From the IMG/VR virus record IMGVR_UViG_3300043788_000040, positions 106,564 through 170,563 of that record: a stretch of DNA of 64,000 nucleotides. One strand, written 5' to 3'. The notes under the pieces were generated by a model, which had not been told where the DNA came from, ran no database searches, and saw nothing but the letters and a program-made list of their open reading frames with translations. Positions within the stretch are counted from its first letter, which is position 1. Each line of letters opens with the position of its first letter. Of this stretch, positions 1 to 64,000 are shown piece after piece. The stretch comes from a virus. The position numbers were made by a program, and so were the translations under genes.

Positions 1-729
1 CGCGGTTCGTGTAGCCGCAAGCGTTGCCCGAAGAGAGTCCTCGGGTAGGTGGCTTATGATCGGGTTCACGAGCCAGCGAAAGAGGAAAGGCACGTCACGG
101 CTCAGCCCCACCGCTTCCAGTTCAATGTAAACCCCGCCGTCCGCTTCCTCAAAACTGGTGATGGTGTAAAGCCTCCAGACGTAACCCGGTCCTTGGTCAG
201 GCGGGTCAAGTTGTTCGTCCGTCGTACCGAAGTTTTCCACCGCTTGCAGCTTGGTGCTCTGACTGATGCTATACCAGTGGGTGGGGTCTATTTGGAGGTA
301 CAGGGTTTCGTACTCCCCGTCTATCGCTGCCGTGGTGAAAGCCGTGTGTGTGACGGTGAGGATGGAGTAGTGGTCAATCATCCCCGTGGAGGCGAGTTCC
401 TTGCCCCGGACGATGGACGGATTGAAGAAGCCCCCACGTGCGGTGGCTAAAGCCTCGGTCATGGTGACACCGGGGATGAACACGACACCCGCCCAGTCGT
501 GGATCAAGCCGTGAGGTACTTTGATGGGGTTCACCTCGGCGACGGGCCAGACGATGATCTGTCCGCTTTGCGCTTCGTTACGCTGCATCGGGGAGAGCTT
601 GAGGGGTTGGTTGTGCTTGGCGACGATGTAAGCTGTCCAAGCTGCGAGAGTTTCGGGTTTCAGTTCCCCTGCGGAGACGTTCGGCACGAAAACAAGAACC
701 AGCAGGAGAGGCAAAAATCTACGAAACAT
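1..729 (-). CDS. Secreted hypothetical protein resembling an Acidobacteriota family (runs off the left edge)
   Basis: Absent from the ORF track; read manually: MFRRFLPLLLVLVFVPNVSAGELKPETLAAW...GLIHDWAGVVFIPG...GYVWRLYTITSFEEADGGVYIELEAVGLSRDVPFLFRWLVNP. It has a signal peptide and stays open to position 1. The + ORFs here are its shadows. Confidence 0.75.
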   Translation of the reverse strand, partial: MFRRFLPLLLVLVFVPNVSAGELKPETLAAWTAYIVAKHNQPLKLSPMQRNEAQSGQIIVWPVAEVNPIKVPHGLIHDWAGVVFIPGVTMTEALATARGGFFNPSIVRGKELASTGMIDHYSILTVTHTAFTTAAIDGEYETLYLQIDPTHWYSISQSTKLQAVENFGTTDEQLDPPDQGPGYVWRLYTITSFEEADGGVYIELEAVGLSRDVPFLFRWLVNPIISHLPEDSLRATLAATRTA

Positions 730-735
730 AGAGGC

Positions 736-915
736 CTACCTTTCTGTGAGGTGCAGGGCTTTCTCACGGAAAAACCGCTCCAAGTTCTCATCCATCTCCA
801 CGTTCCCATCCGCCTCCCTCACAAGGTCATTGAACGCCCGCAGGGAAATGTGCCTCTCAACAAGCAAATAGAGAAGCTGGATCAGGCGGTCGTTTACCTT
901 GCGTGGAGTTGCCAT
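736..915 (-). CDS. Hypothetical protein (59 aa)
   Basis: Manual read MATPRKVNDRLIQLLYLLVERH...TER*, directly upstream of the 729 gene on the same strand. Confidence 0.55.
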   Translation of the reverse strand: MATPRKVNDRLIQLLYLLVERHISLRAFNDLVREADGNVEMDENLERFFREKALHLTER

Positions 916-993
916 CCCTTCATGATACTGCCCTTACAAGGGTAAATCAACCCCGAAAAAGGTAATTTTTCCCTGTATCGGGTATCTATATCC

Positions 994-2304
994 ATGATCC
1001 TAGAGTACGGAGATGTGTCCAAGCTTCAGGGAACGAATTGGTTCATGATGGAATTGAGGTCTGAGAAGACCATCGAATCCACCATGCGCCGTGTCGGCAA
1101 GCAGCTTTCCGGCATCTTCCGCCACGACCCCATAGAAATTTTCATCCCAGTCGTCAAGCGCGATCTGGACGTGTTTGAACTCAGCACCGGGCCTTACGTG
1201 TTCGTCCGCAGCACCAGCTTCAACGCCCTGCTTCGGCTCAAGAGCATCACGGGAGTTGTCAGCTTGGTCACCGAGGGTGATACCAACCGCCCGAACAAGG
1301 CGATCTCAGTTGAAGACACTTACGTCCAAGGTTTGATCAAGCAGGCTGAGGAAGAGCACCGCAAGCGCGCCATCGGCATTGAAGTGGGGAGCTTTGTCCG
1401 CATCCTGAACGGCGAGACCCGTGACTTCTGCGGTGAAGTTGAGATCATCGGCGACGGCAAGGCAGTGATCCGTGTCACGCTCCGCACCAAGTCCATCCTG
1501 CTAGAAACCCCGGTACGAAACCTTTTGAACCTCTCCCATGTCCCCAAAGAACAGCGTGTCTATTACTACAGCCCGCTCGTAGAGGAACTGTTCAAGGACA
1601 ACCCAACCGCCGCGACCGCGATGGTGGAGGAAGACCTGCACTTGGACGAGGCGACTCCGATGCCGGAGCAGGTTGAAGTGCAGCCGACCGAGGAGCCGAA
1701 GAAGCACTCACGCCAACGCACCGTTACCGCACTGGTCAAGAAGCTCGTCCTAATTGAAGGACTGCACACGCCTCTGGAGATCGCCAAGGCGGTCGTCCAC
1801 GCTCTGCGCACCAAAGAGATCAGGGCACCGAAGAATCTGTTCATCGTGTACTGCATCATCAAGGACAGACTCCGGCAGGACTACTTCGCCAAGATTGATC
1901 CGAGCCTCTCCAACTACCGTGAGATCATCAAGAAGTACGGCAAGGACTACAAGTTCAGCGCCCAGCAGATCGCCAAGATAGACCCCGACCTCGGCGTCCC
2001 CGTGCAGACCGTAGACGTATGCAAGGACGGTCGCAGCCGGGAGGCTCGTCAGAAGTCCAAGACAAAGATTCAGCCAGCGTCGGAGGTCAAGAAGCTAGCG
2101 GCGAAGAGCAAGCAGGACAAGGACAAAAAGAAGAAGGGTCCGACCGACAAGTGCGGCGAATGCTTCCACGAACGCAAAGCGCACAAGCTGTCCCCGAAAG
2201 GCGCATGGATGCGCTGCACCGGAGTATCAAACCATGATATTCACCCTTGGGTCAAGGAACGTGGCCCCTGCTGGTGCAAGAGGTTTAAGGAGAAGGAGAA
2301 ATAG
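994..2304 (+). CDS. nusG: NusG-family transcription factor (NGN+KOW) with ~250 aa extension and C-terminal Cys/His cluster
   Basis: NGN-like WFMM...EIFIP...PYVFV...ITGVVSLV; KOW-like IEVGSFVRILNGETRDFCGEV; C-terminal CGECFH...H...C...CWC. Confidence 0.75.
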   Translation: MILEYGDVSKLQGTNWFMMELRSEKTIESTMRRVGKQLSGIFRHDPIEIFIPVVKRDLDVFELSTGPYVFVRSTSFNALLRLKSITGVVSLVTEGDTNRPNKAISVEDTYVQGLIKQAEEEHRKRAIGIEVGSFVRILNGETRDFCGEVEIIGDGKAVIRVTLRTKSILLETPVRNLLNLSHVPKEQRVYYYSPLVEELFKDNPTAATAMVEEDLHLDEATPMPEQVEVQPTEEPKKHSRQRTVTALVKKLVLIEGLHTPLEIAKAVVHALRTKEIRAPKNLFIVYCIIKDRLRQDYFAKIDPSLSNYREIIKKYGKDYKFSAQQIAKIDPDLGVPVQTVDVCKDGRSREARQKSKTKIQPASEVKKLAAKSKQDKDKKKKGPTDKCGECFHERKAHKLSPKGAWMRCTGVSNHDIHPWVKERGPCWCKRFKEKEK

Positions 2305-2334
2305 GGCTTTTAAGGCTTTATTAGAGGTACATTT

Positions 2335-3126
2335 ATGCCATCAATCGCACCCATAACCGGGGGAGAGTTGGGGAAGATTCGGTCTTTCCTGATTGACCAC
2401 GAGAAACTACTCATCGTTGTCATCGCCGCTGTTCTAATCTTCGCCGGGTACGTCAAGGTCACCAACATCATCGCCGCACACGACGAGGCGCAGCTTAAAC
2501 AGGCGCAGATCGTGGCAAACGCTCAGCAAGCCGCCAACGTGCAGCTTGCGCAGCAGGCAGCACAGAACGCACAACAGATCGCGCAGGACAAGGCACAGCT
2601 TCAGGCTTTATCCGACAAACTGACCGCCCAGAACCAGCAGCTTGTGAACGCCAACACGGCGCTCGCAACTGCCCTGACAAAGCAGCAGAAGACTGACGCC
2701 TCACTTCCAGTCCCCGCGCTCGTTGACCGCTGGGCGCAACTTGCGCCAGGCACCAACTTCACCGGGGCAATAGGTTCCGGCAACAACGTAGAGGTCACGC
2801 CGTCCAACGCCTTGGCGACCGTGCAGCAGCTTGAGAAGGTTCCCGTCTTGACGCAGCAGCTTGCGAACGAGACGACTGAGAAGATCAACGACGACCAGCT
2901 TATCACGCAGCAGGGGAAGAGCATCTTTGACCTGAACGGCCAAGTGGGCACGCTGAACGCATCCATCGTGGGGCTGAACAAGCAGATCGTGGACAACAAC
3001 GCAGTGTGCCAAGACCAGATCAAGGTGGTCAAGGCCGAGGCGTCCAAGTCCAAGCGACGCTGGTTTATCATCGGCTTCGTGACTGGCTTTATTAGTCGCC
3101 AGTTGTTGATAGGAAAAACTTTGTAA
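2335..3126 (+). CDS. Membrane-anchored coiled-coil protein (possibly spanin-like)
   Basis: N-terminal TM LLIVVIAAVLIFAGYV, Gln/Ala-rich coiled coil, C-terminal hydrophobic RRWFIIGFVTGFIS. Confidence 0.5.
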   Translation: MPSIAPITGGELGKIRSFLIDHEKLLIVVIAAVLIFAGYVKVTNIIAAHDEAQLKQAQIVANAQQAANVQLAQQAAQNAQQIAQDKAQLQALSDKLTAQNQQLVNANTALATALTKQQKTDASLPVPALVDRWAQLAPGTNFTGAIGSGNNVEVTPSNALATVQQLEKVPVLTQQLANETTEKINDDQLITQQGKSIFDLNGQVGTLNASIVGLNKQIVDNNAVCQDQIKVVKAEASKSKRRWFIIGFVTGFISRQLLIGKTL

Positions 3127-3156
3127 GGCAGTATTAAATCGCTGAGGAGCACCAAA

Positions 3157-3480
3157 ATGAAGATAGTGTTTTTGCTGGACAACAACGAGTACGTTGAAGT
3201 TGCACCGGAGAAGTTGCAGATCAGGCAGATCGCGCCAGGTCAGTCCGCTCTCGGTATTGAAGTCACGGTTCCTGTGCGCAAGGAAGACGGCACGCCCGAG
3301 ACGAACGAAGACGGCAGCGCCAAGTTGCAGACCGGGTTCCGCCCGTTCATCAACTACGCGGTGGACCTGACGGTTCCAAAGCCTGCTGAAGCCCCAGCGG
3401 CAACCCCGGTTGCGGAAGAAAAGACCGCCCCGAAAGCTGCAAAGTCCAAGAGCAAGGCTGCAAAGCGTCGCTCAAATTGA
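3157..3480 (+). CDS. Hypothetical protein with Lys/Ala-rich tail
   Basis: SD GAGGAG upstream; phage-like codon usage. Confidence 0.7.
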   Translation: MKIVFLLDNNEYVEVAPEKLQIRQIAPGQSALGIEVTVPVRKEDGTPETNEDGSAKLQTGFRPFINYAVDLTVPKPAEAPAATPVAEEKTAPKAAKSKSKAAKRRSN

Positions 3481-3491
3481 TCGAGGGCTAA

Positions 3492-3725
3492 GTGGCTGCC
3501 GTATATACACTTGACCCCGAATTAGGATGGGTGCCAGCAATACCGGAACCATTCTGGTACAGGGGTTGGCGCACGCTGTTTCGCTACCGCCCGGCTTGCT
3601 ACCAGTGCAAGAAGGGCAAACAGCCGACGATCTTCAAGACGCGGCATGAGTGGCAGACGCACTACGTGCTGAGCCACCTCCAAGGGGATTGGAAAGATGA
3701 AGGTCACCAAAACTTCCGTTCATAG
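3492..3725 (+). CDS. Small C2H2-like zinc-finger protein
   Basis: CYQC...F.....W..HYVLSH. Confidence 0.5.
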   Translation: MAAVYTLDPELGWVPAIPEPFWYRGWRTLFRYRPACYQCKKGKQPTIFKTRHEWQTHYVLSHLQGDWKDEGHQNFRS

Positions 3726-4311
3726 GCTCACCATTGAAAAAACTTGCGGCTGCCAAGCCACCCGCGAGTACGAGGACGTCCGCTATACCAAGCCTGTTGC
3801 GGAAGGCGTGTTCACCGCGTGCGAGAAGCACGAGAAGAACAAGCTGATTGCCGAGTTCGCCGGGGAGATGCTGATTGAGGCGCTTGACAAGGAAGCCGAG
3901 ACTGCTGGCAAGACCGTAGTCGCCTCCGTCCGAGAGACCGCCACAGCTTTGTCTGGTACCAGCGGCGGAAGCGTCACATCTATGGGCGCACCAAACGTCC
4001 CGAAGAGTCGGGAGAAGGTGGACCCTCTGAAACCCAAGACCGCACACTTTGACCGACCTGACCCACGGCGTCCCAGCAACACATCCCCCACAGGGAACCT
4101 GAACCTTGCCCAGCATGAAGACATCTCCGACGAGGAGTTGCAGGAGCAAGGTATTACCATGACCGGAGACATTGACGGCGTCCCAGTAGACCCGAGGGTT
4201 GACCAAGCACTAGGCGAGGGTCTCCGTGACCTTGAGAACATCTTTGACGATGAAGACGCCAAGGCTGGCGGCGTGTCGCAAAAGCTGATCAACATCCAAG
4301 CTGTAGACTAA
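3697..4311 (+). CDS. Hypothetical protein
   Basis: ORF fits the + strand run; CGC...CEKH motif; acidic C-terminus. Confidence 0.65.
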   Translation: MKVTKTSVHRLTIEKTCGCQATREYEDVRYTKPVAEGVFTACEKHEKNKLIAEFAGEMLIEALDKEAETAGKTVVASVRETATALSGTSGGSVTSMGAPNVPKSREKVDPLKPKTAHFDRPDPRRPSNTSPTGNLNLAQHEDISDEELQEQGITMTGDIDGVPVDPRVDQALGEGLRDLENIFDDEDAKAGGVSQKLINIQAVD

Positions 4312-4440
4312 TTCCCTAAACCTGTTACAATCAAGACATGAACGCACCGAAACCAGACCCGGTTGAGGAGTGCATAGAATACCTGCGCCAACACGGGGAC
4401 TATTTTGGCGTGAGCCTACTCAAGGCATGGCGGGTGGAAC

Positions 4441-4803
4441 GTGGACAAAAAGACGCCGAAGATTCTGAACGCACACGCAAAGAAACGGGCGGAGGAGAGG
4501 TACGGTCTTAACCTCAACAAAGAAGCCCGGCACGAGATCGTGCAAATGATCCAGACGAACCAAGCTGAGTTCGTCGGCAAGCAAAGCAACAACCGCACGC
4601 TCTGGCGTGTCACGTACCAAGATCAGCCCCTCAACGTCGTCTACGACAAAGCACGGAGCACCATGTGTACCGTGCTTCCGAAAGAGGCGCACGAGTTTCA
4701 AGAAGGCGGATGGGTAGAGCCGGAACACGAACATTCCACTTCTGCGCAGAGCCGTGCCGACATCACAGCGGAATTGAAAGAACTTTGGAAGGATACCGAA
4801 TGA
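4441..4803 (+). CDS. Hypothetical protein with HAxxRxxERY motif (RelE/DUF4258-like small fold)
   Basis: NAHAKKRAEERYG...VVYDK...TVLP. Confidence 0.5.
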   Translation: MDKKTPKILNAHAKKRAEERYGLNLNKEARHEIVQMIQTNQAEFVGKQSNNRTLWRVTYQDQPLNVVYDKARSTMCTVLPKEAHEFQEGGWVEPEHEHSTSAQSRADITAELKELWKDTE

Positions 4804-5234
4804 ATTTCCTCTACTATTTTGCGGCGGCAATCCTCGGGCACTTCGTGGGTGATTACATCTTCCAGAACCAGTGGATGGCTATTGGTAAGTCACAACCCGG
4901 AAGGCTGGGGCACGTCGCTTGCACCGTCCACGTCCTGCTTTACACGTTCGCCGTGGCGCTGCTCACGGGTTGGCACCCGCTGTTCCTGCTCGTGGTTGCG
5001 GTGCCGCACTGGATCATTGACCGCTGGAGCCTTGCGACCTATATTCTGTGGCTCAAGAACGGCTACTCCCCTTGGACGGCGTGGGATAAGACCCAGCCGA
5101 CCGATGTAGCGGAGGAAAGACTGGTCAAGAACGTGTGGAAGGTTTCATTCGCCGCCCCGGTTTACATCTTCAACGACAACACCCTGCATTGGGTGTGCCT
5201 GTGGTTCACCTGCAAGTACTTCTTTCACGGTTAG
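4800..5234 (+). CDS. DUF3307-like membrane protein
   Basis: GHFVGDYIFQNQWMA..K, H..LY, HWIID, DNTLH; ATG at 4800 overlaps the previous stop. Confidence 0.75.
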   Translation: MNFLYYFAAAILGHFVGDYIFQNQWMAIGKSQPGRLGHVACTVHVLLYTFAVALLTGWHPLFLLVVAVPHWIIDRWSLATYILWLKNGYSPWTAWDKTQPTDVAEERLVKNVWKVSFAAPVYIFNDNTLHWVCLWFTCKYFFHG

Positions 5235-5758
5235 TGTCGGGTGCGAATCGGTTCGTACTGTGTCGCTGGTTGCATACCTTCCGGCGCATCAAAGGGTTCG
5301 TGAATCTCGCCGTTGGACTCAGCTTCCAAGCGGTCTAGCGCCTCACGGCGCATCTGATCGTTGTGGGTGTCTGAGGAATCCAGTCGGGTGCTGAACAGTG
5401 CCGCCACTGTCAGAAGGATAAAGACCAAGAGCAGTTTGCCGACGTTGTTCCACACGAATCGCAGTGCGCTGTCAACTGAGGACGACCCGGTCGTGCTTGG
5501 GGCAATCAAGGCGTCGTCGCCGTTGGAGTAGCCGTTGGCTTGCACGATATGCTGTGCTAGATACCAATCCGCATCCCGTTGCACGGTGACATCGTTCGGA
5601 GTCCAAGTCACGACTCTATTGACGCTTGGCTTCGTCACAGCAGACATGATTCCGGGCGTAGGAATAAACCCGTGGTCAATGCCAGCCTTGAGTCCGATCA
5701 CGGTCAGCATCATCAGGATGAAAGCGAAAACCATCTTGGGGAAAGGTTTCATGTTCAC
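5231..5758 (-). CDS. Two-TM membrane protein
   Basis: Two hydrophobic segments; coupled to the upstream gene. Confidence 0.6.
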   Translation of the reverse strand: MNMKPFPKMVFAFILMMLTVIGLKAGIDHGFIPTPGIMSAVTKPSVNRVVTWTPNDVTVQRDADWYLAQHIVQANGYSNGDDALIAPSTTGSSSVDSALRFVWNNVGKLLLVFILLTVAALFSTRLDSSDTHNDQMRREALDRLEAESNGEIHEPFDAPEGMQPATQYEPIRTRH

Positions 5759-6126
5759 AGGATTGGCTCCTCTTCTTCCGGCTCCGGTTCGTCGTCGGGT
5801 TCTGGCTCTTCGTCGTATTCCTCGTCAAATTCGTCTTCCGAGACGTAGTGTCCTTCAACGGTGCAGACTTCACGCCCCTCAAAGCGGCTGAGAATGTCCA
5901 GCAGGATTGCTGTGCGCCCAGAGTTGCTGACTACCCAATGGTAGACCAGTTGGGCGAACACCAAGGCTAGAATGAAATCAACGGCAGTGGCGTACTCTAC
6001 GTGTCGGGCGTCAATGCCGACCAGCCGGGGAATGAGGCTCTCGGCGACGGCAAGACCGCAGCCTACCAGCCAAACAATGAACAGTCTCGGGTACTGCTGA
6101 ACATTCATTCTGAATCGTGTGAACAT
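5755..6126 (-). CDS. Membrane protein with acidic tail
   Basis: Two TM segments; EDEFDEEYDEEPEPDDEPEPEEEE tail. Confidence 0.6.
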   Translation of the reverse strand: MFTRFRMNVQQYPRLFIVWLVGCGLAVAESLIPRLVGIDARHVEYATAVDFILALVFAQLVYHWVVSNSGRTAILLDILSRFEGREVCTVEGHYVSEDEFDEEYDEEPEPDDEPEPEEEEPIL

Positions 6127-6851
6127 TATCGGCTCTCCCTTTCAATTTGAACTCGGAATTTGTTGTAGGCGACGCTGAACGCTTGCTTCTCGTCTAGTTC
6201 GCCGTCTTGGTAGTAGTTCTCGGGGGCTTCGGACTTGTACGTGATAATGCGTGCCCGAATCATAGCATCAACCTCGCTGGTGTTGTCCGTGATCGGGGCG
6301 GGGGCTGCGCTGCCGCTTGCTTGCACCGCTGGTTTCGGCTGGCGTGCGGAGCCGTCAAAGTTCAGGTTGTGCGAGGCGGCTGCGCCAGAAGCGATCACAG
6401 TCACGACGGCTGCTGCCAAACCCATCATCTGGATACAATCAGGTCCAAAGCCGGATGCGATAGACTCAGGCACGGTCAGCTTTTTACCGCAGCGACCGCA
6501 CTTGCCTTCGTGCCAGACTTCAAAGCCGCACATGGTGTCCGCTTGGAGCGATTCAAAAACAAATTGGAAGCCGACGAGGGACGGCGCATCTTGGGCGACC
6601 TTGGACTTTCCAGTCCAACGAAATTGGTTGTTCTTGATCATGCCGATGTACTTGTAGTTCGCCCAATTGTCGGGTCCCATCAGGAGACTCACGAACCAAG
6701 TGTCGGTGTCGTTCGGGTTGCGCTTGTCGGCTTGCTCAATTTTGTAGGTATAGCGGTTACCGCTCTTGAGGCTCACGAGGGTGACGAATGCTTTGCCGCC
6801 AAGAATGAAGGTCAAGGCTGCCTTTGGGTCGGTGATTTGTCCCTGCGTCAT
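6126..6851 (-). CDS. DUF6011-like zinc-finger protein
   Basis: GKCGRCGKKLTVPESIASGFGPDC; start at MTQGQ after SD GGAGGG and a TATACT promoter. Confidence 0.7.
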   Translation of the reverse strand: MTQGQITDPKAALTFILGGKAFVTLVSLKSGNRYTYKIEQADKRNPNDTDTWFVSLLMGPDNWANYKYIGMIKNNQFRWTGKSKVAQDAPSLVGFQFVFESLQADTMCGFEVWHEGKCGRCGKKLTVPESIASGFGPDCIQMMGLAAAVVTVIASGAAASHNLNFDGSARQPKPAVQASGSAAPAPITDNTSEVDAMIRARIITYKSEAPENYYQDGELDEKQAFSVAYNKFRVQIERESR

Positions 6852-6867
6852 TGTTTCCCTCCACATG

Positions 6868-6898
6868 AAGTATACAGCGGGGCACTCGGAAACGTCCA
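6868..6898 (-). promoter_or_regulatory. Sigma70-like promoter TGGACG-N18-TATACT
   Basis: Same GCTGTATACT core as at 18407, ~24758, 31133 and ~34886. Confidence 0.6.
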
Positions 6899-6964
6899 TT
6901 TTCATGTCTTTTATTTTCAACAGTTTGCAACTAAAAACGTCACCGGGGCGCTGAAGTGCATCTT

Positions 6965-7678
6965 ATGGGTATGAGAACGTTCGCAGCGCTTATGCTTCTT
7001 CTGTGCTTCCCCGCCGTTGTGACGGCTCGGAAACACCAGAAGCGCAAGCCCGTGATAGTGGACAACCGCTTATTCGTGGGCACGTCCGAGAGCTTGATCT
7101 CGCAGAACGAGGCGATAGATGCGATGGGTCTCCCCCGCATCCGTGATGATAAGCAGCTTCGGTCGCTGATCGGTGAAGAAGCACTCGTGCCTGTGACCTT
7201 GAACCAGTACGTCATAATCTCCCCTAAACTGGAAGTGAAGCGCCGCTACGTCAATCCACTCGTCAATGAGTTCCTTCAGGAACTCGGGCAAGAATACTAT
7301 GCACAGTTCGGTAAGCCGATCCAAGTCAATTCCGCTGTCCGTACTGTGCGAACACAGCTAAGTCTCCTGCGCTGGAACCGCAATGCGGCTCCCATTCACG
7401 GAGAAAAAGCAAGCGCACACCTCGCAGGCGTCGCAGTGGACTTGCAGCGCCGAGGTTTGACGACGGAACAGATCAGGTTCCTTCAGCAAAAGCTCTTGCC
7501 TTTCGCAAGGGCGGACATGATAATCGTTGAGGAAGAAATAAAGGAACCGTGCTTTCATATCGTGGTGACAGGGAACTATCCGAACCCGCTGCCTCCCGAT
7601 TTGCCGACCGCATTGCCGTTTATTGACCCGCTGCTCTTGCAGCAAACCCAACCGGAGGCACCGAATGAACTTCACTAA
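6965..7678 (+). CDS. DUF5715-like secreted protein (possibly peptidase M15-type fold)
   Basis: Signal peptide; PIQVNSAVRTV..Q...NRNAAP..G...SAHLAGVAVDL...EEEIKEPCFHIVV. Confidence 0.7.
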   Translation: MGMRTFAALMLLLCFPAVVTARKHQKRKPVIVDNRLFVGTSESLISQNEAIDAMGLPRIRDDKQLRSLIGEEALVPVTLNQYVIISPKLEVKRRYVNPLVNEFLQELGQEYYAQFGKPIQVNSAVRTVRTQLSLLRWNRNAAPIHGEKASAHLAGVAVDLQRRGLTTEQIRFLQQKLLPFARADMIIVEEEIKEPCFHIVVTGNYPNPLPPDLPTALPFIDPLLLQQTQPEAPNELH

Positions 7679-8141
7679 AATTCCGACGAACCACGTCTGG
7701 ACGGGAGAACAGATTCAGGAACTCCTAGACACACAGGTCAAGTACAAAGACTGGGTCTTCGTCGTGCAGGAAGAAAAAGTCGCCGAGACGATTGAGTTGC
7801 TGGGGTCGGGCGTCACCATCGCTGGCGACATTGACATCCACATCCGTGCCGAGTGGTTTGCCCCGGATAATGTCACCGGAGAGATGGGAAAGCAGACGTC
7901 ACGCTGGTGGAGGGTGTCAAAGCATTCCCGCAAGAATGAGATCATCGCCGCAGCCTTTGCGTGCATCCAAAGAGCAGAGGAGCACGAGATGCGTGAGTGC
8001 TTCAAGTACCTGTTTAAGGGCCAGTGGACGATGCCGTACAACACCCACACCGACGTGGACGAGCTTGCCGACGCTTCGCTGCACTTGGACGTTCGCACCG
8101 ACACTCGCCCGGAAGCGCCGAAGAACCAGAGGAGAGATTGA
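7665..8141 (+). CDS. Phage hypothetical protein
   Basis: SD GGAGG; RWWRVSKH...EEHEMRECFKY. Confidence 0.65.
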   Translation: MNFTKIPTNHVWTGEQIQELLDTQVKYKDWVFVVQEEKVAETIELLGSGVTIAGDIDIHIRAEWFAPDNVTGEMGKQTSRWWRVSKHSRKNEIIAAAFACIQRAEEHEMRECFKYLFKGQWTMPYNTHTDVDELADASLHLDVRTDTRPEAPKNQRRD

Positions 8142-9904
8142 TGTTCACCCACGGGGAACAACTGGCGCATGGCGAGAAGCTTGTCGCTGTGGCTGGGAAA
8201 TGGGCGGAAGAAAAGGGCTTCGGTTCAACGAAGACTGTTTACGCCAAAACCTTCGCAGCGGCGCTCTCTGCTGTACAGGACATGGGGCCGAGCATGCTCA
8301 CCTTTGACGAGATGAGAGAGCTTACCGAAGTCCTTGCAAAGGTGGAGTGATGGAAGACGGACACAGTTGCCAGACGATTTTGGCACGCAGGATGGCGGAA
8401 CAATTCTACGACATCCCCATCGCTGTAACCGTGTTTGGCGACAAAGTTTACGGGGCGTATATCGGCAACTGGAGGCCCTATGAGTTGACCGCCTATACGC
8501 CGATGATTGCGACGCTGGCAATTGAGATGGGGCTGTTTAGCAACTCGCAGCCCGGCGAGATTGACGGCAAAGAAGTGACATGGTGGAGGAACCGACGTGC
8601 CTAATTGCCCAGTAAAGACGTTAGCTGAACGGATGGATGATGAGCACAACCCCAGCACTCGCTGGGAGTTCATCGTAGGCAAGGCGCTGAAGGATTGGGC
8701 GACGGCTCTGATGCAGTTCGGCATGACCCGAGACGAGGCACGAGTGCATGTGCTCTCCGAGATCAAGCGTGAAACAGAGCGTATCAAGTTTGATTACGAG
8801 GAAAAGAAGAAGGGAGGATTAGTAAAATGAACGGCTTCAAAATTGAACTCAACGAGTTCGTGGCGAGCGCCTTGCTTATCACCATCGCGGCGGTTACCGT
8901 GGGCTACTGGCAGACGCACCGACCCGCAGAGGTCATCAAGGAGGCGACGGTCAAGGTGGAGACGCAGTACATCCCCGCCCCAGCGGCGAAGGTCAATGTC
9001 CGCGTGATCTACCCGAAACTGAAGCCTCAGACGGACATGTTCATTCAGCCGACCCCGCAGGATCAGTTGAACCTGCCGCCGACGCAACCATTGCCGCAGG
9101 CGCAGCCAAGGGTTTGGAACAACGACAACATGCTTCGCGCCTCCGATCCGCCGACGTTTGAACATCGGACGCCGAAGATTACGGCATCGCTCAGGGACAG
9201 TCAGTGAAGCCGGAAACCCACATCACGACCGTCTCGTCGCCCCACTGGGGGCCGGGCGACGATTACGAGGTGGTTGAGGTGCAAGTATTTGACCTCCCGG
9301 CGCGGACCCCCGTTCGCATAACCGTGGTACCTCTCTCGCAGGAGGAGTATAATTCGTACCTTGAGGGGAAGACGGACGCAGCGGGCAATGAGATCAAGAA
9401 GGCGAGTCGTGGAAGAAAAAGAGCTAAAAGCTAAGCTGAAGGAACTTGACGACAAACTTGCCGTGCTGTCGGGCGAGATTGAAGACATGCAGTACGAAGC
9501 CGAGGCGCTGCTGAAGAAGCGTCGGGCGTTCGCACGCCGGAACTGCAAGCACCAACGCACCCGCCAACGCAGCGTGATGGGCAAAGAGATCGTCACCTAC
9601 TGCGACATCTGCGACGAAGAACTATAAAGCCCCTACAATCCCCTAATCTTTTTGCCTTCCCGCATCCTTTGGTAGGGGGAAGCGCATGAACCGCATCACC
9701 CACTTCATAAACTCGGAGTGCGAAATCTACATCACCCGAGTCGCCGAAAACGGCGTGAGAATCCGCATAGCAGAGAAAGACACCAGCCTGCCCGACCCCA
9801 CCGACTTTGAAATAGAGGGAAATCCTGCATATATCGCTGAAGCGTTCGCATCGCTCGCGTCAGTTTTGAGAAGCCTTGACCAGATACTCAAGGAACCTTC
9901 GTGA
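8141..9904 (+). other. Run of small coupled hypothetical CDSs (8141-8350, 8347-8604, 8597-8830, 8827-9207, 9204-9434, 9409-9627, 9686-9904)
   Basis: Overlapping start/stop codons typical of phage accessory operons. Confidence 0.6.
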
Positions 9905-9925
9905 TCTCAGTTCAGGAGATGTCCT

Positions 9926-10624
9926 ATCCGTTCGAAGCATAAGAAGTCGCACGATAAACCGCACGAAAAGCCATCGTTCACCGTACGCAGATCATTCGCC
10001 CCACTCAACGACTCCCAACGTGAATACGTTGCCGCCATCGGTGAGGGCGGCATTCTGTTTGGCGTCGGTCCCGCAGGTACAGGGAAGACATACGCCGCTG
10101 TTGCCATGGCTCTCGCGGCTCTCAACGCCGGGCGCGTGAAGAGGATTATTTTCACTCGTCCCGCCATTGAAGCTGGGGAAAAGCTGGGGTTTCTTCCCGG
10201 CACCATGCAGGAAAAAGTAGACCCCTACATGCGCCCACTTTTTGATGCCCTACATGACATGGTGGACAACGAAGAACTTCTCAAGATGATGGCCGGGGGC
10301 ATCATTGAAATCGCCCCTCTGGCTTTCATGCGGGGTCGGACTTTGAGCAAGGCCTTCGTCATTTTGGACGAGGCGCAGAACACCACCAGCGAGCAGATGA
10401 AGATGTTCCTGACTCGTTTGGGGTTTGGCTCGCAGATGGTGATCACCGGGGATGTCACCCAAGTGGACTTGCCCAACGGGAAAGTGTCTGGTCTGGTTGA
10501 GGCAGTAGAACTGTTCAAGGACGTGCCGGAGATCGGCATCTTCCATTTCAACGCTACGGATGTCGTCCGTAACGCCCTTGTACAGGTGGTGGTCAACACT
10601 TACGAGAGTAAGCGCTCGCGTTAG
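9926..10624 (+). CDS. phoH: PhoH-family ATPase; probable non-canonical ATC start
   Basis: Walker A GPAGTGKT lies in frame upstream of the tracked ATG at 10106; also [42 protein letters not shown] 9914-9919 precedes in-frame ATC 9926. Confidence 0.9.
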
Positions 10625-10920
10625 AAAATGAACGTGCCCGTGACGATGTAGTCTGTCGCGGCAAGCAAAGCGGATGAAAAGGTCAGCGTAATCGAGTCTG
10701 TCAATCCAATTGCTCCTGTGACCGTGATCGTGTTGTCTGAACAATTCAGATTTGTCACGCTAGTGGGCATGAGGGCCATGGCTGTGAAGCCATCAGAGAT
10801 AGTTTGACCAGTGGGGGAAGCATAGCTGAGTGCTGCCGTGCCGAGTGAGATGGTGATGGACGTTGCAGACCCGTCACCGTGCAATTGGACGCCGAAGTTG
10901 ATGGACTGTTTGATAGCCAT
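10621..10920 (-). CDS. Small beta-rich putative virion protein
   Basis: N-terminus resembles that of the neighbouring gene (MAIKQ...LHGDGSATS vs MAIQQ...LNGDNVATS). Confidence 0.6.
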
Positions 10921-10921
10921 T

Positions 10922-12130
10922 TTAGTATTCGTACCCGCAGATGGTGACGTTGAGGATGTTGGTTGTCGCCTGATCCAAGTGACTGACGCCGATAGTCTGC
11001 GTACCGTTGCCGAAGAACTCGATGCCGTCTGGAATATCTATGACAACCTCGCCGCCTGAACCCGACGTGGCGTTCAGCGTATTTGCTTCAGGCACCAAGT
11101 ACGCGATGGGGCTGGCAGCAGTAGTGGCTCCAGCGGTGTTGTGGCGCAGAGCGATGCGTGAAAACGCGATAGCAGCCGCACCGGAACGCACGCTTACACC
11201 GATTGATGTGATGCGAAGAGTCTTGCCGGATGTGATTGTGTAACTGGTGACGCCAGCCGTGTTGACGCCCTGCTTGTTTTGAGCCATGGACAGCAGAGCT
11301 TCAGCCGTGACGCCCGCTGCTGCGAGTGCGGTAAAGGAAACGTAGGTACGACCCGAATCCTTCATGTCCTGCGTGGTGAGCGCACGTGCGCCCTGCGTTG
11401 CCTTGGCGACGGTGTTGACCGCGTTACCGCCAGCCGCATCGTCCAGTGTCATGTGCAGGTTCGCACCGTTAGCTTGTCCCACGGTGGGAACAGGCTCTAC
11501 GCTGACGTCGTTCCCCTCCATGATGAACGTGACGGTGCCCGTTCCGGTAAGCTGCGGATTGAGGCGTAGACGCATGTAGGATAGACCTGCTACGTCGAAC
11601 TGGATAGCGCGGCTGCCGACGCCGTTTGTCCAGCCTGTAAGTGCGGTGTAGCCGTCAGCGATGGCTCCTTGAATTGGAAACCAAGCTGCGCCGTCTTGTG
11701 AAACTTCAAAAAGAATTGTGCCGCCCGTGATAGAGCCGCTGACCACGAATCCTACTTCAACGGAATTTGAACCAGACAACGGCAGAGTCCATGTGGTGTT
11801 GAGAGCAGTGGCACTTGTCCAAGCAGCCGTGGTGCCTTGCAAAGTGCCAGAGTTGAAGAACAGTCCAACGAAAGCTGTGCCCTGACCAGACCAAGCCGAG
11901 GGGAAAGACAGAATCAGGTTGCCAAAGCCGTCGAGGGAGGCTGATCCGCCAGCCGGAAGTGCTCCGACTACGTTGTTCAGAGTCGCGCTGTTCGGGAGAG
12001 TTCCAGGGTTGACAACTTGCCCAGAGTCCAACACAAGCTGAAACAGTTTCGCGAAGCTGTACGTGAAAGAAGTAGCGACGTTGTCGCCATTCAATAAAAT
12101 TTCTACTGTGACCACTTGCTGGATCGCCAT
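10922..12130 (-). CDS. Putative virion/fibre protein (modular)
   Basis: G/T/A-rich beta protein; shares AAWTSAT module and C-terminal KDSGRT...GYEY module with 12207-14204. Confidence 0.65.
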   Translation of the reverse strand: MAIQQVVTVEILLNGDNVATSFTYSFAKLFQLVLDSGQVVNPGTLPNSATLNNVVGALPAGGSASLDGFGNLILSFPSAWSGQGTAFVGLFFNSGTLQGTTAAWTSATALNTTWTLPLSGSNSVEVGFVVSGSITGGTILFEVSQDGAAWFPIQGAIADGYTALTGWTNGVGSRAIQFDVAGLSYMRLRLNPQLTGTGTVTFIMEGNDVSVEPVPTVGQANGANLHMTLDDAAGGNAVNTVAKATQGARALTTQDMKDSGRTYVSFTALAAAGVTAEALLSMAQNKQGVNTAGVTSYTITSGKTLRITSIGVSVRSGAAAIAFSRIALRHNTAGATTAASPIAYLVPEANTLNATSGSGGEVVIDIPDGIEFFGNGTQTIGVSHLDQATTNILNVTICGYEY

Positions 12131-12206
12131 AGTGTTTGACTGCCTCCTGCCCAAGGAACGTAAAGTGCGCCGACGCATCGGCTTGCGACAAGGGCAAACT
12201 TAGGGA

Positions 12207-14204
12207 TTAGTATTCGTACCCCACGACGCACACAGTCGCGTTGCCAGTGTTCACCTGCGAAAGTGTGCTGATGCCCACTTGCTGACCAGCCGCTATTTCT
12301 AATCCATCTGGAAAAACTTGCTCGGCGTTGCCTACGTCAGCCGTGCCTGAGGTCGTAGATGGAGAGGCGAATAGGGTGCAGTAAATCGGCGAGGTGACGA
12401 GGACAGCCGCAGCAGCGCGGATGCGTGCTTTGACTGCGCCGATGCCAGTATTGACTTGCGAAGCCAGCGTCATGCTCTGCATGCGGAACGTTTTACCAGC
12501 CGTCACGGTGTACGAAGTTCCCGTTGTCGTTGCACCGTTCTTGGTGATGCTCATCGTCTGCAAAGCTTCCGCCGCTGGGGCTGTAACGTTGTCGATATAC
12601 AACACCACTACGGTGCGACCAGAGTCCTTGAGTTCTTGCACCTTGGTCGGTGGTACTCCGTTGGATTGTGCCGCGAAACCAACGGTGACCGTGCCCGTCC
12701 CTGTGATAGCTGGGCTGAGTCGGACGCGGAAGTATTGCCAGCCTCCGATGTTGAACTTGAAGGAGATGTAGGTGCTGGCTTGGAACGTGTAGGACTGGAT
12801 GTCATTGCCGTCAGCGGCATAGTTGACACCTGAGGCTGCGACCCAGTTGGCGTTATCGTTGCTGACTTCGAAGTTGGCAGCACCACCCGTGATCGTCGTC
12901 GTCTGGTTGAAAGTGACTAGGATAGTGTTGTACGAAAAGTTCGCACTGAGCAGGGTGACGGCTGTATTGTTCGCTGTGGCAGATGTCCAAGATGCAGCGG
13001 CGGTGTTGCTAGTGCCGCTGTTCGCTTCCTTCAAAGCACCAATGGCGTCAACCTGCAAGGGCGATACGTTACCCGTGGTGATTGTAGTGGGGGTCGTGTT
13101 GAACTGTCCGGCGATCAGAAGCTCGTTGGCAGGAGAGGCTGCGTTTTGACCCGCAGCATCCATCGCCGCGCCCGTATTTCCGACAATGCCAACCTTCTGC
13201 ACACCAGCCGCAGCCGTTACGACAGCCACACCTGCCACTGCTTGCAGATCGTGATTGAGTGCGCCGTGTAAATCGGTAACGGGCAGGACTTGATCGCCTG
13301 TCGTGTAAGTGACAGTCGTGTACGCGGTCTCAGCAATCGCAGGCAGTACGCCAAGATTTTGAGCGTTCGGAGCCGCGTTATTGTTGGTCAAGTTGCCAAC
13401 GACTGTGAACGGTGCGGCTGGGTTTGTCACATTGACGTTCAGCGACGTGCCTGTCGCGGTGATCCCGGTGACGCCAGCGAACAGAGAAGAGTTGACGGCT
13501 GGAACTGCAACGGCTGCTGGAGCCGATCCGAAGTTTACAATCGCCGTGGCACCGAGTGCTGTACCTGCGACAGCTTGCAAATCTTGGTTGAGAGCACCGT
13601 GCAGGTCCGTGACGGGAAGCACCATGTCGCCCGTGGTGTAGGTGACGGTCGTGTACGCAGTCTCAGCAATAGCACCCAGTACGCCAACTAGCGTTGCGGT
13701 AGGAGCCGCGTTGTTGTTCGTTAGGTTTCCGTCAACGACCCATGGGGTTGTGCTCTGCGTGACACCCACGGTCCCTGAGATTGCTGTCGTGGAGAGGGAA
13801 CTGACAAACGAGTCAGCGGAGTATCCGATGGTGACCGTTCCCGTGCCTGTGATTGCCGAACTAAGAAGAACTTGAAAATACGGAATGGCGGTTAGGTTAA
13901 ACTGGAAGACCGCGTAGGTGTTCGCTTGAAGCGTGTACGTAGCTCCCACCAACGCCAGCGTGGAGGTGTTGAATCCTTGAAGGTTGAAGAAGTTTACGCC
14001 GTCGAAGCTGCCCTGAAATGTGACCACGCCGCCTGTGATCGTGGTGGTCTGTGACAGGGAAATGTTCAGGGTGTTGTAGGAGATGTCATTGCTGACCAGC
14101 GAGGCGACTGTGTTGAGAGCAGTGCTGCTGTTCCACGCGACAAACGAAGGGTTCTGCGAACCTACGCTGATACTTGCCGTGATGGAATACTGTGACTCAG
14201 GCAT
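12207..14204 (-). CDS. Putative virion/fibre protein with internal repeats
   Basis: Two GNLTNNNAAP...TDLHGALN.DLQAVAG modules 111 aa apart; C-terminal GYEY module. Confidence 0.7.
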   Translation of the reverse strand: MPESQYSITASISVGSQNPSFVAWNSSTALNTVASLVSNDISYNTLNISLSQTTTITGGVVTFQGSFDGVNFFNLQGFNTSTLALVGATYTLQANTYAVFQFNLTAIPYFQVLLSSAITGTGTVTIGYSADSFVSSLSTTAISGTVGVTQSTTPWVVDGNLTNNNAAPTATLVGVLGAIAETAYTTVTYTTGDMVLPVTDLHGALNQDLQAVAGTALGATAIVNFGSAPAAVAVPAVNSSLFAGVTGITATGTSLNVNVTNPAAPFTVVGNLTNNNAAPNAQNLGVLPAIAETAYTTVTYTTGDQVLPVTDLHGALNHDLQAVAGVAVVTAAAGVQKVGIVGNTGAAMDAAGQNAASPANELLIAGQFNTTPTTITTGNVSPLQVDAIGALKEANSGTSNTAAASWTSATANNTAVTLLSANFSYNTILVTFNQTTTITGGAANFEVSNDNANWVAASGVNYAADGNDIQSYTFQASTYISFKFNIGGWQYFRVRLSPAITGTGTVTVGFAAQSNGVPPTKVQELKDSGRTVVVLYIDNVTAPAAEALQTMSITKNGATTTGTSYTVTAGKTFRMQSMTLASQVNTGIGAVKARIRAAAAVLVTSPIYCTLFASPSTTSGTADVGNAEQVFPDGLEIAAGQQVGISTLSQVNTGNATVCVVGYEY

Positions 14205-14236
14205 TGGATAATCCCCTACAAATCCCTTAGAAAGTC

Positions 14237-14266
14237 AAAAGAAAAGGGGCACCTTGCGGTGCCCCT
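14237..14266 (-). terminator. Rho-independent terminator
   Basis: Minus strand AGGGGCACC-GCAA-GGTGCCCCT followed by TTTCTTTT. Confidence 0.85.
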
Positions 14267-14289
14267 CGTCCGAATGCCTCAACTTCAAG

Positions 14290-14305
14290 GCACGCCCTGA
14301 TAAAG
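14290..14305 (-). repeat. 16-bp perfect inverted repeat of the allo-tRNA anticodon arm (cis-antisense)
   Basis: + strand GCACGCCCTGATAAAG (14290-14305) is the exact reverse complement of CTTTATCAGGGCGTGC (14386-14401). Confidence 0.9.
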
Positions 14306-14342
14306 ATCAAAATTGATGACAGGCAGGATGGGTACGATCAAG

Positions 14343-14427
14343 CGGAAGGCACCGGAGTTGAACCGGAGAGGTTTCCCTCCCATCGCTTTATCAGGGCGTG
14401 CTCAATGACCTATTGAGATTACCTTCC
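14343..14427 (-). tRNA. Non-canonical 8/4 allo-tRNA; anticodon GAU, long variable arm, G73, no encoded CCA
   Basis: Acceptor GGAAGGTA/TGCCTTCC (8 bp); D stem CTCAAT/ATTGAG (6 bp); anticodon loop CTGATAA; variable arm GGAGG-GAAA-CCTCT; T arm CCGG-TTCAACT-CCGG (4 bp); discriminator G. Confidence 0.8.
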
Positions 14428-14450
14428 GAGAGCAGCCCTGCCTGTCAAAT

Positions 14451-14460
14451 GTCTAATACC
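14451..14460 (-). promoter_or_regulatory. GTATTAG-type promoter for the allo-tRNA unit
   Basis: Minus strand GGTATTAGAC, the recurrent motif, about 25 nt upstream of the tRNA. Confidence 0.6.
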
Positions 14461-14482
14461 CTCTCCCCAACAATTCAGCCGA

Positions 14483-16039
14483 TTAGATTGCAGCGGCTTC
14501 TTCTGACCAGCGGATGGAACCAAAAGCCTTGGAAGTACCAGTGCCGAACTTCTGAGCGGCAAGGGTGTAGGTGTCTCCAGGTGCCCCGGCAGCCATGTAC
14601 TGCAACAGCATGTCGGTGTGCGCGGGAGCCGAAGCAAGCATAGATGACCAAACCACGGTTCCGGTGCCGATAGTGACAGCAGTCGCCGTGACGTCACGCT
14701 TGATGTGCGAACCAGTCGGAATACCAGTCGCCGTGAACGCTGCGCCCGTGAGGGTTTGGGGGTTCTTGATGAGCACGACCTTGACCTGCGAGCCGTCTCC
14801 GTACGCCTGAACCTCGCGGATAAGGAATGACTCCGTGGTTGAGTTGGACTGAATCGAGATCAGCGGTACCAGCGTGGCGTTCGGCAGTGTGATGAGGGTC
14901 GTGAAGCCGGAGTCGTCAGCGAAGTAGTTGATTGACTGGGCATACTGCTCATCCGCAGGAATCGTGACCAGCGAACCGCCCTGCGACACGCGCAGAAGTT
15001 CTTGGTCGCCAGCGGTGTAAGCCGGGAGGGTGACGGTCGGGAACGTGCCGGAGTCCGTGACTGCGATCAACGCGCCGATGTTGTTCGTAGTCGGAGCCGC
15101 GTTGTTGTTCGTCAGGTTGCCAGCGATTACCCAAGGCGTGGTGCCCTGCGTGACTGCGACCGTGCCGCCCGTGACATCCACGTTCAGGCTGGAGCCTGTC
15201 GCGGTGATGCCCGTGGTTCCGGCGAAGATTGAAACGTTCGCGCCGATTACGTTTGCAGCAGCGGGTGCCGTACCGAAGGCGGTAACAGCAGTCGCACCCA
15301 GTTGGACGCCAGCCGAAGCCTGCATGTCGTTGTTGACTGCGCCATGGAGGTCGGTGACTGCCAGTACTTGGTTGCCCGTCGTGTAGGTGACGGTGTTGTA
15401 AGCGGTCTCAGCGATGAAGCCCAGCACGCCCATGTTGTCGGCAATCGGGGCTGCCGTGTTGTTAGACAGGTTGCCAGCAACCGTGACGGTAGTCGTGCTA
15501 CCAGTCAGGTTGACGTTCAGCGCACCGCCCGTGTTCGTCAGAGCCGTGGTGCCTGAGAAGATTGAGGAGTTGACAGCCGGAACGTTTACAGCGGCCGGAG
15601 CCGAACCGAAGGCGACTACTGCGGTCGCGCCAAGCTGGACGCCAGCAACAGCCTGCAAGTCGTCATTGACTGCTCCATGCAAGTCGGTGGTCGCCAGAAC
15701 TTGGAAGCCGTTCGTGTAGGTGTTGGTCGTGTACGCGGTTGAAGCAAGGAAGCCAAGCGTGCCGAGGTTGTCTGCAACGGGCGCTGCGTTGTTGTTCGTC
15801 AACGTGCCCATGACGTTCGTGGTGCCCGCGAACGTGGCGTTGACGTTTAGAAAGCCGTTTGGAGTGGACGAGAGCGGCTGGAAGTTGCCGTTGCTGTCCA
15901 TGCTGCCGACTAGGATGCCCGATGTCGGGGACGCTGTGCCATTAGCAGCAAATAAAGGCGATTCGGTGTTGTTGTCGTACAACCCGGAGACTGTGACTGT
16001 CGTGTACTGGTCAGTTCCGGGGAATAGTGTCAATGGCAT
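14483..16039 (-). CDS. Putative virion/fibre protein with internal repeats
   Basis: Three G(N/T)L(T/S)NN(N/T)AAP module starts homologous to 12207-14204; C-terminal domain resembles that of 16117-17307. Confidence 0.7.
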   Translation of the reverse strand: MPLTLFPGTDQYTTVTVSGLYDNNTESPLFAANGTASPTSGILVGSMDSNGNFQPLSSTPNGFLNVNATFAGTTNVMGTLTNNNAAPVADNLGTLGFLASTAYTTNTYTNGFQVLATTDLHGAVNDDLQAVAGVQLGATAVVAFGSAPAAVNVPAVNSSIFSGTTALTNTGGALNVNLTGSTTTVTVAGNLSNNTAAPIADNMGVLGFIAETAYNTVTYTTGNQVLAVTDLHGAVNNDMQASAGVQLGATAVTAFGTAPAAANVIGANVSIFAGTTGITATGSSLNVDVTGGTVAVTQGTTPWVIAGNLTNNNAAPTTNNIGALIAVTDSGTFPTVTLPAYTAGDQELLRVSQGGSLVTIPADEQYAQSINYFADDSGFTTLITLPNATLVPLISIQSNSTTESFLIREVQAYGDGSQVKVVLIKNPQTLTGAAFTATGIPTGSHIKRDVTATAVTIGTGTVVWSSMLASAPAHTDMLLQYMAAGAPGDTYTLAAQKFGTGTSKAFGSIRWSEEAAAI

Positions 16040-16116
16040 ATAGGGGAGTCCTCTCCAACTTCGGGTTCAAAATCGCTTCTATCTGAGGGAATGGTAGTCG
16101 AAAAAGGGCTATCTCG

Positions 16117-17307
16117 TTAGAGACACGTGGCTTGTTCATCCCAAGCAAACGAACACCCAGCTATTGATTTTGGGGTGCCCGTGGAGACAGCGCCGACATA
16201 AACGAGGGTGATGGTGTCCGGCGTCCCTCCGGTGAATCCGAAGTGCATCTCATAATCGTGACGCTCGTGGTCAGCGCCGACGAACCCGGAGTCAATGAGC
16301 CTGCCCCCGGTGTAGGATGTCGCGGAGACGTCGTACTGGGCTTGGGACGCGGCGTCCACGTTCACGAAGCTCGCCCCGGTCAGCGTCGCGTTGAGGAGAA
16401 GCTGGTAATGGGACAGGTTCCCACCGCTGAGGAAGTCCGAGTTCCTGAGAGTGAATGTGACAGCGGTCGCCGCAACCTTTGGCCGGATGGACAGCAGGGG
16501 CACCAAGGCAGCCGTGGCGTTCGTCTTGAGCGCCGCGCCCGTGGTCGCACCGAAGCGCAGGACGTTGATGTCCGTCTCTTGGTCTTGCGTGAGCGTGACG
16601 ATCTTGCCGCCCGTGGTAACCGAGATGTTTTGGAGTACACCGTTGCAATCCGCACCGCCGATGAGGATAGGCTGGATGCAGGTCGGCGGGACGTACGCGG
16701 GCGCTGGGCAGATGGTGCTGCCTGCTGCATACAAACCCTGAACCTGAGGGTCCATCCAAGCCGCTGAGGTATTGCCCGGCTGCGAGATCAGGAGCATTCC
16801 GGGGTGCGTTGGGTGGCTGATGTTGGTGACAACCGGGGTGCAGGTATCGGTCGCAAGTTCGGTCGCCTCAATGACGCCTGTGCTACCACATTCAACGGTC
16901 AGCGTCGCACCGCTGCCGACCACCATCGTCGCTACGGTGTTCGTGCCGGACAGGATTTGGTCAAAGTGTACCGTTGTGCCTGAGGTCGTGTAGTAGGCGC
17001 TGATGTTTCCGCTGCCATCGGTCTGCCAAAAGACGTTGGACGAACCTGCCGGGGGTGCCGGGGTCAAGTTGTTGAAGTTCGGAGCCGCAGGGCCAAACAG
17101 AACTGCGGTGCCGTTGACGAATACCTCGTCAACGTCGGGACCTGTCGGCAAGAGGCACGGATCAATCTTGCAGTCGGGGCCAAGTAGGACTATAGCGCCG
17201 GGCTGCGCGGGGCAGCAGCCGTCAACGGCGGGGACACGATACTCAGTCCAGAAGGGCTGGTTCGCTTTGTCCTTGCGATTTGCCAGTATGCTGTAGATGG
17301 GAGCCAT
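16117..17307 (-). CDS. Putative virion protein
   Basis: Beta-rich, several Cys; C-terminal LVPLLSI...LTGASF...DVSAT...PDTITL...WDE domain shared with 14483-16039. Confidence 0.6.
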   Translation of the reverse strand: MAPIYSILANRKDKANQPFWTEYRVPAVDGCCPAQPGAIVLLGPDCKIDPCLLPTGPDVDEVFVNGTAVLFGPAAPNFNNLTPAPPAGSSNVFWQTDGSGNISAYYTTSGTTVHFDQILSGTNTVATMVVGSGATLTVECGSTGVIEATELATDTCTPVVTNISHPTHPGMLLISQPGNTSAAWMDPQVQGLYAAGSTICPAPAYVPPTCIQPILIGGADCNGVLQNISVTTGGKIVTLTQDQETDINVLRFGATTGAALKTNATAALVPLLSIRPKVAATAVTFTLRNSDFLSGGNLSHYQLLLNATLTGASFVNVDAASQAQYDVSATSYTGGRLIDSGFVGADHERHDYEMHFGFTGGTPDTITLVYVGAVSTGTPKSIAGCSFAWDEQATCL

Positions 17308-17501
17308 TACTGGTTACCCCCTTGGCGCATCTGGTCTATCATGTCGGGGCTGAAGCGGAGGTTACGTCCAATGCGAATGCACGGAATCTTGCCTGCGGAG
17401 GCGAGGCGGTAGAGAGTCTTCGGAGCGATCTTGACGAGCTTCGCAAACTCCTTGATCGTCAAAAGCTCGGTCTGGGAGCCTTTTTGTGTTCCAGAAGCCA
17501 T
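17307..17501 (-). CDS. Excisionase-family (HTH_17) DNA-binding protein
   Basis: LLTIKEFAKLVKIAPKTLYRLASAGKIPCIRIGRNLRF. Confidence 0.85.
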   Translation of the reverse strand: MASGTQKGSQTELLTIKEFAKLVKIAPKTLYRLASAGKIPCIRIGRNLRFSPDMIDQMRQGGNQ

Positions 17502-17558
17502 TTCCTCAGTTTTCCCCGCTTTTCACTTAGGGGTTTGGTAGCAGGTTTTTACTTTTGA

Positions 17559-18338
17559 TTAGCCGAACAGGGCTTCCATATCGGTGATGAAGGCTTGCGC
17601 AGCGACCCCGATCAGTTGGCGGGGGGCCTGAGAAGGCGAGACGTTGGTCTCGCTATAGAAGAGCCAAACCTTGCGGGCTGCCGGGTCGGTCACGGTGCCG
17701 GAGTCGGCATTGCTGTAGCCGTTTGTGTTCAGTGTCGCCAAGCCCACATCGCCGCTCGCCCCGCATCCCGCCGTGCCGTAGTCTGCGTGTGTGAACGGTG
17801 CTGTGAAGCTGGCGTAGCCGGATGGGTCGGAGGGATTTTTTGAGACGCTGGCGATGGTCACAGTCTGGGCGTTGAGGAACGTCGCATTCACCAAGCCAGA
17901 GAAAGTCACGGTCATACCTACGACCCAATCCTGCCGGGCGGTGACAGTCAGCACGTTGGACACGATTTCAACCGCCGACACGGGCGCTGTGATAGCGGGC
18001 ATGGTCGCCGTGAAGGCTCCAGGCGTTGCTGTGCTGACGTTCACGATCTTGCCGTTCAGGAATGAGGCATTGGTCAGCCCGTTAATCAGGGCGGCGTTCA
18101 TGTTCGCTTGGAAGGTGTTGACGCCAGTGACGGTGAGCAAGCCGCCTGCGATTGCGATGTTGGTGATTTGGGGCATGCGGATAGTGGGCTGATCCGCTTC
18201 AAGATACTGAAGCCCGTTGACGTTGATCATCACTTCCTTACCGTGTGGGTCAAAGGTAAAGTCCGGCTTGTAAATCCAGAAAGCCGCGTGGATCGTCGTG
18301 TTTAGTTGGAAGCCCGCTTCAAACTGATTCAACGGCAT
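17559..18338 (-). CDS. Putative virion protein with duplicated beta module
   Basis: Repeat I....LTVT...GL(T/V)NA(S/T)FLN...V....FTA occurs twice. Confidence 0.6.
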   Translation of the reverse strand: MPLNQFEAGFQLNTTIHAAFWIYKPDFTFDPHGKEVMINVNGLQYLEADQPTIRMPQITNIAIAGGLLTVTGVNTFQANMNAALINGLTNASFLNGKIVNVSTATPGAFTATMPAITAPVSAVEIVSNVLTVTARQDWVVGMTVTFSGLVNATFLNAQTVTIASVSKNPSDPSGYASFTAPFTHADYGTAGCGASGDVGLATLNTNGYSNADSGTVTDPAARKVWLFYSETNVSPSQAPRQLIGVAAQAFITDMEALFG

Positions 18339-18386
18339 GTACCCCTACCTATGGTGGGAAAGCCCACGAATACCAAGTACTCGGGC

Positions 18387-18416
18387 TGGACAAAAATGTC
18401 CATTTCGCTGTATACT
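18387..18416 (+). promoter_or_regulatory. Sigma70-like promoter TGGACA-N18-TATACT
   Basis: Divergent intergenic region; GTG start 6 nt downstream; GGACA-AAAA-TGTCC palindrome overlaps the -35. Confidence 0.6.
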
Positions 18417-18422
18417 ATTGCT

Positions 18423-18572
18423 GTGAGAGACCCTCTAAAATGCCCACGGTGTGGGCTTGGCAAAGACACGGACGGCGACGGCGATTGTCCGGTATGCGCC
18501 CACTGGGAAGACGGTCGAGAAGTCGGCCCGGCGCTCGCTAAGCTGATCCGCAGGAGCAAGAAGAAACAATGA
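18423..18572 (+). CDS. Small zinc-ribbon protein
   Basis: CPRC...CPVC; probable leaderless GTG start. Confidence 0.55.
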   Translation: MRDPLKCPRCGLGKDTDGDGDCPVCAHWEDGREVGPALAKLIRRSKKKQ

Positions 18573-18778
18573 GCCGCACCTACTCGCGGAGGACATGCCG
18601 ATGCGGGCGGGAAGTCAGCGCCAACGGCGCAGCGTGGCACAACCACATGATGGGGCACGTCCGCAAGGGCGAGGCAACCAAATCATTCGTAATCTCCGGC
18701 TGCCTCACGCCGGGCGCTGGTTCACGGTACACCGAATTTCGCTGGATAAAGGAGCCTGCTAATGCGACGAGGAAGTAA
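18569..18778 (+). CDS. Small C2H2-like protein
   Basis: CRCG...HNHMMGH. Confidence 0.55.
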   Translation: MSRTYSRRTCRCGREVSANGAAWHNHMMGHVRKGEATKSFVISGCLTPGAGSRYTEFRWIKEPANATRK

Positions 18779-19583
18779 GCCCGCTTTGATCTACGACGAG
18801 GTTCGCAAGAACGCAGACGGCAAACCGCTGCTTCTCGGCATCAACCTTTCCTCGGACTTTTGCGCCGAGCACGAGTGGGGCATCAAGGACATCAAGTCCG
18901 CTTTTGGCATCCCCGAAAAAGGTTACGGCTTGAAGCGCCGCCAGATCACAGCTACGCCCAAAGGACTTGCATGGGTGAAGTACGCTGCCAAGACCTACAT
19001 GGGACGTTACGACGTGGAACGAGGTTTGGCGAAGAAGGTTGGGGATGTGACTCTCAAGAACGAGGGCTTTGTCTTCCATGGCTGGTACGGATTGGAGCCA
19101 GAGAAGATGGCGGTCTCCAGCGAGTTGTCTGGCGCTGGTCTCCGGGGCGCATGGTCGGACGACGATTTCGCTGCCGTGTCCAGCAGCCCGGAGGACATCG
19201 TCGCCCTCAAGGAAATTTTCTCCGCGTTTGAAAACAAAAACATCGCTGTCTGCTTCTCCGCTGCACTGCCCGCTTTTGACAACGCAGGTCTCGTCTTCGC
19301 CATCGCCGACCGCCTGCCCGAGAGTGTCACCGAAGATTGGGACAAGTACGACCGGGAACAGGAGAAGATCAAGAAAGAGTTCACGGCGACTGGTATTGAG
19401 AAGCTTCTCGCCGATGCGGGCAAGCGGTACTATGCCCTTTCACCACGCCGCCGTGACGACGGTAGTCTGTGGTACTGGCTGAACCCTATGGAACAGCAGC
19501 AGCACAACTACGGCTGGTTCACTCTTGAAGACCTTCAGGCATGGGCACGCAACGAAGGTCCGATCCCGATGAAGCAAAAGTAG
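18762..19583 (+). CDS. Phage hypothetical protein
   Basis: SD AAGGAG; 273 aa with phage-like codon usage. Confidence 0.7.
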   Translation: MRRGSKPALIYDEVRKNADGKPLLLGINLSSDFCAEHEWGIKDIKSAFGIPEKGYGLKRRQITATPKGLAWVKYAAKTYMGRYDVERGLAKKVGDVTLKNEGFVFHGWYGLEPEKMAVSSELSGAGLRGAWSDDDFAAVSSSPEDIVALKEIFSAFENKNIAVCFSAALPAFDNAGLVFAIADRLPESVTEDWDKYDREQEKIKKEFTATGIEKLLADAGKRYYALSPRRRDDGSLWYWLNPMEQQQHNYGWFTLEDLQAWARNEGPIPMKQK

Positions 19584-19599
19584 TTCAGTATTAGACGTG

Positions 19600-20007
19600 A
19601 TGGAAAGACCATCACGAATCATTGACGCAATCCGTGCTGAACTCGGACCGCACCTCGTCAAATCCAACTACCGCAAATTTCTCCCCAAGGACGCCAAGCC
19701 GTCGTGGGGCACCTGCTACGTGGCGTCCGAAGCCCTGTACCACTTGTGGGGTAAAGAGAATGGCTTCACGCCCGTCCGCATACCGTACAAGGTCAATCGC
19801 ACTATGAACGGGCAGCACTGGTTCCTTGAGCATAGGCCTTCGGGGTTCCAAGTGGACATCACGGCAGACCAGTTCACAAAGTCCCCGCCGAACCGGGTGC
19901 CGGACTGGACGAAGGCGGTTCCAGCCGGATTCCTTACCAAAAAGCCCTCCAAACGTGCCCAACAGATCATTGACGTCGTCCGCAAAAAATTTCAGTTTGA
20001 TAATTGA
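19600..20007 (+). CDS. Papain/transglutaminase-like (YunG-type) Cys-His-Asp protein
   Basis: GTCYVASEALYHL...HWFLE...VDITADQF. Confidence 0.55.
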   Translation: MERPSRIIDAIRAELGPHLVKSNYRKFLPKDAKPSWGTCYVASEALYHLWGKENGFTPVRIPYKVNRTMNGQHWFLEHRPSGFQVDITADQFTKSPPNRVPDWTKAVPAGFLTKKPSKRAQQIIDVVRKKFQFDN

Positions 20008-20032
20008 CAGAATCCCCTAACTACGGTATTCT
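20004..20032 (+). promoter_or_regulatory. Near-consensus sigma70 promoter for the Y RNA-Ro60 operon
   Basis: TTGACA (20004-09), 17 nt spacer, TATTCT (20027-32). Confidence 0.8.
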
Positions 20033-20101
20033 CCCTTAGAGAGACTTTGACGGTGGCGTTTCCCTGCGTCCGCAGGGCGACATCCCCTCTTAGCAATTTT
20101 G

Positions 20102-20203
20102 GTCGTGCAGCGGTGTTTAGCTGACGGATACTTCTTCCAATGAACAGCCCGCTAGGGCTGCGGAGGCTTGCCTCCTTTCCGTTGCTTATTGTTCCCTGCC
20201 GAC
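20102..20203 (+). ncRNA. Y-RNA-like RNA 1 (CCA anticodon-like loop)
   Basis: Terminal stem GUCG-U-GCAG-C-GG / CC-CUGC-CGAC with bulged C; upper stem AGC.GACGGA/UCCGUU.GCU; UACUUC motif; three hairpins UUC-UUCCAAU-GAA, CAGCCC-GCUA-GGGCUG, GGAGG-CUUG-CCUCC; upstream of Ro60. Confidence 0.75.
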
Positions 20204-20212
20204 AATTCTTGT

Positions 20213-20338
20213 GTGCGGCGGTTTTTGGTTACGGTTACTTCTGCCTGTAAAGCAGACGAGCGGGGTTCGACCCCCCGGCGACCCGTGAGGGTCGTGGCGT
20301 GGGCCTAGTCAAATACCGAAGCCTATTGTTCCCCGCAC
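20213..20338 (+). ncRNA. Y-RNA-like RNA 2 containing a circularly permuted tRNA-Tyr(GUA)-like module
   Basis: GUGCGG-C-GG / CC-CCGCAC bulged-C stem; anticodon arm UCUGC-CUGUAAA-GCAGA; T arm CGGGG-UUCGACC-CCCCG; 7-bp acceptor GCGACCC-GUGA-GGGUCGU closed by a GNRA loop. Confidence 0.85.
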
Positions 20339-20456
20339 CTAATTTCACTCAGCACCAAACGGGACGCTTGCATGAGTACGCTGCCCGTGCTGTTGCCGAA
20401 ACATGGCGTAGAACCAAGCGATAGGCACAGCAAATTTTAGTTCAAAGAGGTGAACT

Positions 20457-21887
20457 ATGGCATCACTCAACACTGCAACGAAGACTGCAAAGACTGCAAT
20501 CAAGACCGCCGAGGGCGGCAAGGCTGTCAACATTGGCAAGGCGCTTCAGCTTCAGCGCTTGCTGAACGCATGCCTCCTGTGGGAGGACAACTTTTACTCT
20601 GACGGCGAGTCCGTCGCCAACGCGATGCGCAAGCTCGTGCGTGAGGTTCCTGCCGAGAAGGTCGCCGAACTCGCGATCAAGGCTCGTGAAGAGCAGAAGC
20701 TTCGCCACGCCCCGCTGCTCATCGTGTACGAGATGACCCTCGCCTCCAAGTCTCACCGTGAGCTTGTCGGGGAGACGCTCGCCCGTGTGGTTCAGCGCCC
20801 GGACGAGATCACTGAGTTCGTGGCGATCTACTACAAGCTTGGCGGCGGGAAGCGTCCGCTCTCCAAGCAGGTCAAGAAGGGTCTGGCCGCAGCCTTCAAC
20901 AAGTTCAACGAGTACTCGCTCGCAAAGTACAACCGTGATAAGGACATCAAGCTCGCGGACGTGCTGGCGCTCGTTCACCCGAAGCCGAAGGACAAGGAAC
21001 AGGGTCTTCTTTTCGCGAAGCTTGCGAACAAGGATCACCTGCCGAAGAAGACGAAGTACGCCGCGTTTCCGGTGGCTAACACCTACCGTGCGCTCGCAAA
21101 GAACTTCGTCGGCCTCGTCACGCCGGACACTTGGGAGGTCGCACTCTCTGGTGGAGCGGACAAGAAGGAGACTTTCACTCGTCTCATCGCCGAGGACAAG
21201 CTTGGTGGTCTGGCAATGATCCGCAACCTGCGCAACATGCAGGAAGCGGGCGTGTCGGATGCGGTCATCAAGCAGGGTCTCTCGCAGATGAACGCTGAGC
21301 GTGTGCTTCCGTTCCGCTTCATCTCGGCGGCGAAGTACGCTCCGAAGTTTGAGCAGCACCTTGAGGCAGCGATGTTCAAGTGCCTTGAGGGCTTCTCCAA
21401 GCTGAAGGGCAAGACTGTGCTGCTCGTGGACGTTTCTGGTTCCATGGACAACAAGGTCGGCGGCAAGTCTGATCTCCAGCGTGTGGACGCAGCCGTAGCT
21501 CTCGCAATGTTGCTCCGTGAGATCGGCGAGGACGTGGTTGTCTACTCGTTCTCGGACAATGAGGTTCTCGTTCCGACTCGTCGTGGCTTCGGCCTCGCTG
21601 AGGCGATCAAGAAGTCTCAGCGCCACTCCGGCACCTACCTTGGTCGCTCTTTGACTGCGGTGGCTCGTGCCGAGAATGACGCAGACCGTGTCATTGTGAT
21701 CTCGGACGAACAGGCTCACGATAACGTCTCCAACCCGTTCCACAAGACCGGGACGAAGGCATACATGCTCAACGTCGCTTCTGAAAAGAACGGCGTCGGC
21801 TACAAGAACGGCTGGAACCACATTGATGGCTGGTCTGAAGCTTGCGTTGACTATATCCTCGCGGAGGAAGGTTCTTCCCGCGACTAA
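20457..21887 (+). CDS. rsr: Ro60 / TROVE-domain RNA-binding protein with vWA domain
   Basis: LLWEDNFY, KLRHAPL, QRPDEITE, FNEYSLAKY, HPKP, TWEV.LS, IRNLRN, LPFRF; MIDAS DVSGS; SDEQ; IDGWSE. Confidence 0.95.
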   Translation: MASLNTATKTAKTAIKTAEGGKAVNIGKALQLQRLLNACLLWEDNFYSDGESVANAMRKLVREVPAEKVAELAIKAREEQKLRHAPLLIVYEMTLASKSHRELVGETLARVVQRPDEITEFVAIYYKLGGGKRPLSKQVKKGLAAAFNKFNEYSLAKYNRDKDIKLADVLALVHPKPKDKEQGLLFAKLANKDHLPKKTKYAAFPVANTYRALAKNFVGLVTPDTWEVALSGGADKKETFTRLIAEDKLGGLAMIRNLRNMQEAGVSDAVIKQGLSQMNAERVLPFRFISAAKYAPKFEQHLEAAMFKCLEGFSKLKGKTVLLVDVSGSMDNKVGGKSDLQRVDAAVALAMLLREIGEDVVVYSFSDNEVLVPTRRGFGLAEAIKKSQRHSGTYLGRSLTAVARAENDADRVIVISDEQAHDNVSNPFHKTGTKAYMLNVASEKNGVGYKNGWNHIDGWSEACVDYILAEEGSSRD

Positions 21888-21890
21888 CAC

Positions 21891-21918
21891 AAAGGGGGCA
21901 CCGAAAGTGCCCCCTTTT
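21891..21918 (+). terminator. Rho-independent terminator after Ro60
   Basis: AAAGGGGGCAC-CGAAA-GTGCCCCCTTTT. Confidence 0.85.
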
Positions 21919-21932
21919 GCATCTAAGGACAT

Positions 21933-22331
21933 GTGGACATAGAGAAGCTGGATGCTTCGTGGAAACGTACCGAAGCTCAGTGGAACAAAGCGAAGCGTTT
22001 CTGGCACAAGTGCAAGGTTGTAATAGGCACTATCATTTTCATCGGGATTGTGATCGCCGCAATAGTGGGCATCCCGTACCTCGTTTGGGACATAGCAGTG
22101 CATCCCGTGCAGCGACAGGCGTTCGGGCATGGCGTGGTCATCAATGCAAGGTGGTACCTGCTGTGGGCTGTCGTAAGTTGGGTTGTAAGCTGGGTGGTGG
22201 GCAAGTTTCATCGCAAGAAGTCCACTGAGCCAGAGGAGATTGAAAGTGGCACATTACCACAAGAGAGTATTCAAGGCAGTCAACCGAAAGATCGACGGAA
22301 AAACCACCGTCGTGTACAAAGAAGGCGTTAA
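21933..22331 (+). CDS. Two-TM membrane protein
   Basis: Two hydrophobic segments. Confidence 0.55.
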   Translation: MDIEKLDASWKRTEAQWNKAKRFWHKCKVVIGTIIFIGIVIAAIVGIPYLVWDIAVHPVQRQAFGHGVVINARWYLLWAVVSWVVSWVVGKFHRKKSTEPEEIESGTLPQESIQGSQPKDRRKNHRRVQRRR

Positions 22332-22550
22332 CGGCACAGGGATCACCCTGCCGTTCATTTGCGGGTTCTGCCGGGATCGTGACGGCAACCCGACATTCGC
22401 GTGCCGCACGCAAAACGAGCGGAACCATCACGCGTTGGACTGCCCCGACAAGGGCTAAGATCACGGCGGGCGGTGCTAGAAACGCTTACTTCACCGTCAA
22501 AGCGAAAACAGCGTTTCACCTTTGTTCCCCCGCCATCAGTATTAGAAAAG

Positions 22551-22656
22551 ATCAGAGGGTCTGGAAAGAAAACGGAGAATGGGACGCCCAGACAAGCACC
22601 ACGGGCTGATACCTCACCCGCCGTCTGAAGAGGCTCCCATTCATGGTGGGAGCCTC
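22551..22656 (+). ncRNA. Candidate small structured RNA or leader
   Basis: Follows GTATTAG at 22539; closing TCAGA/TCTGA, internal GTCTGG/CCAGAC and CGGG/CCCG stems, then 10-bp hairpin GAGGCTCCCA/TGGGAGCCTC. Confidence 0.4.
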
Positions 22657-22664
22657 GGTACTTT

Positions 22665-23213
22665 ATGGGCATAATTTACAAAGCCACCAATACCGTTAAC
22701 GGCAAAGTCTATGTCGGCAAGACGGTACTCACCCTCTCTCAACGCATCCGCAAGCACCAAGCCGTAAGGAAACATCCTCGCCAAGTCATCCAGAAAGCTC
22801 TCGCTAAATACGGATTTGACAAGTTCACGTGGACAGTGTTGGAGGCCGTATCGGACGAAGCCCTAAACGACGCAGAGAAACGGTGGATTGCTGCTCTCAA
22901 CTCTACGCACACGAACATCGGGTATAACCGATCTGAGGGTGGAGACGGAGGTCGGCGAACTGTTCCAGACTCTCCTGAGACTAGACGCAAAAAGTCCGTG
23001 GGTATGCGCGGAAAGCAGAATGCAAAAGGACTTAGAAAAACTCCAATGTCACAGGCTCATAAAGACGCCATAGCACTCGCCAATAAAAATCCTGAGAATG
23101 GACGTATTCAAGGACGCAAAAATACTGAAAACGGACACATGCAAAAAATGCGACATATCCGTTGGCATGTTCACCGTGGTATTATTATGCCTAGCTGTTC
23201 TTTGTGCCAATGA
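22665..23213 (+). CDS. Free-standing GIY-YIG homing endonuclease (Seg-like)
   Basis: GIIYKATNTVNGKVYVGKT...R...H...YGFDKF...E...GYN..EGG; NUMOD3-like SPETRRKKS; more AT-rich than neighbours. Confidence 0.9.
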   Translation: MGIIYKATNTVNGKVYVGKTVLTLSQRIRKHQAVRKHPRQVIQKALAKYGFDKFTWTVLEAVSDEALNDAEKRWIAALNSTHTNIGYNRSEGGDGGRRTVPDSPETRRKKSVGMRGKQNAKGLRKTPMSQAHKDAIALANKNPENGRIQGRKNTENGHMQKMRHIRWHVHRGIIMPSCSLCQ

Positions 23214-23226
23214 ATGGACACTCTCG

Positions 23227-23595
23227 ATGAAATTTTCACGGATGTTACTGGCTTCAATTTTTCTCGCCTTGCCATTGCTGATTGCCGCCCCTAAACCTAA
23301 GAAGGGACAGACACAACCGGACGCAAAGCGTGTCGCCGAGATTCAACAAGCCCTCACCGATCACGGCTACGATCCAGGTAAGACTTGGCGGGAGACGAGG
23401 GCAACTTGCCGCAAAATCGCCGACGAACACGGCTGGCAAAACATGTTTGCACCTGATTCCCGAGTGCTTTTCTTGTTAGGCCTCGCACCGAACCTCAACT
23501 TGACGGAGGCAGACCTGAAACCCAACAGTCTAGACGAGGACGAACGCAAGTGGGTTGAGCAACACGGCGGCGAGCAAGCGAGAGATGCGGAATGA
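23227..23595 (+). CDS. Secreted peptidoglycan-binding-like protein
   Basis: Signal peptide; RVAEIQQALTDHGY...W...ADEHGWQ...PDSRVLFLLGL. Confidence 0.6.
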   Translation: MKFSRMLLASIFLALPLLIAAPKPKKGQTQPDAKRVAEIQQALTDHGYDPGKTWRETRATCRKIADEHGWQNMFAPDSRVLFLLGLAPNLNLTEADLKPNSLDEDERKWVEQHGGEQARDAE

Positions 23596-24050
23596 GCAGG
23601 AAGGTCGGATTCACGGGCACGCACAAGGGCGCTCGTCTCGCCGAGCTTGAGGCGTTGTCGGAGAAACTGCAAGCCCTCAAGGAAGCGGGCTTTGACGAAT
23701 TCCACCACGGCATGTGCATCGGAGCCGACGAGCAAGCCGCCCGGATCGCGAAGGTGATCGGTTTCCGTGTGGTCGCCCATCCCGGCTTGGCGAAAGACCC
23801 AACGAACCTGATGTACCGCTCCGAGTGGGATGGAAACGACGAGGTGCGTGAGGCGAAGCCGTTCATTGAACGTGACCACGACATCGTGGACGAAACCGAG
23901 ATCATGCTCGCCACGCCTCTGACGCACGAAGAAACTATCCGATCTGGAACTTGGACAACGGTGCGCTACGCAAGGAAGCAGGGACGTGTGGAAGGAACCA
24001 CGCTGCACGTGATCAAACCAGCATGGGAACCGCCGAGGTGGGCACGATGA
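23592..24050 (+). CDS. SLOG-superfamily (YspA-like) protein
   Basis: VGFTGT, HHGMCIGAD, RDHDIVD, RSGTWTTVRYARK. Confidence 0.7.
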   Translation: MSRKVGFTGTHKGARLAELEALSEKLQALKEAGFDEFHHGMCIGADEQAARIAKVIGFRVVAHPGLAKDPTNLMYRSEWDGNDEVREAKPFIERDHDIVDETEIMLATPLTHEETIRSGTWTTVRYARKQGRVEGTTLHVIKPAWEPPRWAR

Positions 24051-24323
24051 GCATCAAGGAAAACCGATTCGGTGGAGTCATGATTGAGTACGGTGCGATC
24101 ACAGCGCTGTTTGAGGACATCCCAGCGTCCGAGGTCAGCGTCACGTCCGGCGCACAGTCGGCGTTTAATGCCGCTCGTGCCTTCATCAAAGAGATGGTCG
24201 CCAATCAGTGCAAGCTCGCCGGGTGCAAGTTGACCGGGCATCCCTACGGCGAGGGGGATGAACACTCGCACGAGTGCTGGTTCGGTATGAGGCGGGACTT
24301 CTACGCGGATAGGAACGCAAAAC

Positions 24324-24725
24324 GTGGATAAGGCTACTGAAGAAAAGCAGTGGGAACTCTGCGGCTTCTGCGGAGCGCAGAAGGTACCAGACCAGCGCAT
24401 CGTCGCCGAAGCCGGGGAAGAGTACGCCCGCCAGCATCAGTACTACGTCTGCCCCAACGCCGGGTGCAGCAAGCTCAACAAGCATTCCGAATGCCTGCGT
24501 ATGCCGTTCGTGGACGGGGCGTACTACCACGGGATTTGCCGCAACGCAAGAGTCGCCCGCTATGTGGCTGCGACCAACCGCTTCGTGTACATGCGCCAGA
24601 AGTTCGGCTCCGTCTTTCCAGAGGGTATCGGACACGCCGAGAACGACAACGGCTTTGACCTGTTCAAACCCTTCGGTCTGCTGGAAGCGCCGCCCTTTGA
24701 CATCCCGCAACTGACTGAGATTTGA
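24324..24725 (+). CDS. Cys-rich hypothetical protein
   Basis: CGFC...CPNAGC; YHGICRNARVARY. Confidence 0.6.
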   Translation: MDKATEEKQWELCGFCGAQKVPDQRIVAEAGEEYARQHQYYVCPNAGCSKLNKHSECLRMPFVDGAYYHGICRNARVARYVAATNRFVYMRQKFGSVFPEGIGHAENDNGFDLFKPFGLLEAPPFDIPQLTEI

Positions 24726-24785
24726 CGACTTAAATCACTAGCCAAAACTCGTCTCTTGGCTGTATACTACGGCTGGAGGCGACTC

Positions 24786-25202
24786 ATGTACATTGGGACA
24801 ATCGTCAACGACGGCGAGATCAAGGACGTTGACCGCTTCGTCGTCAACACCGTAACTGGCAAGAAGCTTGACCTGAATGCAAGTCTCAAGATCGTGAACC
24901 ACTCCCCCACGGGCTTTTGCTGGGGGTACGCAGGTTCGGGTCCAGCGCAACTCGCGCTCGCCATTATGCTTGACTACTTCAAGGGCGACCGTGAACGTGC
25001 CCTGTCGTTGTATCAAGATTTCAAGTTCAAGGTCATTGCCCGGCTTCCGATGGACAACGACTTCTCGCTCACCGACCGGGAAGTAGAGAACGCCATCACC
25101 GAGATTGACATTGCGAGGATGCGAGCATCCGAAGGCTCGCCCTCCCGAATCAAGGACGACCCCGACGAAATGGAAAGACTGATTCAACGGGATAGCCAGT
25201 AA
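24786..25202 (+). CDS. DUF6166-like protein
   Basis: NHSPTGFCWGYAGSGPAQLALAIM...YQDFKFKVIARLP; SD GGAGG and TATACT promoter upstream. Confidence 0.75.
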   Translation: MYIGTIVNDGEIKDVDRFVVNTVTGKKLDLNASLKIVNHSPTGFCWGYAGSGPAQLALAIMLDYFKGDRERALSLYQDFKFKVIARLPMDNDFSLTDREVENAITEIDIARMRASEGSPSRIKDDPDEMERLIQRDSQ

Positions 25203-25204
25203 CC

Positions 25205-25756
25205 ATGAGTAAGACGTTACCGCTGCGGTATTGGAATGACCCCATTTTGTCCGTGATCTGTGATAAGATCGGGGACGGCGAATTCGGCTCGCAGCTTGAG
25301 GAATTCGGGCGGGAACTCGTCACCACCATGACCGCAAAGAACGGCATCGGGCTGGCGGCACCGCAGGTCGGCGTGGCGAAGCGTATGTTCGCCATGGGAT
25401 TCCCCGATCACCGGGAAAAAGACCCGATTGTAGTTTGCAATCCGATGCTGGTTCTGAACGGCGGGACGACAGCGGAACGTGAAGGTTGCCTCTCGCTGCC
25501 GAATGTCTACCAGCAGGTGTACCGAGCGGCGGGTGCCACGATGCAGTACCAAGACCCGACCGGGAAGCACTTTGAGATGCTGCTGACCACGGCTTGGGAT
25601 GCGAGAGTTGCGCAGCACGAATTTGACCATTTGAACGGCATCATGTTCTTTGACTTCAAGGACAAGCGCCCGGAACCTTGGGGCGCAAGAATGAGTAAGC
25701 AGATGAGCAAGACAGTCCTTCGGGAGTGGGAGAAAATGAAGCAGAAGGGATTTTGA
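25205..25756 (+). CDS. def: Peptide deformylase
   Basis: GIGLAAPQVG, EGCLS, QHEFDHLNG. Confidence 0.95.
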   Translation: MSKTLPLRYWNDPILSVICDKIGDGEFGSQLEEFGRELVTTMTAKNGIGLAAPQVGVAKRMFAMGFPDHREKDPIVVCNPMLVLNGGTTAEREGCLSLPNVYQQVYRAAGATMQYQDPTGKHFEMLLTTAWDARVAQHEFDHLNGIMFFDFKDKRPEPWGARMSKQMSKTVLREWEKMKQKGF

Positions 25757-26130
25757 TATGGCAACAACCGACTTAGACGGCACGAACCTGATGCTCCTGC
25801 GTGAGGGTACACTGGTGACTCTTGTCCTCGGGGACAAAAGCTACATGGGCACGCTCAAGATGCGCAAGACAGAGTCTCAGGAAAGCTGGTACATCTCGCT
25901 GGCGGACGGCGGTGAGATTGAGATTCACAAGCGTGAGGGTACGGCAACCGCATGATCACAGGCACGCTTGATCTACCGAAAATGGATGGAATGGAAGTTC
26001 GCCCCGGAGTTGTGCTGATCGGAGAGCCGACGCCGATGCCCGGCAGCGACAAGCTGCGGTGCTTGGCGAATGTTTTGGGTGCTTTGTGCGTTGTGGAACT
26101 GAGCCTCAAATTTAAGGACAAGGCAGCGGA

Positions 26131-27258
26131 ATGAAGAACGAATTCACAGAACAGCGATTTGACTACTCGCAGGGACGTCCCAACGCCCCGGAGTTGACCA
26201 TCACTGTCGGTCTGTCCGGCTGTGGTAAGTCCACGTGGGCGAAGCAGGAAGTAACCCGGAACCGTGGCGACATCGTGCGCCTGAACCGTGACGATATGCG
26301 CAAGATGCTGTTCGCTGACGTGCCGTGGAACTCGTTCAACGAGAACCTCGTGCGCAACTGGCAGCAGGAAGGCGCTCGTCAGGCGCTCCAGATGGGCAAG
26401 AACGTGATCATTGACGACACCAACTGCGTCCGGCGCACCCGGCAGGGTTGGGAAGAGTTTGCACAGAAGAACTTTGTCAAGCTGCGCATCGTGACGTTCA
26501 ACACGGACTTCAAGGTCTGCGTTGAGCGTGACAAGGGACGTGGAGTGATTTGCACCGCATGCGGCAAGGCTAACGGCGTAATGGTCGGTGAGGGCGTGAT
26601 CGCAAAGCAGCGGAAGGATTTGGGTGACAACAAGGTGAAGGACAAGACTCCAAAGGTTTACAAGCTGACTCGTCCGTTCTTTGAGCGTACTGAGTACCTC
26701 AAGAACGGCGGGTGGGTCACCCGTCTGCCCAACGCCAAGTGGGTGTTGGTGGACGTGGACGGCACGCTGGCGACCTTCACAGCCAAGGACGGCACCTCGC
26801 TTCGGGGTCCGTTTGAAGAGCACAAGGTGCTCGTTGACGAACTCATAGAGTCCGTCGCCGAGATGGTTCGGTCGCTGTACCCGACTCATAACGTCTGCAT
26901 AATGTCCGGTCGCCACGACTTCTGCGGCGACGACACCTGCGACTGGCTGGAGATGAACGCTGTCCCGTTTGACCACATACTGATGCGATACAGTGGGGAC
27001 AACCGCTCCGACGCTGTCGTCAAGCAGGAGTTGCTGGACGAACTCACTGCCGTGATAGGCAAGGACAACGTGGCGTTCGTGATAGACGACCGCCCACGTG
27101 TCTGCGACATGTGGAGGGGCAACGGTCTCACGGTGAAGCAGGTTTACGCCGGAGAGGTCTTGGAGAACCCGACCGTCAAGCACGCAGACGGCTGCGCCTA
27201 CGAGAATCAGAAGGGTTACAGGCGTTGCCCCGATTGCGGAGCATTGGAGTATTTTTGA
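26131..27258 (+). CDS. pseT: Polynucleotide 5'-kinase / 3'-phosphatase (T4 PseT-like)
   Basis: P-loop GLSGCGKST, RDDMR, DDTN; HAD DVDGT, SGR, DNRSD..VK, IDDR; inserted CTAC and terminal CPDC. Confidence 0.92.
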   Translation: MKNEFTEQRFDYSQGRPNAPELTITVGLSGCGKSTWAKQEVTRNRGDIVRLNRDDMRKMLFADVPWNSFNENLVRNWQQEGARQALQMGKNVIIDDTNCVRRTRQGWEEFAQKNFVKLRIVTFNTDFKVCVERDKGRGVICTACGKANGVMVGEGVIAKQRKDLGDNKVKDKTPKVYKLTRPFFERTEYLKNGGWVTRLPNAKWVLVDVDGTLATFTAKDGTSLRGPFEEHKVLVDELIESVAEMVRSLYPTHNVCIMSGRHDFCGDDTCDWLEMNAVPFDHILMRYSGDNRSDAVVKQELLDELTAVIGKDNVAFVIDDRPRVCDMWRGNGLTVKQVYAGEVLENPTVKHADGCAYENQKGYRRCPDCGALEYF

Positions 27259-28316
27259 TGATCCCTTACGGCGGTCCCGTCATTAAACCTCCGGTGCAGC
27301 GGGTAGACCCGCCGTCCCCGAGGGAGCGGCGACAGACGCAAAGGCTATTGCTTCTGTGTGTGTTGTTCGCAGCGGGTTTGTATCTTCTGCTGGTCGGCTT
27401 TGGCGAGGATGGCTTCAACGAATCCTTCGTCCAGTCGTACCAGCACTACCTCGCCAGCATAGGATTTTTTGCAGCTTGGCTGGCGGTTAAAATATGCTGG
27501 ACGAAAGAGTAGTCTGATGACCCTGAAAGAGATCGTCAAGGACAACAACAAGGCGCTGTTCTCCCACTACCGTGACGGGAACTTCTTCTACGTCGTGGAA
27601 GTGGGAGGCAAGCGCTACAGCTTCCCCATCTCGCTTGAGGAAGCCAAGGGCGCTACGCTGTTCGCCGAGTTCAAGGCGATCACGCTCATGCGCTGGATTC
27701 GCAAGGCGCTTGAAGCCAAAACATTCCAACTGGCGAGGTAACCGCATGTCCGAGATTGCCGACATCAAGCAGAGGCGGGAAGTGGTAGAAGCTAGCTTGG
27801 AACTCAACGGATACGTTGAGGACTTGCGCAACAAATTCAAACTGTCGCCGTTGCAGATAGTGGTATTGCTGCAAGAACAGGCGCAGATTTACCTCAAGGC
27901 AGTGGCACGGAGGGCACTTGGAAAACGTTAAAGCCCCAGCGCCGAAGGTCTTCTACTTCGGCTGCATGGGAGGAAAAGGGCACCGCCTGTACGACGCTGA
28001 CGGCGAGGACATGCGCCGCATCGTCACGACCCCATGGGGGAACCAGATTGACGGCATGCTCGCGCCGGACGGTCTCGTCCTACGGAAAGTCGGCGAGGGC
28101 GAAAGGATGCAGCCAGAGGGCAGGGCGCTCCTGCACCACAAGGAGGGCTGGACGGCGATAGGCTTTTGGGACAGGAGTGGCGATCAGCGCTTCAATTCCA
28201 ACAGCAACTTCCTCGTGCGAGGCACATACACGTTTGACGAGATGCTGGCGCTGGCGAAGGCTCAGTTTCCCGGCATTTTCGCTACGATCAAATTTCCAAT
28301 CACTGAAATCAAGTAG
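27255..28316 (+). other. Run of small hypothetical CDSs (~27255-27512, 27517-27741, 27746-27931, 27918-28316)
   Basis: Closely spaced or overlapping + ORFs with phage-like codon usage. Confidence 0.55.
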
Positions 28317-28375
28317 ACTTCAGTTCTTGCTTGTGGTAACTTGGGGATAAGTCAGGTGTGGAGAAAAGGTGTTCT

Positions 28376-29173
28376 ATGAAACGAGCTATTTTAGCTGCGT
28401 TCGCAGTTATGTTTTTGTGTGCGTCTGTTGGTAAGGCACAAGCCATTCCAGCAGCAACGTCCATTTACGATGAGCATTTCCGCTTCCTCACTGGCGTCAG
28501 TGGCGGGGGCGATCTCGGCAACTTGTTCCTGTCTTTGAACGCGGGTATGGAGATTCCGGTCACGAGGCGGTTTGAGATTGATCTCGGAGACGGGTTCTCT
28601 CCGGTGTTTCATGTGAATGGCATCGTCATCCCTTTCGAGCAGCACATTAACCTCGGCACGGGATCGGCGAACATTGCCAGCGGCGGCGTACTTGTCTGGG
28701 TCTCGCCGGGCAGGAGTCTTGGATTGAGTGGCGGCGTTGACTACTCGTCCTACAGCGTGAACATCCACAAGGGCAGCTATTACGCTCACGGCGACTTGGT
28801 GTGGCGCAAGATTGCATGGGGGATGCCGACACGATTCAATTTCGGCTACTTCCAGCAGTTCAACAACGGAATCGCGTGCGGCACCATCGCGGCGTGCTCT
28901 CTACCCGGTGCTAACGGCACCGAGACAGACCACGTGCAGGGCGGTGAGTTCGGTCTGACAACTCGCATGGGAGCCGTTGGACCGACCGTAATCAGGATGA
29001 CGTTCAGCACCAACGTGGCGCACCTACTGACACAGGGCAACCAAGCCTGCGATGGGAGCCTCGGCGTCTTCATCCCGTCTTGCAAGCGCGGCAGCACGGT
29101 GGGCGGTGGCGCAACAATGGGAGTCAGCTTTGAGTTCCCACGTCATCGTGGAGACGAATACAAAGCGTTCTAA
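28376..29173 (+). CDS. Secreted, probable outer-membrane beta-barrel protein
   Basis: Signal peptide MKRAILAAFAVMFLCASVGKAQA; alternating Gly/aromatic beta strands; two Cys pairs in loops. Confidence 0.55.
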   Translation: MKRAILAAFAVMFLCASVGKAQAIPAATSIYDEHFRFLTGVSGGGDLGNLFLSLNAGMEIPVTRRFEIDLGDGFSPVFHVNGIVIPFEQHINLGTGSANIASGGVLVWVSPGRSLGLSGGVDYSSYSVNIHKGSYYAHGDLVWRKIAWGMPTRFNFGYFQQFNNGIACGTIAACSLPGANGTETDHVQGGEFGLTTRMGAVGPTVIRMTFSTNVAHLLTQGNQACDGSLGVFIPSCKRGSTVGGGATMGVSFEFPRHRGDEYKAF

Positions 29174-29194
29174 CCCCGCTCTAGCGGACGAGTG

Positions 29195-29232
29195 CGCCGG
29201 GGAGAGAAAGTTCTTCCCGGCGTTTTCTTTTT
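29195..29232 (+). terminator. Rho-independent terminator
   Basis: CGCCGGGGA...TTCCCGGCG followed by TTTTCTTTTT. Confidence 0.8.
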
Positions 29233-29248
29233 GGTGTACTATACGAAC

Positions 29249-29365
29249 ATGTGCGAAGTGTGCGTTGCAGGAGCAGCGGCCGTGTTGGTGGGCTGGCGGT
29301 ACTATCGCTGGCATGTGATTGAGTTTTGCAGGAGGGCAGGATTATGGCTCCTAAAAAGAAAATAG
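29249..29365 (+). CDS. 38-aa hydrophobic/basic peptide (leaderless candidate)
   Basis: TACTAT 6 nt before ATG; MCEVCVAGAAAVLVGWRYYRWHVIEFCRRAGLWLLKRK. Confidence 0.4.
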   Translation: MCEVCVAGAAAVLVGWRYYRWHVIEFCRRAGLWLLKRK

Positions 29366-29931
29366 TGCCCAACAAAGACGTAGAGAAAGCCAAAGGCGAG
29401 ATTGGCGATGCCGCTCGTGCTGTCGGCAAGGCGGCAGAGGCTCTGCGGAAGCAGCCTGTCCTTACCGTGACAGACCAGTACGGCAATCCGTGGGAGCAGG
29501 TCGTTGAAGACGTTGACGCCTTGGATCAGGAATTCGGCGAAGAAGAAGTTCTTCAAAAAGAGAGCTTCATGGATTTCTTGCAAAAGAAGCTCAAAAGTGG
29601 TGACACCGAGGTGCGTGTGATGCAGATCGGACCAAGAGGTGAGCTAATTGATGTCTCAGACAAAATCAAGGCGGGAGACCTTAAACCCGAGGACATCACT
29701 AGCATCCGAGACGAGGATAACGGGAGGACTATGCCCCTCGGTCGGAACCGACAGAATCGCGAGGCGGCCATGAGGCTCCTGCAAGAAATGGTAAGCGGTC
29801 TGCAACCACCGCAACGACCGAGCCTAGATGGCTGGAAACCAAGACCAGTAAAGGGTAAATCGGAGTCAATTCGAAGAATGGAACTGATCTTAGAAGATAG
29901 TGACAAAATCCTAGAACACTGGAAAAAATGA
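29344..29931 (+). CDS. Hypothetical protein
   Basis: Long ORF in the + strand run. Confidence 0.6.
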   Translation: MAPKKKIVPNKDVEKAKGEIGDAARAVGKAAEALRKQPVLTVTDQYGNPWEQVVEDVDALDQEFGEEEVLQKESFMDFLQKKLKSGDTEVRVMQIGPRGELIDVSDKIKAGDLKPEDITSIRDEDNGRTMPLGRNRQNREAAMRLLQEMVSGLQPPQRPSLDGWKPRPVKGKSESIRRMELILEDSDKILEHWKK

Positions 29932-29972
29932 CCCCTCCTCGGTATTAGACCCGAGAGGGTCTGGTACCGAAA

Positions 29973-31085
29973 ATGATACTCCTCAAGAACATTCTGCCTT
30001 ACGACTTGTTCAAGCGCATGCTTGACGAGGGATACATCCGTTCACAGGTACACCCCCTCTATCCCGAGTTGGTGATCTTCAACTACACCGAGGCGGCGCA
30101 GTTTGACCGCCTGTGGAATGAGGCGACCAACGTGTGCCGTGGCTTGATCGTGCGGCTCGCGAACGGCGTGCTTGACGGCGATGCCGAGGTCGTGGCTCGT
30201 CCGTTCAACAAGTTCCACAACCTGAACACTGCCTACGTGCCGGAGACGATGGAAGAGAACTTGCCGAACGAGGCTCCGCTCGTGACCACGAAGATGGACG
30301 GTTCCATGGGGATCATCTACGAGTACGACGACAAGGCGTGGGTGGCGACTCGTGGATCGTTTGACTCGGATCAGGCTCGCCGGGCGACGGCGTGGTATCG
30401 TCAGCACGCGGCGATGTTGCCGCAGGGTTGGCCGGACGGCGTTACGCCCGTGTGCGAGATCATCTACCCGGAGAACCGGATCGTCGTTGACTACGACTTT
30501 GAGGGGCTTGTCCTGCTCTCAATCATAGACAACGAGACTGGGAAGGAGTTGTCGCGCTTTGATGTTGAAATGTGGGGTGCGATCAACACGCTCCAGGTTG
30601 TCACAAAGTTTGACAAGTCACTCGCTGAGTGCGCAGCCGAGAACACGCTGAACGAGGAGGGGTATGTCCTGACCTACTCCAACGGCGTGAAGGTCAAGGT
30701 GAAGTTTGCGGAGTATGTCCGGCTCCACCGTGTCCTCACTGGGCTGAATCCGAAGGCGATCTGGGAGATGCTTGCCCAGAACGGCGGCGAGGCAGTTGAC
30801 GCAATCCTCGCAGACCCGAAGATGCCGACCACTTTCATCTCGTGGTTCAAGGGATGGGTGGATCAGCTTCGGGGGAAGTATGCGGAGATTGAGCGTGAGG
30901 CGCTGGCTATTTTCGCAGCACGTCCGCAGTCGTCTGTCCGCAAGGATCAGGCACTCTACTTCAAGCAGACACCGCTGCACATGTCGCTCCTGTTTGCAAT
31001 GCTGGACGGCAAGAACTACGCCGGAATCATCTGGGACAGGATCGCACCGAAGGGTAACCAGACGTTCAAGAAGGATGGGGAGTAA
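29973..31085 (+). CDS. rnlA: T4 Rnl1-type RNA ligase
   Basis: CRGLI...RPFNKFHN, motif I KMDGS, ATRGSFDS, EII.PENRIVVDY, EGYV, KVKVKF.EY. Confidence 0.92.
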   Translation: MILLKNILPYDLFKRMLDEGYIRSQVHPLYPELVIFNYTEAAQFDRLWNEATNVCRGLIVRLANGVLDGDAEVVARPFNKFHNLNTAYVPETMEENLPNEAPLVTTKMDGSMGIIYEYDDKAWVATRGSFDSDQARRATAWYRQHAAMLPQGWPDGVTPVCEIIYPENRIVVDYDFEGLVLLSIIDNETGKELSRFDVEMWGAINTLQVVTKFDKSLAECAAENTLNEEGYVLTYSNGVKVKVKFAEYVRLHRVLTGLNPKAIWEMLAQNGGEAVDAILADPKMPTTFISWFKGWVDQLRGKYAEIEREALAIFAARPQSSVRKDQALYFKQTPLHMSLLFAMLDGKNYAGIIWDRIAPKGNQTFKKDGE

Positions 31086-31260
31086 CCTACTGATTTTAAG
31101 GTGGTTATTCCCTAGCCTTTTTGGCGGACTCCGCTGTATACTACTGGTGGAGGCAACAGCCTCAAAAGTTTCGGCGGGGCGTTCCGTGGCGTAACTGAAA
31201 GGGCGGCTCGAAAAGTCTTGGCACTGCGACCAAGGCCCCAAAGTTTGAGCAAGGCAAACC

Positions 31261-31419
31261 ATGATGAACTTCTGCACAGCCTGCCAGAAACCGTACGACG
31301 AAGAAACGCCGTGCGACTGCGACGCGGCTGGGCTGCAACCTGTTCCGGCGTTCACTCAATGGTTTGAAGATCAAGAAGACATTGACTTCAAAGATTCACG
31401 AAGAATCAACAATGACTGA
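31261..31419 (+). CDS. Small Cys-containing protein (52 aa) coupled to cca
   Basis: Manual read MMNFCTACQKPYDEETPCDC...; stop overlaps the cca start. Confidence 0.5.
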   Translation: MMNFCTACQKPYDEETPCDCDAAGLQPVPAFTQWFEDQEDIDFKDSRRINND

Positions 31420-32713
31420 TTCCTTCCATCTCGCAGCGCACGTCAAGGTGATGCACACCCTTGAGCACCACGGCTTTGAGGCTTTCCTCGTCGGTGGCTG
31501 CGTGCGTGACCGCCTTCTCCAACGGCAATCCAAAGACTTTGACGTGACGACTAACGCCACGCCCGATGAAGTTCGTGCGATCTTCCCCAAGACCATTCCA
31601 GTCGGCGCAAAGTTCGGCGTCGTGGTCGTGGTGATGGACGGTGTTCAGATTGAAGTCGCCACCTACCGTGCTGATGGCGCATACACTGACGGTCGGCGAC
31701 CGGATGAAGTCACGTACAGCAAGAGTGCGAAGGACGACGTGACTCGCCGGGACTTCACCATGAACGGCTTGCTGATGAATTCCCTCGGCGAGATCACTGA
31801 CTACGTTGAAGGTCAGGCAGACATCAATCGTGGAATCATCCGTGCCATCGGTGACCCGAACGTGCGCTTCACTGAGGACGCACTGCGCATGCTTCGTGCC
31901 GTCCGTTTCGCAGCACAGCTTGGTTTTGAAATTGAGATCAGGACTCTTGAGGCAATCAGGGACAACGCACGGCTGCTCAAGGTCATTAGCCGGGAGCGTG
32001 TCGCTGCCGAACTGTTCAAAATCTTCTCTGCACCCTTTCCCCTCAAGGGAATCGTGCCTTTCATTTCCACCGGGCTGTTCCGCTACGCCCTGCCGGACAA
32101 TTTCGCTGAGCAAGCGAACATGACACGCACGATTCAGCGCTTCGGCACGTTCACGGCAAACAAAGACGCCATGCTCGGCATGGGAATGTTCTTCGCCGAT
32201 CTGGAATACCTCGGACACAATGCTGACCGCTTGGCAGATTACCTCAAGCTGTCCACGGCGCAGAAGGAAGAGATCGTTTACATGCGGTACCACGTGACCC
32301 GTTTCGGGCAGCACTTGACCGGAGACCTGTTGACCGAGGCTACGCTCAAGCGCAAGCTGCGCACGCCGGGCGTTGAACTGGCGCTGGAGATCATGACGCA
32401 AAACGAAGTCATGGGCAAGACCAATTTCGGCTTTGAGGCGCTGATGGGTTTTGTTCACAAGGTCAGGGCGTACACACCGGAGCAGATCAAGCCGAAGCCG
32501 CTCGTCACGGGCAAGGACTTGATTGATGCCGGGATACCAGCCGGACCGATCTTCACGAGCATCCTGTTTGACGTGGAGAGTCACCAACTTAACGGCGTGT
32601 TCACGACGAAAGAGCAGGGCATGAGTTTCGTGCGTGAGCGCACCTACCAAGACACGCTCAAGGAATGGAACTACATGGGCTTGTCCACGGCGGAAGTGCG
32701 GGAGCTAGAATGA
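31412..32713 (+). CDS. cca: CCA-adding tRNA nucleotidyltransferase (class II)
   Basis: VGGCVRD, DFDVTT, EVATYR, RRDFTMNG, EDALRMLRAVRF, SRERV..EL. Confidence 0.93.
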   Translation: MTDSFHLAAHVKVMHTLEHHGFEAFLVGGCVRDRLLQRQSKDFDVTTNATPDEVRAIFPKTIPVGAKFGVVVVVMDGVQIEVATYRADGAYTDGRRPDEVTYSKSAKDDVTRRDFTMNGLLMNSLGEITDYVEGQADINRGIIRAIGDPNVRFTEDALRMLRAVRFAAQLGFEIEIRTLEAIRDNARLLKVISRERVAAELFKIFSAPFPLKGIVPFISTGLFRYALPDNFAEQANMTRTIQRFGTFTANKDAMLGMGMFFADLEYLGHNADRLADYLKLSTAQKEEIVYMRYHVTRFGQHLTGDLLTEATLKRKLRTPGVELALEIMTQNEVMGKTNFGFEALMGFVHKVRAYTPEQIKPKPLVTGKDLIDAGIPAGPIFTSILFDVESHQLNGVFTTKEQGMSFVRERTYQDTLKEWNYMGLSTAEVRELE

Positions 32714-33258
32714 TCACCCCACGCTTCAACCAGATCACTTTCCTGCACGGGCGGGATGAGCTTCCAAGCGGGTACATGGAACGCTTGGAAGCCATCCTGC
32801 ATACGTCGTATCCGACCGTGCTCTTTGCCCGTCCCTTTGTTCCGTCCGATCTTGACACCAAGGATGCGTTTGAATTCGTGCGGAGGAACTACGCCAGCCG
32901 GATACAAGCCGACTCGCTGATTGTCGGGCTGGAACGTGGGGGACTGATCGCATGCGCCATACAGGACGCCTTTCCTGCGCTGCGCTTGTCCGTATTCGCC
33001 ATCAACTCGCCCACGGAAGAGGATGGTCTCTTTGCGGAGCCGTCCGTTCCCCACACCCGTTTCGCCCTGTATTCCAGTGCCTACCCCCCGATCAAGGGGC
33101 GCTGTAACTGGAGCACGACCACACCCCTCGCATACGACGTTCCGTGGCTGGCTCCCGGCTGCAACGTCATATACCCCCTCGCCTACCTGATCTCCGGGTA
33201 CAGCCACGGCGCTGACATGGATAAGCAGGTTGCTATGTTGTTCGGCGACAAGCTATAA
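32710..33258 (+). CDS. Degenerate alpha/beta-hydrolase-like protein
   Basis: FLHG...IVGLERGG (GxSxGG with Ser replaced by Glu)...INSP. Confidence 0.45.
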   Translation: MITPRFNQITFLHGRDELPSGYMERLEAILHTSYPTVLFARPFVPSDLDTKDAFEFVRRNYASRIQADSLIVGLERGGLIACAIQDAFPALRLSVFAINSPTEEDGLFAEPSVPHTRFALYSSAYPPIKGRCNWSTTTPLAYDVPWLAPGCNVIYPLAYLISGYSHGADMDKQVAMLFGDKL

Positions 33259-33265
33259 TCAAAGC

Positions 33266-34009
33266 ATGGACAGAGCAACGCTACGGTTTGACAAGTGGCC
33301 CTCGCTTTTGCGAATCGCAAGGCATGGCTACAGCACCGCCAACAAGCGCAAGGACGATGCGAAGAAGGCGGGTCAGGAGCCGCAGTGGACTGAGGTTGAG
33401 CGTGATCAAGATTGCAACCTCACGTCCATCGGGCACCAACAGGCATTTGATCTAGGCGTGGGAATCGCCCTGTCCGGCGACCCGCTGCCGGAAGTCATCG
33501 TCACATCACCGTACACCCGTGCCAAGCAAACCACCGAGGGTCTCGTTCGTGGTATCCAGAGCGTCCACCCTGAGTACAATCCCACAATCGTCGTTGAGGA
33601 ACGTGTCCGTGAAATTGAGTTCGGGATCATGGACGGCATAGACCGTGCCACATTCCGCAAGCTCTTTCCATCCGAGGCGGATCGCCGGGAACGTGACGGG
33701 AAGTACTATTACCGTCCGCCAGGTGGCGAGAATCGCCCCGACGTGCGCCTGCGAGTGCATTCCGTCCTTGACACCCTGAACCGTGACTACGTCGGCATGA
33801 ACGTCCTGATCGTCTGCCATAGCGTAGTCGTGCTTGCCTTCCGCAGTCTGATAGAGCGCTGGGAGGAGGCCGAGTACCTTCAGGTGGACAAAGAAGATGA
33901 CGTTAAGAATTGTGGGTTGACCACCTACGACCGTGTTGACAATCGGAAGCTAAAACTGCGAGAATACAACAAGGTCGCTCCGGCATCTAACCAAGAAGGG
34001 ATGCAATGA
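33266..34009 (+). CDS. Histidine phosphatase (phosphoglycerate mutase family)
   Basis: ARHGYSTAN, LT..G..QA, TSPYTRAKQT, REIEFG, PPGGE, VCHS; TATAAT 6 nt upstream. Confidence 0.9.
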   Translation: MDRATLRFDKWPSLLRIARHGYSTANKRKDDAKKAGQEPQWTEVERDQDCNLTSIGHQQAFDLGVGIALSGDPLPEVIVTSPYTRAKQTTEGLVRGIQSVHPEYNPTIVVEERVREIEFGIMDGIDRATFRKLFPSEADRRERDGKYYYRPPGGENRPDVRLRVHSVLDTLNRDYVGMNVLIVCHSVVVLAFRSLIERWEEAEYLQVDKEDDVKNCGLTTYDRVDNRKLKLREYNKVAPASNQEGMQ

Positions 34010-36148
34010 TCAAAGTAGCAGTGTTTGAAGCAACAGGCTTGTCGCAATGTGACGAGATGAACAAGTTCATTGACAAGAACGTTGAAACCTTGATCTCTGT
34101 CCATACGTCGTCATCAGCGACCCAGTACTCAGCCCGAAATTACGTCACGATTGTGTACTACCCGACGCAAGAGGGACAATGACACTCCACACTAAACTGA
34201 GCTACGCCAAGAGCGGCGTCCGCATCATCGGTTACGCTTGCCTGATCCTCGTCGGCGTCGTGACAGAGACACCCGGCTTGTGGATCGGCGGCGGGCTGCT
34301 CCTCCTCGCGGAGCTTCTCGGGATCGCCGAGGAAGCTTGGCCCGGCGCTTACAAAGGCACCGAAACAGACGCCAAATGAGCACCACCCTCATGATGAAGT
34401 GCTTGTACCGTGCTGATGGACTTGTGTGCGGCTCCGGCATGCTTTACAACTCCGTCACATTAGAGCCGATCCTACTGGAAGGCACGAGTGTCTACTGCCC
34501 AGCGTGTGAAGGCAGGGGCATGCTCATAACATCCGAAGGGCGTGACGTACTTGCGTTGCTGGAGAAGTTTGGCAGGTCTCAACTCCGTGATATAATTGAA
34601 GAGATTTTAGAGCGATGAACGAAAACGAGTGGTCTTCTAAGAAACTGCCTGAGTACTGCGGGAAGCACGGCGGGGCACGGATCGTCGGCTTCGTCAACGG
34701 CGTAGGCGTCTGTGAGCATTGCGTTGATGTTGGTGACGATTATTCCGAACAGCGAGACGACCTCTGCGTAACTTGCGACAGCACCGGGGAGATTGATGGG
34801 CGGGTTTGCAAGAACTGCCAAGGCAAAGGTTACGTGCAACCCCCTAGTTCCAAATGACTTATACCTAGACGAAATCCCCTTCCCCGCTGTATACTTACGG
34901 TATGAGCCAGACTGCATGGAACCCGCGCTATCTCGCTTACTGCCGAGCGCACAAAAAGACCCCGGAGCAAATGCTGGAGCACGACCGAGAACAGTATCCG
35001 GGCGGCTGCATGTGCGGCTACATTCTCTGGCACAGCGCCAAGCTGGCTGAGGCGAAGCGCACACACCCTGAGTTCTTTTACATTGGATTCGCTGGCATTG
35101 ACGGGCTGCTTGATCACAAGAACTACGACAAGTGGCTGAATGCGAGCATACAATGAGCATCTACAAATCAGATCACCGCTGTGACCGCACGCTGAAACAG
35201 ATTCTCGTCGGATTCTTTTTGCGCCGGACGTGCCCGTCGTATGTGACCTACCAAGACCAGCGGCACGAGTGTAAACTCCTGTCAGGGCACAAGGGGCGGC
35301 ATGGTGATGGCGAACTGTTTTGGGGATACGGCGACAACTGGCTGGAGATGCCATGAAAATTGAGAAGCTGCAACCCGGTCAGGTGGTGTTCAACGTGGTG
35401 CGCCAGAACATGGGCAACACGACCATGAAAACCACGTCCGTGTACAAAGTCTACATCAAGGAAATTGACCCGGAGTTTCAGTGGGTACTGGCTTCGTGGA
35501 ACGGCAATCCGGCACGCAAGTTCTACAAGCGCACGGTCAGCAAGTGGCGTGAAAAGAAGCCCGTGATGATCACCAGCCCGATGGGTAGCCAACGTCTGGC
35601 AACCCGTGAAGAGATCAAGGCGATGGAGCAGAAGAGTGTTTGATCACGTACATCACGGTCAGGTGGACTCACACCGCTACCGCAGCTACTACGACGCCCA
35701 GAACGGCTCTAATACGCAATGTGCCTATTGTGGGAGGGTGATCCGGTACTGCTACGCCATCCACAACCAGCACGGCAAGACTTTCGTGATCGGCTCCTGT
35801 GATTTCGCCCAATACCGAGGCACCAAGCTGTACGCCCAACTCAAGGCAGCGCAAGTATTGCAGGAAGCCCTTACCAAAAACATCCGGCACGACCTCAAAT
35901 TCTACGGCGACAAGGCGGAAGTCCGCGAACGTCGCAAGGCTTGGGCACGTGCCCGGCGCAAGGGCGAGAAGCTGGTGCGCACGTGGGTCATGGTCAAGGG
36001 CGAATGGCTACCGGAGAGCCTCTACAACCTTCGTCGTGCCGCCGAAGAGAAACCCCGCCAATACAAGCGGCCATCCGCCGCTCTCCGCTGGTATCAGCAA
36101 CAAACCGAAAAAATAATCTCCTTGACGAAAGACGTTCCCAGTATTTAA
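34006..36148 (+). other. Run of small hypothetical CDSs, several with CxxC motifs (34179-34379, 34376-34618, 34615-34857, 34902-35156, 35153-35356, 35353-35643, ~35636-36148)
   Basis: Overlapping ATGA junctions. Confidence 0.55.
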
Positions 36149-36187
36149 CGTTCTACGAACCCCCCAAGTAGGAGAGGTCACTGATCA

Positions 36188-36382
36188 ATGCCACGGTTCT
36201 TGGAAGACGAGGACTTTATTGACCGCGAGGACGAGGACGAAGTCCCCGAGGACAAAGAGGACGACGACGAAGGTCTTCTTGAAGAAGAAGAGACCCTTGA
36301 AGAGCTTGATGTGGACGACCGTGGGCATGTGCGCCCCCGTCGTCGCCAGCGCGACGAGGAAATAGACCCCGAGGAGTACTGA
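36188..36382 (+). CDS. Very acidic small protein
   Basis: 32 of 64 residues are Asp/Glu; SD GGAGAGG. Confidence 0.6.
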   Translation: MPRFLEDEDFIDREDEDEVPEDKEDDDEGLLEEEETLEELDVDDRGHVRPRRRQRDEEIDPEEY

Positions 36383-37279
36383 ATCCTTTCGGTCAGTGGG
36401 GGCATCCAATGCGTATGAGTGGCACCGTGAAGTGGTTCTTGATAACCGCACTGCTGCTCGCTGCTGCCATTTTTGCCTACGTCCGTATCGCCGACGCCCT
36501 TAACGATTACGAGATGCAAATAAGCAACCCCGGTGAGACCCAGCCTGAGACCCCAACCCCGCCTGCACCTGACGCCCGACCTTGGATGCACGATCAGTTG
36601 ATCCGCACCTAAAAACGCAGTATTATAGAAGGTATGAGCCAAAAAGTTGATCGCTACTACGTTGACTCGGACGGCAATCCGAAATCAAACATCGTGATTA
36701 GAGATCGGATTTCCCCGCTTGGGAAGCAGACTTATCCCACCGACATCGCTGTTGAAGTCACGATGGGGATGTTTTCCAACAGAGAAACAACCGTCGCCAT
36801 CGCGCATGCCATCTGCCAACTCCTGAACGAAGAGTAACCCCTAAGCAATTCCGTCCTTGTCGTGGCTACCGTCCCCTTTCATAGGAGCCATGCGAGAGCG
36901 CCTCATATTCGAAACCGACACCGAACGGGCAGAGGTTCGCAAGTCCCTGTCCGAAACGTTTCCGCTTGGCAAACTTTGGTACGTGCCGGATGACACCGAT
37001 TTTCTCATGGATGCCGAGTTTCCTTGCTCCGAAGAAGCTTTCTTCCGCTACGCCCTGTTGGCTCCAGGCCCGCACGGGCAACTGGTTTTCTCCTGTCTTC
37101 ACCTCACTCTGCTGATGCTTGACCCCCCACCGTGGATGATCGCCGAGCTTAGCAAGCCCCAGCGCCAACTCCCCGCAAAGACCTGAAAAAGGGAATTTCC
37201 TCGCTACCGGGTACTGTAGTGTGGGCAGCCTTATCGCCCTAGTGCAGTCAAATCTAACAGTGAAGTACAGTGAGGTTCT

Positions 37280-38221
37280 ATGTCTCAGCAGGAAGCCGTT
37301 TTCGGCACAGCACGTTCGTCTGTTGTAAAATCCACCTACAAGCACCTTTCCGATGTTCTCTCAGCCTATTGGGCTGGCAATCGTCTTGGCAATGGACTGG
37401 TAGACACCATCCATAATTCGCCACGTCTTACCCAGTGGGCAAAGACGGCCGAGGGGTATCGCATCTGGTCAACCGATGAGGCGTTATCGGTGACTGTGAC
37501 CCCGGAAAAAATCTATACCACCAAAGGGAACCGTGTTGATCCCGTTCAAGACGGCCTCCCGGCGCAGACGCTATACAACGCCATCCAGACGGCACAAGCC
37601 ATAGTCAACACCAGCGGTGCGGATGAAAAAGAGGACGAATGGTTTGAGGAGGACGAGGACTTCTCGGGCGGCGCGGGCTTGGATGCCGCGTTGGCGGAGA
37701 CACACTCCGAGCCGCTCGTGGAAGATGACGCCGAGCTTATTGAAGATGTCTGCCTAGAAACTATCTCGCCCACGCCCGACACGTCAATCAGCATGGACAC
37801 GGAACCGTACGATCCCGAGCGTGTCTACTCGCAGGAAGTGATCCCCGAGAGTTTCACGGCGCAGGCGAACCGCAAGAACGCCGCTACGGACGGCGTTGAG
37901 TGCTCCTACTGCGGTAACCTCAACCGTGCTGCGTACAAGGGCACCTGCCCGAAATGCCCGAAGCAGACAGCAGCGGAAGTCGCTGCCATGAAAGAGCCGA
38001 AGAAGGCGTCTAAACCCGAAAGTGCAATCTCCGAGGCATGGCTCATGGCTCGCCTTAAATCGCTCCAAGGCCGGGTTCTGACCATCCTAGACGCCTCCCC
38101 CATCGCTGACAAAGCTCAGCGGGACGCAGTGAAAACACTGCTCAACAAGGAATTCCGTCGTGAGATGAACAAGGTCAGCGACGGCGGTTGGCGGCAAAAC
38201 GACCCAAGGTACGAGGAATAA
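37280..38221 (+). CDS. Hypothetical protein with acidic linker and CxxC...CxxC finger
   Basis: CSYC...CPKC. Confidence 0.65.
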   Translation: MSQQEAVFGTARSSVVKSTYKHLSDVLSAYWAGNRLGNGLVDTIHNSPRLTQWAKTAEGYRIWSTDEALSVTVTPEKIYTTKGNRVDPVQDGLPAQTLYNAIQTAQAIVNTSGADEKEDEWFEEDEDFSGGAGLDAALAETHSEPLVEDDAELIEDVCLETISPTPDTSISMDTEPYDPERVYSQEVIPESFTAQANRKNAATDGVECSYCGNLNRAAYKGTCPKCPKQTAAEVAAMKEPKKASKPESAISEAWLMARLKSLQGRVLTILDASPIADKAQRDAVKTLLNKEFRREMNKVSDGGWRQNDPRYEE

Positions 38222-38434
38222 CCATGCGACCCAAAGAGACCGAGATCGCCAAGGTTGTTCGCAACTGCGACGGCTCCATGGACATCACTTTCCGTGACGA
38301 TTCCAACGCCCGGTACGCAGTGTTCACCATGCAAGACGGTGGCAAGATCAAGTTCAAGGACCCCAAAGGGGCGTACCAAGCCAGCAGGCGAGTGGTTGAG
38401 GTTTCCATTCGCGGTTGACGGCGTATTAGACTAG

Positions 38435-40417
38435 GTGCCAGATCAAGAAAATTTCTCCAGTTGCCCTCTGTGGACGGCATACGCGACAGACGAAGGTCTA
38501 AAGACCGACGTCCGTCCGTTTGCCGCCCTCAGCAGGGATATGCTTGAACGGCTCTACATCATCCGCAAGTGGCCGATTGACGCTGTAAACAATCCCATCC
38601 CCCTAAAGCTGCCTGACCTCGTTCGTACGCATCACTACGACCCGTTCACGCACAGTCTCACCGATACCCCACTGGTTGTCAAAGAATTCCAGAAGCAAGC
38701 GATCCTCCACCTCGTCAGGATGCCTCGGTTCATCCTCGGCGATGCCGTGGGTCTAGGTAAGACACTGGACGCCCTCGTGGCGTTCGCCTGGCTCAAGGCG
38801 AAGAACCCGCAGGCGAAAATGGTCGTCGTCACCACCAAGTCCACCACGTACCAGTGGGCGGACGAATGCCAGAAGTACACCAAGCTGCGGCCGAGAGTCA
38901 TGACCGACACGTACAACGGGATGAAGTCCAAGAATGCCCGCTACGCCCAGATGCGGGACTTCCTTGAAAAGGACGATTACGACATCCTGATCTGCAAGTA
39001 CGACTCGCTCAAAGGCAACCGCAAAATTATCATGGTGGACGGTGTGAAGCAGCGTGAACGTGAGTCCGAGGAAACCACGTTTTACAAGGGCATATTCAAG
39101 GAGCACCGCAGCAAGCTGGTGCTGACGTTGGATGAGTGTCACCGATTCCGCAAGACCGGAACCCAGACCCGGCACTTCATCGCCCGTGTCTGCCGTTTCC
39201 CAGAGCGTGTGTGGGCACTAACAGCGACAGCCATCAAGAACGGACTGGACGAATTCTACTCCATAGCGCACGCTATCGGCGTGCAGCCACTCGGCCCGAT
39301 GACCCAGTTCTGGGAGGAGTACTGCCTGTGGCGTGAACAGCACATCGGAAACGGGCGTAAAATCAGGCTGATTAGAGGGTATCAGAACGTCGCACACTTC
39401 AAGGAACAGTTGCGCCCTTTCTTCCTTGGGCGTTCACAGAAGCAGGTCAACGAAAAGCTCCCTGCGCTGACTACTGTCTATCACCCAATTGATCTTGACG
39501 AGAAGCAAGCAAAGTTGCTCATAGAAATTCCGCTGGGTTTGATTGAGCTTCCGCCGATCTTTTTCAAGGTCGCCGGAGAAGTGTTTGAGAAGGAGCGTGA
39601 CGCCTCCAACGAGATGACCCAGCTTTCTTGCCAGCAGCTTGTGGCAAACCACTGGGCACTGCTTGACCGCAACACCCCCGAGACGTTTCTCACAACACAG
39701 CTTTCCCCGAAGGAAGATGCACTGCTGGACATGCTTGACGGCGAGTACCGGGGTGAGAAGGTCGTGGTCTACACGAAATACCGAAGCTGGATTGATCGCC
39801 TCCAGTGGCTCACCGAGAACGGGAAGTTCACCGAACGTAAGTTCCTGCGCATCACAGGTGCCGAGAATGAAGCTCAGCGCAACGAGAACAAGCGAAAGTT
39901 TCAAGACCCCAACTCCGGCTACGATCTGATCGTGGTCAATGCGGCGGGTATGGAGGGCATCAACCTTCAGCAGGCGGCGCACATGGTCATGCTGGACGTG
40001 CCGTGGTCGTGGGGCGATCTGATCCAGCTTGTGGGACGCATGGTGCGCATGGCTTCACCACATTCCGCCTGCACGCTGCACATCATGGTTGCCAAGGGAA
40101 CGATTGACGAGTACGCTATAGACACGCTGCGGGGAAAGAAGGGGGTCTTTGAGGCCATCTTGGGTAATAGCCACTCGGCTGGTATCCTAGACAGTGGAGA
40201 CAGTTTAGACTTACAAGCAGGCATGGAGGTCGCCGGGAGCGACACGGAGTTCAAGAGTTTGCTGAAGGCGTACGCCAAGAAGATAGGCATGGGAAAGTAC
40301 CTCAAGGGCGACCAGATCACGGCAGCGCAGGATTTGGAATATCAGATGGGGTTTGAGCGTGAACCTGGCAAGAAGAAGCGCAAGAAAAAGGAGCAAGACA
40401 ACTCATGGGCATTTTAG
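38435..40417 (+). CDS. SNF2-family (SF2) helicase
   Basis: GDAVGLGKT, LDECH, LTATAIKN, EGINLQQA, DVPWSWG..Q..GRMVR. Confidence 0.92.
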   Translation: MPDQENFSSCPLWTAYATDEGLKTDVRPFAALSRDMLERLYIIRKWPIDAVNNPIPLKLPDLVRTHHYDPFTHSLTDTPLVVKEFQKQAILHLVRMPRFILGDAVGLGKTLDALVAFAWLKAKNPQAKMVVVTTKSTTYQWADECQKYTKLRPRVMTDTYNGMKSKNARYAQMRDFLEKDDYDILICKYDSLKGNRKIIMVDGVKQRERESEETTFYKGIFKEHRSKLVLTLDECHRFRKTGTQTRHFIARVCRFPERVWALTATAIKNGLDEFYSIAHAIGVQPLGPMTQFWEEYCLWREQHIGNGRKIRLIRGYQNVAHFKEQLRPFFLGRSQKQVNEKLPALTTVYHPIDLDEKQAKLLIEIPLGLIELPPIFFKVAGEVFEKERDASNEMTQLSCQQLVANHWALLDRNTPETFLTTQLSPKEDALLDMLDGEYRGEKVVVYTKYRSWIDRLQWLTENGKFTERKFLRITGAENEAQRNENKRKFQDPNSGYDLIVVNAAGMEGINLQQAAHMVMLDVPWSWGDLIQLVGRMVRMASPHSACTLHIMVAKGTIDEYAIDTLRGKKGVFEAILGNSHSAGILDSGDSLDLQAGMEVAGSDTEFKSLLKAYAKKIGMGKYLKGDQITAAQDLEYQMGFEREPGKKKRKKKEQDNSWAF

Positions 40418-40751
40418 AGATACTACTTCCGTTCGTGTTGCTCGTGCTGGTCATGTTGGGCATCAAAGCCGTGTGGATGTCCGGCTTCGTCGCTGGCACT
40501 TTGGGCGAGGCGAAGCTCTGGATTGACAGTATAGACAGGCTCTTTGTACCGAACTGGCAGTCCTTGCCTGTTGTGATAACGGCGGACGATCAACCTCTGA
40601 CCCCTGAACAAACCAAGTGGATGAACCAAATCTACGTGTCGGCTTATGACTTGGCGCTGACGACCATCAAGGTAGAAATCGCTGAGGCACGCCGTGACAT
40701 AGTAGCAAAAGCGGCAGCCGAGGAAGAGCAGCAGCGACGAAGGTTTGAACG

Positions 40752-41078
40752 ATGAGTGATCCGATCAAAGGTGACTTCAATACATTCTCCGAGTTCTGCC
40801 ACAGGGAAGACCCGGAGCCTTACCCGAAGGGGAAGAACGGGAAGTTTCAGTGTCCCTGCTGCCTGCACTTCACCCTAGACGAGGTCGCAGGATACGACAT
40901 CTGCCCGGTGTGCTTCTGGGAGGATGACGGAACTACCAGCGAGCACGGCTTCTCACCCAACGGCATATCCTTGGATCAAGGTCGGATCAACTACCTCAAG
41001 CTGGGTGCAAGCAAAGAACGGGATGTTCAGTATGTCAGGAAGCCTACGCCCGAGGAAATTCCAAGTATTAGTGAGTAA
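40752..41078 (+). CDS. CPCC cysteine-rich protein
   Basis: CPCCLHFTL...YDICPVCFWEDDG...PNGISL..GR.NY. Confidence 0.85.
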   Translation: MSDPIKGDFNTFSEFCHREDPEPYPKGKNGKFQCPCCLHFTLDEVAGYDICPVCFWEDDGTTSEHGFSPNGISLDQGRINYLKLGASKERDVQYVRKPTPEEIPSISE

Positions 41079-41440
41079 TGGCTAAAGTCAACAAGCTCGC
41101 TCTGGCACGCTTCGCGCTGCGCATGACTATCAACCAATTGGATGATAGGGAACTGCTGTGCGTCCTCACCGATCTGTACACGGGCGTCTCTGGCGCTGAC
41201 CAGCCTCCCCGTTGGTACGGTAATGGCAACGGCACAAGCGGCCTTGAACAAGGCATCTACAACCACATGACGACGTTCCGTCGTGTGACGAACCTGTGGA
41301 CGAAGATCAGCCTCCTCCTCGGTGGCGACAAGGACAAGCTCAAGCAAGAGACCATTCGGGTGCGTGATCTTATCGTGAAGCGGCTCAACGAAAAGGGCGT
41401 AGACCTGAAGGAAATTGAGGTAGAGGAGCCGAATGAGTAA
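41078..41440 (+). CDS. Hypothetical protein
   Basis: ATG 6 nt after TATTAG. Confidence 0.6.
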   Translation: MAKVNKLALARFALRMTINQLDDRELLCVLTDLYTGVSGADQPPRWYGNGNGTSGLEQGIYNHMTTFRRVTNLWTKISLLLGGDKDKLKQETIRVRDLIVKRLNEKGVDLKEIEVEEPNE

Positions 41441-42401
41441 CGCAGTTTCCGGCGTGATGAACGCCCTGAAGGCCGAAACGCTTTTGGAAGGCTCACAGCT
41501 TTTTGACCAGATTGAGAAGCTGCGTGCGAATGTCTCGTACACCACGGTGGACGGGAAGCTTGCTTTTGACGATTACTTCAAGACGCTTGTAGACGCCATT
41601 GACGCTATCCCGAAGCTCCAGCTTGAGGATGACGTTGCCCCCGGAACCGAGACCACCTACACCATTCAGCTTACCCAAGAAGTAGAGCGTATCGTTGACG
41701 AATGCGACCGGATTTTCCGCAGGCTGAACCAGTTTGAAGGGAAGCTCCACGAGGCAGAGCGTCAAGTCCTGAACCAGAAAGCAGAGTTCGTGGCATGGTA
41801 CATGCTCGCCGCGGCGACCCTGTTGAAGGACTTGGAGGACATCAAGCTCCCGCAGGCGGAGATTCGCAAGCTGGGCGAGGCTGAGTTCTCCCGACTCATG
41901 CACGGACTGGATGTCGCACTCGCAACGTTGCTTGACGCTGTCAAGATTGAGACCAATCGGGCGTCGCAGCATAAGGCTTCGCAAAAAGAGAAGTACAACC
42001 TCGGCAGGGATCAGGCAAACGCAAGTTGGACAAGTTCGCTCCCGGCGTTCGGCAACGCCTTCACCGAAGACCGTGGCGACGTGTCCGGCGTCCAAGAACT
42101 GGACGAAGAAGACGTACCAGCGCAAGTCAAGGCAGCGCCGAAGGTTTCCATCGGCGACACGCTGCGCATCATCAAGCCCGAGGATGCCGAGATCAAGGGC
42201 ACGTTCGTGAAACGTGGCGACCCGGCACCAGTCAAGGTCATCGCAGATAGCGTTCCAGTGCTGAAGGATGGCAAGCCGTACTGCGACATGTGCCACGAGC
42301 CTGGTTGCCCGTGGTGCTATCCGAAACCGGAAACGAAGGTGGCTGTCATACCCAAGTCCCCACGTAAGAGGCTCATTGAAGAAGAAGACGAGGGGCTGTG
42401 A
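41433..42401 (+). CDS. Coiled-coil protein with C-terminal CxxC...CxxC
   Basis: Helical core; CDMCHEPGCPWC. Confidence 0.65.
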   Translation: MSNAVSGVMNALKAETLLEGSQLFDQIEKLRANVSYTTVDGKLAFDDYFKTLVDAIDAIPKLQLEDDVAPGTETTYTIQLTQEVERIVDECDRIFRRLNQFEGKLHEAERQVLNQKAEFVAWYMLAAATLLKDLEDIKLPQAEIRKLGEAEFSRLMHGLDVALATLLDAVKIETNRASQHKASQKEKYNLGRDQANASWTSSLPAFGNAFTEDRGDVSGVQELDEEDVPAQVKAAPKVSIGDTLRIIKPEDAEIKGTFVKRGDPAPVKVIADSVPVLKDGKPYCDMCHEPGCPWCYPKPETKVAVIPKSPRKRLIEEEDEGL

Positions 42402-42843
42402 TTAACTGCACCCCAAACCGTGACCGCTGGAAGATGCTGACGCTCGCCCTGCATTGTGTCGCCCTAATCTCCCACTTGCTTGACTTGAAACATAACCGCA
42501 TGAGCGTTGAGGAAGACGGTCAGACACGGCTCTTCAAGATGACGCTGAAGGATCGTGAGGATTTCGTCAAGTTCGCCGCGAACCTGCGCTGGCTCATCAC
42601 TGACCACAAAGTCGGCGACAAGGACTTCTGGGGTGGCTACAGCGAGTTTCAGTACACAGACTACGAATTCCGAACTCTCTTTGATCCGTTCTACAGGGAG
42701 CAGACGGAAGCCATCGTCACCTTACTGGAAAAGATCGGAAACGGCGAGGAACTTACCGAGGACGAGGCTAAGACAGCGATAGATTTTCTTCACTTGCTTA
42801 ACGGTCGTGCCCTTGCGAGAATAGACCATGGAGGATGCTTCTA

Positions 42844-43482
42844 ATGGCAACCGCAAAGCAAGCCCCGGCTTTCCGCACGACAGTGCATGCCGAGCTTCGA
42901 CTCGCCACCCTTGAGGTGGAGCAAGGTCATTACCTAGACCTCGTTGCGTTGCTCGCGCTGATCCCCAACCCGAACCATCGTAAGTTCGTGCAGATTCTCC
43001 ACGAACACAAAGCGCAGATCATTGAAGGTTTCGGTTCCAGCCATAACCACCAAGCGTGGGAGGGCGGCTACCTTGACCACGTGGTGGAGACCATGAACCT
43101 CGCCTGCCAGCTTTATCACACGCTGAGCGGGCTTCGCAAGCTGCCGTTTGCGCTTCACGAGGCGCTGGAAGTCATGTTCCTGCACGACATTGAGAAACCG
43201 TTCAAGGTAGGCGACAAGCTGCTGTTCAAGGGGGATTTGTCACCTGCTACTAAGGGCAACCGCAAGGCGTTCCGTTCCTCGGTCATATACAACTACAAAA
43301 TTGTCCTGACACCGGAACAAGAAAACGCCCTGCGTTACGTGGAGGGCGTGCCGGACAGCGAGTACACACCGGGTGAACGTACCATGGGCAAGCTTGCAGC
43401 ATTCTGCCATACCTGTGACATCCTCAGTGCCAGGATGTGGCACGACAAGGGCGCAAATGTCCCTGCTCCTGACTGGGAGTGA
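42844..43482 (+). CDS. HD-domain phosphohydrolase
   Basis: HQAWEGGYLDHV, FLHDIEK, CDILSA. Confidence 0.8.
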   Translation: MATAKQAPAFRTTVHAELRLATLEVEQGHYLDLVALLALIPNPNHRKFVQILHEHKAQIIEGFGSSHNHQAWEGGYLDHVVETMNLACQLYHTLSGLRKLPFALHEALEVMFLHDIEKPFKVGDKLLFKGDLSPATKGNRKAFRSSVIYNYKIVLTPEQENALRYVEGVPDSEYTPGERTMGKLAAFCHTCDILSARMWHDKGANVPAPDWE

Positions 43483-43687
43483 GTATTATTCAGTATGGCT
43501 AACCTACTGAATCCGATCTATCTTGATGATGCAATATCCCCGGACCCGATCATTTCAGCCGACGAAAGCGAGCTTTTTCAGTCTCTCCATCTTCAGATGT
43601 GCGCCGAAACCGGGGCAGACCCGGCTTTGATCAGCGTCCGTCGTGTCATGGACTGGCTGAATACCACCCCGAAAGTTAAGGCTGCGA

Positions 43688-44161
43688 ATGCGTGATGTTG
43701 AGGTTCTCGTCAACAAGGATTTTGAGGGTCCAGACATCCTTGAGATGGCTGAGAACATTCCTGAGATAGACGAGACGATCACCGTCTATTGGTCAAACAC
43801 CCCCGACGAGATCGGCACGCTCCTTCGGTTCCCCAACAAGAAATTCATCCTGTATGTCCGTGACTTGCACATGCGTGACCGCACCGTGGAGAAACTTGGT
43901 CTTTTTCTCAAGCTGGAAGAGCCTGTGGTCAACAAAGCGTGGGCATCCCTTGCAGCCCCAAAAGAGTACGATTGGCGCAACTTCTGCAAGCAAAACGAAC
44001 ACGGGGTGTCCACCCGCAACATCCTGCTCAAGCTGGCGGCAGACTCGCTGCGCAGAGGCAATCGTCCAATCATAGCCGATCTCATTGAGCCGCTTTTCCT
44101 CGGCAGGATCAGTATTGTAGATGTGGATGTACTCATGCGCCTCAGAGGCAGACAGAAATGA
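43688..44161 (+). CDS. Hypothetical protein
   Basis: ORF in the + strand run. Confidence 0.6.
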   Translation: MRDVEVLVNKDFEGPDILEMAENIPEIDETITVYWSNTPDEIGTLLRFPNKKFILYVRDLHMRDRTVEKLGLFLKLEEPVVNKAWASLAAPKEYDWRNFCKQNEHGVSTRNILLKLAADSLRRGNRPIIADLIEPLFLGRISIVDVDVLMRLRGRQK

Positions 44162-44606
44162 CCGAGAAGCCCACTAAATTTGAGCTTAAGATCGCGAAGG
44201 TGATCTGCGATGCGCAGGGCGACTTTGATTGGAAGTACCTCAAGGACGTGAAGGGCAACCCGTCCACGGCGTATGCCTACTACGACTACATAGAGACGGC
44301 ACGGAAGGTCATCAAGAAGCTGGGGCTAAAAGCGTGACGCTGAAAAGTCGGAAGCCTGACGTGGCGTGGAAGTGGCGCAAGTGGACGTTCGGATTCTGGA
44401 CTGATCCAGAGAACTGGACGGCGTTCGGCATTGACGTGGGTCCGCTGGAGATCGTCTGGCGGTACGAGGGGTACAGGCAATGAGCAGATGTCCAACATGC
44501 GGCACAGAATTTATTGAGGACATGTGTCCCACTGCGGTAGCGTACCGCAAGCGCCAGAAGGCACGTCGTGTGCGGGCAGCCAAGAAGGGTTGGCGGAAGA
44601 GGAAGA

Positions 44607-44849
44607 ATGCCGGGCTATCACACAGTAGAAATCGCTAAGGGCGTCCTCGGCAAGAGCAGCAAGATTCAAGAGGAGCTTGACGAGCTTCTGGATGCTGAGA
44701 AGCAGGGTGTCAAGATTCTGATCCACTGCGAGCTTGCTGATCTTTACGGCGCTTTGCGTGAATACGCAGCAACCCACGGGCTGACGATGGAAGACTTGAG
44801 GGCTATGGTTGATCTGACCAAGAGCGCCTTTGAGCACGGAGAAAGATGA
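44607..44849 (+). CDS. Small MazG/PRA-PH-like protein
   Basis: MPGYH...KIQEELDELLDA...ELADLYGAL (EExxE...ExxD). Confidence 0.6.
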   Translation: MPGYHTVEIAKGVLGKSSKIQEELDELLDAEKQGVKILIHCELADLYGALREYAATHGLTMEDLRAMVDLTKSAFEHGER

Positions 44850-45772
44850 AAACTCTCGCTCAAGAAATGGCGGAAGAGAACGACCGCCTCAACATGCGTA
44901 TCCGCTACCTCACCACCATGAAGGGCAAGACGTTCACGATGGGAGAGGCGCACGCCTTGTGCCAGCAGCGGGACGAAGAACTCAAAGCGCTGAAGGAAAA
45001 ATATGGCACTACCGAAATATCCTAACCGGGGCTTTCAACCCGAGAGGGTGACGTTTGACAGGCTTGTCGTCAGTATGGACGCGGCCGTCTCTGACGCCGT
45101 CCTGCACGATCTCGCCGCCGTGCATCGTGATATGCCACTGAGAATGAGCACCGTGTTTTCAGAGCACAGTTCTATTGCCCCTCACATGTTGTTTAGCATG
45201 CGTGCTTGGTTGCTGAAGAGCATGCACGTTGAGAAGGGTGCCCGGAAACCGTTCCTTGTTCCTAAGACGTGGTGGGATCACGCCAAGCATGACATGCTGG
45301 GCAGCCCGAACAAACGGGTGGTATGGTTCGCAAAGCTGTTCACCGCCCCGGAATACGACACGATATTCCAAGAGGAAATTTACGAGACTCGTGTCTGCCC
45401 ACATGACAACACCTACCTCCCCGAGGACAAGCAGCACATTGAGTACCTGCTGTGGAGAAACGATGAGTGACCTCCAACTCATGGCGTCAATCTCCGAGAT
45501 CGCCCTCGGGCTGGCAGTTTTGGCACGGGTTTGGAGCGTAATCAAATGGCGATAGACTGGAAGAAAGAACTAAACCTCATCAGACGATGCTGGTGGTGGT
45601 GGATGAAGGTAGGCTTCATCGCCGCCCCGTTCGGCGCAGTCTATGGATGCGTGACGGTGTACCTTGGGCACGAAAGCTTGTCAGTCCTGATCCCCCTCCT
45701 CGTCGCAGCCCTCCTCACCATCTACAAAATTCAGGGGATGCCTCCGATTGAGTGATGTGGTAGACTTAAATC

Positions 45773-46438
45773 ATGAAGTATGTAGGCACACTTCAGTACG
45801 CACGACTTCTTGACGCACGGGAGTACTTTGAGAAGTATGGGTACAAGTTTGTGGATGCACCTTGGACAGTGTCACGTGAAGCAGTCCTCCTCACACGCCC
45901 GCCGTGGGTGCAGGGCGAGCCTTTCAGCTACGCCGCAGGCGGTGTGTTCCAGTTCCCAGTCGCTTCAGCAGAACAGTCTTTCATTCAGATGCAGATGGAT
46001 GCACGGGCAGCAGGCAGTCCGATCACCGGGAGTTACTGTGCCCTGACGCCGTGCTTTCGCAACGAGGCTATTCTCAACGACCTGCACCAGCCGTATTTCA
46101 TGAAGCTGGAACTGATCACGTGGGACGGAACGGAAGCCGACTTGAGCCGAATGATACAACTTGCACGTATTTGGTTTGAGAGCGAACACCCCGGAGATCA
46201 TCCCGGCGATGACTTGATGCTCAGCATAGTACCGAACAACGATGAGGACTCGCTTGGGGTGACGCAGGCTTACGACATCACCACCGCGTTCACCGGGATT
46301 GAGCTTGGAAGCTATGGGATCAGAGAACACGCCAAAGTTGGACGCTGGGTCTACGGCACAGGACTCGCCGAACCAAGATACAGCCTCGCGCTTGAAAAAG
46401 AAAAAGCGTTCAGAACCGCCGCACGGAGACCCTCGTAA
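45773..46438 (+). CDS. Truncated class II aminoacyl-tRNA-synthetase-like catalytic domain
   Basis: SAEQ, motif-2-like PCFRNE...H..YFMKLE, motif-3-like GTGLAEPR; no anticodon-binding domain. Confidence 0.7.
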   Translation: MKYVGTLQYARLLDAREYFEKYGYKFVDAPWTVSREAVLLTRPPWVQGEPFSYAAGGVFQFPVASAEQSFIQMQMDARAAGSPITGSYCALTPCFRNEAILNDLHQPYFMKLELITWDGTEADLSRMIQLARIWFESEHPGDHPGDDLMLSIVPNNDEDSLGVTQAYDITTAFTGIELGSYGIREHAKVGRWVYGTGLAEPRYSLALEKEKAFRTAARRPS

Positions 46439-46748
46439 TGTTCGGGATCATAGGCGGGGCAAGGCGGCGAGCGAGGCTACGACGCAGGCCCGCTTTGACC
46501 CACGTCAGCGCTCCCTCTTCGGAGAAGGACACGAGAATGAACTGGCTGATCAAAGTATTTTACATCGTCACGGGCGGTAGACCGATGAAGCGGGAGTGCT
46601 CCGCTTTTTACGATCCCATTGCCAACGAGCCTGTGTACTTTTTCCGTGACCGCCTGAACAACGTCCGCTACATGGCGACCCACAAATGGTCACGCTTCCG
46701 TGTGGAAGCTGAAAATCAGAATTAGCCTCTCTTAGGTAGGAGCCTTCG

Positions 46749-47498
46749 GTGAACAACTGGTACGACATCCTCGGCATGAGCCAAGTTGGTCATCGCCTCT
46801 TCGTGGGCGGATACGCCCGAGCAGCAGACCTAGCAAAGGACAACCCCCACAAGATTACTGCGGTTTTGTGCGTCCACCAAGCGATGGATTACCCCAAGAA
46901 CCCCGACATCGTTTACATGCACGTCCCCTTCGCTGACGGCGCGGGCATCCCACCCAAGGCTTTTGTCAAGTGCCTCGGCTGGCTGAAGCACATGTACGAG
47001 AGCGGGCACATAATCTACATTCACTGTGCCGCTGGCATCTCCCGGTCGGTAACGATCATGGCGTCCTTCATGCACTACGAAGGCATTGCAGACTTTAACG
47101 ATGCGCTTGACCAGATCAGGATGGTGCGCCCGAACGCCAGCCCTGCACCGAACGTGCTCAACTCCGCGAAGCAAATGCTTGGCGTGTACCCTTACGACGG
47201 GTCGTACGACTCCGAACCGGAGCACCAGAAGACCGTCCACAGCGACTTGATTGAACAAGTGCAGAACCGTCGTGCGGCCGAACAGCACCCGGACCCGAAC
47301 TGTCCAATGCGCCAGTTCCTCTTGTCCGGCGAAGAAAGCAACGTGCCACGCCACGAGATTCCGTGTTCCTGTACGCAGTTGCTTTCGGCTCTGGATCGAG
47401 CTAAGCTTGAGACAGCGAAGCAGAGAGAGATAAACGGGCCTCTGGGTGAACCCGTAGATTTCAACACGCTTCAGAGAAAAGTTGATGACGACGCCTGA
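46749..47498 (+). CDS. Dual-specificity protein phosphatase
   Basis: PFADG acid loop; IHCAAGISRS; RP...P. Confidence 0.9.
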   Translation: MNNWYDILGMSQVGHRLFVGGYARAADLAKDNPHKITAVLCVHQAMDYPKNPDIVYMHVPFADGAGIPPKAFVKCLGWLKHMYESGHIIYIHCAAGISRSVTIMASFMHYEGIADFNDALDQIRMVRPNASPAPNVLNSAKQMLGVYPYDGSYDSEPEHQKTVHSDLIEQVQNRRAAEQHPDPNCPMRQFLLSGEESNVPRHEIPCSCTQLLSALDRAKLETAKQREINGPLGEPVDFNTLQRKVDDDA

Positions 47499-48120
47499 GC
47501 AAATTCTTGATGAAGCCTTTGAGACCGAGGGCGTTGCGCAGAACCACCGCGACGACATCAAGGACTACCTCCACATCCTGAAGAACCGTGATCCGAAGAC
47601 CTACGAGCACAGTATCCGTGTCGGCGTGCTCGCCAGCAAGATCGCCCTCTACGCCGCCAAGCCGGGAATAAGCGCCAAAATGATGCTCTGGGCAGGCTTG
47701 CTGCACGACATCGGCAAGACCCTGGTACCGCCTGGTGTCCTGACCAAGACGACGAACTTTACACCGGAAGACTACGCTGCCATGGAGCCGCACGTGAAGT
47801 ACGGCTGGGACATGCTCAACAGCGTCCACGACTGGACGGCGCACGTCATCGTCCGGCACCACCAATTCGGTCCCCATCCTTACCCCGCCGTGCTCCCGCC
47901 CCTCCCCGAGTACCTTCAAGCCAAAGCTGAGCTAATCCAGACCGCTGCCCGCCTGCTTGCTATGGCTGATTACTATGACGCCTTGACGAGCCGGGGCAAC
48001 GACAAGAACGGGAAGAAGCCCCTGACTCCCAGCGAGCGCCGGGAAATCTACATGCGGGACAACGCTGACCAGAAGGAACTTGCCGAGCTTCTTGAGTCCA
48101 TGGGTGTGCTAAAATTCTGA
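47482..48120 (+). CDS. HD-GYP-like phosphohydrolase
   Basis: TYEHSIRV, LLHDIGK, H...G..ML, HHQFGPHPYP, ARLLAMADYYDALTSR. Confidence 0.85.
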   Translation: MMTTPEQILDEAFETEGVAQNHRDDIKDYLHILKNRDPKTYEHSIRVGVLASKIALYAAKPGISAKMMLWAGLLHDIGKTLVPPGVLTKTTNFTPEDYAAMEPHVKYGWDMLNSVHDWTAHVIVRHHQFGPHPYPAVLPPLPEYLQAKAELIQTAARLLAMADYYDALTSRGNDKNGKKPLTPSERREIYMRDNADQKELAELLESMGVLKF

Positions 48121-48140
48121 CTTTTCGGTATTAGAAAGTC

Positions 48141-48572
48141 ATGAGTGAAGTTTGTCCTAAGTGCGGTGAGACCGATCTGTCTAAGTTCTCCAAGAATAAG
48201 AGACGACCTAACGGATACCAAGGTTACTGCAAGATTTGCATGAAGGATTATCGTGCTAATTGGCTAGCGCGAAATCCGGACCAGACAGCCATACGGTTTG
48301 GAAGAAGACTCGCTTCTTGGCAAAAGCGGGGCGTGAGCATCACGAAAGAAGTGTATGACGGAATGCTCAGCAAGCAGCAAAATCTGTGTGCTCTCTGCCA
48401 TGAACCGTTTGACGAACCACAAGCGCCTGCGGTAGACCATGATCACATTACGGGGAAAGTTCGGGCTTTACTACATAAACGCTGCAATGCGGCTATTGGG
48501 TTTTTGGGTGATGACCCTAAAAAAGTCCGTTGTGCGTTGGAGTATCTGGAAAGCCATCTACAAAAGCCATAG
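48141..48572 (+). CDS. Endonuclease VII-family (homing-type) nuclease
   Basis: CPKC...CKIC; Q..LCALC...VDHDHITGKVRALLHKRCNAAIG..GDD. Confidence 0.88.
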   Translation: MSEVCPKCGETDLSKFSKNKRRPNGYQGYCKICMKDYRANWLARNPDQTAIRFGRRLASWQKRGVSITKEVYDGMLSKQQNLCALCHEPFDEPQAPAVDHDHITGKVRALLHKRCNAAIGFLGDDPKKVRCALEYLESHLQKP

Positions 48573-48585
48573 TAGGGGAAATCCT

Positions 48586-49056
48586 ATGGCTATTGAAGTC
48601 AAAGCGCCCGGAAAGTACGACGCCTCAGCGCGTTATACGATCTTTTTGGCCGGAGCCATTGACCAAGGGAAGGCGGAGGACTGGCAGGCAAAGGTCGCTC
48701 GTGCCCTTGATTCATTTGACATTACCATCCTGAACCCCCGCCGTGACGACTGGGACCCAAGCTGGGATCAATCCGCCGACAACCCCGAGTTCGCCAAGCA
48801 GGTAAACTGGGAGCTTGACGCACAGGAAGCGGCCGACATGGTGATCTTCGTGTTCACCAAGGACAGTAAGGCTCCGATCACCTTTCTTGAGTTCGGGCTA
48901 TTCGCCCCGAAAAAGGACGCTATCGTCTGCGCCGAGGAAGGCTTCTACCGGATCGGCAACCTTGACATCGTCGCCGAGCGCCACAAGGTTCCGATGTACC
49001 ACAATTTGGACGAGATGATCGCCGACCTGCAAACCGTTCTGAGGGAGAAGGTCTGA
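48586..49056 (+). CDS. Nucleoside 2-deoxyribosyltransferase-like protein
   Basis: IFLAGAID...WQ...LNPRRDDWD...QVNWEL...APITFLEFGL. Confidence 0.85.
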   Translation: MAIEVKAPGKYDASARYTIFLAGAIDQGKAEDWQAKVARALDSFDITILNPRRDDWDPSWDQSADNPEFAKQVNWELDAQEAADMVIFVFTKDSKAPITFLEFGLFAPKKDAIVCAEEGFYRIGNLDIVAERHKVPMYHNLDEMIADLQTVLREKV

Positions 49057-49790
49057 TGGCCGAAACAGTCTACGTGCTGATGAGCCAAGAAGGCTCCGGC
49101 AAGAACAAGATGTGGCGTCCCGTTGCCGTGGTGTCCAACCCGGACCTCGCGACCCAGTGGATGGAGTACGGCAAGGACGTGGACTGGGTTCCTCTCGAAC
49201 TTGACGAGGTCAAGAACATCTCGCCGGGAAACACGCCCTCTTTCCACGCCCGCGAGACCACGCCAGGCGAAGCAAAAGCGACTGAACTGAGCGAGCGGAT
49301 GGACGCAACGATTGAGCGGATGCAGAAAATCATTGACGATCAAGCGAAGCTCATCAAGAAGCTGATGAAGGGAAAGCAGGGCGCAGCCGAAGACTCAACG
49401 CCGCCGAAGCCCTCCGGCTTCGCTGAGCGCCTGAATAATGGCGATGAGATAGCCGACTACATAGAGACATGGGCAGGCTACCCCGTTGATAACGAATTTG
49501 TGAGTGAACGGTTTCGTGACCATCATGCTGAATTGAAGCTCTTGCCCATCACGGAGATAAAGCCGGGCTGGCAGGGCGCGAACGTGCGGAACCCAGCGAA
49601 CGAGCGCAAGTATCAACGCATGAGTGTGAAGACGATCCCGCCGATACTCGTACAGGACGGCGTGATTGTAGACGGGCATCACAGGTTCCGCGCTGCCCAG
49701 AAGCGTGGCTTGACTCACCTGTGGGCGTATGTAGTAGACTGGGACAAGGGAGATGAACATGGTGACAGTAACGTCAACGGCAGCCGCTAA
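49056..49790 (+). CDS. Protein with C-terminal ParB/Srx-like domain
   Basis: PPILVQDGVIVDGHHRFRAA. Confidence 0.7.
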   Translation: MAETVYVLMSQEGSGKNKMWRPVAVVSNPDLATQWMEYGKDVDWVPLELDEVKNISPGNTPSFHARETTPGEAKATELSERMDATIERMQKIIDDQAKLIKKLMKGKQGAAEDSTPPKPSGFAERLNNGDEIADYIETWAGYPVDNEFVSERFRDHHAELKLLPITEIKPGWQGANVRNPANERKYQRMSVKTIPPILVQDGVIVDGHHRFRAAQKRGLTHLWAYVVDWDKGDEHGDSNVNGSR

Positions 49791-50088
49791 GCTCAAAGAA
49801 ATCTTGGAAAAACAGGACCCGATACCTGCTGCGGTGCGCATCGGTGTGCGTGGAGGCGGGTGTTCAGGCTTCTCCTACGCCTTGGAGTTTGACCACAATC
49901 CCAACGTGTCCGAGAACGATGAAGAGATTGATTTAGACGGACTGAAGGTCAGGGTGGACAACATGTCTGCCATGTACCTTGAGGGCTGCGAGGTTGACTA
50001 CGTGGAATCACTGGCGGGTGCGGGCTTCAAGTTCAACAACCCGAATGTGACACGTACCTGTGGCTGCGGAAGCTCTTTCAGCGTATAA
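49759..50088 (+). CDS. iscA: IscA/HesB iron-sulfur cluster carrier
   Basis: VRGGGCSGFSY, FKFNNPN...TCGCGSSF. Confidence 0.93.
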   Translation: MVTVTSTAAAKLKEILEKQDPIPAAVRIGVRGGGCSGFSYALEFDHNPNVSENDEEIDLDGLKVRVDNMSAMYLEGCEVDYVESLAGAGFKFNNPNVTRTCGCGSSFSV

Positions 50089-50654
50089 TTATGGGAATGT
50101 CAAACAGCGACGACGAAGGGGCAATCGCAGAACGCGAAGCCCTGTTGCGGTGGGCGGACGAAGCACCGGAACATCCCGGCAGCTACGAGCGAGCACCGAC
50201 CGAGGAAGAATCCGCTGCGCACAATGAAACTGTGCGTAAGTGGAAGGAACGGAAGCCACGCAGGCGACCGAAGTACGACCGATAGTTATGACTAACAAGC
50301 CAAGACGGGTCATCGTTGTTCACCTCGGCACCGAACGTGTAATCGAACTAGAAAACGGCCCGTTCAAGCTCTTCGGCAAAGACACAGAATACTACGAGGG
50401 GTGGGTCATGCCTCAGCCCCTTGATCCCTACGGCGAACCATACCACATCGTCTTCACAGCAGACCGCATAGTGAGAGAAGCATGAACAATTGCTGCGCCC
50501 GTGGCGAGCACGAGGGCAAGGTTGACGAGTATTACTGTACAGACGGCGGCACGGTCTTCCTGTGCGAGCGCCACTTGCCGACAGCCAGCATCGTCGTGTA
50601 TGATGGGAAGCAGCCGATCACGGTGAAGTACTACGACGAGGTCTACAGCAAGAA

Positions 50655-51284
50655 ATGAAATTCCCCTACAACAAAGTCCTTGTGATTCAAGCGCAGTACC
50701 AAGCGGGGAAGCTCAGCCGTGAGGATGCGAAGGAGCAGCTTGCGTACCTGCTTGATCTGAAGAACGACAACGATTTTTGTGCCGAAGCAGCAGGCGAGCC
50801 GACCGAGTACTACAAGCCCGCAAGCCACGGTCCGCTCCTGCGGCTGTCCGATGTCTGCAACACTCTACGCCTTTTCGCACGACTGTTCTGCACGCCCCAG
50901 CCAACCGATGATGAATGGAAGAAGAAAGAACGCCTTGAGCACTACGAGCATTTCCAGAAGGTAGACTTGGCGATCTCAAAAAGTTCTCTGCTGGATCGCC
51001 TGTTCTTCCAAGAAGAAGGCGTCCGCACAGTTCCTTGCCCCGAGCACAAGGGACGTTGGAGCGGATGCGTTTGGGACAAGCTGCCGTGCGGCTGCCAAAA
51101 CGGCGCGAACGTGACGGGCTGGCTGCCGCTGCCGGAGGATGAGGGCTACGTGGATGCCCCCGAGGCTCCGCTCTGTGACTTCTGCGGCAAGCCGCCACGC
51201 AAACAAGGGCTATGGAGCAGCCGGGTTGACAACAAGCACGGGCACCCTGAGTGCATGGACAAGAATCCAATGGTGAAGCCATGA
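50655..51284 (+). CDS. Cys-rich hypothetical protein
   Basis: CPEH...C...CGC, CDFC...HPEC. Confidence 0.6.
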   Translation: MKFPYNKVLVIQAQYQAGKLSREDAKEQLAYLLDLKNDNDFCAEAAGEPTEYYKPASHGPLLRLSDVCNTLRLFARLFCTPQPTDDEWKKKERLEHYEHFQKVDLAISKSSLLDRLFFQEEGVRTVPCPEHKGRWSGCVWDKLPCGCQNGANVTGWLPLPEDEGYVDAPEAPLCDFCGKPPRKQGLWSSRVDNKHGHPECMDKNPMVKP

Positions 51285-52127
51285 TCGGCGCAGGCACAAC
51301 AGCAACCGCTATTGACTGGCACAACCGTGTGAACTACTCGTCCCAACCCCCGACCGGAGGCTGGGACTACGAAGACGGCACACGCTACGCCAACTCGTAC
51401 TGTTCGCCTTCAAAGCCCGAACCGCCGAACCCACGCAAAGACCCCAAGAACTGGGCGCTGTGGTTCAGGGAGTTTCTGGCTGAAATCTTTCCCCGTGTCC
51501 GTATGGAGATTCTGACTCCAGCGGAGCCGATCTTGCAGAGACTTGCATACCGCTGCCGATCCGGTACAATCCCCATTCGTGAGTGGAAGATGAAGAACTG
51601 GGTGCAAGCCTTAAACCAGCAAATCTGAAAATTCCCGGTATTTGTTTCCCTAATAGGCGGATCAACCGCTAGAAAGGGAAACATGTACAAACAACCTAAA
51701 GCACCACGGCAGCGTACTCCGCGTTGCCCGCACCCCAATTGCCCATCAAATCAGGAGCCTTGGAACGACCCTTGGGAAGAGGCGCAATGCACTCTTAACA
51801 AGCCCCTTTGGATGGTCATACCGCCCGAGGGAGTCCATATCTCATGCCCGGTTCACCCGGAAGGGCACCACATCTACGGGCCGAGCATCACGTGGATGGA
51901 GGATCGTCTTCCCGACCCTCCCGGCACAACCCCTTGGGACTACAGGGAGACCAACCTGCCTGACCGTAAAAACGAGCCGAAATGCACCGGGACGGGCTTC
52001 ACGGGAAATGACACATTTAAGTTCTCAATGTGATTTTCCCTAATTTCGGGTATTATAGTAGAGCAGTCAAATCCAACCGACTTTAAGCAGACAGGTCTTA
52101 GTCGGTGACCTGAAAAGGAGACCCACC

Positions 52128-52994
52128 ATGGTCTATAGCCCGAACAAGGTAGTAGCTTGCGTTAAAGTGGACGGAAAGATTCTGCGTGAAGACGGTAATG
52201 CTGTCACGCTGCCTTTCGGTTCCGAGTATTCCGTTTTCATCAAAAACCTCAACCCACGCCGCATCAAGGTCAAAGTGTCTGTAGACGGTACCGACGCCAC
52301 GGAAGGCGCTTGGCTCGTCGTGGAACCGAACTCAGACTTCAACCTAGAACGCTTCATCCGTGCAGGCAACATGGAGAGAGGCAACCGCTTCAAGTTCATT
52401 GAGCGCACTGCGGCAATTGAAGAGCACCGGGGCATCAAGGCGGACGATGGTCTGATCCGCATTGAGTACCAAGTTGAGAAGGAAAAACCCCTCGTCATTG
52501 ACGTTGAAGAGCATTACCACCACTACGATCATTACGATTCGTGGCCTCGCCCGTGGCGGTACAGTGGCATCGCCCGTGGCGCTTCCCTTGGAAGCACTTT
52601 GAAGTCCGCCCAGCGACCGCTCCGACCCAGCGCAAGCGCAGGGAATCGGAAAGAAAGCGCAAAGAAGAGCGTTCGCCCCACGGGCGGCGCGGAATTCGGC
52701 GACCAACTCGGCTTTGAATCAACGATGGACTCGGCGGTGGTACAGTGCTCTTTCAACGACCAAGGCATCACCGTGCCGGGCAGCGAGTCTAACCAGCAGT
52801 TTCGTTGGACAGCAGGGTTTGAGACGGGACCGAGTGAGGTCATCGTTCTCCAGCTTCGTGGCTGCATCGCTGGCAAAGAAGTGGTCAAAGCAGTGACCGT
52901 GGAAACCAAGCTCCGTTGCGTGACGTGCAACAAGACGTCAAAGAGCACGGAGAAATTCTGCGGACAGTGCGGCACTGCTCTGGAGATCATCTAA
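52128..52994 (+). CDS. Hypothetical protein with C-terminal zinc ribbon
   Basis: SD AAGGAG; LPFGSEYS..IKN...VSVDG; CVTC...CGQCG. Confidence 0.75.
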   Translation: MVYSPNKVVACVKVDGKILREDGNAVTLPFGSEYSVFIKNLNPRRIKVKVSVDGTDATEGAWLVVEPNSDFNLERFIRAGNMERGNRFKFIERTAAIEEHRGIKADDGLIRIEYQVEKEKPLVIDVEEHYHHYDHYDSWPRPWRYSGIARGASLGSTLKSAQRPLRPSASAGNRKESAKKSVRPTGGAEFGDQLGFESTMDSAVVQCSFNDQGITVPGSESNQQFRWTAGFETGPSEVIVLQLRGCIAGKEVVKAVTVETKLRCVTCNKTSKSTEKFCGQCGTALEII

Positions 52995-53016
52995 CTAAAT
53001 CGGGTATTAGATAGGC

Positions 53017-53526
53017 ATGACGCCTCAAGAACATCATGCCTATCTTGATACCTGTTGCGAGTACGCCCGAATGTCCCCCTGCGCGAAGGCGCGGGTAGGC
53101 GCTCTAGTAGTGTCGGCTGGTCAGGTCGTCGGTACTGGCTACAACCATTCTCCAAATCCCGCATGCAACGATTGCGCCACGATGTGCTCTGGCGGTATCC
53201 GTAAAGGCATCCCCTCCGGCACACGGCTGGAACTTTGCTACGCCGTCCACGCAGAGCAGTGGGCGATCCACGAGGCCGGACCACTCGCCAAGGGCGGCAC
53301 GCTCTACGTCGCATCGTTTGACCAGGACTGGAAGAGGCGGCTCAAAGACCCGTCCCTCCCGCTGGGGCATCCCATGCGGGGTTTCTACTGCTCCCTCTGC
53401 GCCCGTGCCATCTGGATGGCGGGCATTGATCTTGTCATCACCGACAGCATCAACGGCATCATTGAGCACACACCCGAAGACATCTGGAAGGCCTCCTTTA
53501 GCTACGGCGTTGCCGCGAGTATTTAG
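53017..53526 (+). CDS. Cytidine/dCMP deaminase-family protein
   Basis: SPC...VGALVV...GYN...VHAEQWAI...CSLCARAI..AGI. Confidence 0.85.
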   Translation: MTPQEHHAYLDTCCEYARMSPCAKARVGALVVSAGQVVGTGYNHSPNPACNDCATMCSGGIRKGIPSGTRLELCYAVHAEQWAIHEAGPLAKGGTLYVASFDQDWKRRLKDPSLPLGHPMRGFYCSLCARAIWMAGIDLVITDSINGIIEHTPEDIWKASFSYGVAASI

Positions 53527-53530
53527 ACCT

Positions 53531-54061
53531 ATGGTTGAAAACGAGAACAAAGGTAAGAAGAAGGGCACGAAGCGCACGAAGTACGTGGTCGGCTTCATGC
53601 TAGACCCCACGCTGTCAAAGGTAGTCCTCATCCGTAAGCAGAAGCCCGTATGGCAGCAAGGGCTGCTCAACGGTGTCGGCGGTAAAGTCGGCGACAACAT
53701 TCCCGGCGAGACACCGGAGCAGGCGATCCACCGTGAGTTCAAGGAAGAGGCTGGCTTGGATAACTTGGACTGGAAGCCGTACCTCACGCTTCGGACACCG
53801 CACTCCGAACTTTACTTCTTCCGTGCAATCGGCAACGTCCACGGGGCGCAGACCCAGACGGAAGAGGACATCGGCGTGTACGACGTCCACGACATCATGG
53901 ACCGCTCCGACACGATACCGAACCTCCGCTGGTGCATCCAGATGGCTCGCACTTTCCACTTCGGCGAGCGTGCGCAGGAGTTCAAGGTTGAAGAAGTCAT
54001 GGTGCCGGAGTGGACTGGCAACGGCTACGAAGTCAAAGACGGAAAGTGGATCGGCAAATAA
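53531..54061 (+). CDS. NUDIX hydrolase
   Basis: NGVGGKV...GETPEQAIHREFKEEAG. Confidence 0.88.
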   Translation: MVENENKGKKKGTKRTKYVVGFMLDPTLSKVVLIRKQKPVWQQGLLNGVGGKVGDNIPGETPEQAIHREFKEEAGLDNLDWKPYLTLRTPHSELYFFRAIGNVHGAQTQTEEDIGVYDVHDIMDRSDTIPNLRWCIQMARTFHFGERAQEFKVEEVMVPEWTGNGYEVKDGKWIGK

Positions 54062-54062
54062 C

Positions 54063-55004
54063 TTGAAAATTGAATCAAAGCTCATTCTCACGAGCAAGAA
54101 CCGTGAAACAGGCGTGAGCCTTTACACGTTTGTCTTGACGTACCCCCGTGTGGTTCTAGCGGAGGTCAACACCCACCGCATGCTGTCCCGCAACACGGCG
54201 TCTTCTCGTGCCATCCCGGCGAAGAAGCAGCGCCAGCGTGTGCTTGACGACCCGTTTGTTCCCATCACGATAGGACAGAACCAGAAGGGCATGCAAGCTG
54301 GCGAGGAGCTTACAGGCTGGCGCAGATTCGTAGCGATCCAGACATGGAAACTCGCACGCTATCCGAACGTGCTGGCTTCGTGGATTCTGGAAAAGGTCGG
54401 GGCGCATAAGCAGGTTGTGAACCGCCTCGTGGAGACATGGACTTGGACGCAACAAGTTGTGACCTGCACGGACTTGAAGAACGTGTTCAAGCTGCGCAAC
54501 CACCCGGACGCCGAGCCTCACTTCCACGAACTTGCTCGTCAGATGCAGGAACAGGTGGAGTATGTGGAGAACCTGTTTGATGTCATAAATTTTGACTCCC
54601 GTGAACCTGACGGAAGACCCGCCGCATTGGATGACGTGAATCCTGGTCGGGGCATATACCGTGTGCAGATGCTCCGCCTCGGCGACTGGCACCTCCCGTT
54701 CATTGACTCCCGTGATGAGACGAAGGTGACTCCCACTCTTGATCTTGAGCCTGTCCCGCTGGAAACGCTGAAGCAGGTCAGCACTGCCCGCTGTGCGAGG
54801 ACGAGCTACTACCTACCGGAGAACGGGAAGTGGTCAACGGCCGACCGGGACGTGGAGCTTTGCACCCGCCTATCAAGCTCCGGGCACTGGAGTCCGTTTG
54901 AACACGTCGCCACGCCCGTCGCCGACCGCATCTACATTGGCAATTTTTTCTCGTGGAAACAGTATCGTAAAGAGTACGCCGAGGAACATGGGGGAGACAG
55001 GTGA
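54063..55004 (+). CDS. thyX: Flavin-dependent thymidylate synthase (phage type)
   Basis: AEVNTHRMLSRNTASSRAIP, HKQVVNRL, LR.HPDAEP, HWSPFEH; TTG start at 54063. Confidence 0.88.
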   Translation: MKIESKLILTSKNRETGVSLYTFVLTYPRVVLAEVNTHRMLSRNTASSRAIPAKKQRQRVLDDPFVPITIGQNQKGMQAGEELTGWRRFVAIQTWKLARYPNVLASWILEKVGAHKQVVNRLVETWTWTQQVVTCTDLKNVFKLRNHPDAEPHFHELARQMQEQVEYVENLFDVINFDSREPDGRPAALDDVNPGRGIYRVQMLRLGDWHLPFIDSRDETKVTPTLDLEPVPLETLKQVSTARCARTSYYLPENGKWSTADRDVELCTRLSSSGHWSPFEHVATPVADRIYIGNFFSWKQYRKEYAEEHGGDR

Positions 55005-55516
55005 GTTTTGGACCTATCCAAGCGGAAGAGGCTCAGCGCAAGGCTGCCAAGCTGCGTGAATGGGACGTGTTCTATCTGAACTTGGCACGATACGTTGCGA
55101 CCAAGTCCAAGGACCCGTCTACTCAGACCGGAGCAGTCATCATCCGCCCGGATGGGTCGCCAGCGTCCTTTGGATTCAACGGGTTTCCTCGTGGCATGAA
55201 CGACAGCCCGGAACTTTATGCCAACCGGGACATCAAGTACTCCCGTACTGTCCACTGCGAAATGAACGCGATGATCTTCGCCCGGCAGGACTTGAAGGGC
55301 GCAACGCTGTACACATGGCCTTTCGCCTCGTGCGACCGCTGCGCCGTCCACATGATTCAGGCTGGCATCAAGCGCTTCGTTTATCCATCCATGCCGCCAG
55401 AAAAAGCGGCACGTTGGGCTACCAGCATGGACACGGCCGCCAGCTATATGAGGGAAGCCGGGTGTGAAGTGGTGGAAGTCCCCTTGGAAGAGATTCCCTC
55501 GGTTGTGCTAGAATAG
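55001..55516 (+). CDS. dCMP deaminase
   Basis: SKDPSTQTGAVI, GFNGFPRG, VHCEMNA, CDRCAVHMIQAGIK. Confidence 0.92.
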   Translation: MSFGPIQAEEAQRKAAKLREWDVFYLNLARYVATKSKDPSTQTGAVIIRPDGSPASFGFNGFPRGMNDSPELYANRDIKYSRTVHCEMNAMIFARQDLKGATLYTWPFASCDRCAVHMIQAGIKRFVYPSMPPEKAARWATSMDTAASYMREAGCEVVEVPLEEIPSVVLE

Positions 55517-55523
55517 GAACATT

Positions 55524-56432
55524 ATGCCACGCAAAGAAAACAAGCTTCGCCCTTACCGGGTAGACTTCTTTGATGTTGATGAAATGAAAGACTACGACTT
55601 GGCTCTCGTCCGGTCGCAGGTAGTCCGTGCCGTCACCGCCGATGATGCGGTGTACGAAGTTCTGACGAGACCCGAGGACGACAGCGACTTTGAGTACCCG
55701 TCCCTCGTCCTGATCCGTGCCTACCGCTACTACAAAAACCTCGTTCACAAGAAAGACGTTTACAAAGCTGTTGAAGACCTGTTCACTGCGAACAAAGCAG
55801 TTCAAGTCATGGAAGCAGTGGAGAACTACCGCAAGAAGAAAGCCGAGTGGGCTGCGGCACCGAAGCCAGTTGTGGTGCCTATTTCTACTGATCCTGCCGG
55901 GCATGTAACACGCATATCTGATTCCAGTCTGTACGACGAAGTCTGCGTGAACTGCGGAGCGACGGACACCAGCGGCAAATTGGATCAGCCCTGCCCCTCA
56001 GCACCCGCAATCGTTCCTGCCCCACCTGCACCAACATCAGGTCCCGACAGCCCCGCAACTGTTGCCGTGGTAGCCGATCTTCAGGGCATGATCGCACACG
56101 ATGCGCATGAACAAGCGATGGACACGTTCAAACCCGACAGTGTACCGGAAGGCAAGCGCTTCCCTGACCCAACGAATGCACCAATTACGGAACAGCCGAC
56201 AGCCGTCGCTGAACAAGCCGGAAGAGCACCTACGTCGTGGACTTACGGAATACCCGGCTTGCCGGAACCTGCGATTGAACCAGACCAAGCTGTCGGCGCA
56301 GAAGCCCGCCCTCCACTCAATAGCCCGATGCCTGATGCTTCCGACGATTACATGCCGCTGTGGGGGAAGCTCATCCTCTTCGGCAGCGTGTTGCTTCTCG
56401 CTCTCAGCATTATTCATTACCTACGCCACTAA
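55524..56432 (+). CDS. Pro-rich protein with C-terminal membrane anchor
   Basis: CVNC; C-terminal hydrophobic segment. Confidence 0.6.
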   Translation: MPRKENKLRPYRVDFFDVDEMKDYDLALVRSQVVRAVTADDAVYEVLTRPEDDSDFEYPSLVLIRAYRYYKNLVHKKDVYKAVEDLFTANKAVQVMEAVENYRKKKAEWAAAPKPVVVPISTDPAGHVTRISDSSLYDEVCVNCGATDTSGKLDQPCPSAPAIVPAPPAPTSGPDSPATVAVVADLQGMIAHDAHEQAMDTFKPDSVPEGKRFPDPTNAPITEQPTAVAEQAGRAPTSWTYGIPGLPEPAIEPDQAVGAEARPPLNSPMPDASDDYMPLWGKLILFGSVLLLALSIIHYLRH

Positions 56433-56459
56433 TCTCTCAACTTCAGTATTACAATTCTA

Positions 56460-56543
56460 GCGGCTCACGACCTAAAGCCCCGCCTTCAGTCTTCCGCGAT
56501 CCGGTCCGCCAACGGAAGGCGAGGGGATGCAATCGAGAGCCGC
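56460..56543 (+). ncRNA. Candidate rod-shaped structured RNA or dUTPase leader
   Basis: Follows GTATTAC (56446); GCGGCTC.CGA / TCG.GAGCCGC, CCCC.GCCTTC / GAAGGC..GGGG. Confidence 0.45.
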
Positions 56544-56559
56544 GAGGATTCTATGTAAA

Positions 56560-56991
56560 ATGTTGAAGGTAAAAAAGCTTGACCCCGGAGCAACACTTCC
56601 GACTTGTGCCCGTCCCGGTGAGGATTTAGCATTTGATGTTTACTCGCTAGAGGACGCTGAACTGAACTATGCACGAGTGCGACGCTTGCGCACGGGGGTA
56701 GCCCTAGAGATGGAAGGGTTCGGGTTTCTTGTTCGTGACCGTTCTTCCATGGCCTACCCAAAAGGGTTCCTAACCTGCGGAGGTGTTATTGACCGTGGGT
56801 ACCGTGGTGAGATATTCATCAACCTCATTCTCTTCGGAACCGCGGAGAGTATGGAGTTCAGGATTCGGCGTGGCGACAAAATCGCCCAGTTGATTCCTAT
56901 CCGCCCGGAAACGATGGTACAGATCGTTGAGGTTGACGAACTTTCCCCATCCGATCGCGGAGAGAAGGGTTACGGCAGTTCCGGTCGTTGA
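56560..56991 (+). CDS. dut: dUTPase (trimeric)
   Basis: AFDVY, DRSSMA, GVIDRGYRGEI, GDKIAQL, RGEKGYGSSG. Confidence 0.93.
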   Translation: MLKVKKLDPGATLPTCARPGEDLAFDVYSLEDAELNYARVRRLRTGVALEMEGFGFLVRDRSSMAYPKGFLTCGGVIDRGYRGEIFINLILFGTAESMEFRIRRGDKIAQLIPIRPETMVQIVEVDELSPSDRGEKGYGSSGR

Positions 56992-57156
56992 TCATGAAGC
57001 GGCGTGTTTTGATCTTCGCAGCATCAGCTATCGTTTCGCTGGCGATTGTCCTTGCCACGATGCAGATGGTCTGCAACTACGTCAACCGCATCTACGGGAC
57101 CTCCTACCACGTATTGCCCTCACATCACGTGACTTGGTTGGTGAAATAGGTGTATA

Positions 57157-57687
57157 GTGGTCTTGGGGGAGTTTATGGCGCTACGGGAAGAACTGATGCA
57201 GATACGGCAGGCTGGGATGGAAAAAGCCGCCGAAGTCTGGGAATTCTTGGAAAACCTCCCGAGTCCGGTAGACCCCGCCAACGTGTACAAAGCTGCAACC
57301 TCCCTGAAATGTGCGGAGTTCATCAACCGCATCCGCAACCATAAAATCGCCCCAGTGCTTGCGAAGATCATGCTTCAGTTTTTGGATGACACCCTTGCTA
57401 TAGTTGGTCTTGATTCCGGGGAAGTGTTTGAGGGAGCACGTGTGTTGCAGATCATTGAAGAGACCATGCCGTTGACCCCCGAAATTTACAACGACGCACT
57501 GGCCTACGCGACACGCCAGCACGTGTACGATGGACTGCTTCTGCTGGCGTCCGCCCGGCTTGGCAAGGAAGTAGAAACCAAAAAGCGTTTAGACGATATG
57601 CAGGAGAGTGTGGCGATGGTATGGCTGATGAGCCGTCTTGAAGAAAGCGGCATACAGTTTGACCCCAACGCGCCACCACAAGCATGA
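57157..57687 (+). CDS. Hypothetical protein
   Basis: Helical ORF in the + strand run. Confidence 0.55.
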   Translation: MVLGEFMALREELMQIRQAGMEKAAEVWEFLENLPSPVDPANVYKAATSLKCAEFINRIRNHKIAPVLAKIMLQFLDDTLAIVGLDSGEVFEGARVLQIIEETMPLTPEIYNDALAYATRQHVYDGLLLLASARLGKEVETKKRLDDMQESVAMVWLMSRLEESGIQFDPNAPPQA

Positions 57688-58172
57688 ACGACGAAGTTGA
57701 ACTGATTTTTCACGAAGAGCGGGAACGGAAAATCCTGCGTGAAGCCATGGAAAGACTTGACCTGTCCGCCACGGCGGTCATCCGCTACTGGGCACGGATG
57801 GGGCAGCTTGTTGACCACCAGATTCAGCAGGGGTACAAGCTCGCTTGGGTTAAGAATGGTGAGGTTGTTGATCCGTTCGGCATGGACAAAAAGGCATCAG
57901 CCACGCTTTCCTGCGGCTGCGATGTTGGCACCTGCATCTGCGATTACGAGAAGGACTGATGAAAGCCAAAGTCACATTGACGCCCGACCTCCTGAAGCGC
58001 TTGCTTGAAGGGAAGCCCCTCCAGTTCAAGCTCCCCAAGGCTGTGACAGAGGTAGAAATTGCCATTGAAGAAGACATTTTTGACAGGTTTGACCGCATTT
58101 TCAACAAGCTTTGGAACAAGGCGCTGGACAAGCTAGATAAACTCACATAGGCGACCCCTTAATAGGGACCCT

Positions 58173-58763
58173 ATGCCACGATACATTGACGTCAACTCGG
58201 AACGCCTGTCCAACCTCCACGGAGCGCTTGAACTTATTGAAAGCGTTGACCGTGATGCTTTCCGCAACCTTGACCTGCACATCTACGGCATCACCAATAA
58301 CCCCCAGATCGTGGACGCCGCCAAGGAAGCCATCGCCGAGAACGCAGATGTCTCCGAAGAGGACGTGCAGCTTTCCGAGGTCGCCGTCGCTATCCCCTTG
58401 AGTTCAGACATCATCTACTACCTTGCCGGGAGCGGGTTGAACCTGCGCCGCGAGGACTTCGCCTACATGGGCGGAGGCGGTGAGGGCATCCGTACCATGA
58501 GTTTCACGTTTTCCCACTACAAGCCGCAAGTGACCTTGAGCTATTTCAGCAAGCTTGCCCTAGCCTCCTCCGATGCTTGGCTGGACGACTTCCTGAAGAA
58601 GGAAGGCTCCGGCAAGCCCGCAGCGGTCGCCCAGAACGTCCGACGCACCGAAGAGGCAACTCAGCCCGGTGCTCCGGCTACAACGCCGCCAGCAGCCCCG
58701 CAGCAAGCACAAATGCCCAAACAGACATCCCTCGCCAGTATCCTTGACGAATTCCTAGACTAA
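58173..58763 (+). CDS. Hypothetical protein
   Basis: 196 aa with strong C-ending codon bias. Confidence 0.65.
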   Translation: MPRYIDVNSERLSNLHGALELIESVDRDAFRNLDLHIYGITNNPQIVDAAKEAIAENADVSEEDVQLSEVAVAIPLSSDIIYYLAGSGLNLRREDFAYMGGGGEGIRTMSFTFSHYKPQVTLSYFSKLALASSDAWLDDFLKKEGSGKPAAVAQNVRRTEEATQPGAPATTPPAAPQQAQMPKQTSLASILDEFLD

Positions 58764-58798
58764 AACACCCTTTCCGCCGAGTCCGGCATCAAAGGACT

Positions 58799-59644
58799 AT
58801 GGCGACTTCCCGCAGAGATGCTCTCGGCGACCGCATGAAGCGGTACGAAGAGGCTACGCGTTTCTCCCTCCCCAGGCGCACGTACACCATCCTCCGCGTT
58901 GACGGTCGTGCATTCCACTCTTGGACGCGGGGTCTTGAAAAACCCTACGACACCGATTTTATGGTGTGCATTGACAATACGGCGATAGCCTTGTGTGAAC
59001 AGATTTCCGGGGCACAGTTCGCTTACGTTCAGTCCGACGAGATCAGCGTACTCGCCGTGGATTTTGATAACGTAGACACCCAGTCGTGGTTTGACGGGAA
59101 CGTACAGAAGTGGGCGAGTATAGGCGCATCCGTAGCCACGATGGCGTTTAATCGCATGGTCATGAATTACCTGACGCAAGCCGGGGACATGGCTCCCAAT
59201 AAAATCCTCCAAAAGCAACCTAACGCGGTGTTTGACGCCCGCGTGTTCACCATCCCCGATCCCATCGAGGTGGAGAACTACTTCGTCTGGCGTCAGCAGG
59301 ACGCCGAACGCAACTCCGTCATGATGCTCGCCCGCGCTCACGCCAGCCACAAGCAGCTTGCGGGCAAAAAGCGGGCCGACCAGCACGAGATCATCCACAG
59401 GGCAGGGGACAACTGGGCGAAACATCCGGTGCGCTTCAAGCACGGCGCGGTCATCCGACATGCCGGAGAAAACGAACGATTGAAGACCGATGTTCTCTTT
59501 GCTAAAGGCAATCACACATTCTCCAACTGGGTTATGGACACCGAAACTCCGGTCTTCACGAAGCAGCGTGAGTACCTCCGCAGCCTCGTGCCGATCATCT
59601 GGAACGACGATCTCCTAGTCAGAAAGGCGGCAGCGAATGGCTGA
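58799..59644 (+). CDS. thg1: tRNA(His) guanylyltransferase Thg1-like protein (3'-5' polymerase)
   Basis: RMKRYE, RVDGRAFH, YVQSDEIS, FDGNVQK..S, FDARV, YFVWRQQDAERNS, FKHG. Confidence 0.93.
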   Translation: MATSRRDALGDRMKRYEEATRFSLPRRTYTILRVDGRAFHSWTRGLEKPYDTDFMVCIDNTAIALCEQISGAQFAYVQSDEISVLAVDFDNVDTQSWFDGNVQKWASIGASVATMAFNRMVMNYLTQAGDMAPNKILQKQPNAVFDARVFTIPDPIEVENYFVWRQQDAERNSVMMLARAHASHKQLAGKKRADQHEIIHRAGDNWAKHPVRFKHGAVIRHAGENERLKTDVLFAKGNHTFSNWVMDTETPVFTKQREYLRSLVPIIWNDDLLVRKAAANG

Positions 59645-59981
59645 AAACAAGCTGGACTACAGAGCAATCAACGTCCTCGGCGCTACGTTTCGGTTCCGCA
59701 TCAAGAAGCTGGAGACCGAGTTCATGTTCGCGGACGGCACCGTCCACATATTCCCCAACTGGGACGTCAAGAACCTCCGTGAACGGTACTACATGGAAGA
59801 GTACATCAATGTGCCCACGGAGATGTACCTGACGATAGCCGCCGAATCCGGCGAGACCGTGGAGTACGGGATCAAGACCTCCGACGTCAAAAAGTTCATT
59901 GAACTAAGAGCAGAGTTCTTTGAAGACTTACTCCTCGCCGCAGCGGGCAATATGCCGCTGGACTCCGAGGAAAATCTGTAG
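59637..59981 (+). CDS. Hypothetical protein
   Basis: Overlaps the thg1 stop. Confidence 0.6.
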   Translation: MAENKLDYRAINVLGATFRFRIKKLETEFMFADGTVHIFPNWDVKNLRERYYMEEYINVPTEMYLTIAAESGETVEYGIKTSDVKKFIELRAEFFEDLLLAAAGNMPLDSEENL

Positions 59982-60017
59982 TACAACTGAAACAGCATTC
60001 AAACCTAAAGGAGCAAG

Positions 60018-60842
60018 ATGACTCTCAAACGCATCAGCTTATTTTTACTCGCATTTTTGGCACTAAACACCTTCGCGCACGCCGACGATGTTCAGCCTGT
60101 CAACTCCCAAGTCAACGCCATTGTTGCGGCGAACACAACCCCGGCTGCCAAAGCAACAGCGATCCTCGGCTTGCTCAACACGGCGAGCACGATCAACGAA
60201 GCCGAAAAGGCAGACTTCAAGACCCACGAAGCGAAGAAATCCGCTATTGAGATGGCGGACGCCGCCCTCACTAAGTATCTCCCGCCCCACAACACTGCTG
60301 TTGCGAACCTAGCCATTGAACAGGGACAGCACAACGACGCGGTGCATGCGCAGGATACCGCCACGGCGCAGCACAACGCTAACCGTTGCGTAGCCCCCTC
60401 GGACAACCCCGGCGTGTGCTCTGCGTACAACGCAGAAGCGGATCAACTGAACCAGCGGGCTAGTTACCTCACCAACGAGGCGGCGGGATTGAACAAACGA
60501 GCCGACGACCTCAACGCAGAGAAGGCTAAGCTGGACGAAATCCAGAAGAACCTTTCCGCCGACATTCTGGAATACACGGCATGGTCAAAGTCGTACAACG
60601 CTAACGTCGCCCAGAACCAAGCCAACATCGCGCTGCTGGTCAGCACGCTGAAGCAGGTTTTGAAGTCCAACGACGACTGCAAAAAGGCTATCGGCAGCGG
60701 CACCGCCGAAAACATGTCCGAAGTTTGTGGGCAGCTTTTTGACGGCAACGCAATCCATGACGGCAAAACCAACAGGGGAACCGGGACCAACGAATTCGGT
60801 CGCGGGGGCAACCCAACGAACGAGCAAGAGCCGCACAACTAA
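60018..60842 (+). CDS. Secreted coiled-coil protein
   Basis: SD AAGGAG; signal peptide ending AHA; Asn/Ala-rich helices; two Cys pairs. Confidence 0.7.
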   Translation: MTLKRISLFLLAFLALNTFAHADDVQPVNSQVNAIVAANTTPAAKATAILGLLNTASTINEAEKADFKTHEAKKSAIEMADAALTKYLPPHNTAVANLAIEQGQHNDAVHAQDTATAQHNANRCVAPSDNPGVCSAYNAEADQLNQRASYLTNEAAGLNKRADDLNAEKAKLDEIQKNLSADILEYTAWSKSYNANVAQNQANIALLVSTLKQVLKSNDDCKKAIGSGTAENMSEVCGQLFDGNAIHDGKTNRGTGTNEFGRGGNPTNEQEPHN

Positions 60843-61171
60843 TCTTCTGCCGGGATTTCCGGCGAAGCGCAACAAGCAAAGTAAGGCTGGGCGGGGGGTT
60901 CAACGTCGGCTCCCGCCCGGCACCTCTCACGGAGGGGTTATGCAACCACTGGTTCAACTGCTGTTGACTGTCGCAATGTACTCCCTCATGGGGATGACGG
61001 TAGGTCTCGGCGTAGTCCTTTACCGAAGGTACCCGATGATCGGATTTCAGATGCAGCAGCACCCGGTGCTCGGATGGTCACTGGCGTTTGCAGCAGGAAG
61101 TGCGTTTACGACCATAGTTTTCACCGTCATTGAGTACGCAGCGCTTCTGCTTCTTTCACACACGGGGTGAC

Positions 61172-61744
61172 ATGAGCAAGGTCTGGACAAAACGGCTGGG
61201 CGATGCGGTATTCGCAATCCGCTGGATTCTCTACCCGATCAATATCGGGTTGATCCTCGCTCTGTGCTTCTACGTCGTCGGCTTTCTGGTCAACGACTGC
61301 CGCTTCATCTGGGACATGTTCCGGCACTGGACTTGGGACATGGAAGCGATGATGGTCATGCTCCTCGGCTTCGTGGACATGAGCATGGTCGCCAACCTGA
61401 TTGTCATGGTGGTTCAAGGCACCCAGCGAATCTTCATCCACCGCTTTGACATCTCGGACAAGTCGGAACGCCCGCAGTGGCTTGACCACATTGACTCCGG
61501 TATCCTGAAGGTCAAGATCGCGCTGTCCATCGCGGGCATCACGCTCATCCAGATTCTCAAGGATTTCGTCCATGTGGAACAGGTCAACTGGGGCAACACC
61601 CTACACCGCATCATCATCCACGTGGTCGCCCTGTTCTCCGCACTGATGATGGCGCTGATCTGGCGCATCACGCACCCGGAATGGGCTGCCGACCATGCGA
61701 CAGAGGAAAATGAAACCGTCTACGACGGACGGAGACAGATATGA
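61172..61744 (+). CDS. yqhA: YqhA (UPF0114) family membrane protein
   Basis: RWILYP..IGL, LGFVD.SMVANL..MV, PQWLDHIDSGILKVK...SI.GI..I..LK.F. Confidence 0.85.
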   Translation: MSKVWTKRLGDAVFAIRWILYPINIGLILALCFYVVGFLVNDCRFIWDMFRHWTWDMEAMMVMLLGFVDMSMVANLIVMVVQGTQRIFIHRFDISDKSERPQWLDHIDSGILKVKIALSIAGITLIQILKDFVHVEQVNWGNTLHRIIIHVVALFSALMMALIWRITHPEWAADHATEENETVYDGRRQI

Positions 61745-63015
61745 CCAAAGATAAAGAAATCAAATTTGAACTGAAACGGCTGAAGCTAGATGCCGAGATC
61801 ATGCAACTGAAAGCCGACGCCTTGGTGATAGGGCGTCCCGTGCGCATCCTGTCCGACTATAACGGGCAGCCTTACGGCAGGTCCAAGCGGTCTCTTCGTG
61901 GAGAAACCAGAACCGCCGAACGGGTGCATATTGACCCGCATCACGGCATCTCCCTGTTCCTGCGGGACGAAAGAGTCTCAATCCCGGTGGATGAGGTTGA
62001 GTGGCTGTGAAACCCTCCGTTGCAAAAACGTTGAAGCGTGGCGATCCTCTGTGGGTTCGGGGACACGTCCGTGAGGTTGACGCAAGCGGTAAGTGGATTG
62101 AGGTGCAGTTCTCAACGCCCTACTCCCTTGACATAACGGTCAAGGACATCCGTCGTCCGAGGAAAAAGAAGTCATGACGCCATTCCTCGTGGTTTTCGGG
62201 CTGGCCGCGCTTTTTAATCACCACGAGGCGCTGGGGCTGACGCTTTTCCTGATAGCCTATCTCATCAGGCACAAAAGGTTCGCATGAGAGTTCTCACAGA
62301 AGAAGCGCAGAAGAACAGGGATGCCTTTGACTCCTACGCCAAGGAAGCGGGCTGCGGATGTCACTCGCATCCCCCGTGCAGCTATTGCACGCACCCCGGC
62401 AACCCTATGAACCAAGAGGAAGACGAAACCTGCTGGACGATTGAGTACACCAAGGACGAAGCCCTGTGGTGGGCGATCTGCCAGATGCGCCGAACCTCGC
62501 GGATGCTTGACCTCGAAGAAGTGCAGCTTGAAGGCAAGGAGTACCTCGTCAGCATCTACGGAGCCGGGCTGGACATGTGTGCCGACCAGTGCGAGAAAGC
62601 CATGGACCCGGAGGAACTGAAGCGGATGAGGGGTGAGACTTTTCCGAACACATGCCCCACTTGTGCCCGATCCGGCTTGGCGGCACGAGACAATGAAACA
62701 GGCGGTATAGACATCTGCTACGATCCGTGGCACGACGTTCAAGGAGAAAGCAATGACCGATAAGAGAATTGGTTTCATTTGGGGAATTTTTGCGGGTATC
62801 ATTTTGACGATTGTGATGATCGCGTTCGTGGCGCATCTCGCCAACACCCCGGATTCTACCCCTCCCCCCGATGGCGGGGGCGTTGGAGGCGGTCCGGTTT
62901 ACATGCCGCCAGAGAATCTCATTAGTCCGCTGGACGTACCTCCGCCCGCGCCGATGCCGTCCATAGCGGAACCTGCACAACCAGCGCAAGCTGCGCCCGC
63001 ACAAGCGGAGCCACA

Positions 63016-63438
63016 ATGAAACAGTCCAGTTTCTTTTTCGTCCTCCTGCTTGCGGTCTTGGCGTCCGGCTGTGATGGACGACACGACACCCGGCACAAGG
63101 CGACGATCTACAAGACGAAGCAGCACCACATCGTCATGAAAGACGATCAGGGCAAGTGGTGGGAGTACACCCTGAACAACCTTGACATCGGCTCCGATGT
63201 TCCGTACAACAGCCGTGGCGAGATGGTGCTCCCCTCGGGTGGTAGCTGGCGTGCAGCGACTCAACAGGAAGAGGAAGAAGTCACTGTTGAGAGCCAAGCT
63301 ACAAACGCGGAGGAGACCACGGTTGACGAAACCGATGCTGGGTCACCTGACGGCTCCGGGGATGTTGGTGGAGATTCCGGTGGCGACTCAGGCGGCGACG
63401 CTGGTGGAGACGGCGGTGGTGATGGAGGAGGGGAATAA
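63016..63438 (+). CDS. Lipoprotein with acidic Gly/Asp tail
   Basis: Lipobox LASGC; GGD repeats. Confidence 0.7.
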   Translation: MKQSSFFFVLLLAVLASGCDGRHDTRHKATIYKTKQHHIVMKDDQGKWWEYTLNNLDIGSDVPYNSRGEMVLPSGGSWRAATQQEEEEVTVESQATNAEETTVDETDAGSPDGSGDVGGDSGGDSGGDAGGDGGGDGGGE

Positions 63439-63809
63439 TGCCTGAAGCAACAGCAATGAAAGCTACAACTGAACAGGAGCGAGCAACGCTCCGTACCATT
63501 CTTGCACGTGGAGAGCAGAAGTACACCGAATGCCCCTGCGGCTGGTTCTATCTCGGCGCTAAATGCCCAGATCAGAAGTGCAAGCAGTGGAAGAAAGCCA
63601 ACGGCACCAAGCGGATCAAGCTCTACACCCACGGGGACAGGGAAAGTGCCTACGAAGTGGGCAAGGAACTCGGCTTGGAGGGAGACACTCTTCGCACCTT
63701 CGCTTACTGGGGTGAAGAGATTGAGTTTGAAGCAGACGTGAATATGGAGACGGGAGAAGTGACCCTCGTCACTGTAGACGGTCACAAGATTTTTCCCGTG
63801 AAGGGCTGA
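63438..63809 (+). CDS. Cys-containing hypothetical protein
   Basis: CPCG...CPDQKC. Confidence 0.6.
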   Translation: MPEATAMKATTEQERATLRTILARGEQKYTECPCGWFYLGAKCPDQKCKQWKKANGTKRIKLYTHGDRESAYEVGKELGLEGDTLRTFAYWGEEIEFEADVNMETGEVTLVTVDGHKIFPVKG

Positions 63810-63828
63810 AACTCACGTATTAAACCCC

Positions 63829-64000
63829 ATGGCGATTGACGTAGGATTCAAGAAAACTGCTGAAGCAGAAACCCAGTACACCACGGGCGCACAGCGCGAT
63901 AGCCGTGTGGGTAAGGGAGCACTCCACTGGATGCCGTGGGACGCCGTGTGGCTTGTCTCCAACATCTACGAACGTGGCAACAAGGGGCGTACCAAGACGG
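63829..64000 (+). CDS. DUF5664 dATP/dGTP diphosphohydrolase-like protein (partial)
   Basis: Manual read: YTTGAQRDSRVGKGALHWMPWDAV...IYERG; runs off the right edge. Confidence 0.65.
   Translation, partial: MAIDVGFKKTAEAETQYTTGAQRDSRVGKGALHWMPWDAVWLVSNIYERGNKGRTKT

Follow-up and report, generated by a model that had tools for sequence, protein, structure and literature searches.

The locus and its setting

The window analysed here is a stretch of 64,000 nt (positions 106,564 to 170,563) from the 170-kb record IMGVR_UViG_3300043788_000040, which represents a giant soil phage. On its minus strand lies a compact unit, bounded by a phage promoter motif and a terminator, that occupies 14237-14460, as a sequence-only reading of the window had proposed. 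An 8/4 cloverleaf with the anticodon GAU is accompanied in it by a 16-nt trailer antisense and an 11-bp stem between leader and trailer, and all of the sequence features described in that reading are present. The flanking genes lie on the same strand and encode repeat-rich, fibre-like proteins: the upstream gene (14483-16039) specifies 518 aa and adjoins a PHROG virion structural protein, and the downstream gene (12207-14204) specifies 665 aa. The two proteins are paralogs with 69% identity over their repeats. The tRNA-like unit is isolated between them, outside any tRNA array.

The unit is a true insertion between these two genes. The spacer that separates them is 278 nt long, compared with 82-92 nt in relatives, the closest of which are metagenome records. 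Alignments place the lineage-specific insertion, about 197 nt, at approximately 14275-14471 (minus strand), where it comprises the promoter, the tRNA-like core, the inverted repeat arms described below and a small hairpin; in seven aligned relatives the site holds just a short spacer with the same terminator. The left edge of the insertion repeats, in inverted orientation, an 8-nt motif that one relative (L037) has in its spacer. Another relative has a single 1257-aa fibre gene matching both flanking genes. A split gene or intron was nevertheless ruled out: the flanking genes are repeat-sharing paralogs, closer relatives have two genes, and there is no Rfam intron match.

The promoter motif, GTATTAGA, is located at 14452-14459 (minus strand). 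Its 8 occurrences in the window, where 0.27 would be expected, bear out its proposed status as a motif; the 170-kb record has 11. Three copies end 4-5 nt before an ATG or GTG, implying leaderless mRNAs and thereby fixing the transcription start, which for the unit is predicted 5-6 nt downstream of the motif, at 14446-14447. The motif is also found upstream of Rnl1, the Ro60/Y-RNA locus, GIY-YIG, SNF2 and dCMP deaminase, a promoter class that serves RNA-repair and nucleic-acid metabolism genes. The phage encodes Rnl1, a CCA-adding enzyme (window 31364-32713) and Ro60 and also carries tRNA arrays; no phage RNase III was found in the 170-kb record, from which 46% of the phage genome is missing.

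At the other end, the intrinsic terminator (14237-14267, minus strand) consists of an 8-10-bp GC stem and UUUUCUUUU. It is kept in position in 7/7 aligned relatives, with compensatory changes in the stem. Judged from these alignments it is an ancestral intergenic element that was not imported by the insertion, and the sequence-only reading, which had treated it as the unit's own, has to be amended on this point. An antiterminator was also considered, but the one helix that could compete with the terminator stem has 7 bp, two of them G-U, and is weak and unconvincing.

No homolog of the unit was found by blastn against 50,697 phage records, or by exact or gapped patterns in IMG/VR, metagenome contigs and species genomes; the pattern matches in species genomes proved irrelevant, being a 21-mer that lies in no tRNA and a long palindrome with no relation to the unit. 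In 24 related viral records and 151 Acidobacteriota genomes, a single-sequence covariance model picked up ordinary tRNA-Ser and tRNA-Thr and nothing else. The 151 genomes include two unpublished ones (G048 and G073), on which no conclusion here depends. Among the collections searched, the unit is a singleton and an orphan, and since no homolog was found, support from conservation and covariation is absent. The inverted repeat is missing from homologous loci, a finding that the sequence-only reading had named as counting against its proposal, but this is so only trivially, because the whole unit is absent there.

The chimeric core and its inverted repeats

The tRNA-like core spans 14343-14427 (minus strand) and was delineated by its minimum free energy (MFE) fold, the Rfam tRNA-Sec score and ARAGORN run at -ps90. 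The cloverleaf is the MFE fold of these 85 nt (-31.0 kcal/mol, 34% of the ensemble, z = -2.7), and all 28 of its pairs are intact. The acceptor stem has 8 bp (14427-14420 with 14351-14344), including a U7-G wobble and an A8-U pair, and is followed by a 2-nt linker. The D arm (14417-14401) has a 6-bp stem and a 5-nt loop, AGGUC, in which the Rfam alignment places one insertion; the anticodon arm (14400-14381) carries the predicted Ile anticodon, GAU, at 14392-14390; the variable arm (14380-14367) has 5 bp and a GAAA loop; and the T arm (14366-14352) has a 4-bp stem and the loop UUCAACU. The discriminator, G73, is at 14343. The proposed 8/4 geometry is thus borne out, with 8 + 4 pairs in the MFE fold. 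The relaxed ARAGORN call draws the same split, and a 7/5 reading would leave a U-U mismatch and an A at position 8.

ARAGORN calls no gene at default settings and a tRNA-Ile(gat) at 90% of its threshold. The Rfam tRNA-Sec model is the top family match in the 64-kb window, but its 32 bits (E = 0.021) fall short of the gathering score of 47. Ordinary Ser, Gly and Leu tRNAs do as well on this model, with ordinary class II tRNAs at 33-48 bits. The body is of the Ser type, as had been suggested: it has G1-C72, G2-C71, A3-U70, G73 and a long variable arm, and its acceptor matches real tRNA-Ser genes. The core encodes no CCA (CUUG follows G73), whereas CCA is encoded in 31/31 resident phage tRNAs. 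The phage CCA-adding enzyme could supply it, so that charging is compatible with its absence from the gene.

The origin of the core can be traced in two directions. Its last 25 nt at the 3' end, from the T loop to two bases past G73, and its first 6 nt are identical to a canonical 7/5 phage tRNA-Ser(CGA) from a 19-tRNA array on a metagenome contig (L051). Three substitutions (C7U, U8A and A49U) convert the 7/5 tRNA-Ser into the 8/4 body, and the D arm has been rebuilt relative to tRNA-Ser(CGA). The anticodon arm contains all 17 nt of a bacterial tRNA-Ile(GAU) arm, in order, together with three 1-nt insertions; the tRNA-Ile(GAU) arm was verified in two Acidobacteriota tRNA-Ile genes. By these matches the RNA is a Ser/Ile chimera. 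The insertions have left an anticodon stem of 3 G-C pairs and 2 pairs past a bulged A, and the arm alone is worth -1.5 kcal/mol. The loop has 9 nt, or 7 nt if it is closed by a C-A mismatch at the sixth stem position; a clean 6-bp anticodon stem with a 7-nt loop is absent from the core.

Two inverted repeats connect the core with its surroundings. Segment B (14386-14401, minus strand) extends from the last base of the D stem through the 5' strand of the anticodon stem and all 9 nt of the loop, and one base into the 3' strand. Segment B' (14290-14305, minus strand) lies in the trailer and is its perfect 16-nt complement in cis, as originally described. The duplex energy is -28.9 to -29.5 kcal/mol, and B:B' is the sole non-palindromic inverted repeat of at least 14 nt within 250 nt in the window. 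B' spans both loop insertions exactly, so that it arose, or co-evolved, after the arm had been remodelled. The second repeat, stem A, pairs the leader (14437-14447, minus strand) with A' in the trailer (14317-14327, minus strand) through the 11 perfect Watson-Crick pairs expected, extended by G14436-U14328 (duplex -20.5 kcal/mol). The only further copies of stem A sequence in the phage are chance 11-13-mers within coding sequence. A small 7-bp hairpin (14274-14293, minus strand), seen in MFE folds, overlaps the last 4 nt of B'.

The predicted transcript as a whole folds far better than shuffled sequences (z = -4.6; 0/200 shuffles as stable). The energies calculated for its nested cloverleaf (-87.9) and for the form with B:B' paired (-84.2) lie close together. 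No anticodon-arm antisense longer than 12 nt occurs in 105 real tRNAs and 806 relaxed-threshold ARAGORN calls in 742 kb, and no other 'locked' tRNA was seen among these or among 29 Acidobacteriota tRNA-Sec genes. Two tRNA-Sec genes do have long flank complements, which involve the T arm or the 3' end and not the anticodon arm. A literature search likewise turned up nothing comparable, either for a trailer complementary to the anticodon or for tRNA-like decoys of anticodon nucleases.

Candidate functions of the unit

The explanation that we favour, tentatively and as somewhat less than probable, is that the unit specifies a stable, non-decoding tRNA mimic co-expressed with the phage RNA-repair genes. 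An RNA of about 210 nt would be transcribed independently from GTATTAGA, starting on the first bases of stem A and stopping at the pre-existing terminator. Both ends would be protected: stem A:A', of 11-12 bp, would bury the 5' end, and the terminator hairpin the 3' end. Since transcription is predicted to start on a stem that closes off the 5' end, the full-length RNA is suggested as the working form. Between the ends, a Ser-type 8/4 body resembling an allo-tRNA, well formed and with its T-loop/D-loop elbow intact, would carry a disabled copy of a bacterial tRNA-Ile(GAU) anticodon arm, the stem of which may be too weak to hold, allowing the 16-nt B' to pair with the arm. The result would be a pseudoknot, or a flip into the near-isoenergetic long-hairpin fold.

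We infer that this RNA is expressed and stable, that the clamp forms, and that the molecule mimics a tRNA, or acts as a decoy, towards some tRNA-binding factor instead of delivering Ser at Ile codons. A role in the phage's tRNA-centred dealings with its host is suggested by the promoter class that the unit shares with the Rnl1 ligase, CCA-adding enzyme and Ro60/Y-RNA genes. Some bacterial tRNases are specific for tRNA-Ile, one of them being CdiA-CT of E. coli EC3006 (PMC9424206). Against the mimic stand the status of the unit as a singleton in the collections searched and the fact that a decoy masking its own anticodon loop is not self-explanatory.

There is a small but real chance that the unit has no function, being a young chimera that a recent recombination or template switch among tRNA genes placed in the spacer as a Ser/Ile hybrid with inverted duplications, and that is intact only because it is new. 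This would fit its absence from every relative examined and from the collections searched, its clear chimeric ancestry, and the inverted copy of the L037 motif at its left edge. The repeats are perfect and free of G-U pairs, and could reflect a recent DNA event rather than selection on RNA pairing. An accident accounts less easily for a cloverleaf with 28/28 pairs intact, in which the change from 7/5 to 8/4 requires three coordinated substitutions, or for a perfect promoter motif positioned to start on stem A. The exact coverage of both loop insertions by B' and the choice of a site directly upstream of a functional terminator also speak against it.

The sequence-only reading had proposed that the RNA inserts Ser at Ile codons and is locked by its trailer until processed. 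In that scheme RNase P and a 3' nuclease would free an 8/4 allo-tRNA, CCA would be added, SerRS would charge it and AUC/AUU would be read as Ser, the antisense serving to delay the event. The Ser identity set, with G73 and the long variable arm, is in place on a body that descends from a real tRNA-Ser; the loop core CUGAUAA is canonical; the phage encodes a CCA-adding enzyme; and a cis clamp is most readily understood if it matters whether the anticodon is exposed. Insertion of Ser at sense codons in E. coli is on record for some allo-tRNAs (PMC5389517). On the other side, the functional Ile arm has been degraded by its three insertions to a stem with a bulged A, worth -1.5 kcal/mol, and a loop that is either 9 nt long or closed by C-A, and the missing CCA sets the core apart from all resident tRNAs. 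The analogous allo-tRNA(UAU) species, which have Ile anticodons and destabilised stems, are inactive in translation (PMC5389517), and the phage's own proteins would suffer from Ile-to-Ser errors. Nor does trimming of the ends imply release: a severed trailer would stay paired at about -29 kcal/mol, and the helix seals the 5' end. The decoding claim is weakened accordingly; we regard a locked precursor as unlikely, and a Ser-for-Ile mistranslating tRNA as less likely than a non-decoding mimic.

Equally unlikely in our view is that the tRNA-like part is a processing handle, recruiting RNase P/Z or RNase E to free the trailer (B', hairpin and terminator) as an antisense small RNA. Its seed would be aimed at tRNA-Ile(GAU)-like arms, such as that of the host tRNA-Ile precursor in rRNA operons, and would be restrained by the mimic arm. 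The trailer is built like a small RNA, in that it combines an AU-rich single strand, a seed and a hairpin with a terminator ending in a U tail, and tRNA-linked small RNAs provide a precedent. Among the 105 tRNAs, moreover, the best partners of B' in trans are the three tRNA-Ile(GAU) genes, at about -20 kcal/mol compared with -29.5 kcal/mol for its own arm. However, B' matches real tRNA-Ile only with two bulges and its own mimic arm perfectly, which makes a hand-over to the host tRNA thermodynamically uphill. Mature tRNAs are already folded and modified, and no other target of B' was found in the 170-kb phage record.

A conditional tRNA appears more doubtful. Here a Ser-chargeable 8/4 tRNA, or a decoy of the tRNA-Ile anticodon arm, would be masked by the antisense and freed by a specific nuclease or helicase that removes the trailer; the phage Ro60-linked decay machinery and a host defence nuclease are candidates for this task. 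If true, the phage would have at its disposal a burst, timed or triggered, in which Ile codons are misread as Ser or the decoy becomes active. The literature search found no RNA-only switch on tRNA function of this kind.

Finally, it is very improbable that the unit acts as a DNA-level element (a recombination site, cruciform or set of protein-binding palindromes) or as a translated leader coupled to the terminator. In favour of such readings, the inverted repeats are interleaved and perfect, and an ATG-to-TGA frame of 32 codons (14383-14285) has three AUC codons and ends 18 nt before the terminator stem, but the repeats lie 80-110 bp apart in an interleaved order unlike known invertase or integrase sites, no recombinase is encoded nearby, the frame has no Shine-Dalgarno sequence and its ATG falls inside the cloverleaf, and the promoter, tRNA fold and terminator jointly indicate an RNA product.

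Comparison with known systems and significance

The (8/4) allo-tRNAs were described by Mukai et al. 2017 (PMC5389517) and reviewed since (PMC7609411), and 8/4 tRNAs are also reported from phages (PMC5389517; PMC7609411). Features of the class include a G73 or U73 discriminator, which together with the long variable arm makes up the SerRS identity elements, and charging with Ser or Ala. Compared by description, the closest published kind is the inactive allo-tRNA(UAU) group of soil Acidobacteria. The phage unit resembles allo-tRNAs in its 12-bp acceptor branch split 8/4, its 6-bp D stem, its long variable arm, G73, and the combination of a Ser-type acceptor with an anticodon for another amino acid (Ile). 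Destabilised stems, a suspected non-translational role and a soil setting are further points in common. Allo-tRNAs came to light as false positives with high scores under the tRNA-Sec covariance model; the phage unit is the best family match in the window through that model, but below the gathering threshold and in the range of ordinary tRNAs. It differs in having GAU in place of UAU, an anticodon stem of 5 bp with a bulge and a C-A mismatch instead of a clean 6 bp, and a D loop of 5 nt instead of 4. It lies in a structural-gene region, whereas allo-tRNA genes are found beside toxin-antitoxin or transposon genes. Neither a cis antisense nor a stem between leader and trailer is described in the allo-tRNA papers. 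Relative to tRNA-Ser(CGA) and tRNA-Ile(GAU), the unit is a hybrid of both that has no CCA and is rejected by default ARAGORN.

Three other groups of RNAs invite comparison. Like the YrlA-type Y RNAs, which have a tRNA-like form and partner Ro60/Rsr, the unit is a predicted stable non-coding RNA with a tRNA-like module and paired 5' and 3' ends; it displays anticodon-arm look-alikes, and the same promoter motif precedes the phage Ro60 locus. Yet the YrlA family (Rfam RF02553) does not match the unit even at E = 10, and the unit and the phage Y-RNA region have no motif of at least 10 nt in common. The tRNA module of the unit has normal topology with an open acceptor side and is accompanied by a long 3' extension, whereas that of YrlA is permuted, being entered at the anticodon-stem position, with a sealed acceptor end, and YrlA also has a stem that binds Ro60. 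In eukaryotic and archaeal intron-containing pre-tRNAs, an anticodon-intron helix masks the anticodon loop in the precursor, and there too a cis sequence pairs with the loop. The masking sequence in that case is a spliced intron within the loop; here it would be a 3' trailer 80 nt away, in a 16-bp duplex, and a pathway for its removal is not evident. In the E. coli 3'ETS-leuZ sponge and the tRNA-miRNA units of gammaherpesvirus 68, a tRNA or tRNA-like element is co-transcribed with a functional small RNA downstream and separated from it by tRNA-processing enzymes, but their trailers are not known to be complementary to their own tRNA.

The unit is real and odd, and nothing in the analysis shows that it decodes. 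If the RNA is made and the clamp forms, it would be a natural example of an RNA that is shaped like a tRNA and in which the transcript itself silences the anticodon arm. The allo-tRNA story would then reach from soil bacteria to a giant phage, with the route of construction on display: three substitutions that turn a 7/5 tRNA-Ser into an 8/4 body, and the grafting of a disabled tRNA-Ile arm. It would also offer a compact test object of about 200 nt for the mimicry or baiting of tRNA-binding enzymes by phages and for engineered anticodon masking. Even if it is a young accident, the unit still documents how chimeric tRNA-like genes originate and land beside ready-made terminators.

Genomic setting of the inserted unit

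The window covers the final 64 kb of an IMG/VR record, 170.5 kb long, from an uncultured giant phage; the record is estimated to be 54% complete and has a G+C content of 56%. ARAGORN predicts 31 tRNA genes, arranged in arrays, in the whole record (G000; contig positions 30.5-33.5, 68.4-70.7 and 75.0-79.7 kb); every one of them encodes CCA and none is a tRNA-Ser or tRNA-Ile. In most of them a short A/G-(A/T)-TTTG-like motif follows the CCA, possibly as a shared processing or spacing signal. The phage also encodes a T4-type RNA ligase 1 (Rnl1), a CCA-adding-type nucleotidyltransferase and a Ro60 (TROVE) protein.

The unit lies on the minus strand between two paralogous genes for repeat-rich, fibre-like products. 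A search based on the unique N-terminal region of the downstream fibre-like protein recovered relatives at 61-86% identity. The two genes are 82-92 nt apart in seven aligned loci, compared with 278 nt in the phage; the alignments show a common stop-codon context, terminator and ribosome-binding region, with a spacer of 13-20 nt in the relatives. The extra ~197 nt (roughly 14471-14275) contain a promoter motif, stem A, a tRNA-like core, A', B' and a small hairpin, and lie immediately upstream of the ancestral terminator, whose stem shows compensatory changes across the seven relatives. The sequence-only reading had described a unit with its own promoter motif and terminator; the insertion and the promoter motif stand, but the terminator is ancestral, being present in the seven relatives. 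This terminator (14237-14267, with equivalents in the related loci L035-L044) is kept across relatives and illustrates covariation neatly on a small scale. The fibre-like proteins (window 12207-14204 and 14483-16039; in relatives, L004:3299-7072 and L012:3998-7660) consist of ~110-aa repeats with a NNNAAP...TDLHGALN motif, and relatives differ in repeat count and in gene count (one long gene versus two shorter ones).

The motif GTATTAGA is found 8 times in the window, where 0.27 copies are expected, and the whole record contains 11. In three cases (38423-38435, 48128-48143 and 53004-53019, preceding an SNF2 helicase, a small Zn-ribbon-like ORF and a dCMP deaminase) it ends 4-5 nt ahead of an ATG or GTG, which implies leaderless mRNAs and sets the start 5-6 nt downstream. 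Judged by sequence, it fits a -10-type element that would yield leaderless mRNAs. For the unit, transcription is predicted to begin at 14447-14446, on the two bases that open stem A. Genes downstream of the motif include Rnl1 (followed by the CCA-adding enzyme), the Ro60 locus, a GIY-YIG nuclease, the SNF2 helicase and the dCMP deaminase; the unit's promoter would thus belong to a nucleic-acid and RNA-repair class, despite its structural-gene surroundings.

A chimeric tRNA-like core

All the features listed in the sequence-only reading are present in the sequence. The 85-nt 8/4 core (14427-14343, minus strand) has, by its fold, an 8-bp acceptor stem and 2-nt linker, a D arm with a 6-bp stem and loop AGGUC (GG inside), an anticodon arm with GAU, a variable arm of 5 bp with a GAAA cap, and a T arm with a 4-bp stem and loop UUCAACU, followed by G73. 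At -31.0 kcal/mol this cloverleaf is the fold of lowest energy and makes up 34% of the ensemble (z = -2.7). ARAGORN calls no gene here at default settings, and at 90% of threshold reports a tRNA-Ile(gat), which it likewise draws with the 8/4 split. The Rfam tRNA-Sec model is the top family match in the whole window, at 32 bits (E = 0.021) against a gathering score of 47; since the model also gives 33-48 bits to ordinary Ser, Gly and Leu tRNAs from this phage and related ones, the match denotes a class II tRNA-like RNA with long acceptor and D stems, not Sec. A YrlA-type Y RNA was ruled out by the lack of an Rfam match and the normal tRNA topology.

The core resembles 8/4 allo-tRNAs in geometry and identity elements, but lacks their clean 6-bp anticodon stem; it is similar to the "inactive" subgroup with Ile anticodons. 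Its anticodon stem is weak (-1.5 kcal/mol), with three G-C pairs and two further pairs past a bulged A, and the loop has 9 nt or is closed by a C-A mismatch. Unlike in the resident tRNAs, no CCA follows G73.

Metagenome contigs were probed with a 21-mer taken from the element's T arm and acceptor, and it matched a canonical 7/5 tRNA-Ser(CGA) in a 19-tRNA array on contig L051. The element and this tRNA share the first 6 nt and the last 25 nt, including two bases beyond G73, and three substitutions, located in the 5' half and at position 49 (C7U, U8A, A49U), convert the 7/5 split to 8/4 with the 3' strand unchanged. Encoded CCA is absent from this array as from the element; the 52-kb contig holds its 19 tRNA genes within 4 kb (L051:55-4057), 0/19 with CCA. 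The 17 nt that make up the bacterial tRNA-Ile(GAU) arm (checked in two Acidobacteriota tRNA-Ile genes) all recur in the anticodon arm in the same order, together with three 1-nt insertions: a C and an A that widen the loop, and another A that bulges the stem. Together, the tRNA-Ser(CGA) match and the Ile arm indicate that the RNA is a chimera of a Ser body and an Ile arm. Copies of the 21-mer GGTTCAACTCCGGTGCCTTCC (tRNA 3' half) also lie outside any tRNA in a Thermoanaerobaculia MAG (L045:7730-7750, directly upstream of a rimK-like gene) and in three soil metagenome contigs (L049/L052; L050), and may be tRNA-fragment scars or chance matches.

Antisense trailer and transcript fold

The proposed antisense is indeed perfect over 16 nt (B, 14401-14386, with B', 14305-14290), and it is the sole inverted repeat of its kind in the 64-kb window. 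The leader/trailer stem (A, 14447-14437, with A', 14327-14317) is likewise a perfect 11 bp, lengthened by a G-U pair. The whole predicted transcript folds much more stably than shuffles (z = -4.6). Flank antisense of more than 12 nt to the anticodon region was found in no real tRNA of the control sets. B' complements the remodelled arm, both loop insertions included, and would pair at -29.5 kcal/mol with its own arm versus about -20 with true tRNA-Ile(GAU); the origin or co-evolution of the antisense thus followed the alteration of the arm.

The cloverleaf with A:A' is predicted at -87.9 kcal/mol and a nested fold based on B:B' at -84.2; the B:B' duplex on its own yields -28.9. Given the weakness of the anticodon stem, B' could nucleate on the 9-nt loop, and with two near-equal folds the clamp is thermodynamically plausible in these models. 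This would yield a pseudoknot, where steric constraints permit one, or else switching from one fold to the other. Intron-containing pre-tRNAs form an anticodon-intron helix, the sole conceptual parallel to this cis antisense; a literature search found no description of a trailer-borne clamp on an anticodon arm.

Possible functions

We tentatively favour, at somewhat less than even confidence, a stable, full-length, non-decoding tRNA mimic. The insertion of Ser at Ile codons by the mature RNA, as previously proposed, is argued against by the degraded anticodon arm, the missing CCA and the sealing of both ends in helices; such miscoding would be costly to the phage itself, and published allo-tRNAs that combine an Ile anticodon with destabilised stems were inactive in translation (PMC5389517). 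These same points favour the mimic, and we keep it tentative because a mimic that hides its own anticodon is not fully explained.

No second copy was found in phage genomes, IMG/VR, metagenome contigs, species genomes, 24 related viral records or 151 Acidobacteriota genomes, nor any similarly locked tRNA in the sequence collections searched; the unit is known from one sequence, and any selection on its inverted repeats is putative. Two of the 151 genomes (G048, G073) are unpublished, and none of the conclusions relies on them. Near a contig edge, one Acidobacteriota tRNA-Sec gene (L104:1497-1770) is accompanied, ~140 nt off, by a 37-nt inverted repeat of its 3' end, which may stem from another gene copy in opposite orientation or from a former attachment site. 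That the unit is instead a young chimera without function seems rather unlikely. A genuine locked pro-tRNA is improbable: the lock was proposed to be lifted by processing, and end-trimming would, on the modelled fold, leave the 16-bp B:B' duplex in place. It is also quite doubtful that the tRNA-like part is a processing handle that frees an antisense small RNA. DNA-level or small-ORF readings are, even jointly, highly improbable, the frame in question (32 codons, ATG to TGA, 14285-14383, minus strand, spanning the variable arm, T arm, A' and B', with three AUC codons) having no Shine-Dalgarno or other ribosome-binding site.

As a non-decoding mimic, the full-length RNA, with both ends in helices, might play a role in a tRNA-centred conflict between phage and host; tRNA-Ile-specific bacterial tRNases exist (PMC9424206). 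Given the promoter class and the RNA-repair genes of the phage, such a role would be the most economical guess.

What the first reader, a model, noticed from the sequence alone, without database searches (positions are those of the whole stretch)
20004..21918. Phage Ro60 operon with tandem Y-like RNAs displaying different anticodon loops
Seen: one transcription unit (TTGACA-17-TATTCT promoter to terminator 21891-21918) holds two homologous RNAs and Ro60. Both RNAs share a terminal helix with a bulged C (GCAG-C-GG/CC-CUGC vs GCGG-C-GG/CC-CCGC, a compensatory A-U/G-C change), an identical UAUUGUU internal-loop strand, and a UACUUC motif leading into a hairpin with a 7-nt loop. That loop differs: UUCCAAU (CCA, Trp-like) vs CUGUAAA (GUA, Tyr-like). 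Known: Ro60 binds a bulged-C helix in Y RNAs, and characterised YrlA RNAs mimic the D/T/acceptor arms but lack an anticodon arm. Inference: this is a modular scaffold-plus-cargo system in which Ro60 presents anticodon stem-loops. They could be decoys for host anticodon nucleases (retron Ec78 PtuAB and colicin E5 target tRNA-Tyr; some VapCs target tRNA-Trp) or bait for repair/modification enzymes.
Basis: partly seen in the sequence, partly recalled or inferred. Interest (0 to 1): 0.92.

Follow-up and report, generated by a model that had tools for sequence, protein, structure and literature searches.

The report
Phage Ro60 with anticodon-mimic Y RNAs
A giant soil phage encodes the ring-shaped RNA-binding protein Ro60 and three partner "Y RNAs", a pairing already known from phages. 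One of these RNAs displays a faithful copy of a tRNA anticodon arm whose three "anticodon" letters change between close relatives, a feature I found in no paper I read.

Summary
A TROVE+vWA Ro60 gene (20457-21887) is preceded by two co-oriented structured RNAs that share a bulged-C helix, the strand UAUUGUU and the motif UACUUC.

These are Y RNAs, a known kind. Chen et al. 2014 reported YrlA-like RNAs next to phage Ro60 genes. A 2025 paper showed that Thermus phage phiLo Ro60 binds two upstream Y-like RNAs. Tandem Y RNAs beside a phage Ro60 are therefore not new.

RNA2 is a YrlA-type tRNA mimic with a T arm, a closed acceptor hairpin and a shrunken D arm. The new part concerns its first hairpin, the element published as the "V arm". 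It sits in exact tRNA register, 17 nt then a 4-5 nt variable loop before the T stem. In 117 distinct homologues it keeps U33 (91%), purine-37 (98%) and the tRNA rule G36-G37.

Close relatives keep the Ro60 "handle" nearly unchanged, but the triplet varies: GUA, GUU, GUG, UAG.

RNA1's "Trp-like" hairpin has only 3 bp and is unstable alone, so that reading is weak.

The decoy function is untested.

This scan has met the same theme on other phage DNA.

The parts
20004..20032 (+). Sigma-70-like promoter (TTGACA, 17 nt, TATTCT) ahead of RNA1
   Evidence: Consensus scan, 10 of 12 matches. It is a motif match only; its function is inferred.
20105..20202 (+). RNA1. A Y RNA with the family handle (GCAG-C-GG/CC-CUGC, GGUG..AG, UAUUGUU) and UACUUC at 20129-20134. 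It has a weak mini-hairpin UUC-UUCCAAU-GAA (loop 20135-20141) and two cargo hairpins (20145-20160 and 20162-20175). It has no T arm.
   Evidence: Model R1 scores 18 bits, E 0.02, full length. MFE -37.1 kcal/mol, z -2.7. Orthologues in relatives keep the handle, and the two cargo hairpins change compensatorily.
20211..20339 (+). RNA2. A YrlA-type tRNA-mimic Y RNA. Terminal helix 20213-20221 with 20331-20338 (bulged C at 20219), entry stem 20227-20235 with 20315-20323, UACUUC at 20236-20241.
   Evidence: R1 17.4 bits, E 0.03. R2 (long-type model) 20.1 bits, E 1e-3 to 4e-5. Rfam tRNA model 20 bits, aligning the anticodon and T arms. Orthologues in relatives.
20240..20256 (+). RNA2 anticodon-arm mimic: UCUGC-CUGUAAA-GCAGA, with U33 at 20246, GUA at 20247-20249 and A37 at 20250. 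It is followed by a 4-nt variable loop, CGAG (20257-20260).
   Evidence: Folds alone at -5.2 kcal/mol. It lies in tRNA register before the T stem. The loop is identical to that of the phage's own tRNA-Tyr. Relatives carry CUGUUAA, CUGUGAA and other loops at the same place.
20261..20277 (+). RNA2 T arm: CGGGG-UUCGACC-CCCCG
   Evidence: Aligned to the T arm by Rfam tRNA and by R2.
20278..20295 (+). RNA2 closed acceptor-like hairpin (7 bp, loop GUGA)
   Evidence: Fold and R2 alignment. In homologues all 5 modelled pairs covary.
20296..20305 (+). RNA2 shrunken D-arm substitute (GGC-GUGG-GCC), followed by UAGUCAAAUA
   Evidence: R2 skips the canonical D arm here. The element is conserved as GGC-UUGG-GCC UAGUC in relatives L289, L291, L294 and L296.
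20457..21887 (+). Ro60 orthologue (476 aa; TROVE ring plus vWA)
   Evidence: Pfam PF05731 63.1 bits, PF25045 30.5 bits, PF13519 38.7 bits. PHROG 850 E 1.4e-48. phmmer E 3.8e-32 to Thermus phage phiLo Ro60 (PDB 9KOP/9L5Y) over residues 12-467.
21891..21918 (+). Intrinsic-terminator-like hairpin followed by UUUU, after Ro60
   Evidence: -20.4 kcal/mol, z -4.6.
22465..22534 (+). RNA3. A third, short Y RNA with the same handle (GGCGGG-C-GG / CC-CCCGCC), UACUUC at 22487-22492 and UUUGUUCC.
   Evidence: R1 52 bits (it is a seed member). MFE z -3.4. Orthologues downstream of Ro60 in 8 relatives show entry-stem covariation.

Best explanation
The locus encodes a phage Ro60-Y RNA ribonucleoprotein.

- Handle. 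The Ro60 ring binds the conserved 'handle' shared by three co-oriented Y RNAs. The handle is a terminal helix with a bulged pyrimidine, a GGYG..AG / YUKUUCC internal loop and an entry stem that ends in UACUUC.
- Cargo. Each RNA displays a different cargo on that handle. RNA2's cargo is a permuted tRNA body of the YrlA type: a complete anticodon-arm mimic (GUA loop) in tRNA register, then a variable loop, a T arm, a closed acceptor hairpin and a mini D arm. RNA1 and RNA3 are shorter YrlB-like partners.
- Mechanism, by analogy. In characterised Ro60 particles (D. radiodurans, Salmonella, Thermus phage phiLo) the RNA tethers Ro60 to a second factor such as host PNPase. Here the tRNA-shaped cargo, including the anticodon loop, is the surface that recruits or occupies a tRNA-recognising protein.

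Shown here: the RNAs, their family, their structure and the anticodon-loop grammar. Inferred: Ro60 binding, transcription and processing, and the identity of the partner.
For: - Protein identity. Ro60 is identified by Pfam, PHROGs and PDB sequence matches.
- Handle family. 14 of 14 pairs covary. There are only three hits in 88 kb of this genome, all at the Ro60 gene. There are 48 of 48 hits on the Ro60 strand in other Ro60 loci, and 34 more in close relatives.
- Long-type architecture. All five helices are supported (92% of cells paired against 67% in shuffles; 18 of 25 pairs change on both sides). RNA2 matches this model.
- Anticodon-arm register. With a 5-nt variable loop, 17 of 41 closure-verified units have at least 4 of 5 stem pairs, against 1-11 in other registers.
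- Loop grammar. In 117 distinct 17-mers, U33 is present in 107, purine-37 in 115 and A38 in 101. G36 is followed by G37 in 31 of 34 loops, against G37 in 2 of 83 loops with another base at 36 (Fisher 1.5e-22). There are 37 different triplets.
- Constant stem. The stem's outer pairs (UUC/GAG) are constant and the inner pairs covary. The loops are therefore not simply imported together with tRNA stems.
- Micro-evolution. The same handle and stem carry GUA, GUU, GUG, UAG and other triplets among relatives of this phage. Two Xanthomonas phages differ GUU against UGU on an identical stem.
- Published precedent. YrlA RNAs lie next to Ro60 in 22 phages (PMC4201824). phiLo Ro60 binds two upstream Y-like RNAs and, with them, host PNPase (PMC12135203).
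Against: - There is no expression, processing or binding data for this phage.
- Rfam's YrlA model (RF02553) does not detect RNA1-3 even at E 10.
- The literal Ro-binding motif GNCGAAN0-1G is absent here (GGCGGUG / GGCGGUU instead).
- RNA2's D arm is degenerate, so a full tRNA L-shape is uncertain.
- About half of the T-arm-bearing homologues lack the anticodon-like hairpin. It is therefore not essential to the family.
- The second pattern scan fixed the hairpin length and the variable-loop sequence, which biases the pooled sample for register. It does not bias it for loop letters.
Confidence: 0.75

Rival explanations
1. Relic reading. The anticodon-like hairpin is an inherited or repeatedly re-acquired leftover of the tRNA genes from which YrlA-type RNAs arose (the dimeric-tRNA origin model). 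It has no role of its own. The RNAs work only through the handle and the T/D elbow, for example by tethering Ro60 to host PNPase.
For: - The long-type model also hits junctions of tandem tRNA genes in this phage's tRNA clusters. This fits the dimeric-tRNA origin proposed by Wolin's group.
- The triplet spectrum correlates with that of real tRNAs in the same loci (Spearman 0.45, p 2e-4).
- About half of the homologues lack the hairpin. Some relatives have deleted the whole cargo (L288 and L295).
- Salmonella YrlA works without it.
Against: - U33, purine-37 and A38 are kept in about 90% of 117 distinct hairpins, while positions 34-36 are free.
- The G36-G37 coupling is kept although these RNAs cannot decode.
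- The stem is set by the scaffold (UUC..GAG), not by a donor tRNA, so wholesale copying is unlikely.
- Triplet changes occur by point substitution on an unchanged stem.
- The commonest tRNA anticodons (CAU, CCA) are almost absent, and unused ones (AUG, AUU) occur.
Confidence: 0.25
2. Ro60 presents anticodon-loop mimics as decoys or bait for host enzymes that read anticodon loops. These would be anticodon nucleases of defence systems, or loop-modifying enzymes. The loops diversify in an arms race.
For: - The loop letters vary on a constant scaffold between close relatives.
- In this phage's lineage four of the seven 7-nt RNA2 loop variants are C-U-G-U-N-A-A (GUA, GUU twice on different stems, GUG). 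From established knowledge, U33-G34-U35 is shared by the queuosine-family tRNAs that colicin E5 cleaves and that Tgt modifies.
- GUU is also the commonest triplet overall.
- A Ro60-like protein of phage Bas63 was found experimentally to counter the Ppl defence system (PMC11482910).
- Bacterial Ro60/YrlA genes sit in an operon induced by damaged tRNAs (PMC7790460, seen by title and abstract only).
Against: - No nuclease, ligase, kinase or repair gene is adjacent.
- The GUN run may be simple descent with change at one position.
- 37 different triplets across phages argue against a single target.
- There is no biochemical evidence of any kind.
- Ppl is not known to be a tRNA nuclease.
Confidence: 0.15
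3. Split-tRNA reading. [quoted passage not shown] The result is a two-piece tRNA-like molecule with a free CCA end and a real anticodon arm, which could be charged or enter the ribosome.
For: - RNA2 has a 7-bp acceptor-like stem stacked on a T arm, plus an anticodon arm.
- RNase P cleavage and CCA addition are reported for M. smegmatis YrlA (PMC4201824, section heading and passage).
Against: - The D arm is degenerate.
- The variable loop has 4 nt, whereas bacterial tRNA-Tyr is class II.
- Triplets such as AUG, AUU and ACC are unused in bacteria.
- The phage already has a normal tRNA-Tyr.
Confidence: 0.03
4. Leader reading. These are not separate RNAs but a structured 5' leader of the Ro60 mRNA that regulates its translation or stability.
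For: Both RNAs lie between a promoter-like site and the Ro60 start, with no strong terminator between them.
Against: The same unit recurs downstream of Ro60 (RNA3) and inside tRNA clusters 48-56 kb away. Other phages carry arrays of 2-5 units on either side of the gene.
Confidence: 0.03

Closest known systems
YrlA (Y RNA-like A; Rfam RF02553; Chen et al. 2014, PMC4201824; crystal structure Wang et al. 2018, bioRxiv 10.1101/312249)
   Same: - It is encoded beside Ro60 on the same strand.
- Its 5' and 3' ends pair in a Ro-binding stem.
- Its tRNA-like module runs in the permuted order T arm, closed acceptor hairpin, D arm.
- A conserved YUAY precedes an optional stem-loop ('V') upstream of the T arm.
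- It has been reported in 22 phages, including CcrColossus.
   Different: - The Rfam model does not detect RNA1-3.
- The literal GNCGAA motif is absent.
- RNA2's D arm is reduced to a 3-bp hairpin.
- Salmonella YrlA and the Rfam consensus have no hairpin at the 'V' position.
- Here and in homologues that hairpin has anticodon-arm register and loop grammar. The papers I read do not state this; they model it as a variable arm.
Thermus phage phiLo Ro60 with Yrl1 and Yrl2 (NAR 2025, PMC12135203; PDB 9KOP, 9L5Y)
   Same: It is a phage Ro60 (E 3.8e-32 to the window protein) with two Y-like RNAs directly upstream of the gene. Binding was shown by gel shift and cryo-EM, and a ternary complex forms with host PNPase.
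   Different: The phiLo RNAs are described as stem-bulge-stem RNAs with a CGAA motif. The paper does not use the words anticodon or tRNA-like. No third downstream RNA is reported.
YrlB (Salmonella) and other short Y RNAs
   Same: RNA1 and RNA3 share the handle with the tRNA-like partner, lack T and D arms, and are encoded in tandem with it.
   Different: There is no sequence similarity beyond the handle logic. According to Chen et al., YrlB orthologues were found only in Salmonella.
D. radiodurans Yrn1 in the Ro60-Y RNA-PNPase machine (RYPER)
   Same: It is the model for the proposed mechanism: the Y RNA tethers Ro60 to an effector. Chen et al. note a possible 'anticodon arm' in Yrn1 with a 5-bp stem.
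   Different: The Yrn1 loop has 6 nt and a different orientation of the arms. No variable triplets are described.
tRNA genes and tandem (dimeric) tRNA transcripts
   Same: Positions 27-65 of a tRNA (anticodon arm, variable loop, T arm) are reproduced. tRNA finders and GenBank records label such units as tRNA-Gln (CcrColossus) and tRNA-Thr (10KY502B).
   Different: There are no free acceptor ends. ARAGORN finds no tRNA in the window, and the Rfam tRNA model scores 20 bits, below the 29-bit threshold. The Ro handle is inserted between the D arm and the anticodon arm.

Membership tests
Ro60 / TROVE protein | TROVE (HEAT-repeat ring) domain | tested here: met
   PF05731, 63.1 bits against a cut-off of 23. 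PHROG 850 E 1.4e-48 over residues 4-469.
Ro60 / TROVE protein | C-terminal von Willebrand A domain of the Ro60 type | tested here: met
   PF25045, 30.5 bits (cut-off 27.7), and PF13519, 38.7 bits.
Ro60 / TROVE protein | Sequence relationship to a Ro60 with a solved ring structure | tested here: met
   phmmer E 3.8e-32 to phiLo Ro60 (9KOP/9L5Y) over residues 12-467. The fold itself was not predicted here.
Y RNA (general) | Encoded close to Ro60 on the same strand | tested here: met
   RNA1 and RNA2 end 255 and 118 nt upstream of the Ro60 start, and RNA3 starts 578 nt downstream of the Ro60 stop, all on the + strand. All 48 hits in other loci lie on the Ro60 strand.
Y RNA (general) | 5' and 3' ends form a stem with a bulged helix, next to an internal loop | tested here: met
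   Folds. Family covariation in 14 of 14 pairs, with a bulged pyrimidine between the fourth and fifth pair.
Y RNA (general) | Bound by Ro60 | not testable with these tools
   Supported by analogy only. phiLo Ro60 binds its two upstream Y-like RNAs (PMC12135203).
YrlA (RF02553) | Reaches Rfam's gathering score (69 bits) | tested here: not met
   No RF02553 match for RNA1-3, even at E 10. A different RNA of the same phage, outside the window (G000 79027-79139), scores 45 bits.
YrlA (RF02553) | GNCGAAN0-1G motif near the 5' end | tested here: not met
   The window RNAs read GGCGGUG (RNA1 and RNA3) and GGCGGUU (RNA2). Homologues in other phages do carry GGCGAAG or GGUGAAG.
YrlA (RF02553) | T arm with a tRNA-like T loop | tested here: met
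   RNA2 has CGGGG-UUCGACC-CCCCG. RNA1 and RNA3 have none.
YrlA (RF02553) | [quoted passage not shown] | tested here: met
   RNA2 20278-20295, 7 bp with loop GUGA.
YrlA (RF02553) | Nearly invariant D arm (GCUCAGUUGGUAGAGC type) | tested here: not met
   The R2 alignment skips the D arm in RNA2. A 3-bp hairpin, GGC-GUGG-GCC, stands in its place and is conserved in four relatives.
YrlA (RF02553) | Conserved YUAY at the start of the 'V' region | tested here: met
   UUAC in RNA2 and RNA3, AUAC in RNA1, as part of the motif UACUUC, which was the search anchor for the homologues and is unchanged in every aligned unit.
tRNA | Cloverleaf with paired 5'/3' acceptor ends, detectable by tRNA finders | tested here: not met
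   ARAGORN finds no tRNA in the window. Rfam tRNA scores 20 bits, below the 29-bit threshold, with a mismatched acceptor.
Anticodon stem-loop geometry (a resemblance, not a family) | 5-bp stem, 7-nt loop, U33, purine-37, placed 4-5 nt before the T stem | tested here: met
   Met in RNA2. Among homologues: U33 in 107 of 117, R37 in 115 of 117, and G36-G37 coupling with p 1.5e-22. RNA1 has only a 3-bp stem with no T arm behind it, so it does not meet this feature.

The most novel reading that the evidence does not exclude
Phage Ro60 particles are a programmable display platform. A constant Ro60 handle carries hypervariable anticodon-loop mimics that act as decoys, sensors or inhibitors of host proteins that read anticodon loops. 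Candidates are the anticodon nucleases of defence systems, and Tgt or other loop-modifying enzymes. The loops diversify in an arms race with those proteins. In this phage's lineage the loop is mostly U33-G34-U35-N36, the loop of the queuosine-family tRNAs.
Probability: 0.2. Interest if true: 0.85.

Novelty: new variant of a known kind. Interest (0 to 1): 0.55.

Why it matters
Ro60-Y RNA particles are conserved from bacteria to humans. Yet the partner of the tRNA-like domain of bacterial and phage Y RNAs is still unknown.

Many phage Y RNAs carry a grammatically correct anticodon loop on a fixed scaffold, and its triplet changes between near-identical phages. This gives a concrete, testable handle on what these particles recognise, pointing to a factor that reads anticodon loops. 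It ties them to the current picture of tRNA-centred phage-host conflict.

There is also a practical point. These units are being annotated as tRNA genes in phage records: tRNA-Gln in CcrColossus and tRNA-Thr in Xanthomonas phage 10KY502B. That inflates phage tRNA counts.

If the hairpin is only a relic, the finding is still a well-documented new branch of a known RNA family.

Tried and rejected
- Rfam at gathering thresholds: nothing in the window. In permissive mode only a weak tRNA match inside RNA2 appears. RF02553 exists but is narrow. It misses RNA1-3 and scores even canonical phage units below its threshold. Rfam's silence is therefore uninformative.
- My first two structural scanners for units were too permissive, giving dozens of false hits in the phage genome. 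I used only units that also had a T arm, or that a covariance model confirmed.
- Energy-based choice of the 'best hairpin' picked non-tRNA registers in several units. I replaced it with a register-fixed test.
- For short-type units the apical hairpin is marginal (about 0 kcal/mol) and its loop has 4-12 nt. I dropped the idea that all family members display anticodon arms.
- Searching genome contigs with the Ro60 protein gave only two distant bacterial loci. I therefore could not compare with bacterial YrlA 'V' arms. The supplement of Chen et al. is not held.
- The Mycobacterium phage Rey hit was a plain tRNA cluster.
- The 2020 Annual Review on bacterial Ro60 could not be read.
- Neighbouring proteins gave no RNA-repair link.
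- A MAFFT alignment of RNA1 orthologues misaligned the cargo hairpins, so per-pair counts there are unreliable. The compensatory changes were read directly.


Full report
**What is there**

The window is the last 64 kb of a 170.5-kb IMG/VR phage record, estimated 54% complete. The ORF at 20457-21887 is a Ro60 orthologue.
- Pfam gives TROVE at 63 bits, Ro60-type vWA at 30.5 bits and VWA_2 at 38.7 bits.
- PHROG 850 'RNA-binding protein' matches at E 1.4e-48.
- phmmer gives E 3.8e-32, over residues 12-467, to the solved Ro60 of Thermus phage phiLo.

Upstream lie a promoter-like site (20004-20032) and two structured RNAs. Downstream lies a strong terminator hairpin (21891-21918, -20.4 kcal/mol).

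**Is it real?**

UACUUC, preceded by GGYG..AG and followed later by YUKUUCC, recurs one to five times next to Ro60 genes in 18 viral contigs and in Brevundimonas phage Gurke. I built a covariance model (R1) from 16 short units of other phages.
- Both helices covary: 14 of 14 pairs change on both sides, and 88% of cells pair against 58% in shuffles.
- In 88 kb of this phage's genome, R1 finds exactly three places. They are RNA1 (18 bits), RNA2 (17.4 bits) and a third unit, RNA3, at 22465-22534 (52 bits; it is a seed member).
- In 28 other Ro60 loci it finds 48 units, all on the Ro60 strand.

A metagenome scan then gave relatives of this very phage, with Ro60 64-99% identical. All contigs that reach far enough upstream keep RNA1 and RNA2; those that reach past the gene (Ro60 79-99% identical) also show RNA3 downstream. 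The phage also carries a more canonical YrlA-like RNA, and another handle-bearing unit, inside its tRNA clusters outside the window.

**What the RNAs are**

These are Y RNAs. Chen et al. 2014 (PMC4201824) described YrlA as follows:
- a Ro-binding stem;
- a permuted tRNA-like module with a T arm, a closed acceptor-like stem and a D arm;
- a conserved YUAY;
- in many species, a less conserved stem-loop 'V' upstream of the T arm, which they modelled as a variable arm.

They found such RNAs in 254 bacteria and 22 phages. Long units in my loci have exactly this layout, with a canonical D arm. All five helices are supported. Rfam's YrlA model gives full-length hits below its threshold to several of them.

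RNA2 has the same order of parts. It matches my long-type model R2 at 20 bits, but the D arm is skipped. In its place is a 3-bp hairpin, which is conserved in four relatives. RNA1 and RNA3 have the handle but no T arm, as YrlB does.

Tandem Y-like RNAs upstream of a phage Ro60 are also already published with biochemistry. phiLo Ro60 binds Yrl1 and Yrl2 and forms a complex with host PNPase (PMC12135203).

**The anticodon question**

In RNA2 the hairpin after UACUUC is UCUGC-CUGUAAA-GCAGA. It is followed by 4 nt and then the T stem, which is the layout of tRNA positions 27-65. I tested whether this register is general.
- Register. Among 41 units verified by handle closure and a T arm, a 17-nt window placed 5 nt before the T stem has at least 4 of 5 stem pairs in 17 units, and 15 of these also have U33 and a purine at 37. 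Other registers give 1-11 and 0-6.
- Loop grammar. Pooling two pattern scans with the Ro60 loci gave 174 distinct units, 133 with such a stem and 117 distinct 17-mers. U33 occurs in 107, purine-37 in 115 and A38 in 101.
- G36-G37 coupling. Position 37 is G almost only when position 36 is G: 31 of 34 against 2 of 83 (Fisher 1.5e-22). Real tRNAs follow this rule. Linking it to m1G37 is my own knowledge.
- Triplets. There are 37 different triplets, led by GUU, GCU, UGG and UGU.

The second scan fixed the hairpin length and the variable-loop sequence. It therefore biases the sample for register, but not for loop letters. The stem's outer three pairs come from the conserved UACUUC and its GAG partner, and the inner two pairs covary.

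The Rfam YrlA consensus and the Salmonella crystal structure have no hairpin here. There the entry stem takes the place of the anticodon stem, and YrlA 'lacks the anticodon loop'.

I conclude that the published 'V arm' is, in these phage RNAs, an anticodon-arm homologue or mimic. I found no statement of this in the papers I could read. The 2020 review was not available.

**Modularity and change over short distances**

Three Xanthomonas phages have nearly identical handles. Yet one unit's cargo is replaced, another's is deleted, and the loop of the canonical unit reads CUGUUAA in two phages and CUUGUAA in the third, on an identical stem.

Among relatives of the window phage, the RNA2 loops are as follows:

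| Loop | Where |
|---|---|
| CUGUAAA | window, L284, L296 |
| CUGUUAA | L289, on the same stem |
| CUGUUAA | L286/L298 and L290/L293, on another stem |
| CUGUGAA | L337 |
| CUUAGAA | L297 |
| CUAUGAA | L294 |
| UGCUUAA | L291/L292 |

L287 has a degenerate version, and L288/L295 have lost the cargo.

RNA1's mini-hairpin keeps UUC..GAA, while its loop varies: UUCCAAU, UUCGAU, CUCAUAC, UUCAAAC, UUACCUA. But the stem has 3-4 bp and the hairpin is unstable alone. Short-type loops in other phages have 4-12 nt. The 'Trp-like' label is therefore not justified, although the loop is clearly a variable site. RNA3's apical loop is mostly constant.

**Function**

Nothing here shows function. The best-supported mechanism comes by analogy with characterised Ro60 particles. 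Ro60 binds the handle, and the cargo recruits or occupies a second factor. For RNA2 that factor should recognise tRNA, including the anticodon loop.

Three observations argue that the loop is under selection rather than a passive relic:
- U33, R37 and A38 are kept while positions 34-36 are free.
- The G36-G37 coupling is kept in RNAs that cannot decode.
- The stem is fixed by the scaffold.

Three observations argue the other way:
- Half of the homologues lack the hairpin.
- The triplet spectrum partly follows that of phage tRNAs (Spearman 0.45).
- The long-type model also hits tandem tRNA junctions, consistent with the dimeric-tRNA origin model.

The decoy idea remains open. The run of GUN loops in this lineage matches the loop shared by the tRNAs that colicin E5 cleaves and that Tgt modifies (my own knowledge). 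A Ro60-like protein of phage Bas63 counters the Ppl defence system (PMC11482910). But no repair or nuclease gene is adjacent, and the GUN run may be simple descent.

**Verdict**

The system is a new variant of a known kind, namely phage Ro60 with YrlA/YrlB-type Y RNAs. The noteworthy addition is the anticodon-arm register and grammar of the 'V' hairpin, and its rapid change on a constant handle.

Earlier notes of this scan describe the same theme in other phages and in this genome's tRNA cluster. I took from them the Rfam accession RF02553, and I checked it myself.

Noticed in passing
G000:C1:79011-79154 (27.5 kb before the window start): A more canonical YrlA-like RNA with the same handle, a full D arm (GUAGCUCAGUGGUAGAGCG) and no anticodon-like hairpin. 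It sits among Met/Phe tRNA genes, 48 kb from Ro60. Rfam RF02553 scores 45 bits (below the gathering score of 69) and R2 scores 52 bits.
   Followed up: partly
G000:C1:~70250-70400 (Leu tRNA cluster, outside the window): Another unit with GCGGUG..UACUUC, followed by a 7-bp hairpin with a 9-nt loop and a T arm. R1 does not detect it with default filters.
   Followed up: no
L148 1553-1620 (Caulobacter phage CcrColossus); L272 332-399 (Xanthomonas phage 10KY502B): GenBank 'tRNA-Gln' and 'tRNA-Thr' features overlap Y RNA units. The called anticodon is the Y RNA's hairpin loop (AUCUGGA and CUUGUAA). A 'tRNA-Ser' just upstream of Ro60 in Brevundimonas phage Gurke (L020 2216-2290) may be the same kind of call.
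   Followed up: partly
L146 1744-2347 (Xanthomonas phage Olaya, 43.7 kb genome): Five Y RNA units in a row directly upstream of Ro60 in a small phage, none of them annotated. One unit reads UUUCAUC instead of UACUUC.
   Followed up: partly
window 22665-23213 (+): A GIY-YIG homing endonuclease gene (Pfam 35.8 bits, PHROG 314 E 2e-29) starts right after RNA3 and a strong hairpin at about 22631-22660.
   Followed up: no
window 20033-20104 and 20340-20456: A GC-rich hairpin (CCCUGCG-UC-CGCAGGG, about 20062-20077) lies between the promoter-like site and RNA1. A further structured stretch lies between RNA2 and the Ro60 start. Neither matches the Y RNA models.
   Followed up: no
L140 and L141 (tRNA clusters of G000): The long-type Y RNA model R2 scores 20-34 bits on junctions of adjacent tRNA genes (anticodon arm to T arm of one tRNA, then acceptor to D arm of the next). 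This is a direct illustration of the dimeric-tRNA origin model.
   Followed up: no
L020 5792-6137 (Brevundimonas phage Gurke): A permuted tmRNA (RF04321, 57.7 bits, above the gathering score) lies 2 kb downstream of the Ro60 gene and is not annotated in the record.
   Followed up: no
window 24756-25202 (+): A DUF6166 protein (85 bits) of unknown function.
   Followed up: no
G000:C1:68467-68554: The phage's own tRNA-Tyr has the anticodon arm GCAGA-CUGUAAA-UCUGC. RNA2 has the same loop, and the same two stem strands in swapped order (UCUGC..GCAGA). This may be coincidence.
   Followed up: no

What the first reader, a model, noticed from the sequence alone, without database searches (positions are those of the whole stretch)
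20236..20314. Circularly permuted tRNA-Tyr module with a sealed acceptor end inside Y RNA 2
Seen order: anticodon arm (20240-56, GUA at 20247-49), 4-nt variable region, canonical T arm (20261-77), acceptor 3' strand, GUGA tetraloop, acceptor 5' strand (7 bp, 20278-95), then a vestigial D-like hairpin GGC-GUGG-GCC. The tRNA is opened at the D/anticodon junction, where the putative Ro-binding stem is grafted. Inference: with no free CCA end it cannot be charged, so it is a pure mimic unless the GNRA loop is cut and the phage CCA/Thg1/ligase enzymes mature it.
Basis: partly seen in the sequence, partly recalled or inferred. Interest (0 to 1): 0.8.

Follow-up and report, generated by a model that had tools for sequence, protein, structure and literature searches.

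The report
Phage YrlA-type Y RNA, tRNA mimic
This is a phage copy of a known kind of small RNA (a YrlA-type Y RNA, partner of the Ro60/Rsr protein) whose middle imitates a tRNA with its acceptor end closed. It is not a hidden tyrosine tRNA, but its "extra" hairpin does look like an anticodon arm across the whole phage family.

Summary
The element (20213-20338, + strand) lies 119 nt upstream of a phage Ro60/Rsr gene. It is the second of two tandem Y RNAs behind one promoter.

It belongs to the YrlA class (Chen 2014, PMC4201824; Wang 2018, PDB 6CU1). That class is defined by a Ro-binding stem plus a permuted tRNA-like core: T arm, loop-closed "acceptor" stem, D arm, and an upstream hairpin called "V". 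The permuted tRNA with a sealed acceptor is therefore already known. So is the idea of cutting the loop and adding CCA, which has been shown for M. smegmatis YrlA.

Three points go beyond the literature I could read:
- **Hairpin shape.** In about 55 phage relatives the "V" hairpin has anticodon-arm geometry: a 5-bp stem, a 7-nt loop with U at position 2 and AA at positions 6-7, a variable middle triplet, and 4-5 nt to the T stem.
- **The GUA triplet.** It is one base away from the commonest family loop, CUGUUAA, and it changes among close relatives. A Tyr identity is not supported.
- **The D arm.** The near-invariant D arm is reduced to GGC-GUGG-GCC only in this subclade. Sister phages keep a full D arm, and others have lost the whole module.

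Interest is moderate to low.

The parts
20004..20032 (+). Sigma-70-like promoter, TTGACA-17-TATTCT, of the Y RNA-rsr unit
   Evidence: Consensus scan, 10 of 12 matches. The TTGACA and the following region are conserved in relatives. Function is inferred.
20102..20203 (+). Y RNA 1. It has the same Ro stem with a bulged C and the same internal loop, but a non-tRNA-like three-hairpin head (YrlB-like).
   Evidence: MFE -43.8 kcal/mol, z = -3.59, 0 of 200 shuffles as good. Conserved in relatives.
20213..20338 (+). Y RNA 2, a YrlA-type Y RNA (whole element)
   Evidence: Alignment and covariation in 10 close relatives. CM hit at 20229-20321.
20213..20221 (+). 5' strand of the putative Rsr-binding helix: GUGCGG, bulged C20219, then GG. 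It pairs with 20331-20338.
   Evidence: Pairs 20213-18/20333-38 and 20220-21/20331-32. Two pairs change on both sides, UA to CG and CG to UA.
20227..20235 (+). 5' strand of the closing stem (GGU..CGGU). It pairs with 20315-20323.
   Evidence: C20232-G20318 to U20235-A20315, and G20227-C20323 to U20229.G20321. G-C to A-U covariation at 20233/20317.
20235..20238 (+). UUAC, the conserved YUAY motif of YrlA RNAs
   Evidence: UUACUUC is invariant in 24 to 27 relatives. The motif is described in PMC4201824 (Fig. 2 legend), and its UA (nt 23-24) as a kink in S. Typhimurium YrlA in bioRxiv 10.1101/312249.
20240..20256 (+). Anticodon-arm-like hairpin (the published "V" arm position): 5 bp and a 7-nt loop CUGUAAA
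   Evidence: Family-wide 5-bp/7-nt geometry and a U2/A6/A7 loop signature.
20257..20260 (+). 4-nt connector CGAG, at the variable-loop position
   Evidence: The connector is 4-5 nt in 52 of 55 relatives. Here it ends in G, so no Y48 is available for a Levitt pair.
20261..20277 (+). T arm: 5 bp and loop UUCGACC
   Evidence: T-stem pairs covary, 98.8% of cells paired.
20278..20295 (+). Closed acceptor-like stem (AS): 7 bp including a terminal G.U, with a GUGA tetraloop
   Evidence: The AS helix covaries. Its length is about 4-7 bp in close relatives.
20296..20305 (+). Reduced D arm, GGC-GUGG-GCC
   Evidence: It aligns to the full D arm (GGUGYAAYGGCAGCAC type) of L021, L025, L022 and L072. It is invariant within the mini-D subclade, so it has no covariation of its own.
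20306..20314 (+). A-rich 3' linker UAGUCAAAU, between the D arm and the closing stem
   Evidence: An A-rich linker of about 7-10 nt is conserved in most relatives.
20315..20338 (+). 3' strands of the closing stem and Rsr-binding helix, including the conserved UUGUUCC
20457..21887 (+). rsr, the Ro60 orthologue (TROVE and vWA domains)
   Evidence: Pfam TROVE 3.5e-17, VWA_2 1.6e-09, vWA_Ro60 4e-07.
26131..27258 (+). Context: polynucleotide kinase-phosphatase (PNKP)
   Evidence: Pfam HAD_PNKP 8.4e-31, AAA_33 3.6e-24.
29973..31085 (+). Context: Rnl1-type RNA ligase
   Evidence: Pfam RNA_lig_T4_1 2.2e-18.
31364..32713 (+). Context: CCA-adding / poly(A) polymerase family nucleotidyltransferase
   Evidence: Pfam PolyA_pol 3.7e-36, PolyA_pol_RNAbd 8.3e-15.

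Best explanation
Window 20213-20338 is a YrlA-class Y RNA of a large soil phage (170.6-kb record, 31 tRNA genes). It is made from the same promoter as a second, non-tRNA-like Y RNA and the phage Ro60/Rsr gene.

Its ends pair into a bulged helix. By analogy with all studied Y RNAs, that helix is held by the Rsr ring (inferred). Its middle is a tRNA look-alike that serves as a handle for tRNA-recognising or RNA-decay proteins, such as host PNPase in RYPER-type complexes or tRNA modification enzymes (inferred from S. Typhimurium, D. radiodurans and Thermus phage phiLo).

The look-alike has five helices:
- the closing stem leading to the Ro helix;
- an anticodon-arm-shaped hairpin;
- a T arm;
- a loop-closed acceptor-like stem;
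- a D arm that, in this subclade only, has shrunk to a 3-bp hairpin.

The layout equals the junction of two tandem tRNAs (anticodon arm, variable loop, T arm and acceptor 3' strand, then spacer, then acceptor 5' strand and D arm). This fits the published dimeric-tRNA origin model.

The GUA triplet is a one-base variant of the commonest family loop, CUGUUAA. It carries no tyrosine identity. As encoded, the RNA is a mimic and not a chargeable tRNA.
For: - **Synteny.** TROVE and vWA Rsr lies 119 nt downstream on the same strand. All 85 model hits in 86 sources are on the rsr strand.
- **Defining YrlA parts are present.** The YUAY motif, hairpin, T arm and closed AS are all there, as described in PMC4201824 and bioRxiv 10.1101/312249.
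- **Orthology.** Close relatives (79-99% Rsr identity) carry the same two-RNA unit. Sister forms with a full D arm score 66 and 57 bits with model R1.
- **Link to a phage named in the literature.** R1 also hits Caulobacter phage CcrColossus upstream of its rsr at 78.7 bits. PMC12135203 names that phage as one with published Y-like RNAs.
- **Covariation.** It supports all helices.
- **Hairpin is anticodon-arm-like.**
  - By unbiased MFE, 5 bp with a 7-nt loop is the commonest geometry (14 of 42).
  - Of 55 distinct UAC-prefixed hits, 38 have 7-nt loops. U is at loop position 2 in 37 of 38, A at position 6 in 32 of 38, and A at position 7 in 33 of 38. There are 20 different middle triplets.
  - The connector is 4-5 nt in 52 of 55.
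  - The stem stays 5 bp although its register against the invariant UUACUUC shifts by 1-2 nt.
  - The phage's own class II tRNAs have variable arms of 4-5 bp with 3-5-nt loops and 1-nt flanks.
- **Dimeric-tRNA likeness.** In the phage's own genome R1 hits tandem-tRNA junctions. There the hairpin positions fall on real anticodon arms.
- **Functional analogies.** Rsr-Y RNA-PNPase complexes, and TruB/DusA modification of YrlA (PMC4201824). Phage Ro60 with two upstream Yrl RNAs and host PNPase (PMC12135203).
Against: - The D arm, described as nearly invariant in YrlA RNAs, is missing in its canonical form. Because of this the model score is weak (23.8 bits), below tandem-tRNA false positives in the same genome (up to 39.8 bits).
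- The published 5' motif GNCGAAN0-1G is not present at the 5' end. A CGAA occurs only on the 3' strand, at 20317-20320.
- Core tertiary partners (U8-A14, the R15-Y48 Levitt pair) have no obvious counterparts here. The L shape may not form.
- Relatives L023 and L030, and a DNA contig in run X1, lack the whole tRNA-like module. The module is therefore dispensable in some lineages.
- There is no direct evidence of transcription ends, Rsr binding or modification. The metatranscriptome contig over 20252-20822 has low depth and cannot exclude DNA carry-over.
- Which helix stacks on the D stem cannot be settled from sequence.
Confidence: 0.8

Rival explanations
1. Anticodon-loop decoy or sensor. The hairpin is a working mimic of an anticodon stem-loop. 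It is recognised by anticodon-directed enzymes: host anticodon nucleases, or tRNA-guanine transglycosylase and MiaA. This would link Rsr/PNPase, or the phage's PNKP-ligase-CCA repair set, to tRNA damage during infection.
For: - The conserved U33/A37/A38-like loop signature, with a variable middle triplet, and the 5-bp/7-nt geometry.
- 13 of 38 seven-nt loops carry U-G-U (GUU, GUA, GUC, GUG). From my own knowledge, this is the element read by tRNA-guanine transglycosylase and by colicin-E5-type nucleases.
- The loop is identical to that of the phage's own tRNA-Tyr.
- PNKP, an Rnl1-type ligase and a CCA-adding enzyme lie 6-12 kb downstream.
- In bacteria the rsr-yrlBA-rtcBA operon responds to damaged tRNAs (title and abstract of PMC7790460).
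Against: - No experiment bears on this.
- The loop signature may simply be inherited from a tRNA ancestor and kept for folding.
- A37-A38 are constant whatever the triplet, so specific isoacceptors are not copied.
- The prevalence of GUN may reflect shared ancestry, since CUGUUAA is the commonest loop.
- The repair genes are not adjacent and are not shown to be co-regulated.
Confidence: 0.1
2. Pro-tRNA reading. RNase P cuts between A20288 and G20289, the 3' side is trimmed and CCA is added. This gives a two-piece tRNA-like RNA that could be aminoacylated.
For: - M. smegmatis YrlA, which has a 7-bp closed stem, is cut by RNase P in vitro and carries CCA in vivo (PMC4201824, section 8).
- The window's stem is 7 bp.
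- The phage encodes a CCA-adding-type enzyme.
Against: - The seventh pair is a G.U.
- Close relatives have stems of about 4-7 bp (L072 4, L022 5, L024/L025/L026/L031/L032 6), so the feature is not conserved.
- No C follows the stem. The loop is GUGA, so trimming would be needed first.
- The D arm core is degenerate.
- Cleavage was not seen for S. Typhimurium YrlA or D. radiodurans Yrn1 (PMC4201824).
- For tyrosine: there is no long variable arm, the discriminator-position base is G, and the triplet is not conserved.
Confidence: 0.07
3. Decaying module. In this subclade the tRNA-like core is a relic that no longer folds as a tRNA or binds tRNA-specific partners. Only the Ro-binding stem matters.
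For: - Loss of the canonical D arm and of the Y48-type connector end.
- L031 has a T loop of UCCGAAU, changing the U55 position.
- L023 and L030, and a contig in run X1, have deleted the module altogether.
- Y RNA 1 works with a non-tRNA head.
Against: - Within the mini-D subclade, across Rsr identities from 99% down to 64%, the hairpin, T arm and closed stem all persist.
- Hairpin stems change in a compensatory way: UCUGC/GCAGA, UCUCU/AGAGA, UCUGA/UCAGA.
- The small hairpin keeps a GG in its loop that could still meet the T loop.
Confidence: 0.13

Closest known systems
[quoted passage not shown] 2014, PMC4201824; S. Typhimurium YrlA structure PDB 6CU1, Wang et al. 2018, bioRxiv 10.1101/312249)
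   Same: - Encoded next to rsr on the same strand.
- A terminal helix for Ro60/Rsr.
- The conserved YUAY motif.
- A permuted tRNA-like core in the order hairpin, T arm, loop-closed acceptor-like stem, D arm.
- Often paired with a second Y RNA (YrlB).
- Reported by Chen et al. in 22 phages.
   Different: - The D arm is reduced to a 3-bp, 4-nt hairpin.
- No UA dinucleotide lies between the closed stem and the D arm.
- The connector ends in G, so no Levitt partner is available.
- The 5' GNCGAA motif was not found.
- A 9-nt linker separates the D arm from the closing stem. It is 1 nt in S. Typhimurium.
- The upstream hairpin has anticodon-arm geometry rather than that of a class II variable arm.
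[quoted passage not shown]
   Same: A 7-bp closed acceptor-like stem. Two Y RNAs upstream of rsr, processed from one precursor.
   Different: Cleavage is untested here. One of the seven pairs is a G.U. The stem length is not conserved in relatives. No C is encoded after the stem.
Thermus phage phiLo Ro60 with Yrl1 and Yrl2 (PMC12135203)
   Same: A phage Ro60 with two Y-like RNAs directly upstream. The proposed use is capture of host PNPase.
   Different: In the passages I read, the phiLo RNAs are described by a stem-bulge-stem with a CGAA motif and not as tRNA mimics. I made no sequence comparison.
Tandem (dimeric) tRNA transcripts, the proposed ancestor of YrlA (Sim and Wolin 2018, as cited in bioRxiv 10.1101/312249)
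   Same: The order of elements is the same: anticodon arm, variable loop, T arm, acceptor 3' strand, spacer, acceptor 5' strand, D arm. My YrlA model hits tandem-tRNA junctions in the phage's own tRNA array.
   Different: There is no CCA or spacer between the acceptor strands, only a tetraloop. The outer tRNA halves are replaced by the Ro-binding stem.

Membership tests
YrlA Y RNA | Encoded within about 4 kb of a Ro60/Rsr (TROVE) gene, on the same strand | tested here: met
   rsr lies at 20457-21887 (+), with TROVE and vWA domains. The RNA ends at 20338.
YrlA Y RNA | T stem-loop of tRNA type (GGUUCRA-like) | tested here: met
   20261-20277, CGGGG-UUCGACC-CCCCG. The helix covaries in the family.
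YrlA Y RNA | A loop-closed stem (AS) between the T and D arms, at the acceptor-stem position | tested here: met
   20278-20295, 7 bp and GUGA. It covaries.
YrlA Y RNA | A nearly invariant D stem-loop (UAGCUCAGUUGGUAGAGC type) after a UA dinucleotide | tested here: not met
   Only GGC-GUGG-GCC is present, at 20296-20305. Orthologous RNAs of sister phages (L021, L025, L022, L032, L072) do have a full D arm.
YrlA Y RNA | Conserved YUAY motif at the start of the V region | tested here: met
   UUAC at 20235-20238. UUACUUC is invariant in the aligned relatives.
YrlA Y RNA | GNCGAAN0-1G motif near the 5' end (putative Rsr contact) | tested here: not met
   The 5' strand reads GUGCGGCGGU. A CGAA occurs only on the 3' strand (20317-20320). 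A conserved bulged helix and a 3' UUGUUCC take the place of the published motif.
YrlA Y RNA | Sequence and structure homology to accepted phage YrlA RNAs | tested here: met
   - Model R1 scores 23.8 bits (E = 0.0036) on the window.
- It scores 66 and 57 bits on the sister orthologues L021 and L025.
- It scores 78.7 bits on Caulobacter phage CcrColossus.
- Caveat: tandem tRNAs in the same genome score up to 39.8 bits.
- Rfam 15 gave no Y RNA hit and appears to hold no YrlA model.
YrlA Y RNA | Bound by Rsr; carries pseudouridine 55 and dihydrouridine | not testable with these tools
   Needs immunoprecipitation and modification mapping.
tRNA-Tyr (bacterial, class II) | Free acceptor end with CCA, a long variable arm, and a conserved GUA anticodon | tested here: not met
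   - The acceptor is closed by GUGA and the connector is 4 nt.
- ARAGORN finds no tRNA in the window.
- The triplet varies among close relatives (GUA, GUU, GUG, UAG, AUG).
- The phage's real tRNA-Tyr lies elsewhere in the genome and has a long variable arm.
Anticodon stem-loop (as a structural module) | A 5-bp stem, a 7-nt loop with U33 and a purine at 37, and 4-5 nt (class I variable loop) before the T stem | tested here: met
   - Window: 5 bp, loop C-U-GUA-A-A, 4-nt connector.
- Family: 38 of 55 loops are 7 nt. U is at position 2 in 37 of 38, A at position 6 in 32 of 38. The connector is 4-5 nt in 52 of 55.
- The Rfam tRNA model aligns it to the anticodon arm.
- Whether it stacks on the D stem in three dimensions is untestable here.

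The most novel reading that the evidence does not exclude
The hairpin that the YrlA literature calls a long variable arm is, in phage YrlA RNAs, a selected anticodon stem-loop mimic. That would make these RNAs complete five-helix tRNA mimics, with the Ro stem inserted at the position-26 junction. The hairpin would work as a decoy or sensor for anticodon-directed host nucleases or modification enzymes, tying phage Ro60 to the phage's tRNA repair genes (PNKP, Rnl1-type ligase, CCA-adding enzyme).
Probability: 0.1. Interest if true: 0.75.

Novelty: new member of a known kind. Interest (0 to 1): 0.38.

Why it matters
- **Annotation.** This corrects what could be taken for a hidden tRNA-Tyr. It also shows that such modules are already mis-annotated as tRNAs in deposited phage genomes. 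"tRNA-Ser" in Brevundimonas phage Gurke and "tRNA-Gln" in CcrColossus both overlap YrlA-model hits.
- **Y RNA biology.** The data give a family-wide, testable refinement. The "V arm" of phage YrlAs has the shape and loop signature of an anticodon arm. This supports the dimeric-tRNA origin model and raises the question of which helix occupies the anticodon-stem position in three dimensions.
- **Natural experiments.** The clade offers three states among close relatives: full D arm, mini D arm, and module deleted. These could be used to ask what the tRNA-like domain does, which is still an open question for all bacterial Y RNAs.

Tried and rejected
- **Rfam.** At gathering thresholds it found nothing in the window. 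It found no Y RNA family in 10 relatives. I could not use a curated YrlA model, so I built my own (R1).
- **Megablast to phage records.** No match.
- **Genome-contig scan with Rsr.** Only two distant hits. Not used further.
- **MAFFT alignments.**
  - Alignments of whole modules (A2) and of the hairpin alone (A3) align by the invariant UUACUUC and break the structural register.
  - RNAalifold on A1 therefore missed the hairpin.
  - I used descriptor and MFE parsing and a CM-guided alignment instead. The CM alignment leans towards the model.
- **Supplements and reviews.** The Chen 2014 supplementary alignments are not held. The two Wolin-lab reviews (PMC6047535, PMC10870794) are not held. I therefore could not check whether the anticodon-like shape of the V arm has been remarked on in print.
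- **Metatranscriptome.**
  - Only contigs were available, at depth 2-4. Neighbouring coding DNA is covered equally.
  - This gives no ends, no strand, and no proof of transcription or cleavage.
  - Stretches without cover in those runs mean nothing.
- **Strand-swapped stem.** The hairpin stem has the same two 5-mers (UCUGC and GCAGA) as the phage tRNA-Tyr anticodon stem, on opposite strands. I considered recombination with tRNA-Tyr. I set it aside because only 2 of 5 pairs agree position by position, and because relatives with the same stem carry GUU.
- **Alternative pairing.** GACGAG (20255-60) could pair with CUAGUC (20305-10), 5 of 6 pairs. Both sides are invariant in the subclade, so it cannot be tested.
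- **Thg1.** Pfam gave no match to any family for several unnamed ORFs near the ligase, so no Thg1 match among those scanned.

Full report
**1. What is in the sequence**

- a hairpin, UCUGC / CUGUAAA / GCAGA (20240-56, GUA at 20247-49);
- the connector CGAG (20257-60);
- a T arm, CGGGG / UUCGACC / CCCCG (20261-77);
- a 7-bp stem closed by GUGA (20278-95, the outermost pair a G.U);
- the small hairpin GGC / GUGG / GCC (20296-305).

The MFE fold of 20190-20350 gives the hairpin, the closed stem and the small hairpin as listed, the T stem only in part, and two closing stems. Its energy is not exceptional for this G+C content (z = -0.97). ARAGORN finds no tRNA in the window. Rfam has no hit at gathering thresholds. 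With relaxed thresholds the only Rfam match is the tRNA model, at 20 bits and E = 0.19. It places the hairpin on the anticodon arm and the next arm on the T arm.

**2. Context**

- The ORF at 20457-21887 is a Ro60/Rsr orthologue with TROVE, VWA_2 and vWA_Ro60 domains.
- A TTGACA-17-TATTCT promoter-like site lies at 20004-20032.
- Between promoter and rsr lie two units that share a terminal helix with a bulged C and an internal loop whose 3' strand carries UUGUUCC.
- Unit 1 (20102-20203) folds strongly (z = -3.59). Its head has three plain hairpins.
- Unit 2 (20213-20338) holds the tRNA-like module.
- The window is the last 64 kb of a 170,563-bp phage record (56% G+C).
- That record has 31 tRNA genes, including a genuine class II tRNA-Tyr(GUA) elsewhere in the genome.
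- Downstream in the window are a PNKP, an Rnl1-type RNA ligase and a CCA-adding-family enzyme.

**3. Relatives**

Rsr searches returned 18 viral contigs, 79 metagenome loci and 90 phage records. Loci with 64-99% Rsr identity carry the same promoter, Y RNA 1, Y RNA 2 and rsr unit.

In an alignment of 10 such Y RNA 2 sequences, the terminal helix and closing stem keep pairing through double changes. The module itself occurs in three states:
- a full D arm (GGUGYAAYGGCAGCAC type) in L021, L025, L022, L032 and L072;
- the mini hairpin GGC-KUGG-GCC in the window, L019, L024, L026, L029 and L031;
- no T arm, closed stem or D arm at all in L023 and L030.

A DNA contig of a relative in run X1 likewise skips 20228 to 20320.

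**4. A model of the family**

I built a covariance model (R1) from 10 more distant phage elements with a hand-set five-helix structure.
- It found 85 matches in 86 sources, all on the rsr strand.
- The window matched at 20229-20321 (23.8 bits, E = 0.0036).
- The sister orthologues L021 and L025 scored 66 and 57 bits.
- Upstream of rsr it also hits Caulobacter phage CcrColossus (78.7 bits), Xanthomonas phage Olaya (84.7) and Brevundimonas phage Gurke (76.5).
- PMC12135203 names CcrColossus among phages with published Y-like RNAs.

On the model-guided alignment, 89% of cells pair against 56% in shuffles. All six helices contain pairs that change on both sides. The hairpin is 91.6% paired, with double changes at all 5 pairs. 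This alignment is fitted to the model and leans towards it.

**5. Comparison with the literature**

Chen et al. 2014 (PMC4201824) define YrlA RNAs as follows:
- encoded near rsr on the same strand;
- a tRNA-like domain made of a "V" stem-loop, a T arm, a closed "AS" stem-loop at the acceptor position, and a near-invariant D arm;
- a conserved YUAY motif at the start of V;
- a GNCGAAN0-1G motif near the 5' end.

They report such RNAs in 254 bacteria and 22 phages. They show that M. smegmatis YrlA, with a 7-bp AS, is cut by RNase P and carries CCA in vivo.

Wang et al. 2018 (bioRxiv 10.1101/312249) solved the S. Typhimurium domain (PDB 6CU1). It is L-shaped, and the stem leading to the Ro site takes the anticodon-stem position. 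They treat long V regions as class II-type variable loops. They also cite the dimeric-tRNA origin model.

The window's RNA meets most membership tests. It fails the D-arm and 5'-motif tests, so it is a degenerate member whose orthologues are canonical.

**6. Anticodon arm or variable arm?**

- Unbiased MFE folding of the segment between UAC and the T stem gives 5 bp with a 7-nt loop as the commonest outcome (14 of 42).
- Among 55 distinct UAC-prefixed model hits, 38 have 7-nt loops. U is at loop position 2 in 37 of 38, A at position 6 in 32 of 38, and A at position 7 in 33 of 38.
- Those 38 loops carry 20 different middle triplets. The connector to the T stem is 4-5 nt in 52 of 55, often AGGUC.
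- The stem stays 5 bp even though its register against the invariant UUACUUC shifts by one or two bases between lineages.
- The phage's own class II tRNAs have variable arms of 4-5 bp with 3-5-nt loops and single-base flanks.
- In the phage's tRNA array, R1 matches tandem-tRNA junctions at up to 39.8 bits. There the hairpin positions fall on real anticodon arms.
- In contrast to S. Typhimurium (1 nt), about 9 nt separate the D arm from the closing stem here. That fits a five-way junction. Which helix stacks on the D stem cannot be decided from sequence.

**7. Is it tyrosine-specific?**

No.
- The triplet is GUA in the window, L019 and L031.
- It is GUU in L024 (same stem), L021 and L025.
- It is GUG in L072, UAG in L032 and AUG in L029.
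- CUGUUAA is the commonest loop across the family. It also occurs in the Caulobacter and Xanthomonas phages. GUA is one substitution away from it.
- The loop equals that of the phage tRNA-Tyr, and the stem uses the same two 5-mers on swapped strands. Only 2 of 5 pairs agree position by position, so I treat this as coincidence.

**8. Function**

Shown here:
- position next to rsr;
- conserved and covarying helices;
- tRNA-like arms.

Inferred from named precedents:
- Rsr binds the terminal helix.
- The tRNA-like head recruits other proteins. In D. radiodurans and S. Typhimurium this is PNPase, and with the Thermus phage Ro60 it is host PNPase (PMC4201824, PMC12135203).
- The head may also be modified by TruB and DusA.

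Processing by RNase P is possible, since the stem is 7 bp. It is unlikely to be essential, because stem length varies from about 4 to 7 bp among close relatives. The decoy or sensor idea for the anticodon-like loop is not excluded and would be the interesting outcome, but nothing tests it here. A soil metatranscriptome holds a contig spanning 20252-20822 at low depth. This is only a weak hint of expression.

**9. Verdict**

- The class is already known, and this is a new, D-arm-reduced member.
- The family-wide anticodon-arm signature of the "V" hairpin is the one point that adds to what I could find in print. I could not read the two main reviews or the 2014 supplement.

The scan's earlier notes on this genome describe the same operon and the same RNA. 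I checked the promoter and Y RNA 1 myself.

Noticed in passing
L101:2191-2265 (Brevundimonas phage vB_BpoS-Gurke) and L100:1553-1620 (Caulobacter phage CcrColossus): Features annotated in GenBank as tRNA-Ser and tRNA-Gln, just upstream of rsr, overlap hits of my YrlA model (L101 2207-2308 at 76.5 bits; L100 1567-1693 at 55.8 bits). They are probably Y RNA modules mis-called as tRNAs. CcrColossus has five model hits in tandem upstream of rsr.
   Followed up: partly
L029:1376-1473: A relative (64% Rsr identity) carries a bacterial small SRP RNA (Rfam RF00169, 66.6 bits) between Y RNA 2 and rsr. L021 and L033 show an SRP-like GUCAGGUCCG motif at the same place. The window has no such insert.
   Followed up: no
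window 20339-20456: A segment of about 115 nt between Y RNA 2 and rsr is conserved in L019, L021, L026, L032 and L072. It is absent in L023, L024, L030 and L031, and it is skipped (20344 to 20457) by a DNA contig in run X1. The fold is unremarkable (z = -0.85). It could be a third small RNA or a leader.
   Followed up: partly
L023:330-391, L030:1408-1469, and run X1 joint 20228->20320: Natural variants of Y RNA 2 keep the Ro stem, UUACUUC and a 3-bp, 7-nt-loop hairpin, but lack the T arm, closed stem and D arm. The tRNA-like core behaves as a discrete indel.
   Followed up: partly
window 20102-20203: Y RNA 1 has the same terminal helix and AUACUUC motif, a tiny hairpin UUC/UUCCAAU/GAA with a 7-nt loop, and then two plain hairpins. 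It is very stable (z = -3.59) and is YrlB-like.
   Followed up: partly
G000:C1:30590-33571 (outside the window): The YrlA model scores up to 39.8 bits on junctions of tandem tRNA genes in the phage's tRNA array. That is higher than on the window's own Y RNA. It illustrates both the dimeric-tRNA resemblance and the false-positive risk.
   Followed up: yes
G000:C1:68467-68554 (outside the window): The phage tRNA-Tyr anticodon arm is GCAGA-CUGUAAA-UCUGC. The Y RNA hairpin is UCUGC-CUGUAAA-GCAGA, with the same loop and the stem 5-mers on swapped strands. Probably coincidence.
   Followed up: partly
window 20036-20100: A conserved leader, AGAGAGACUUUGACGGU, followed by a variable hairpin, lies between the promoter and Y RNA 1 in all close relatives. 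Its purpose is unknown.
   Followed up: no
L031:1393-1409: In the mini-D relative L031 the T loop reads UCCGAAU, with C at the U55 position. This suggests a relaxed constraint on the elbow in the mini-D subclade.
   Followed up: no
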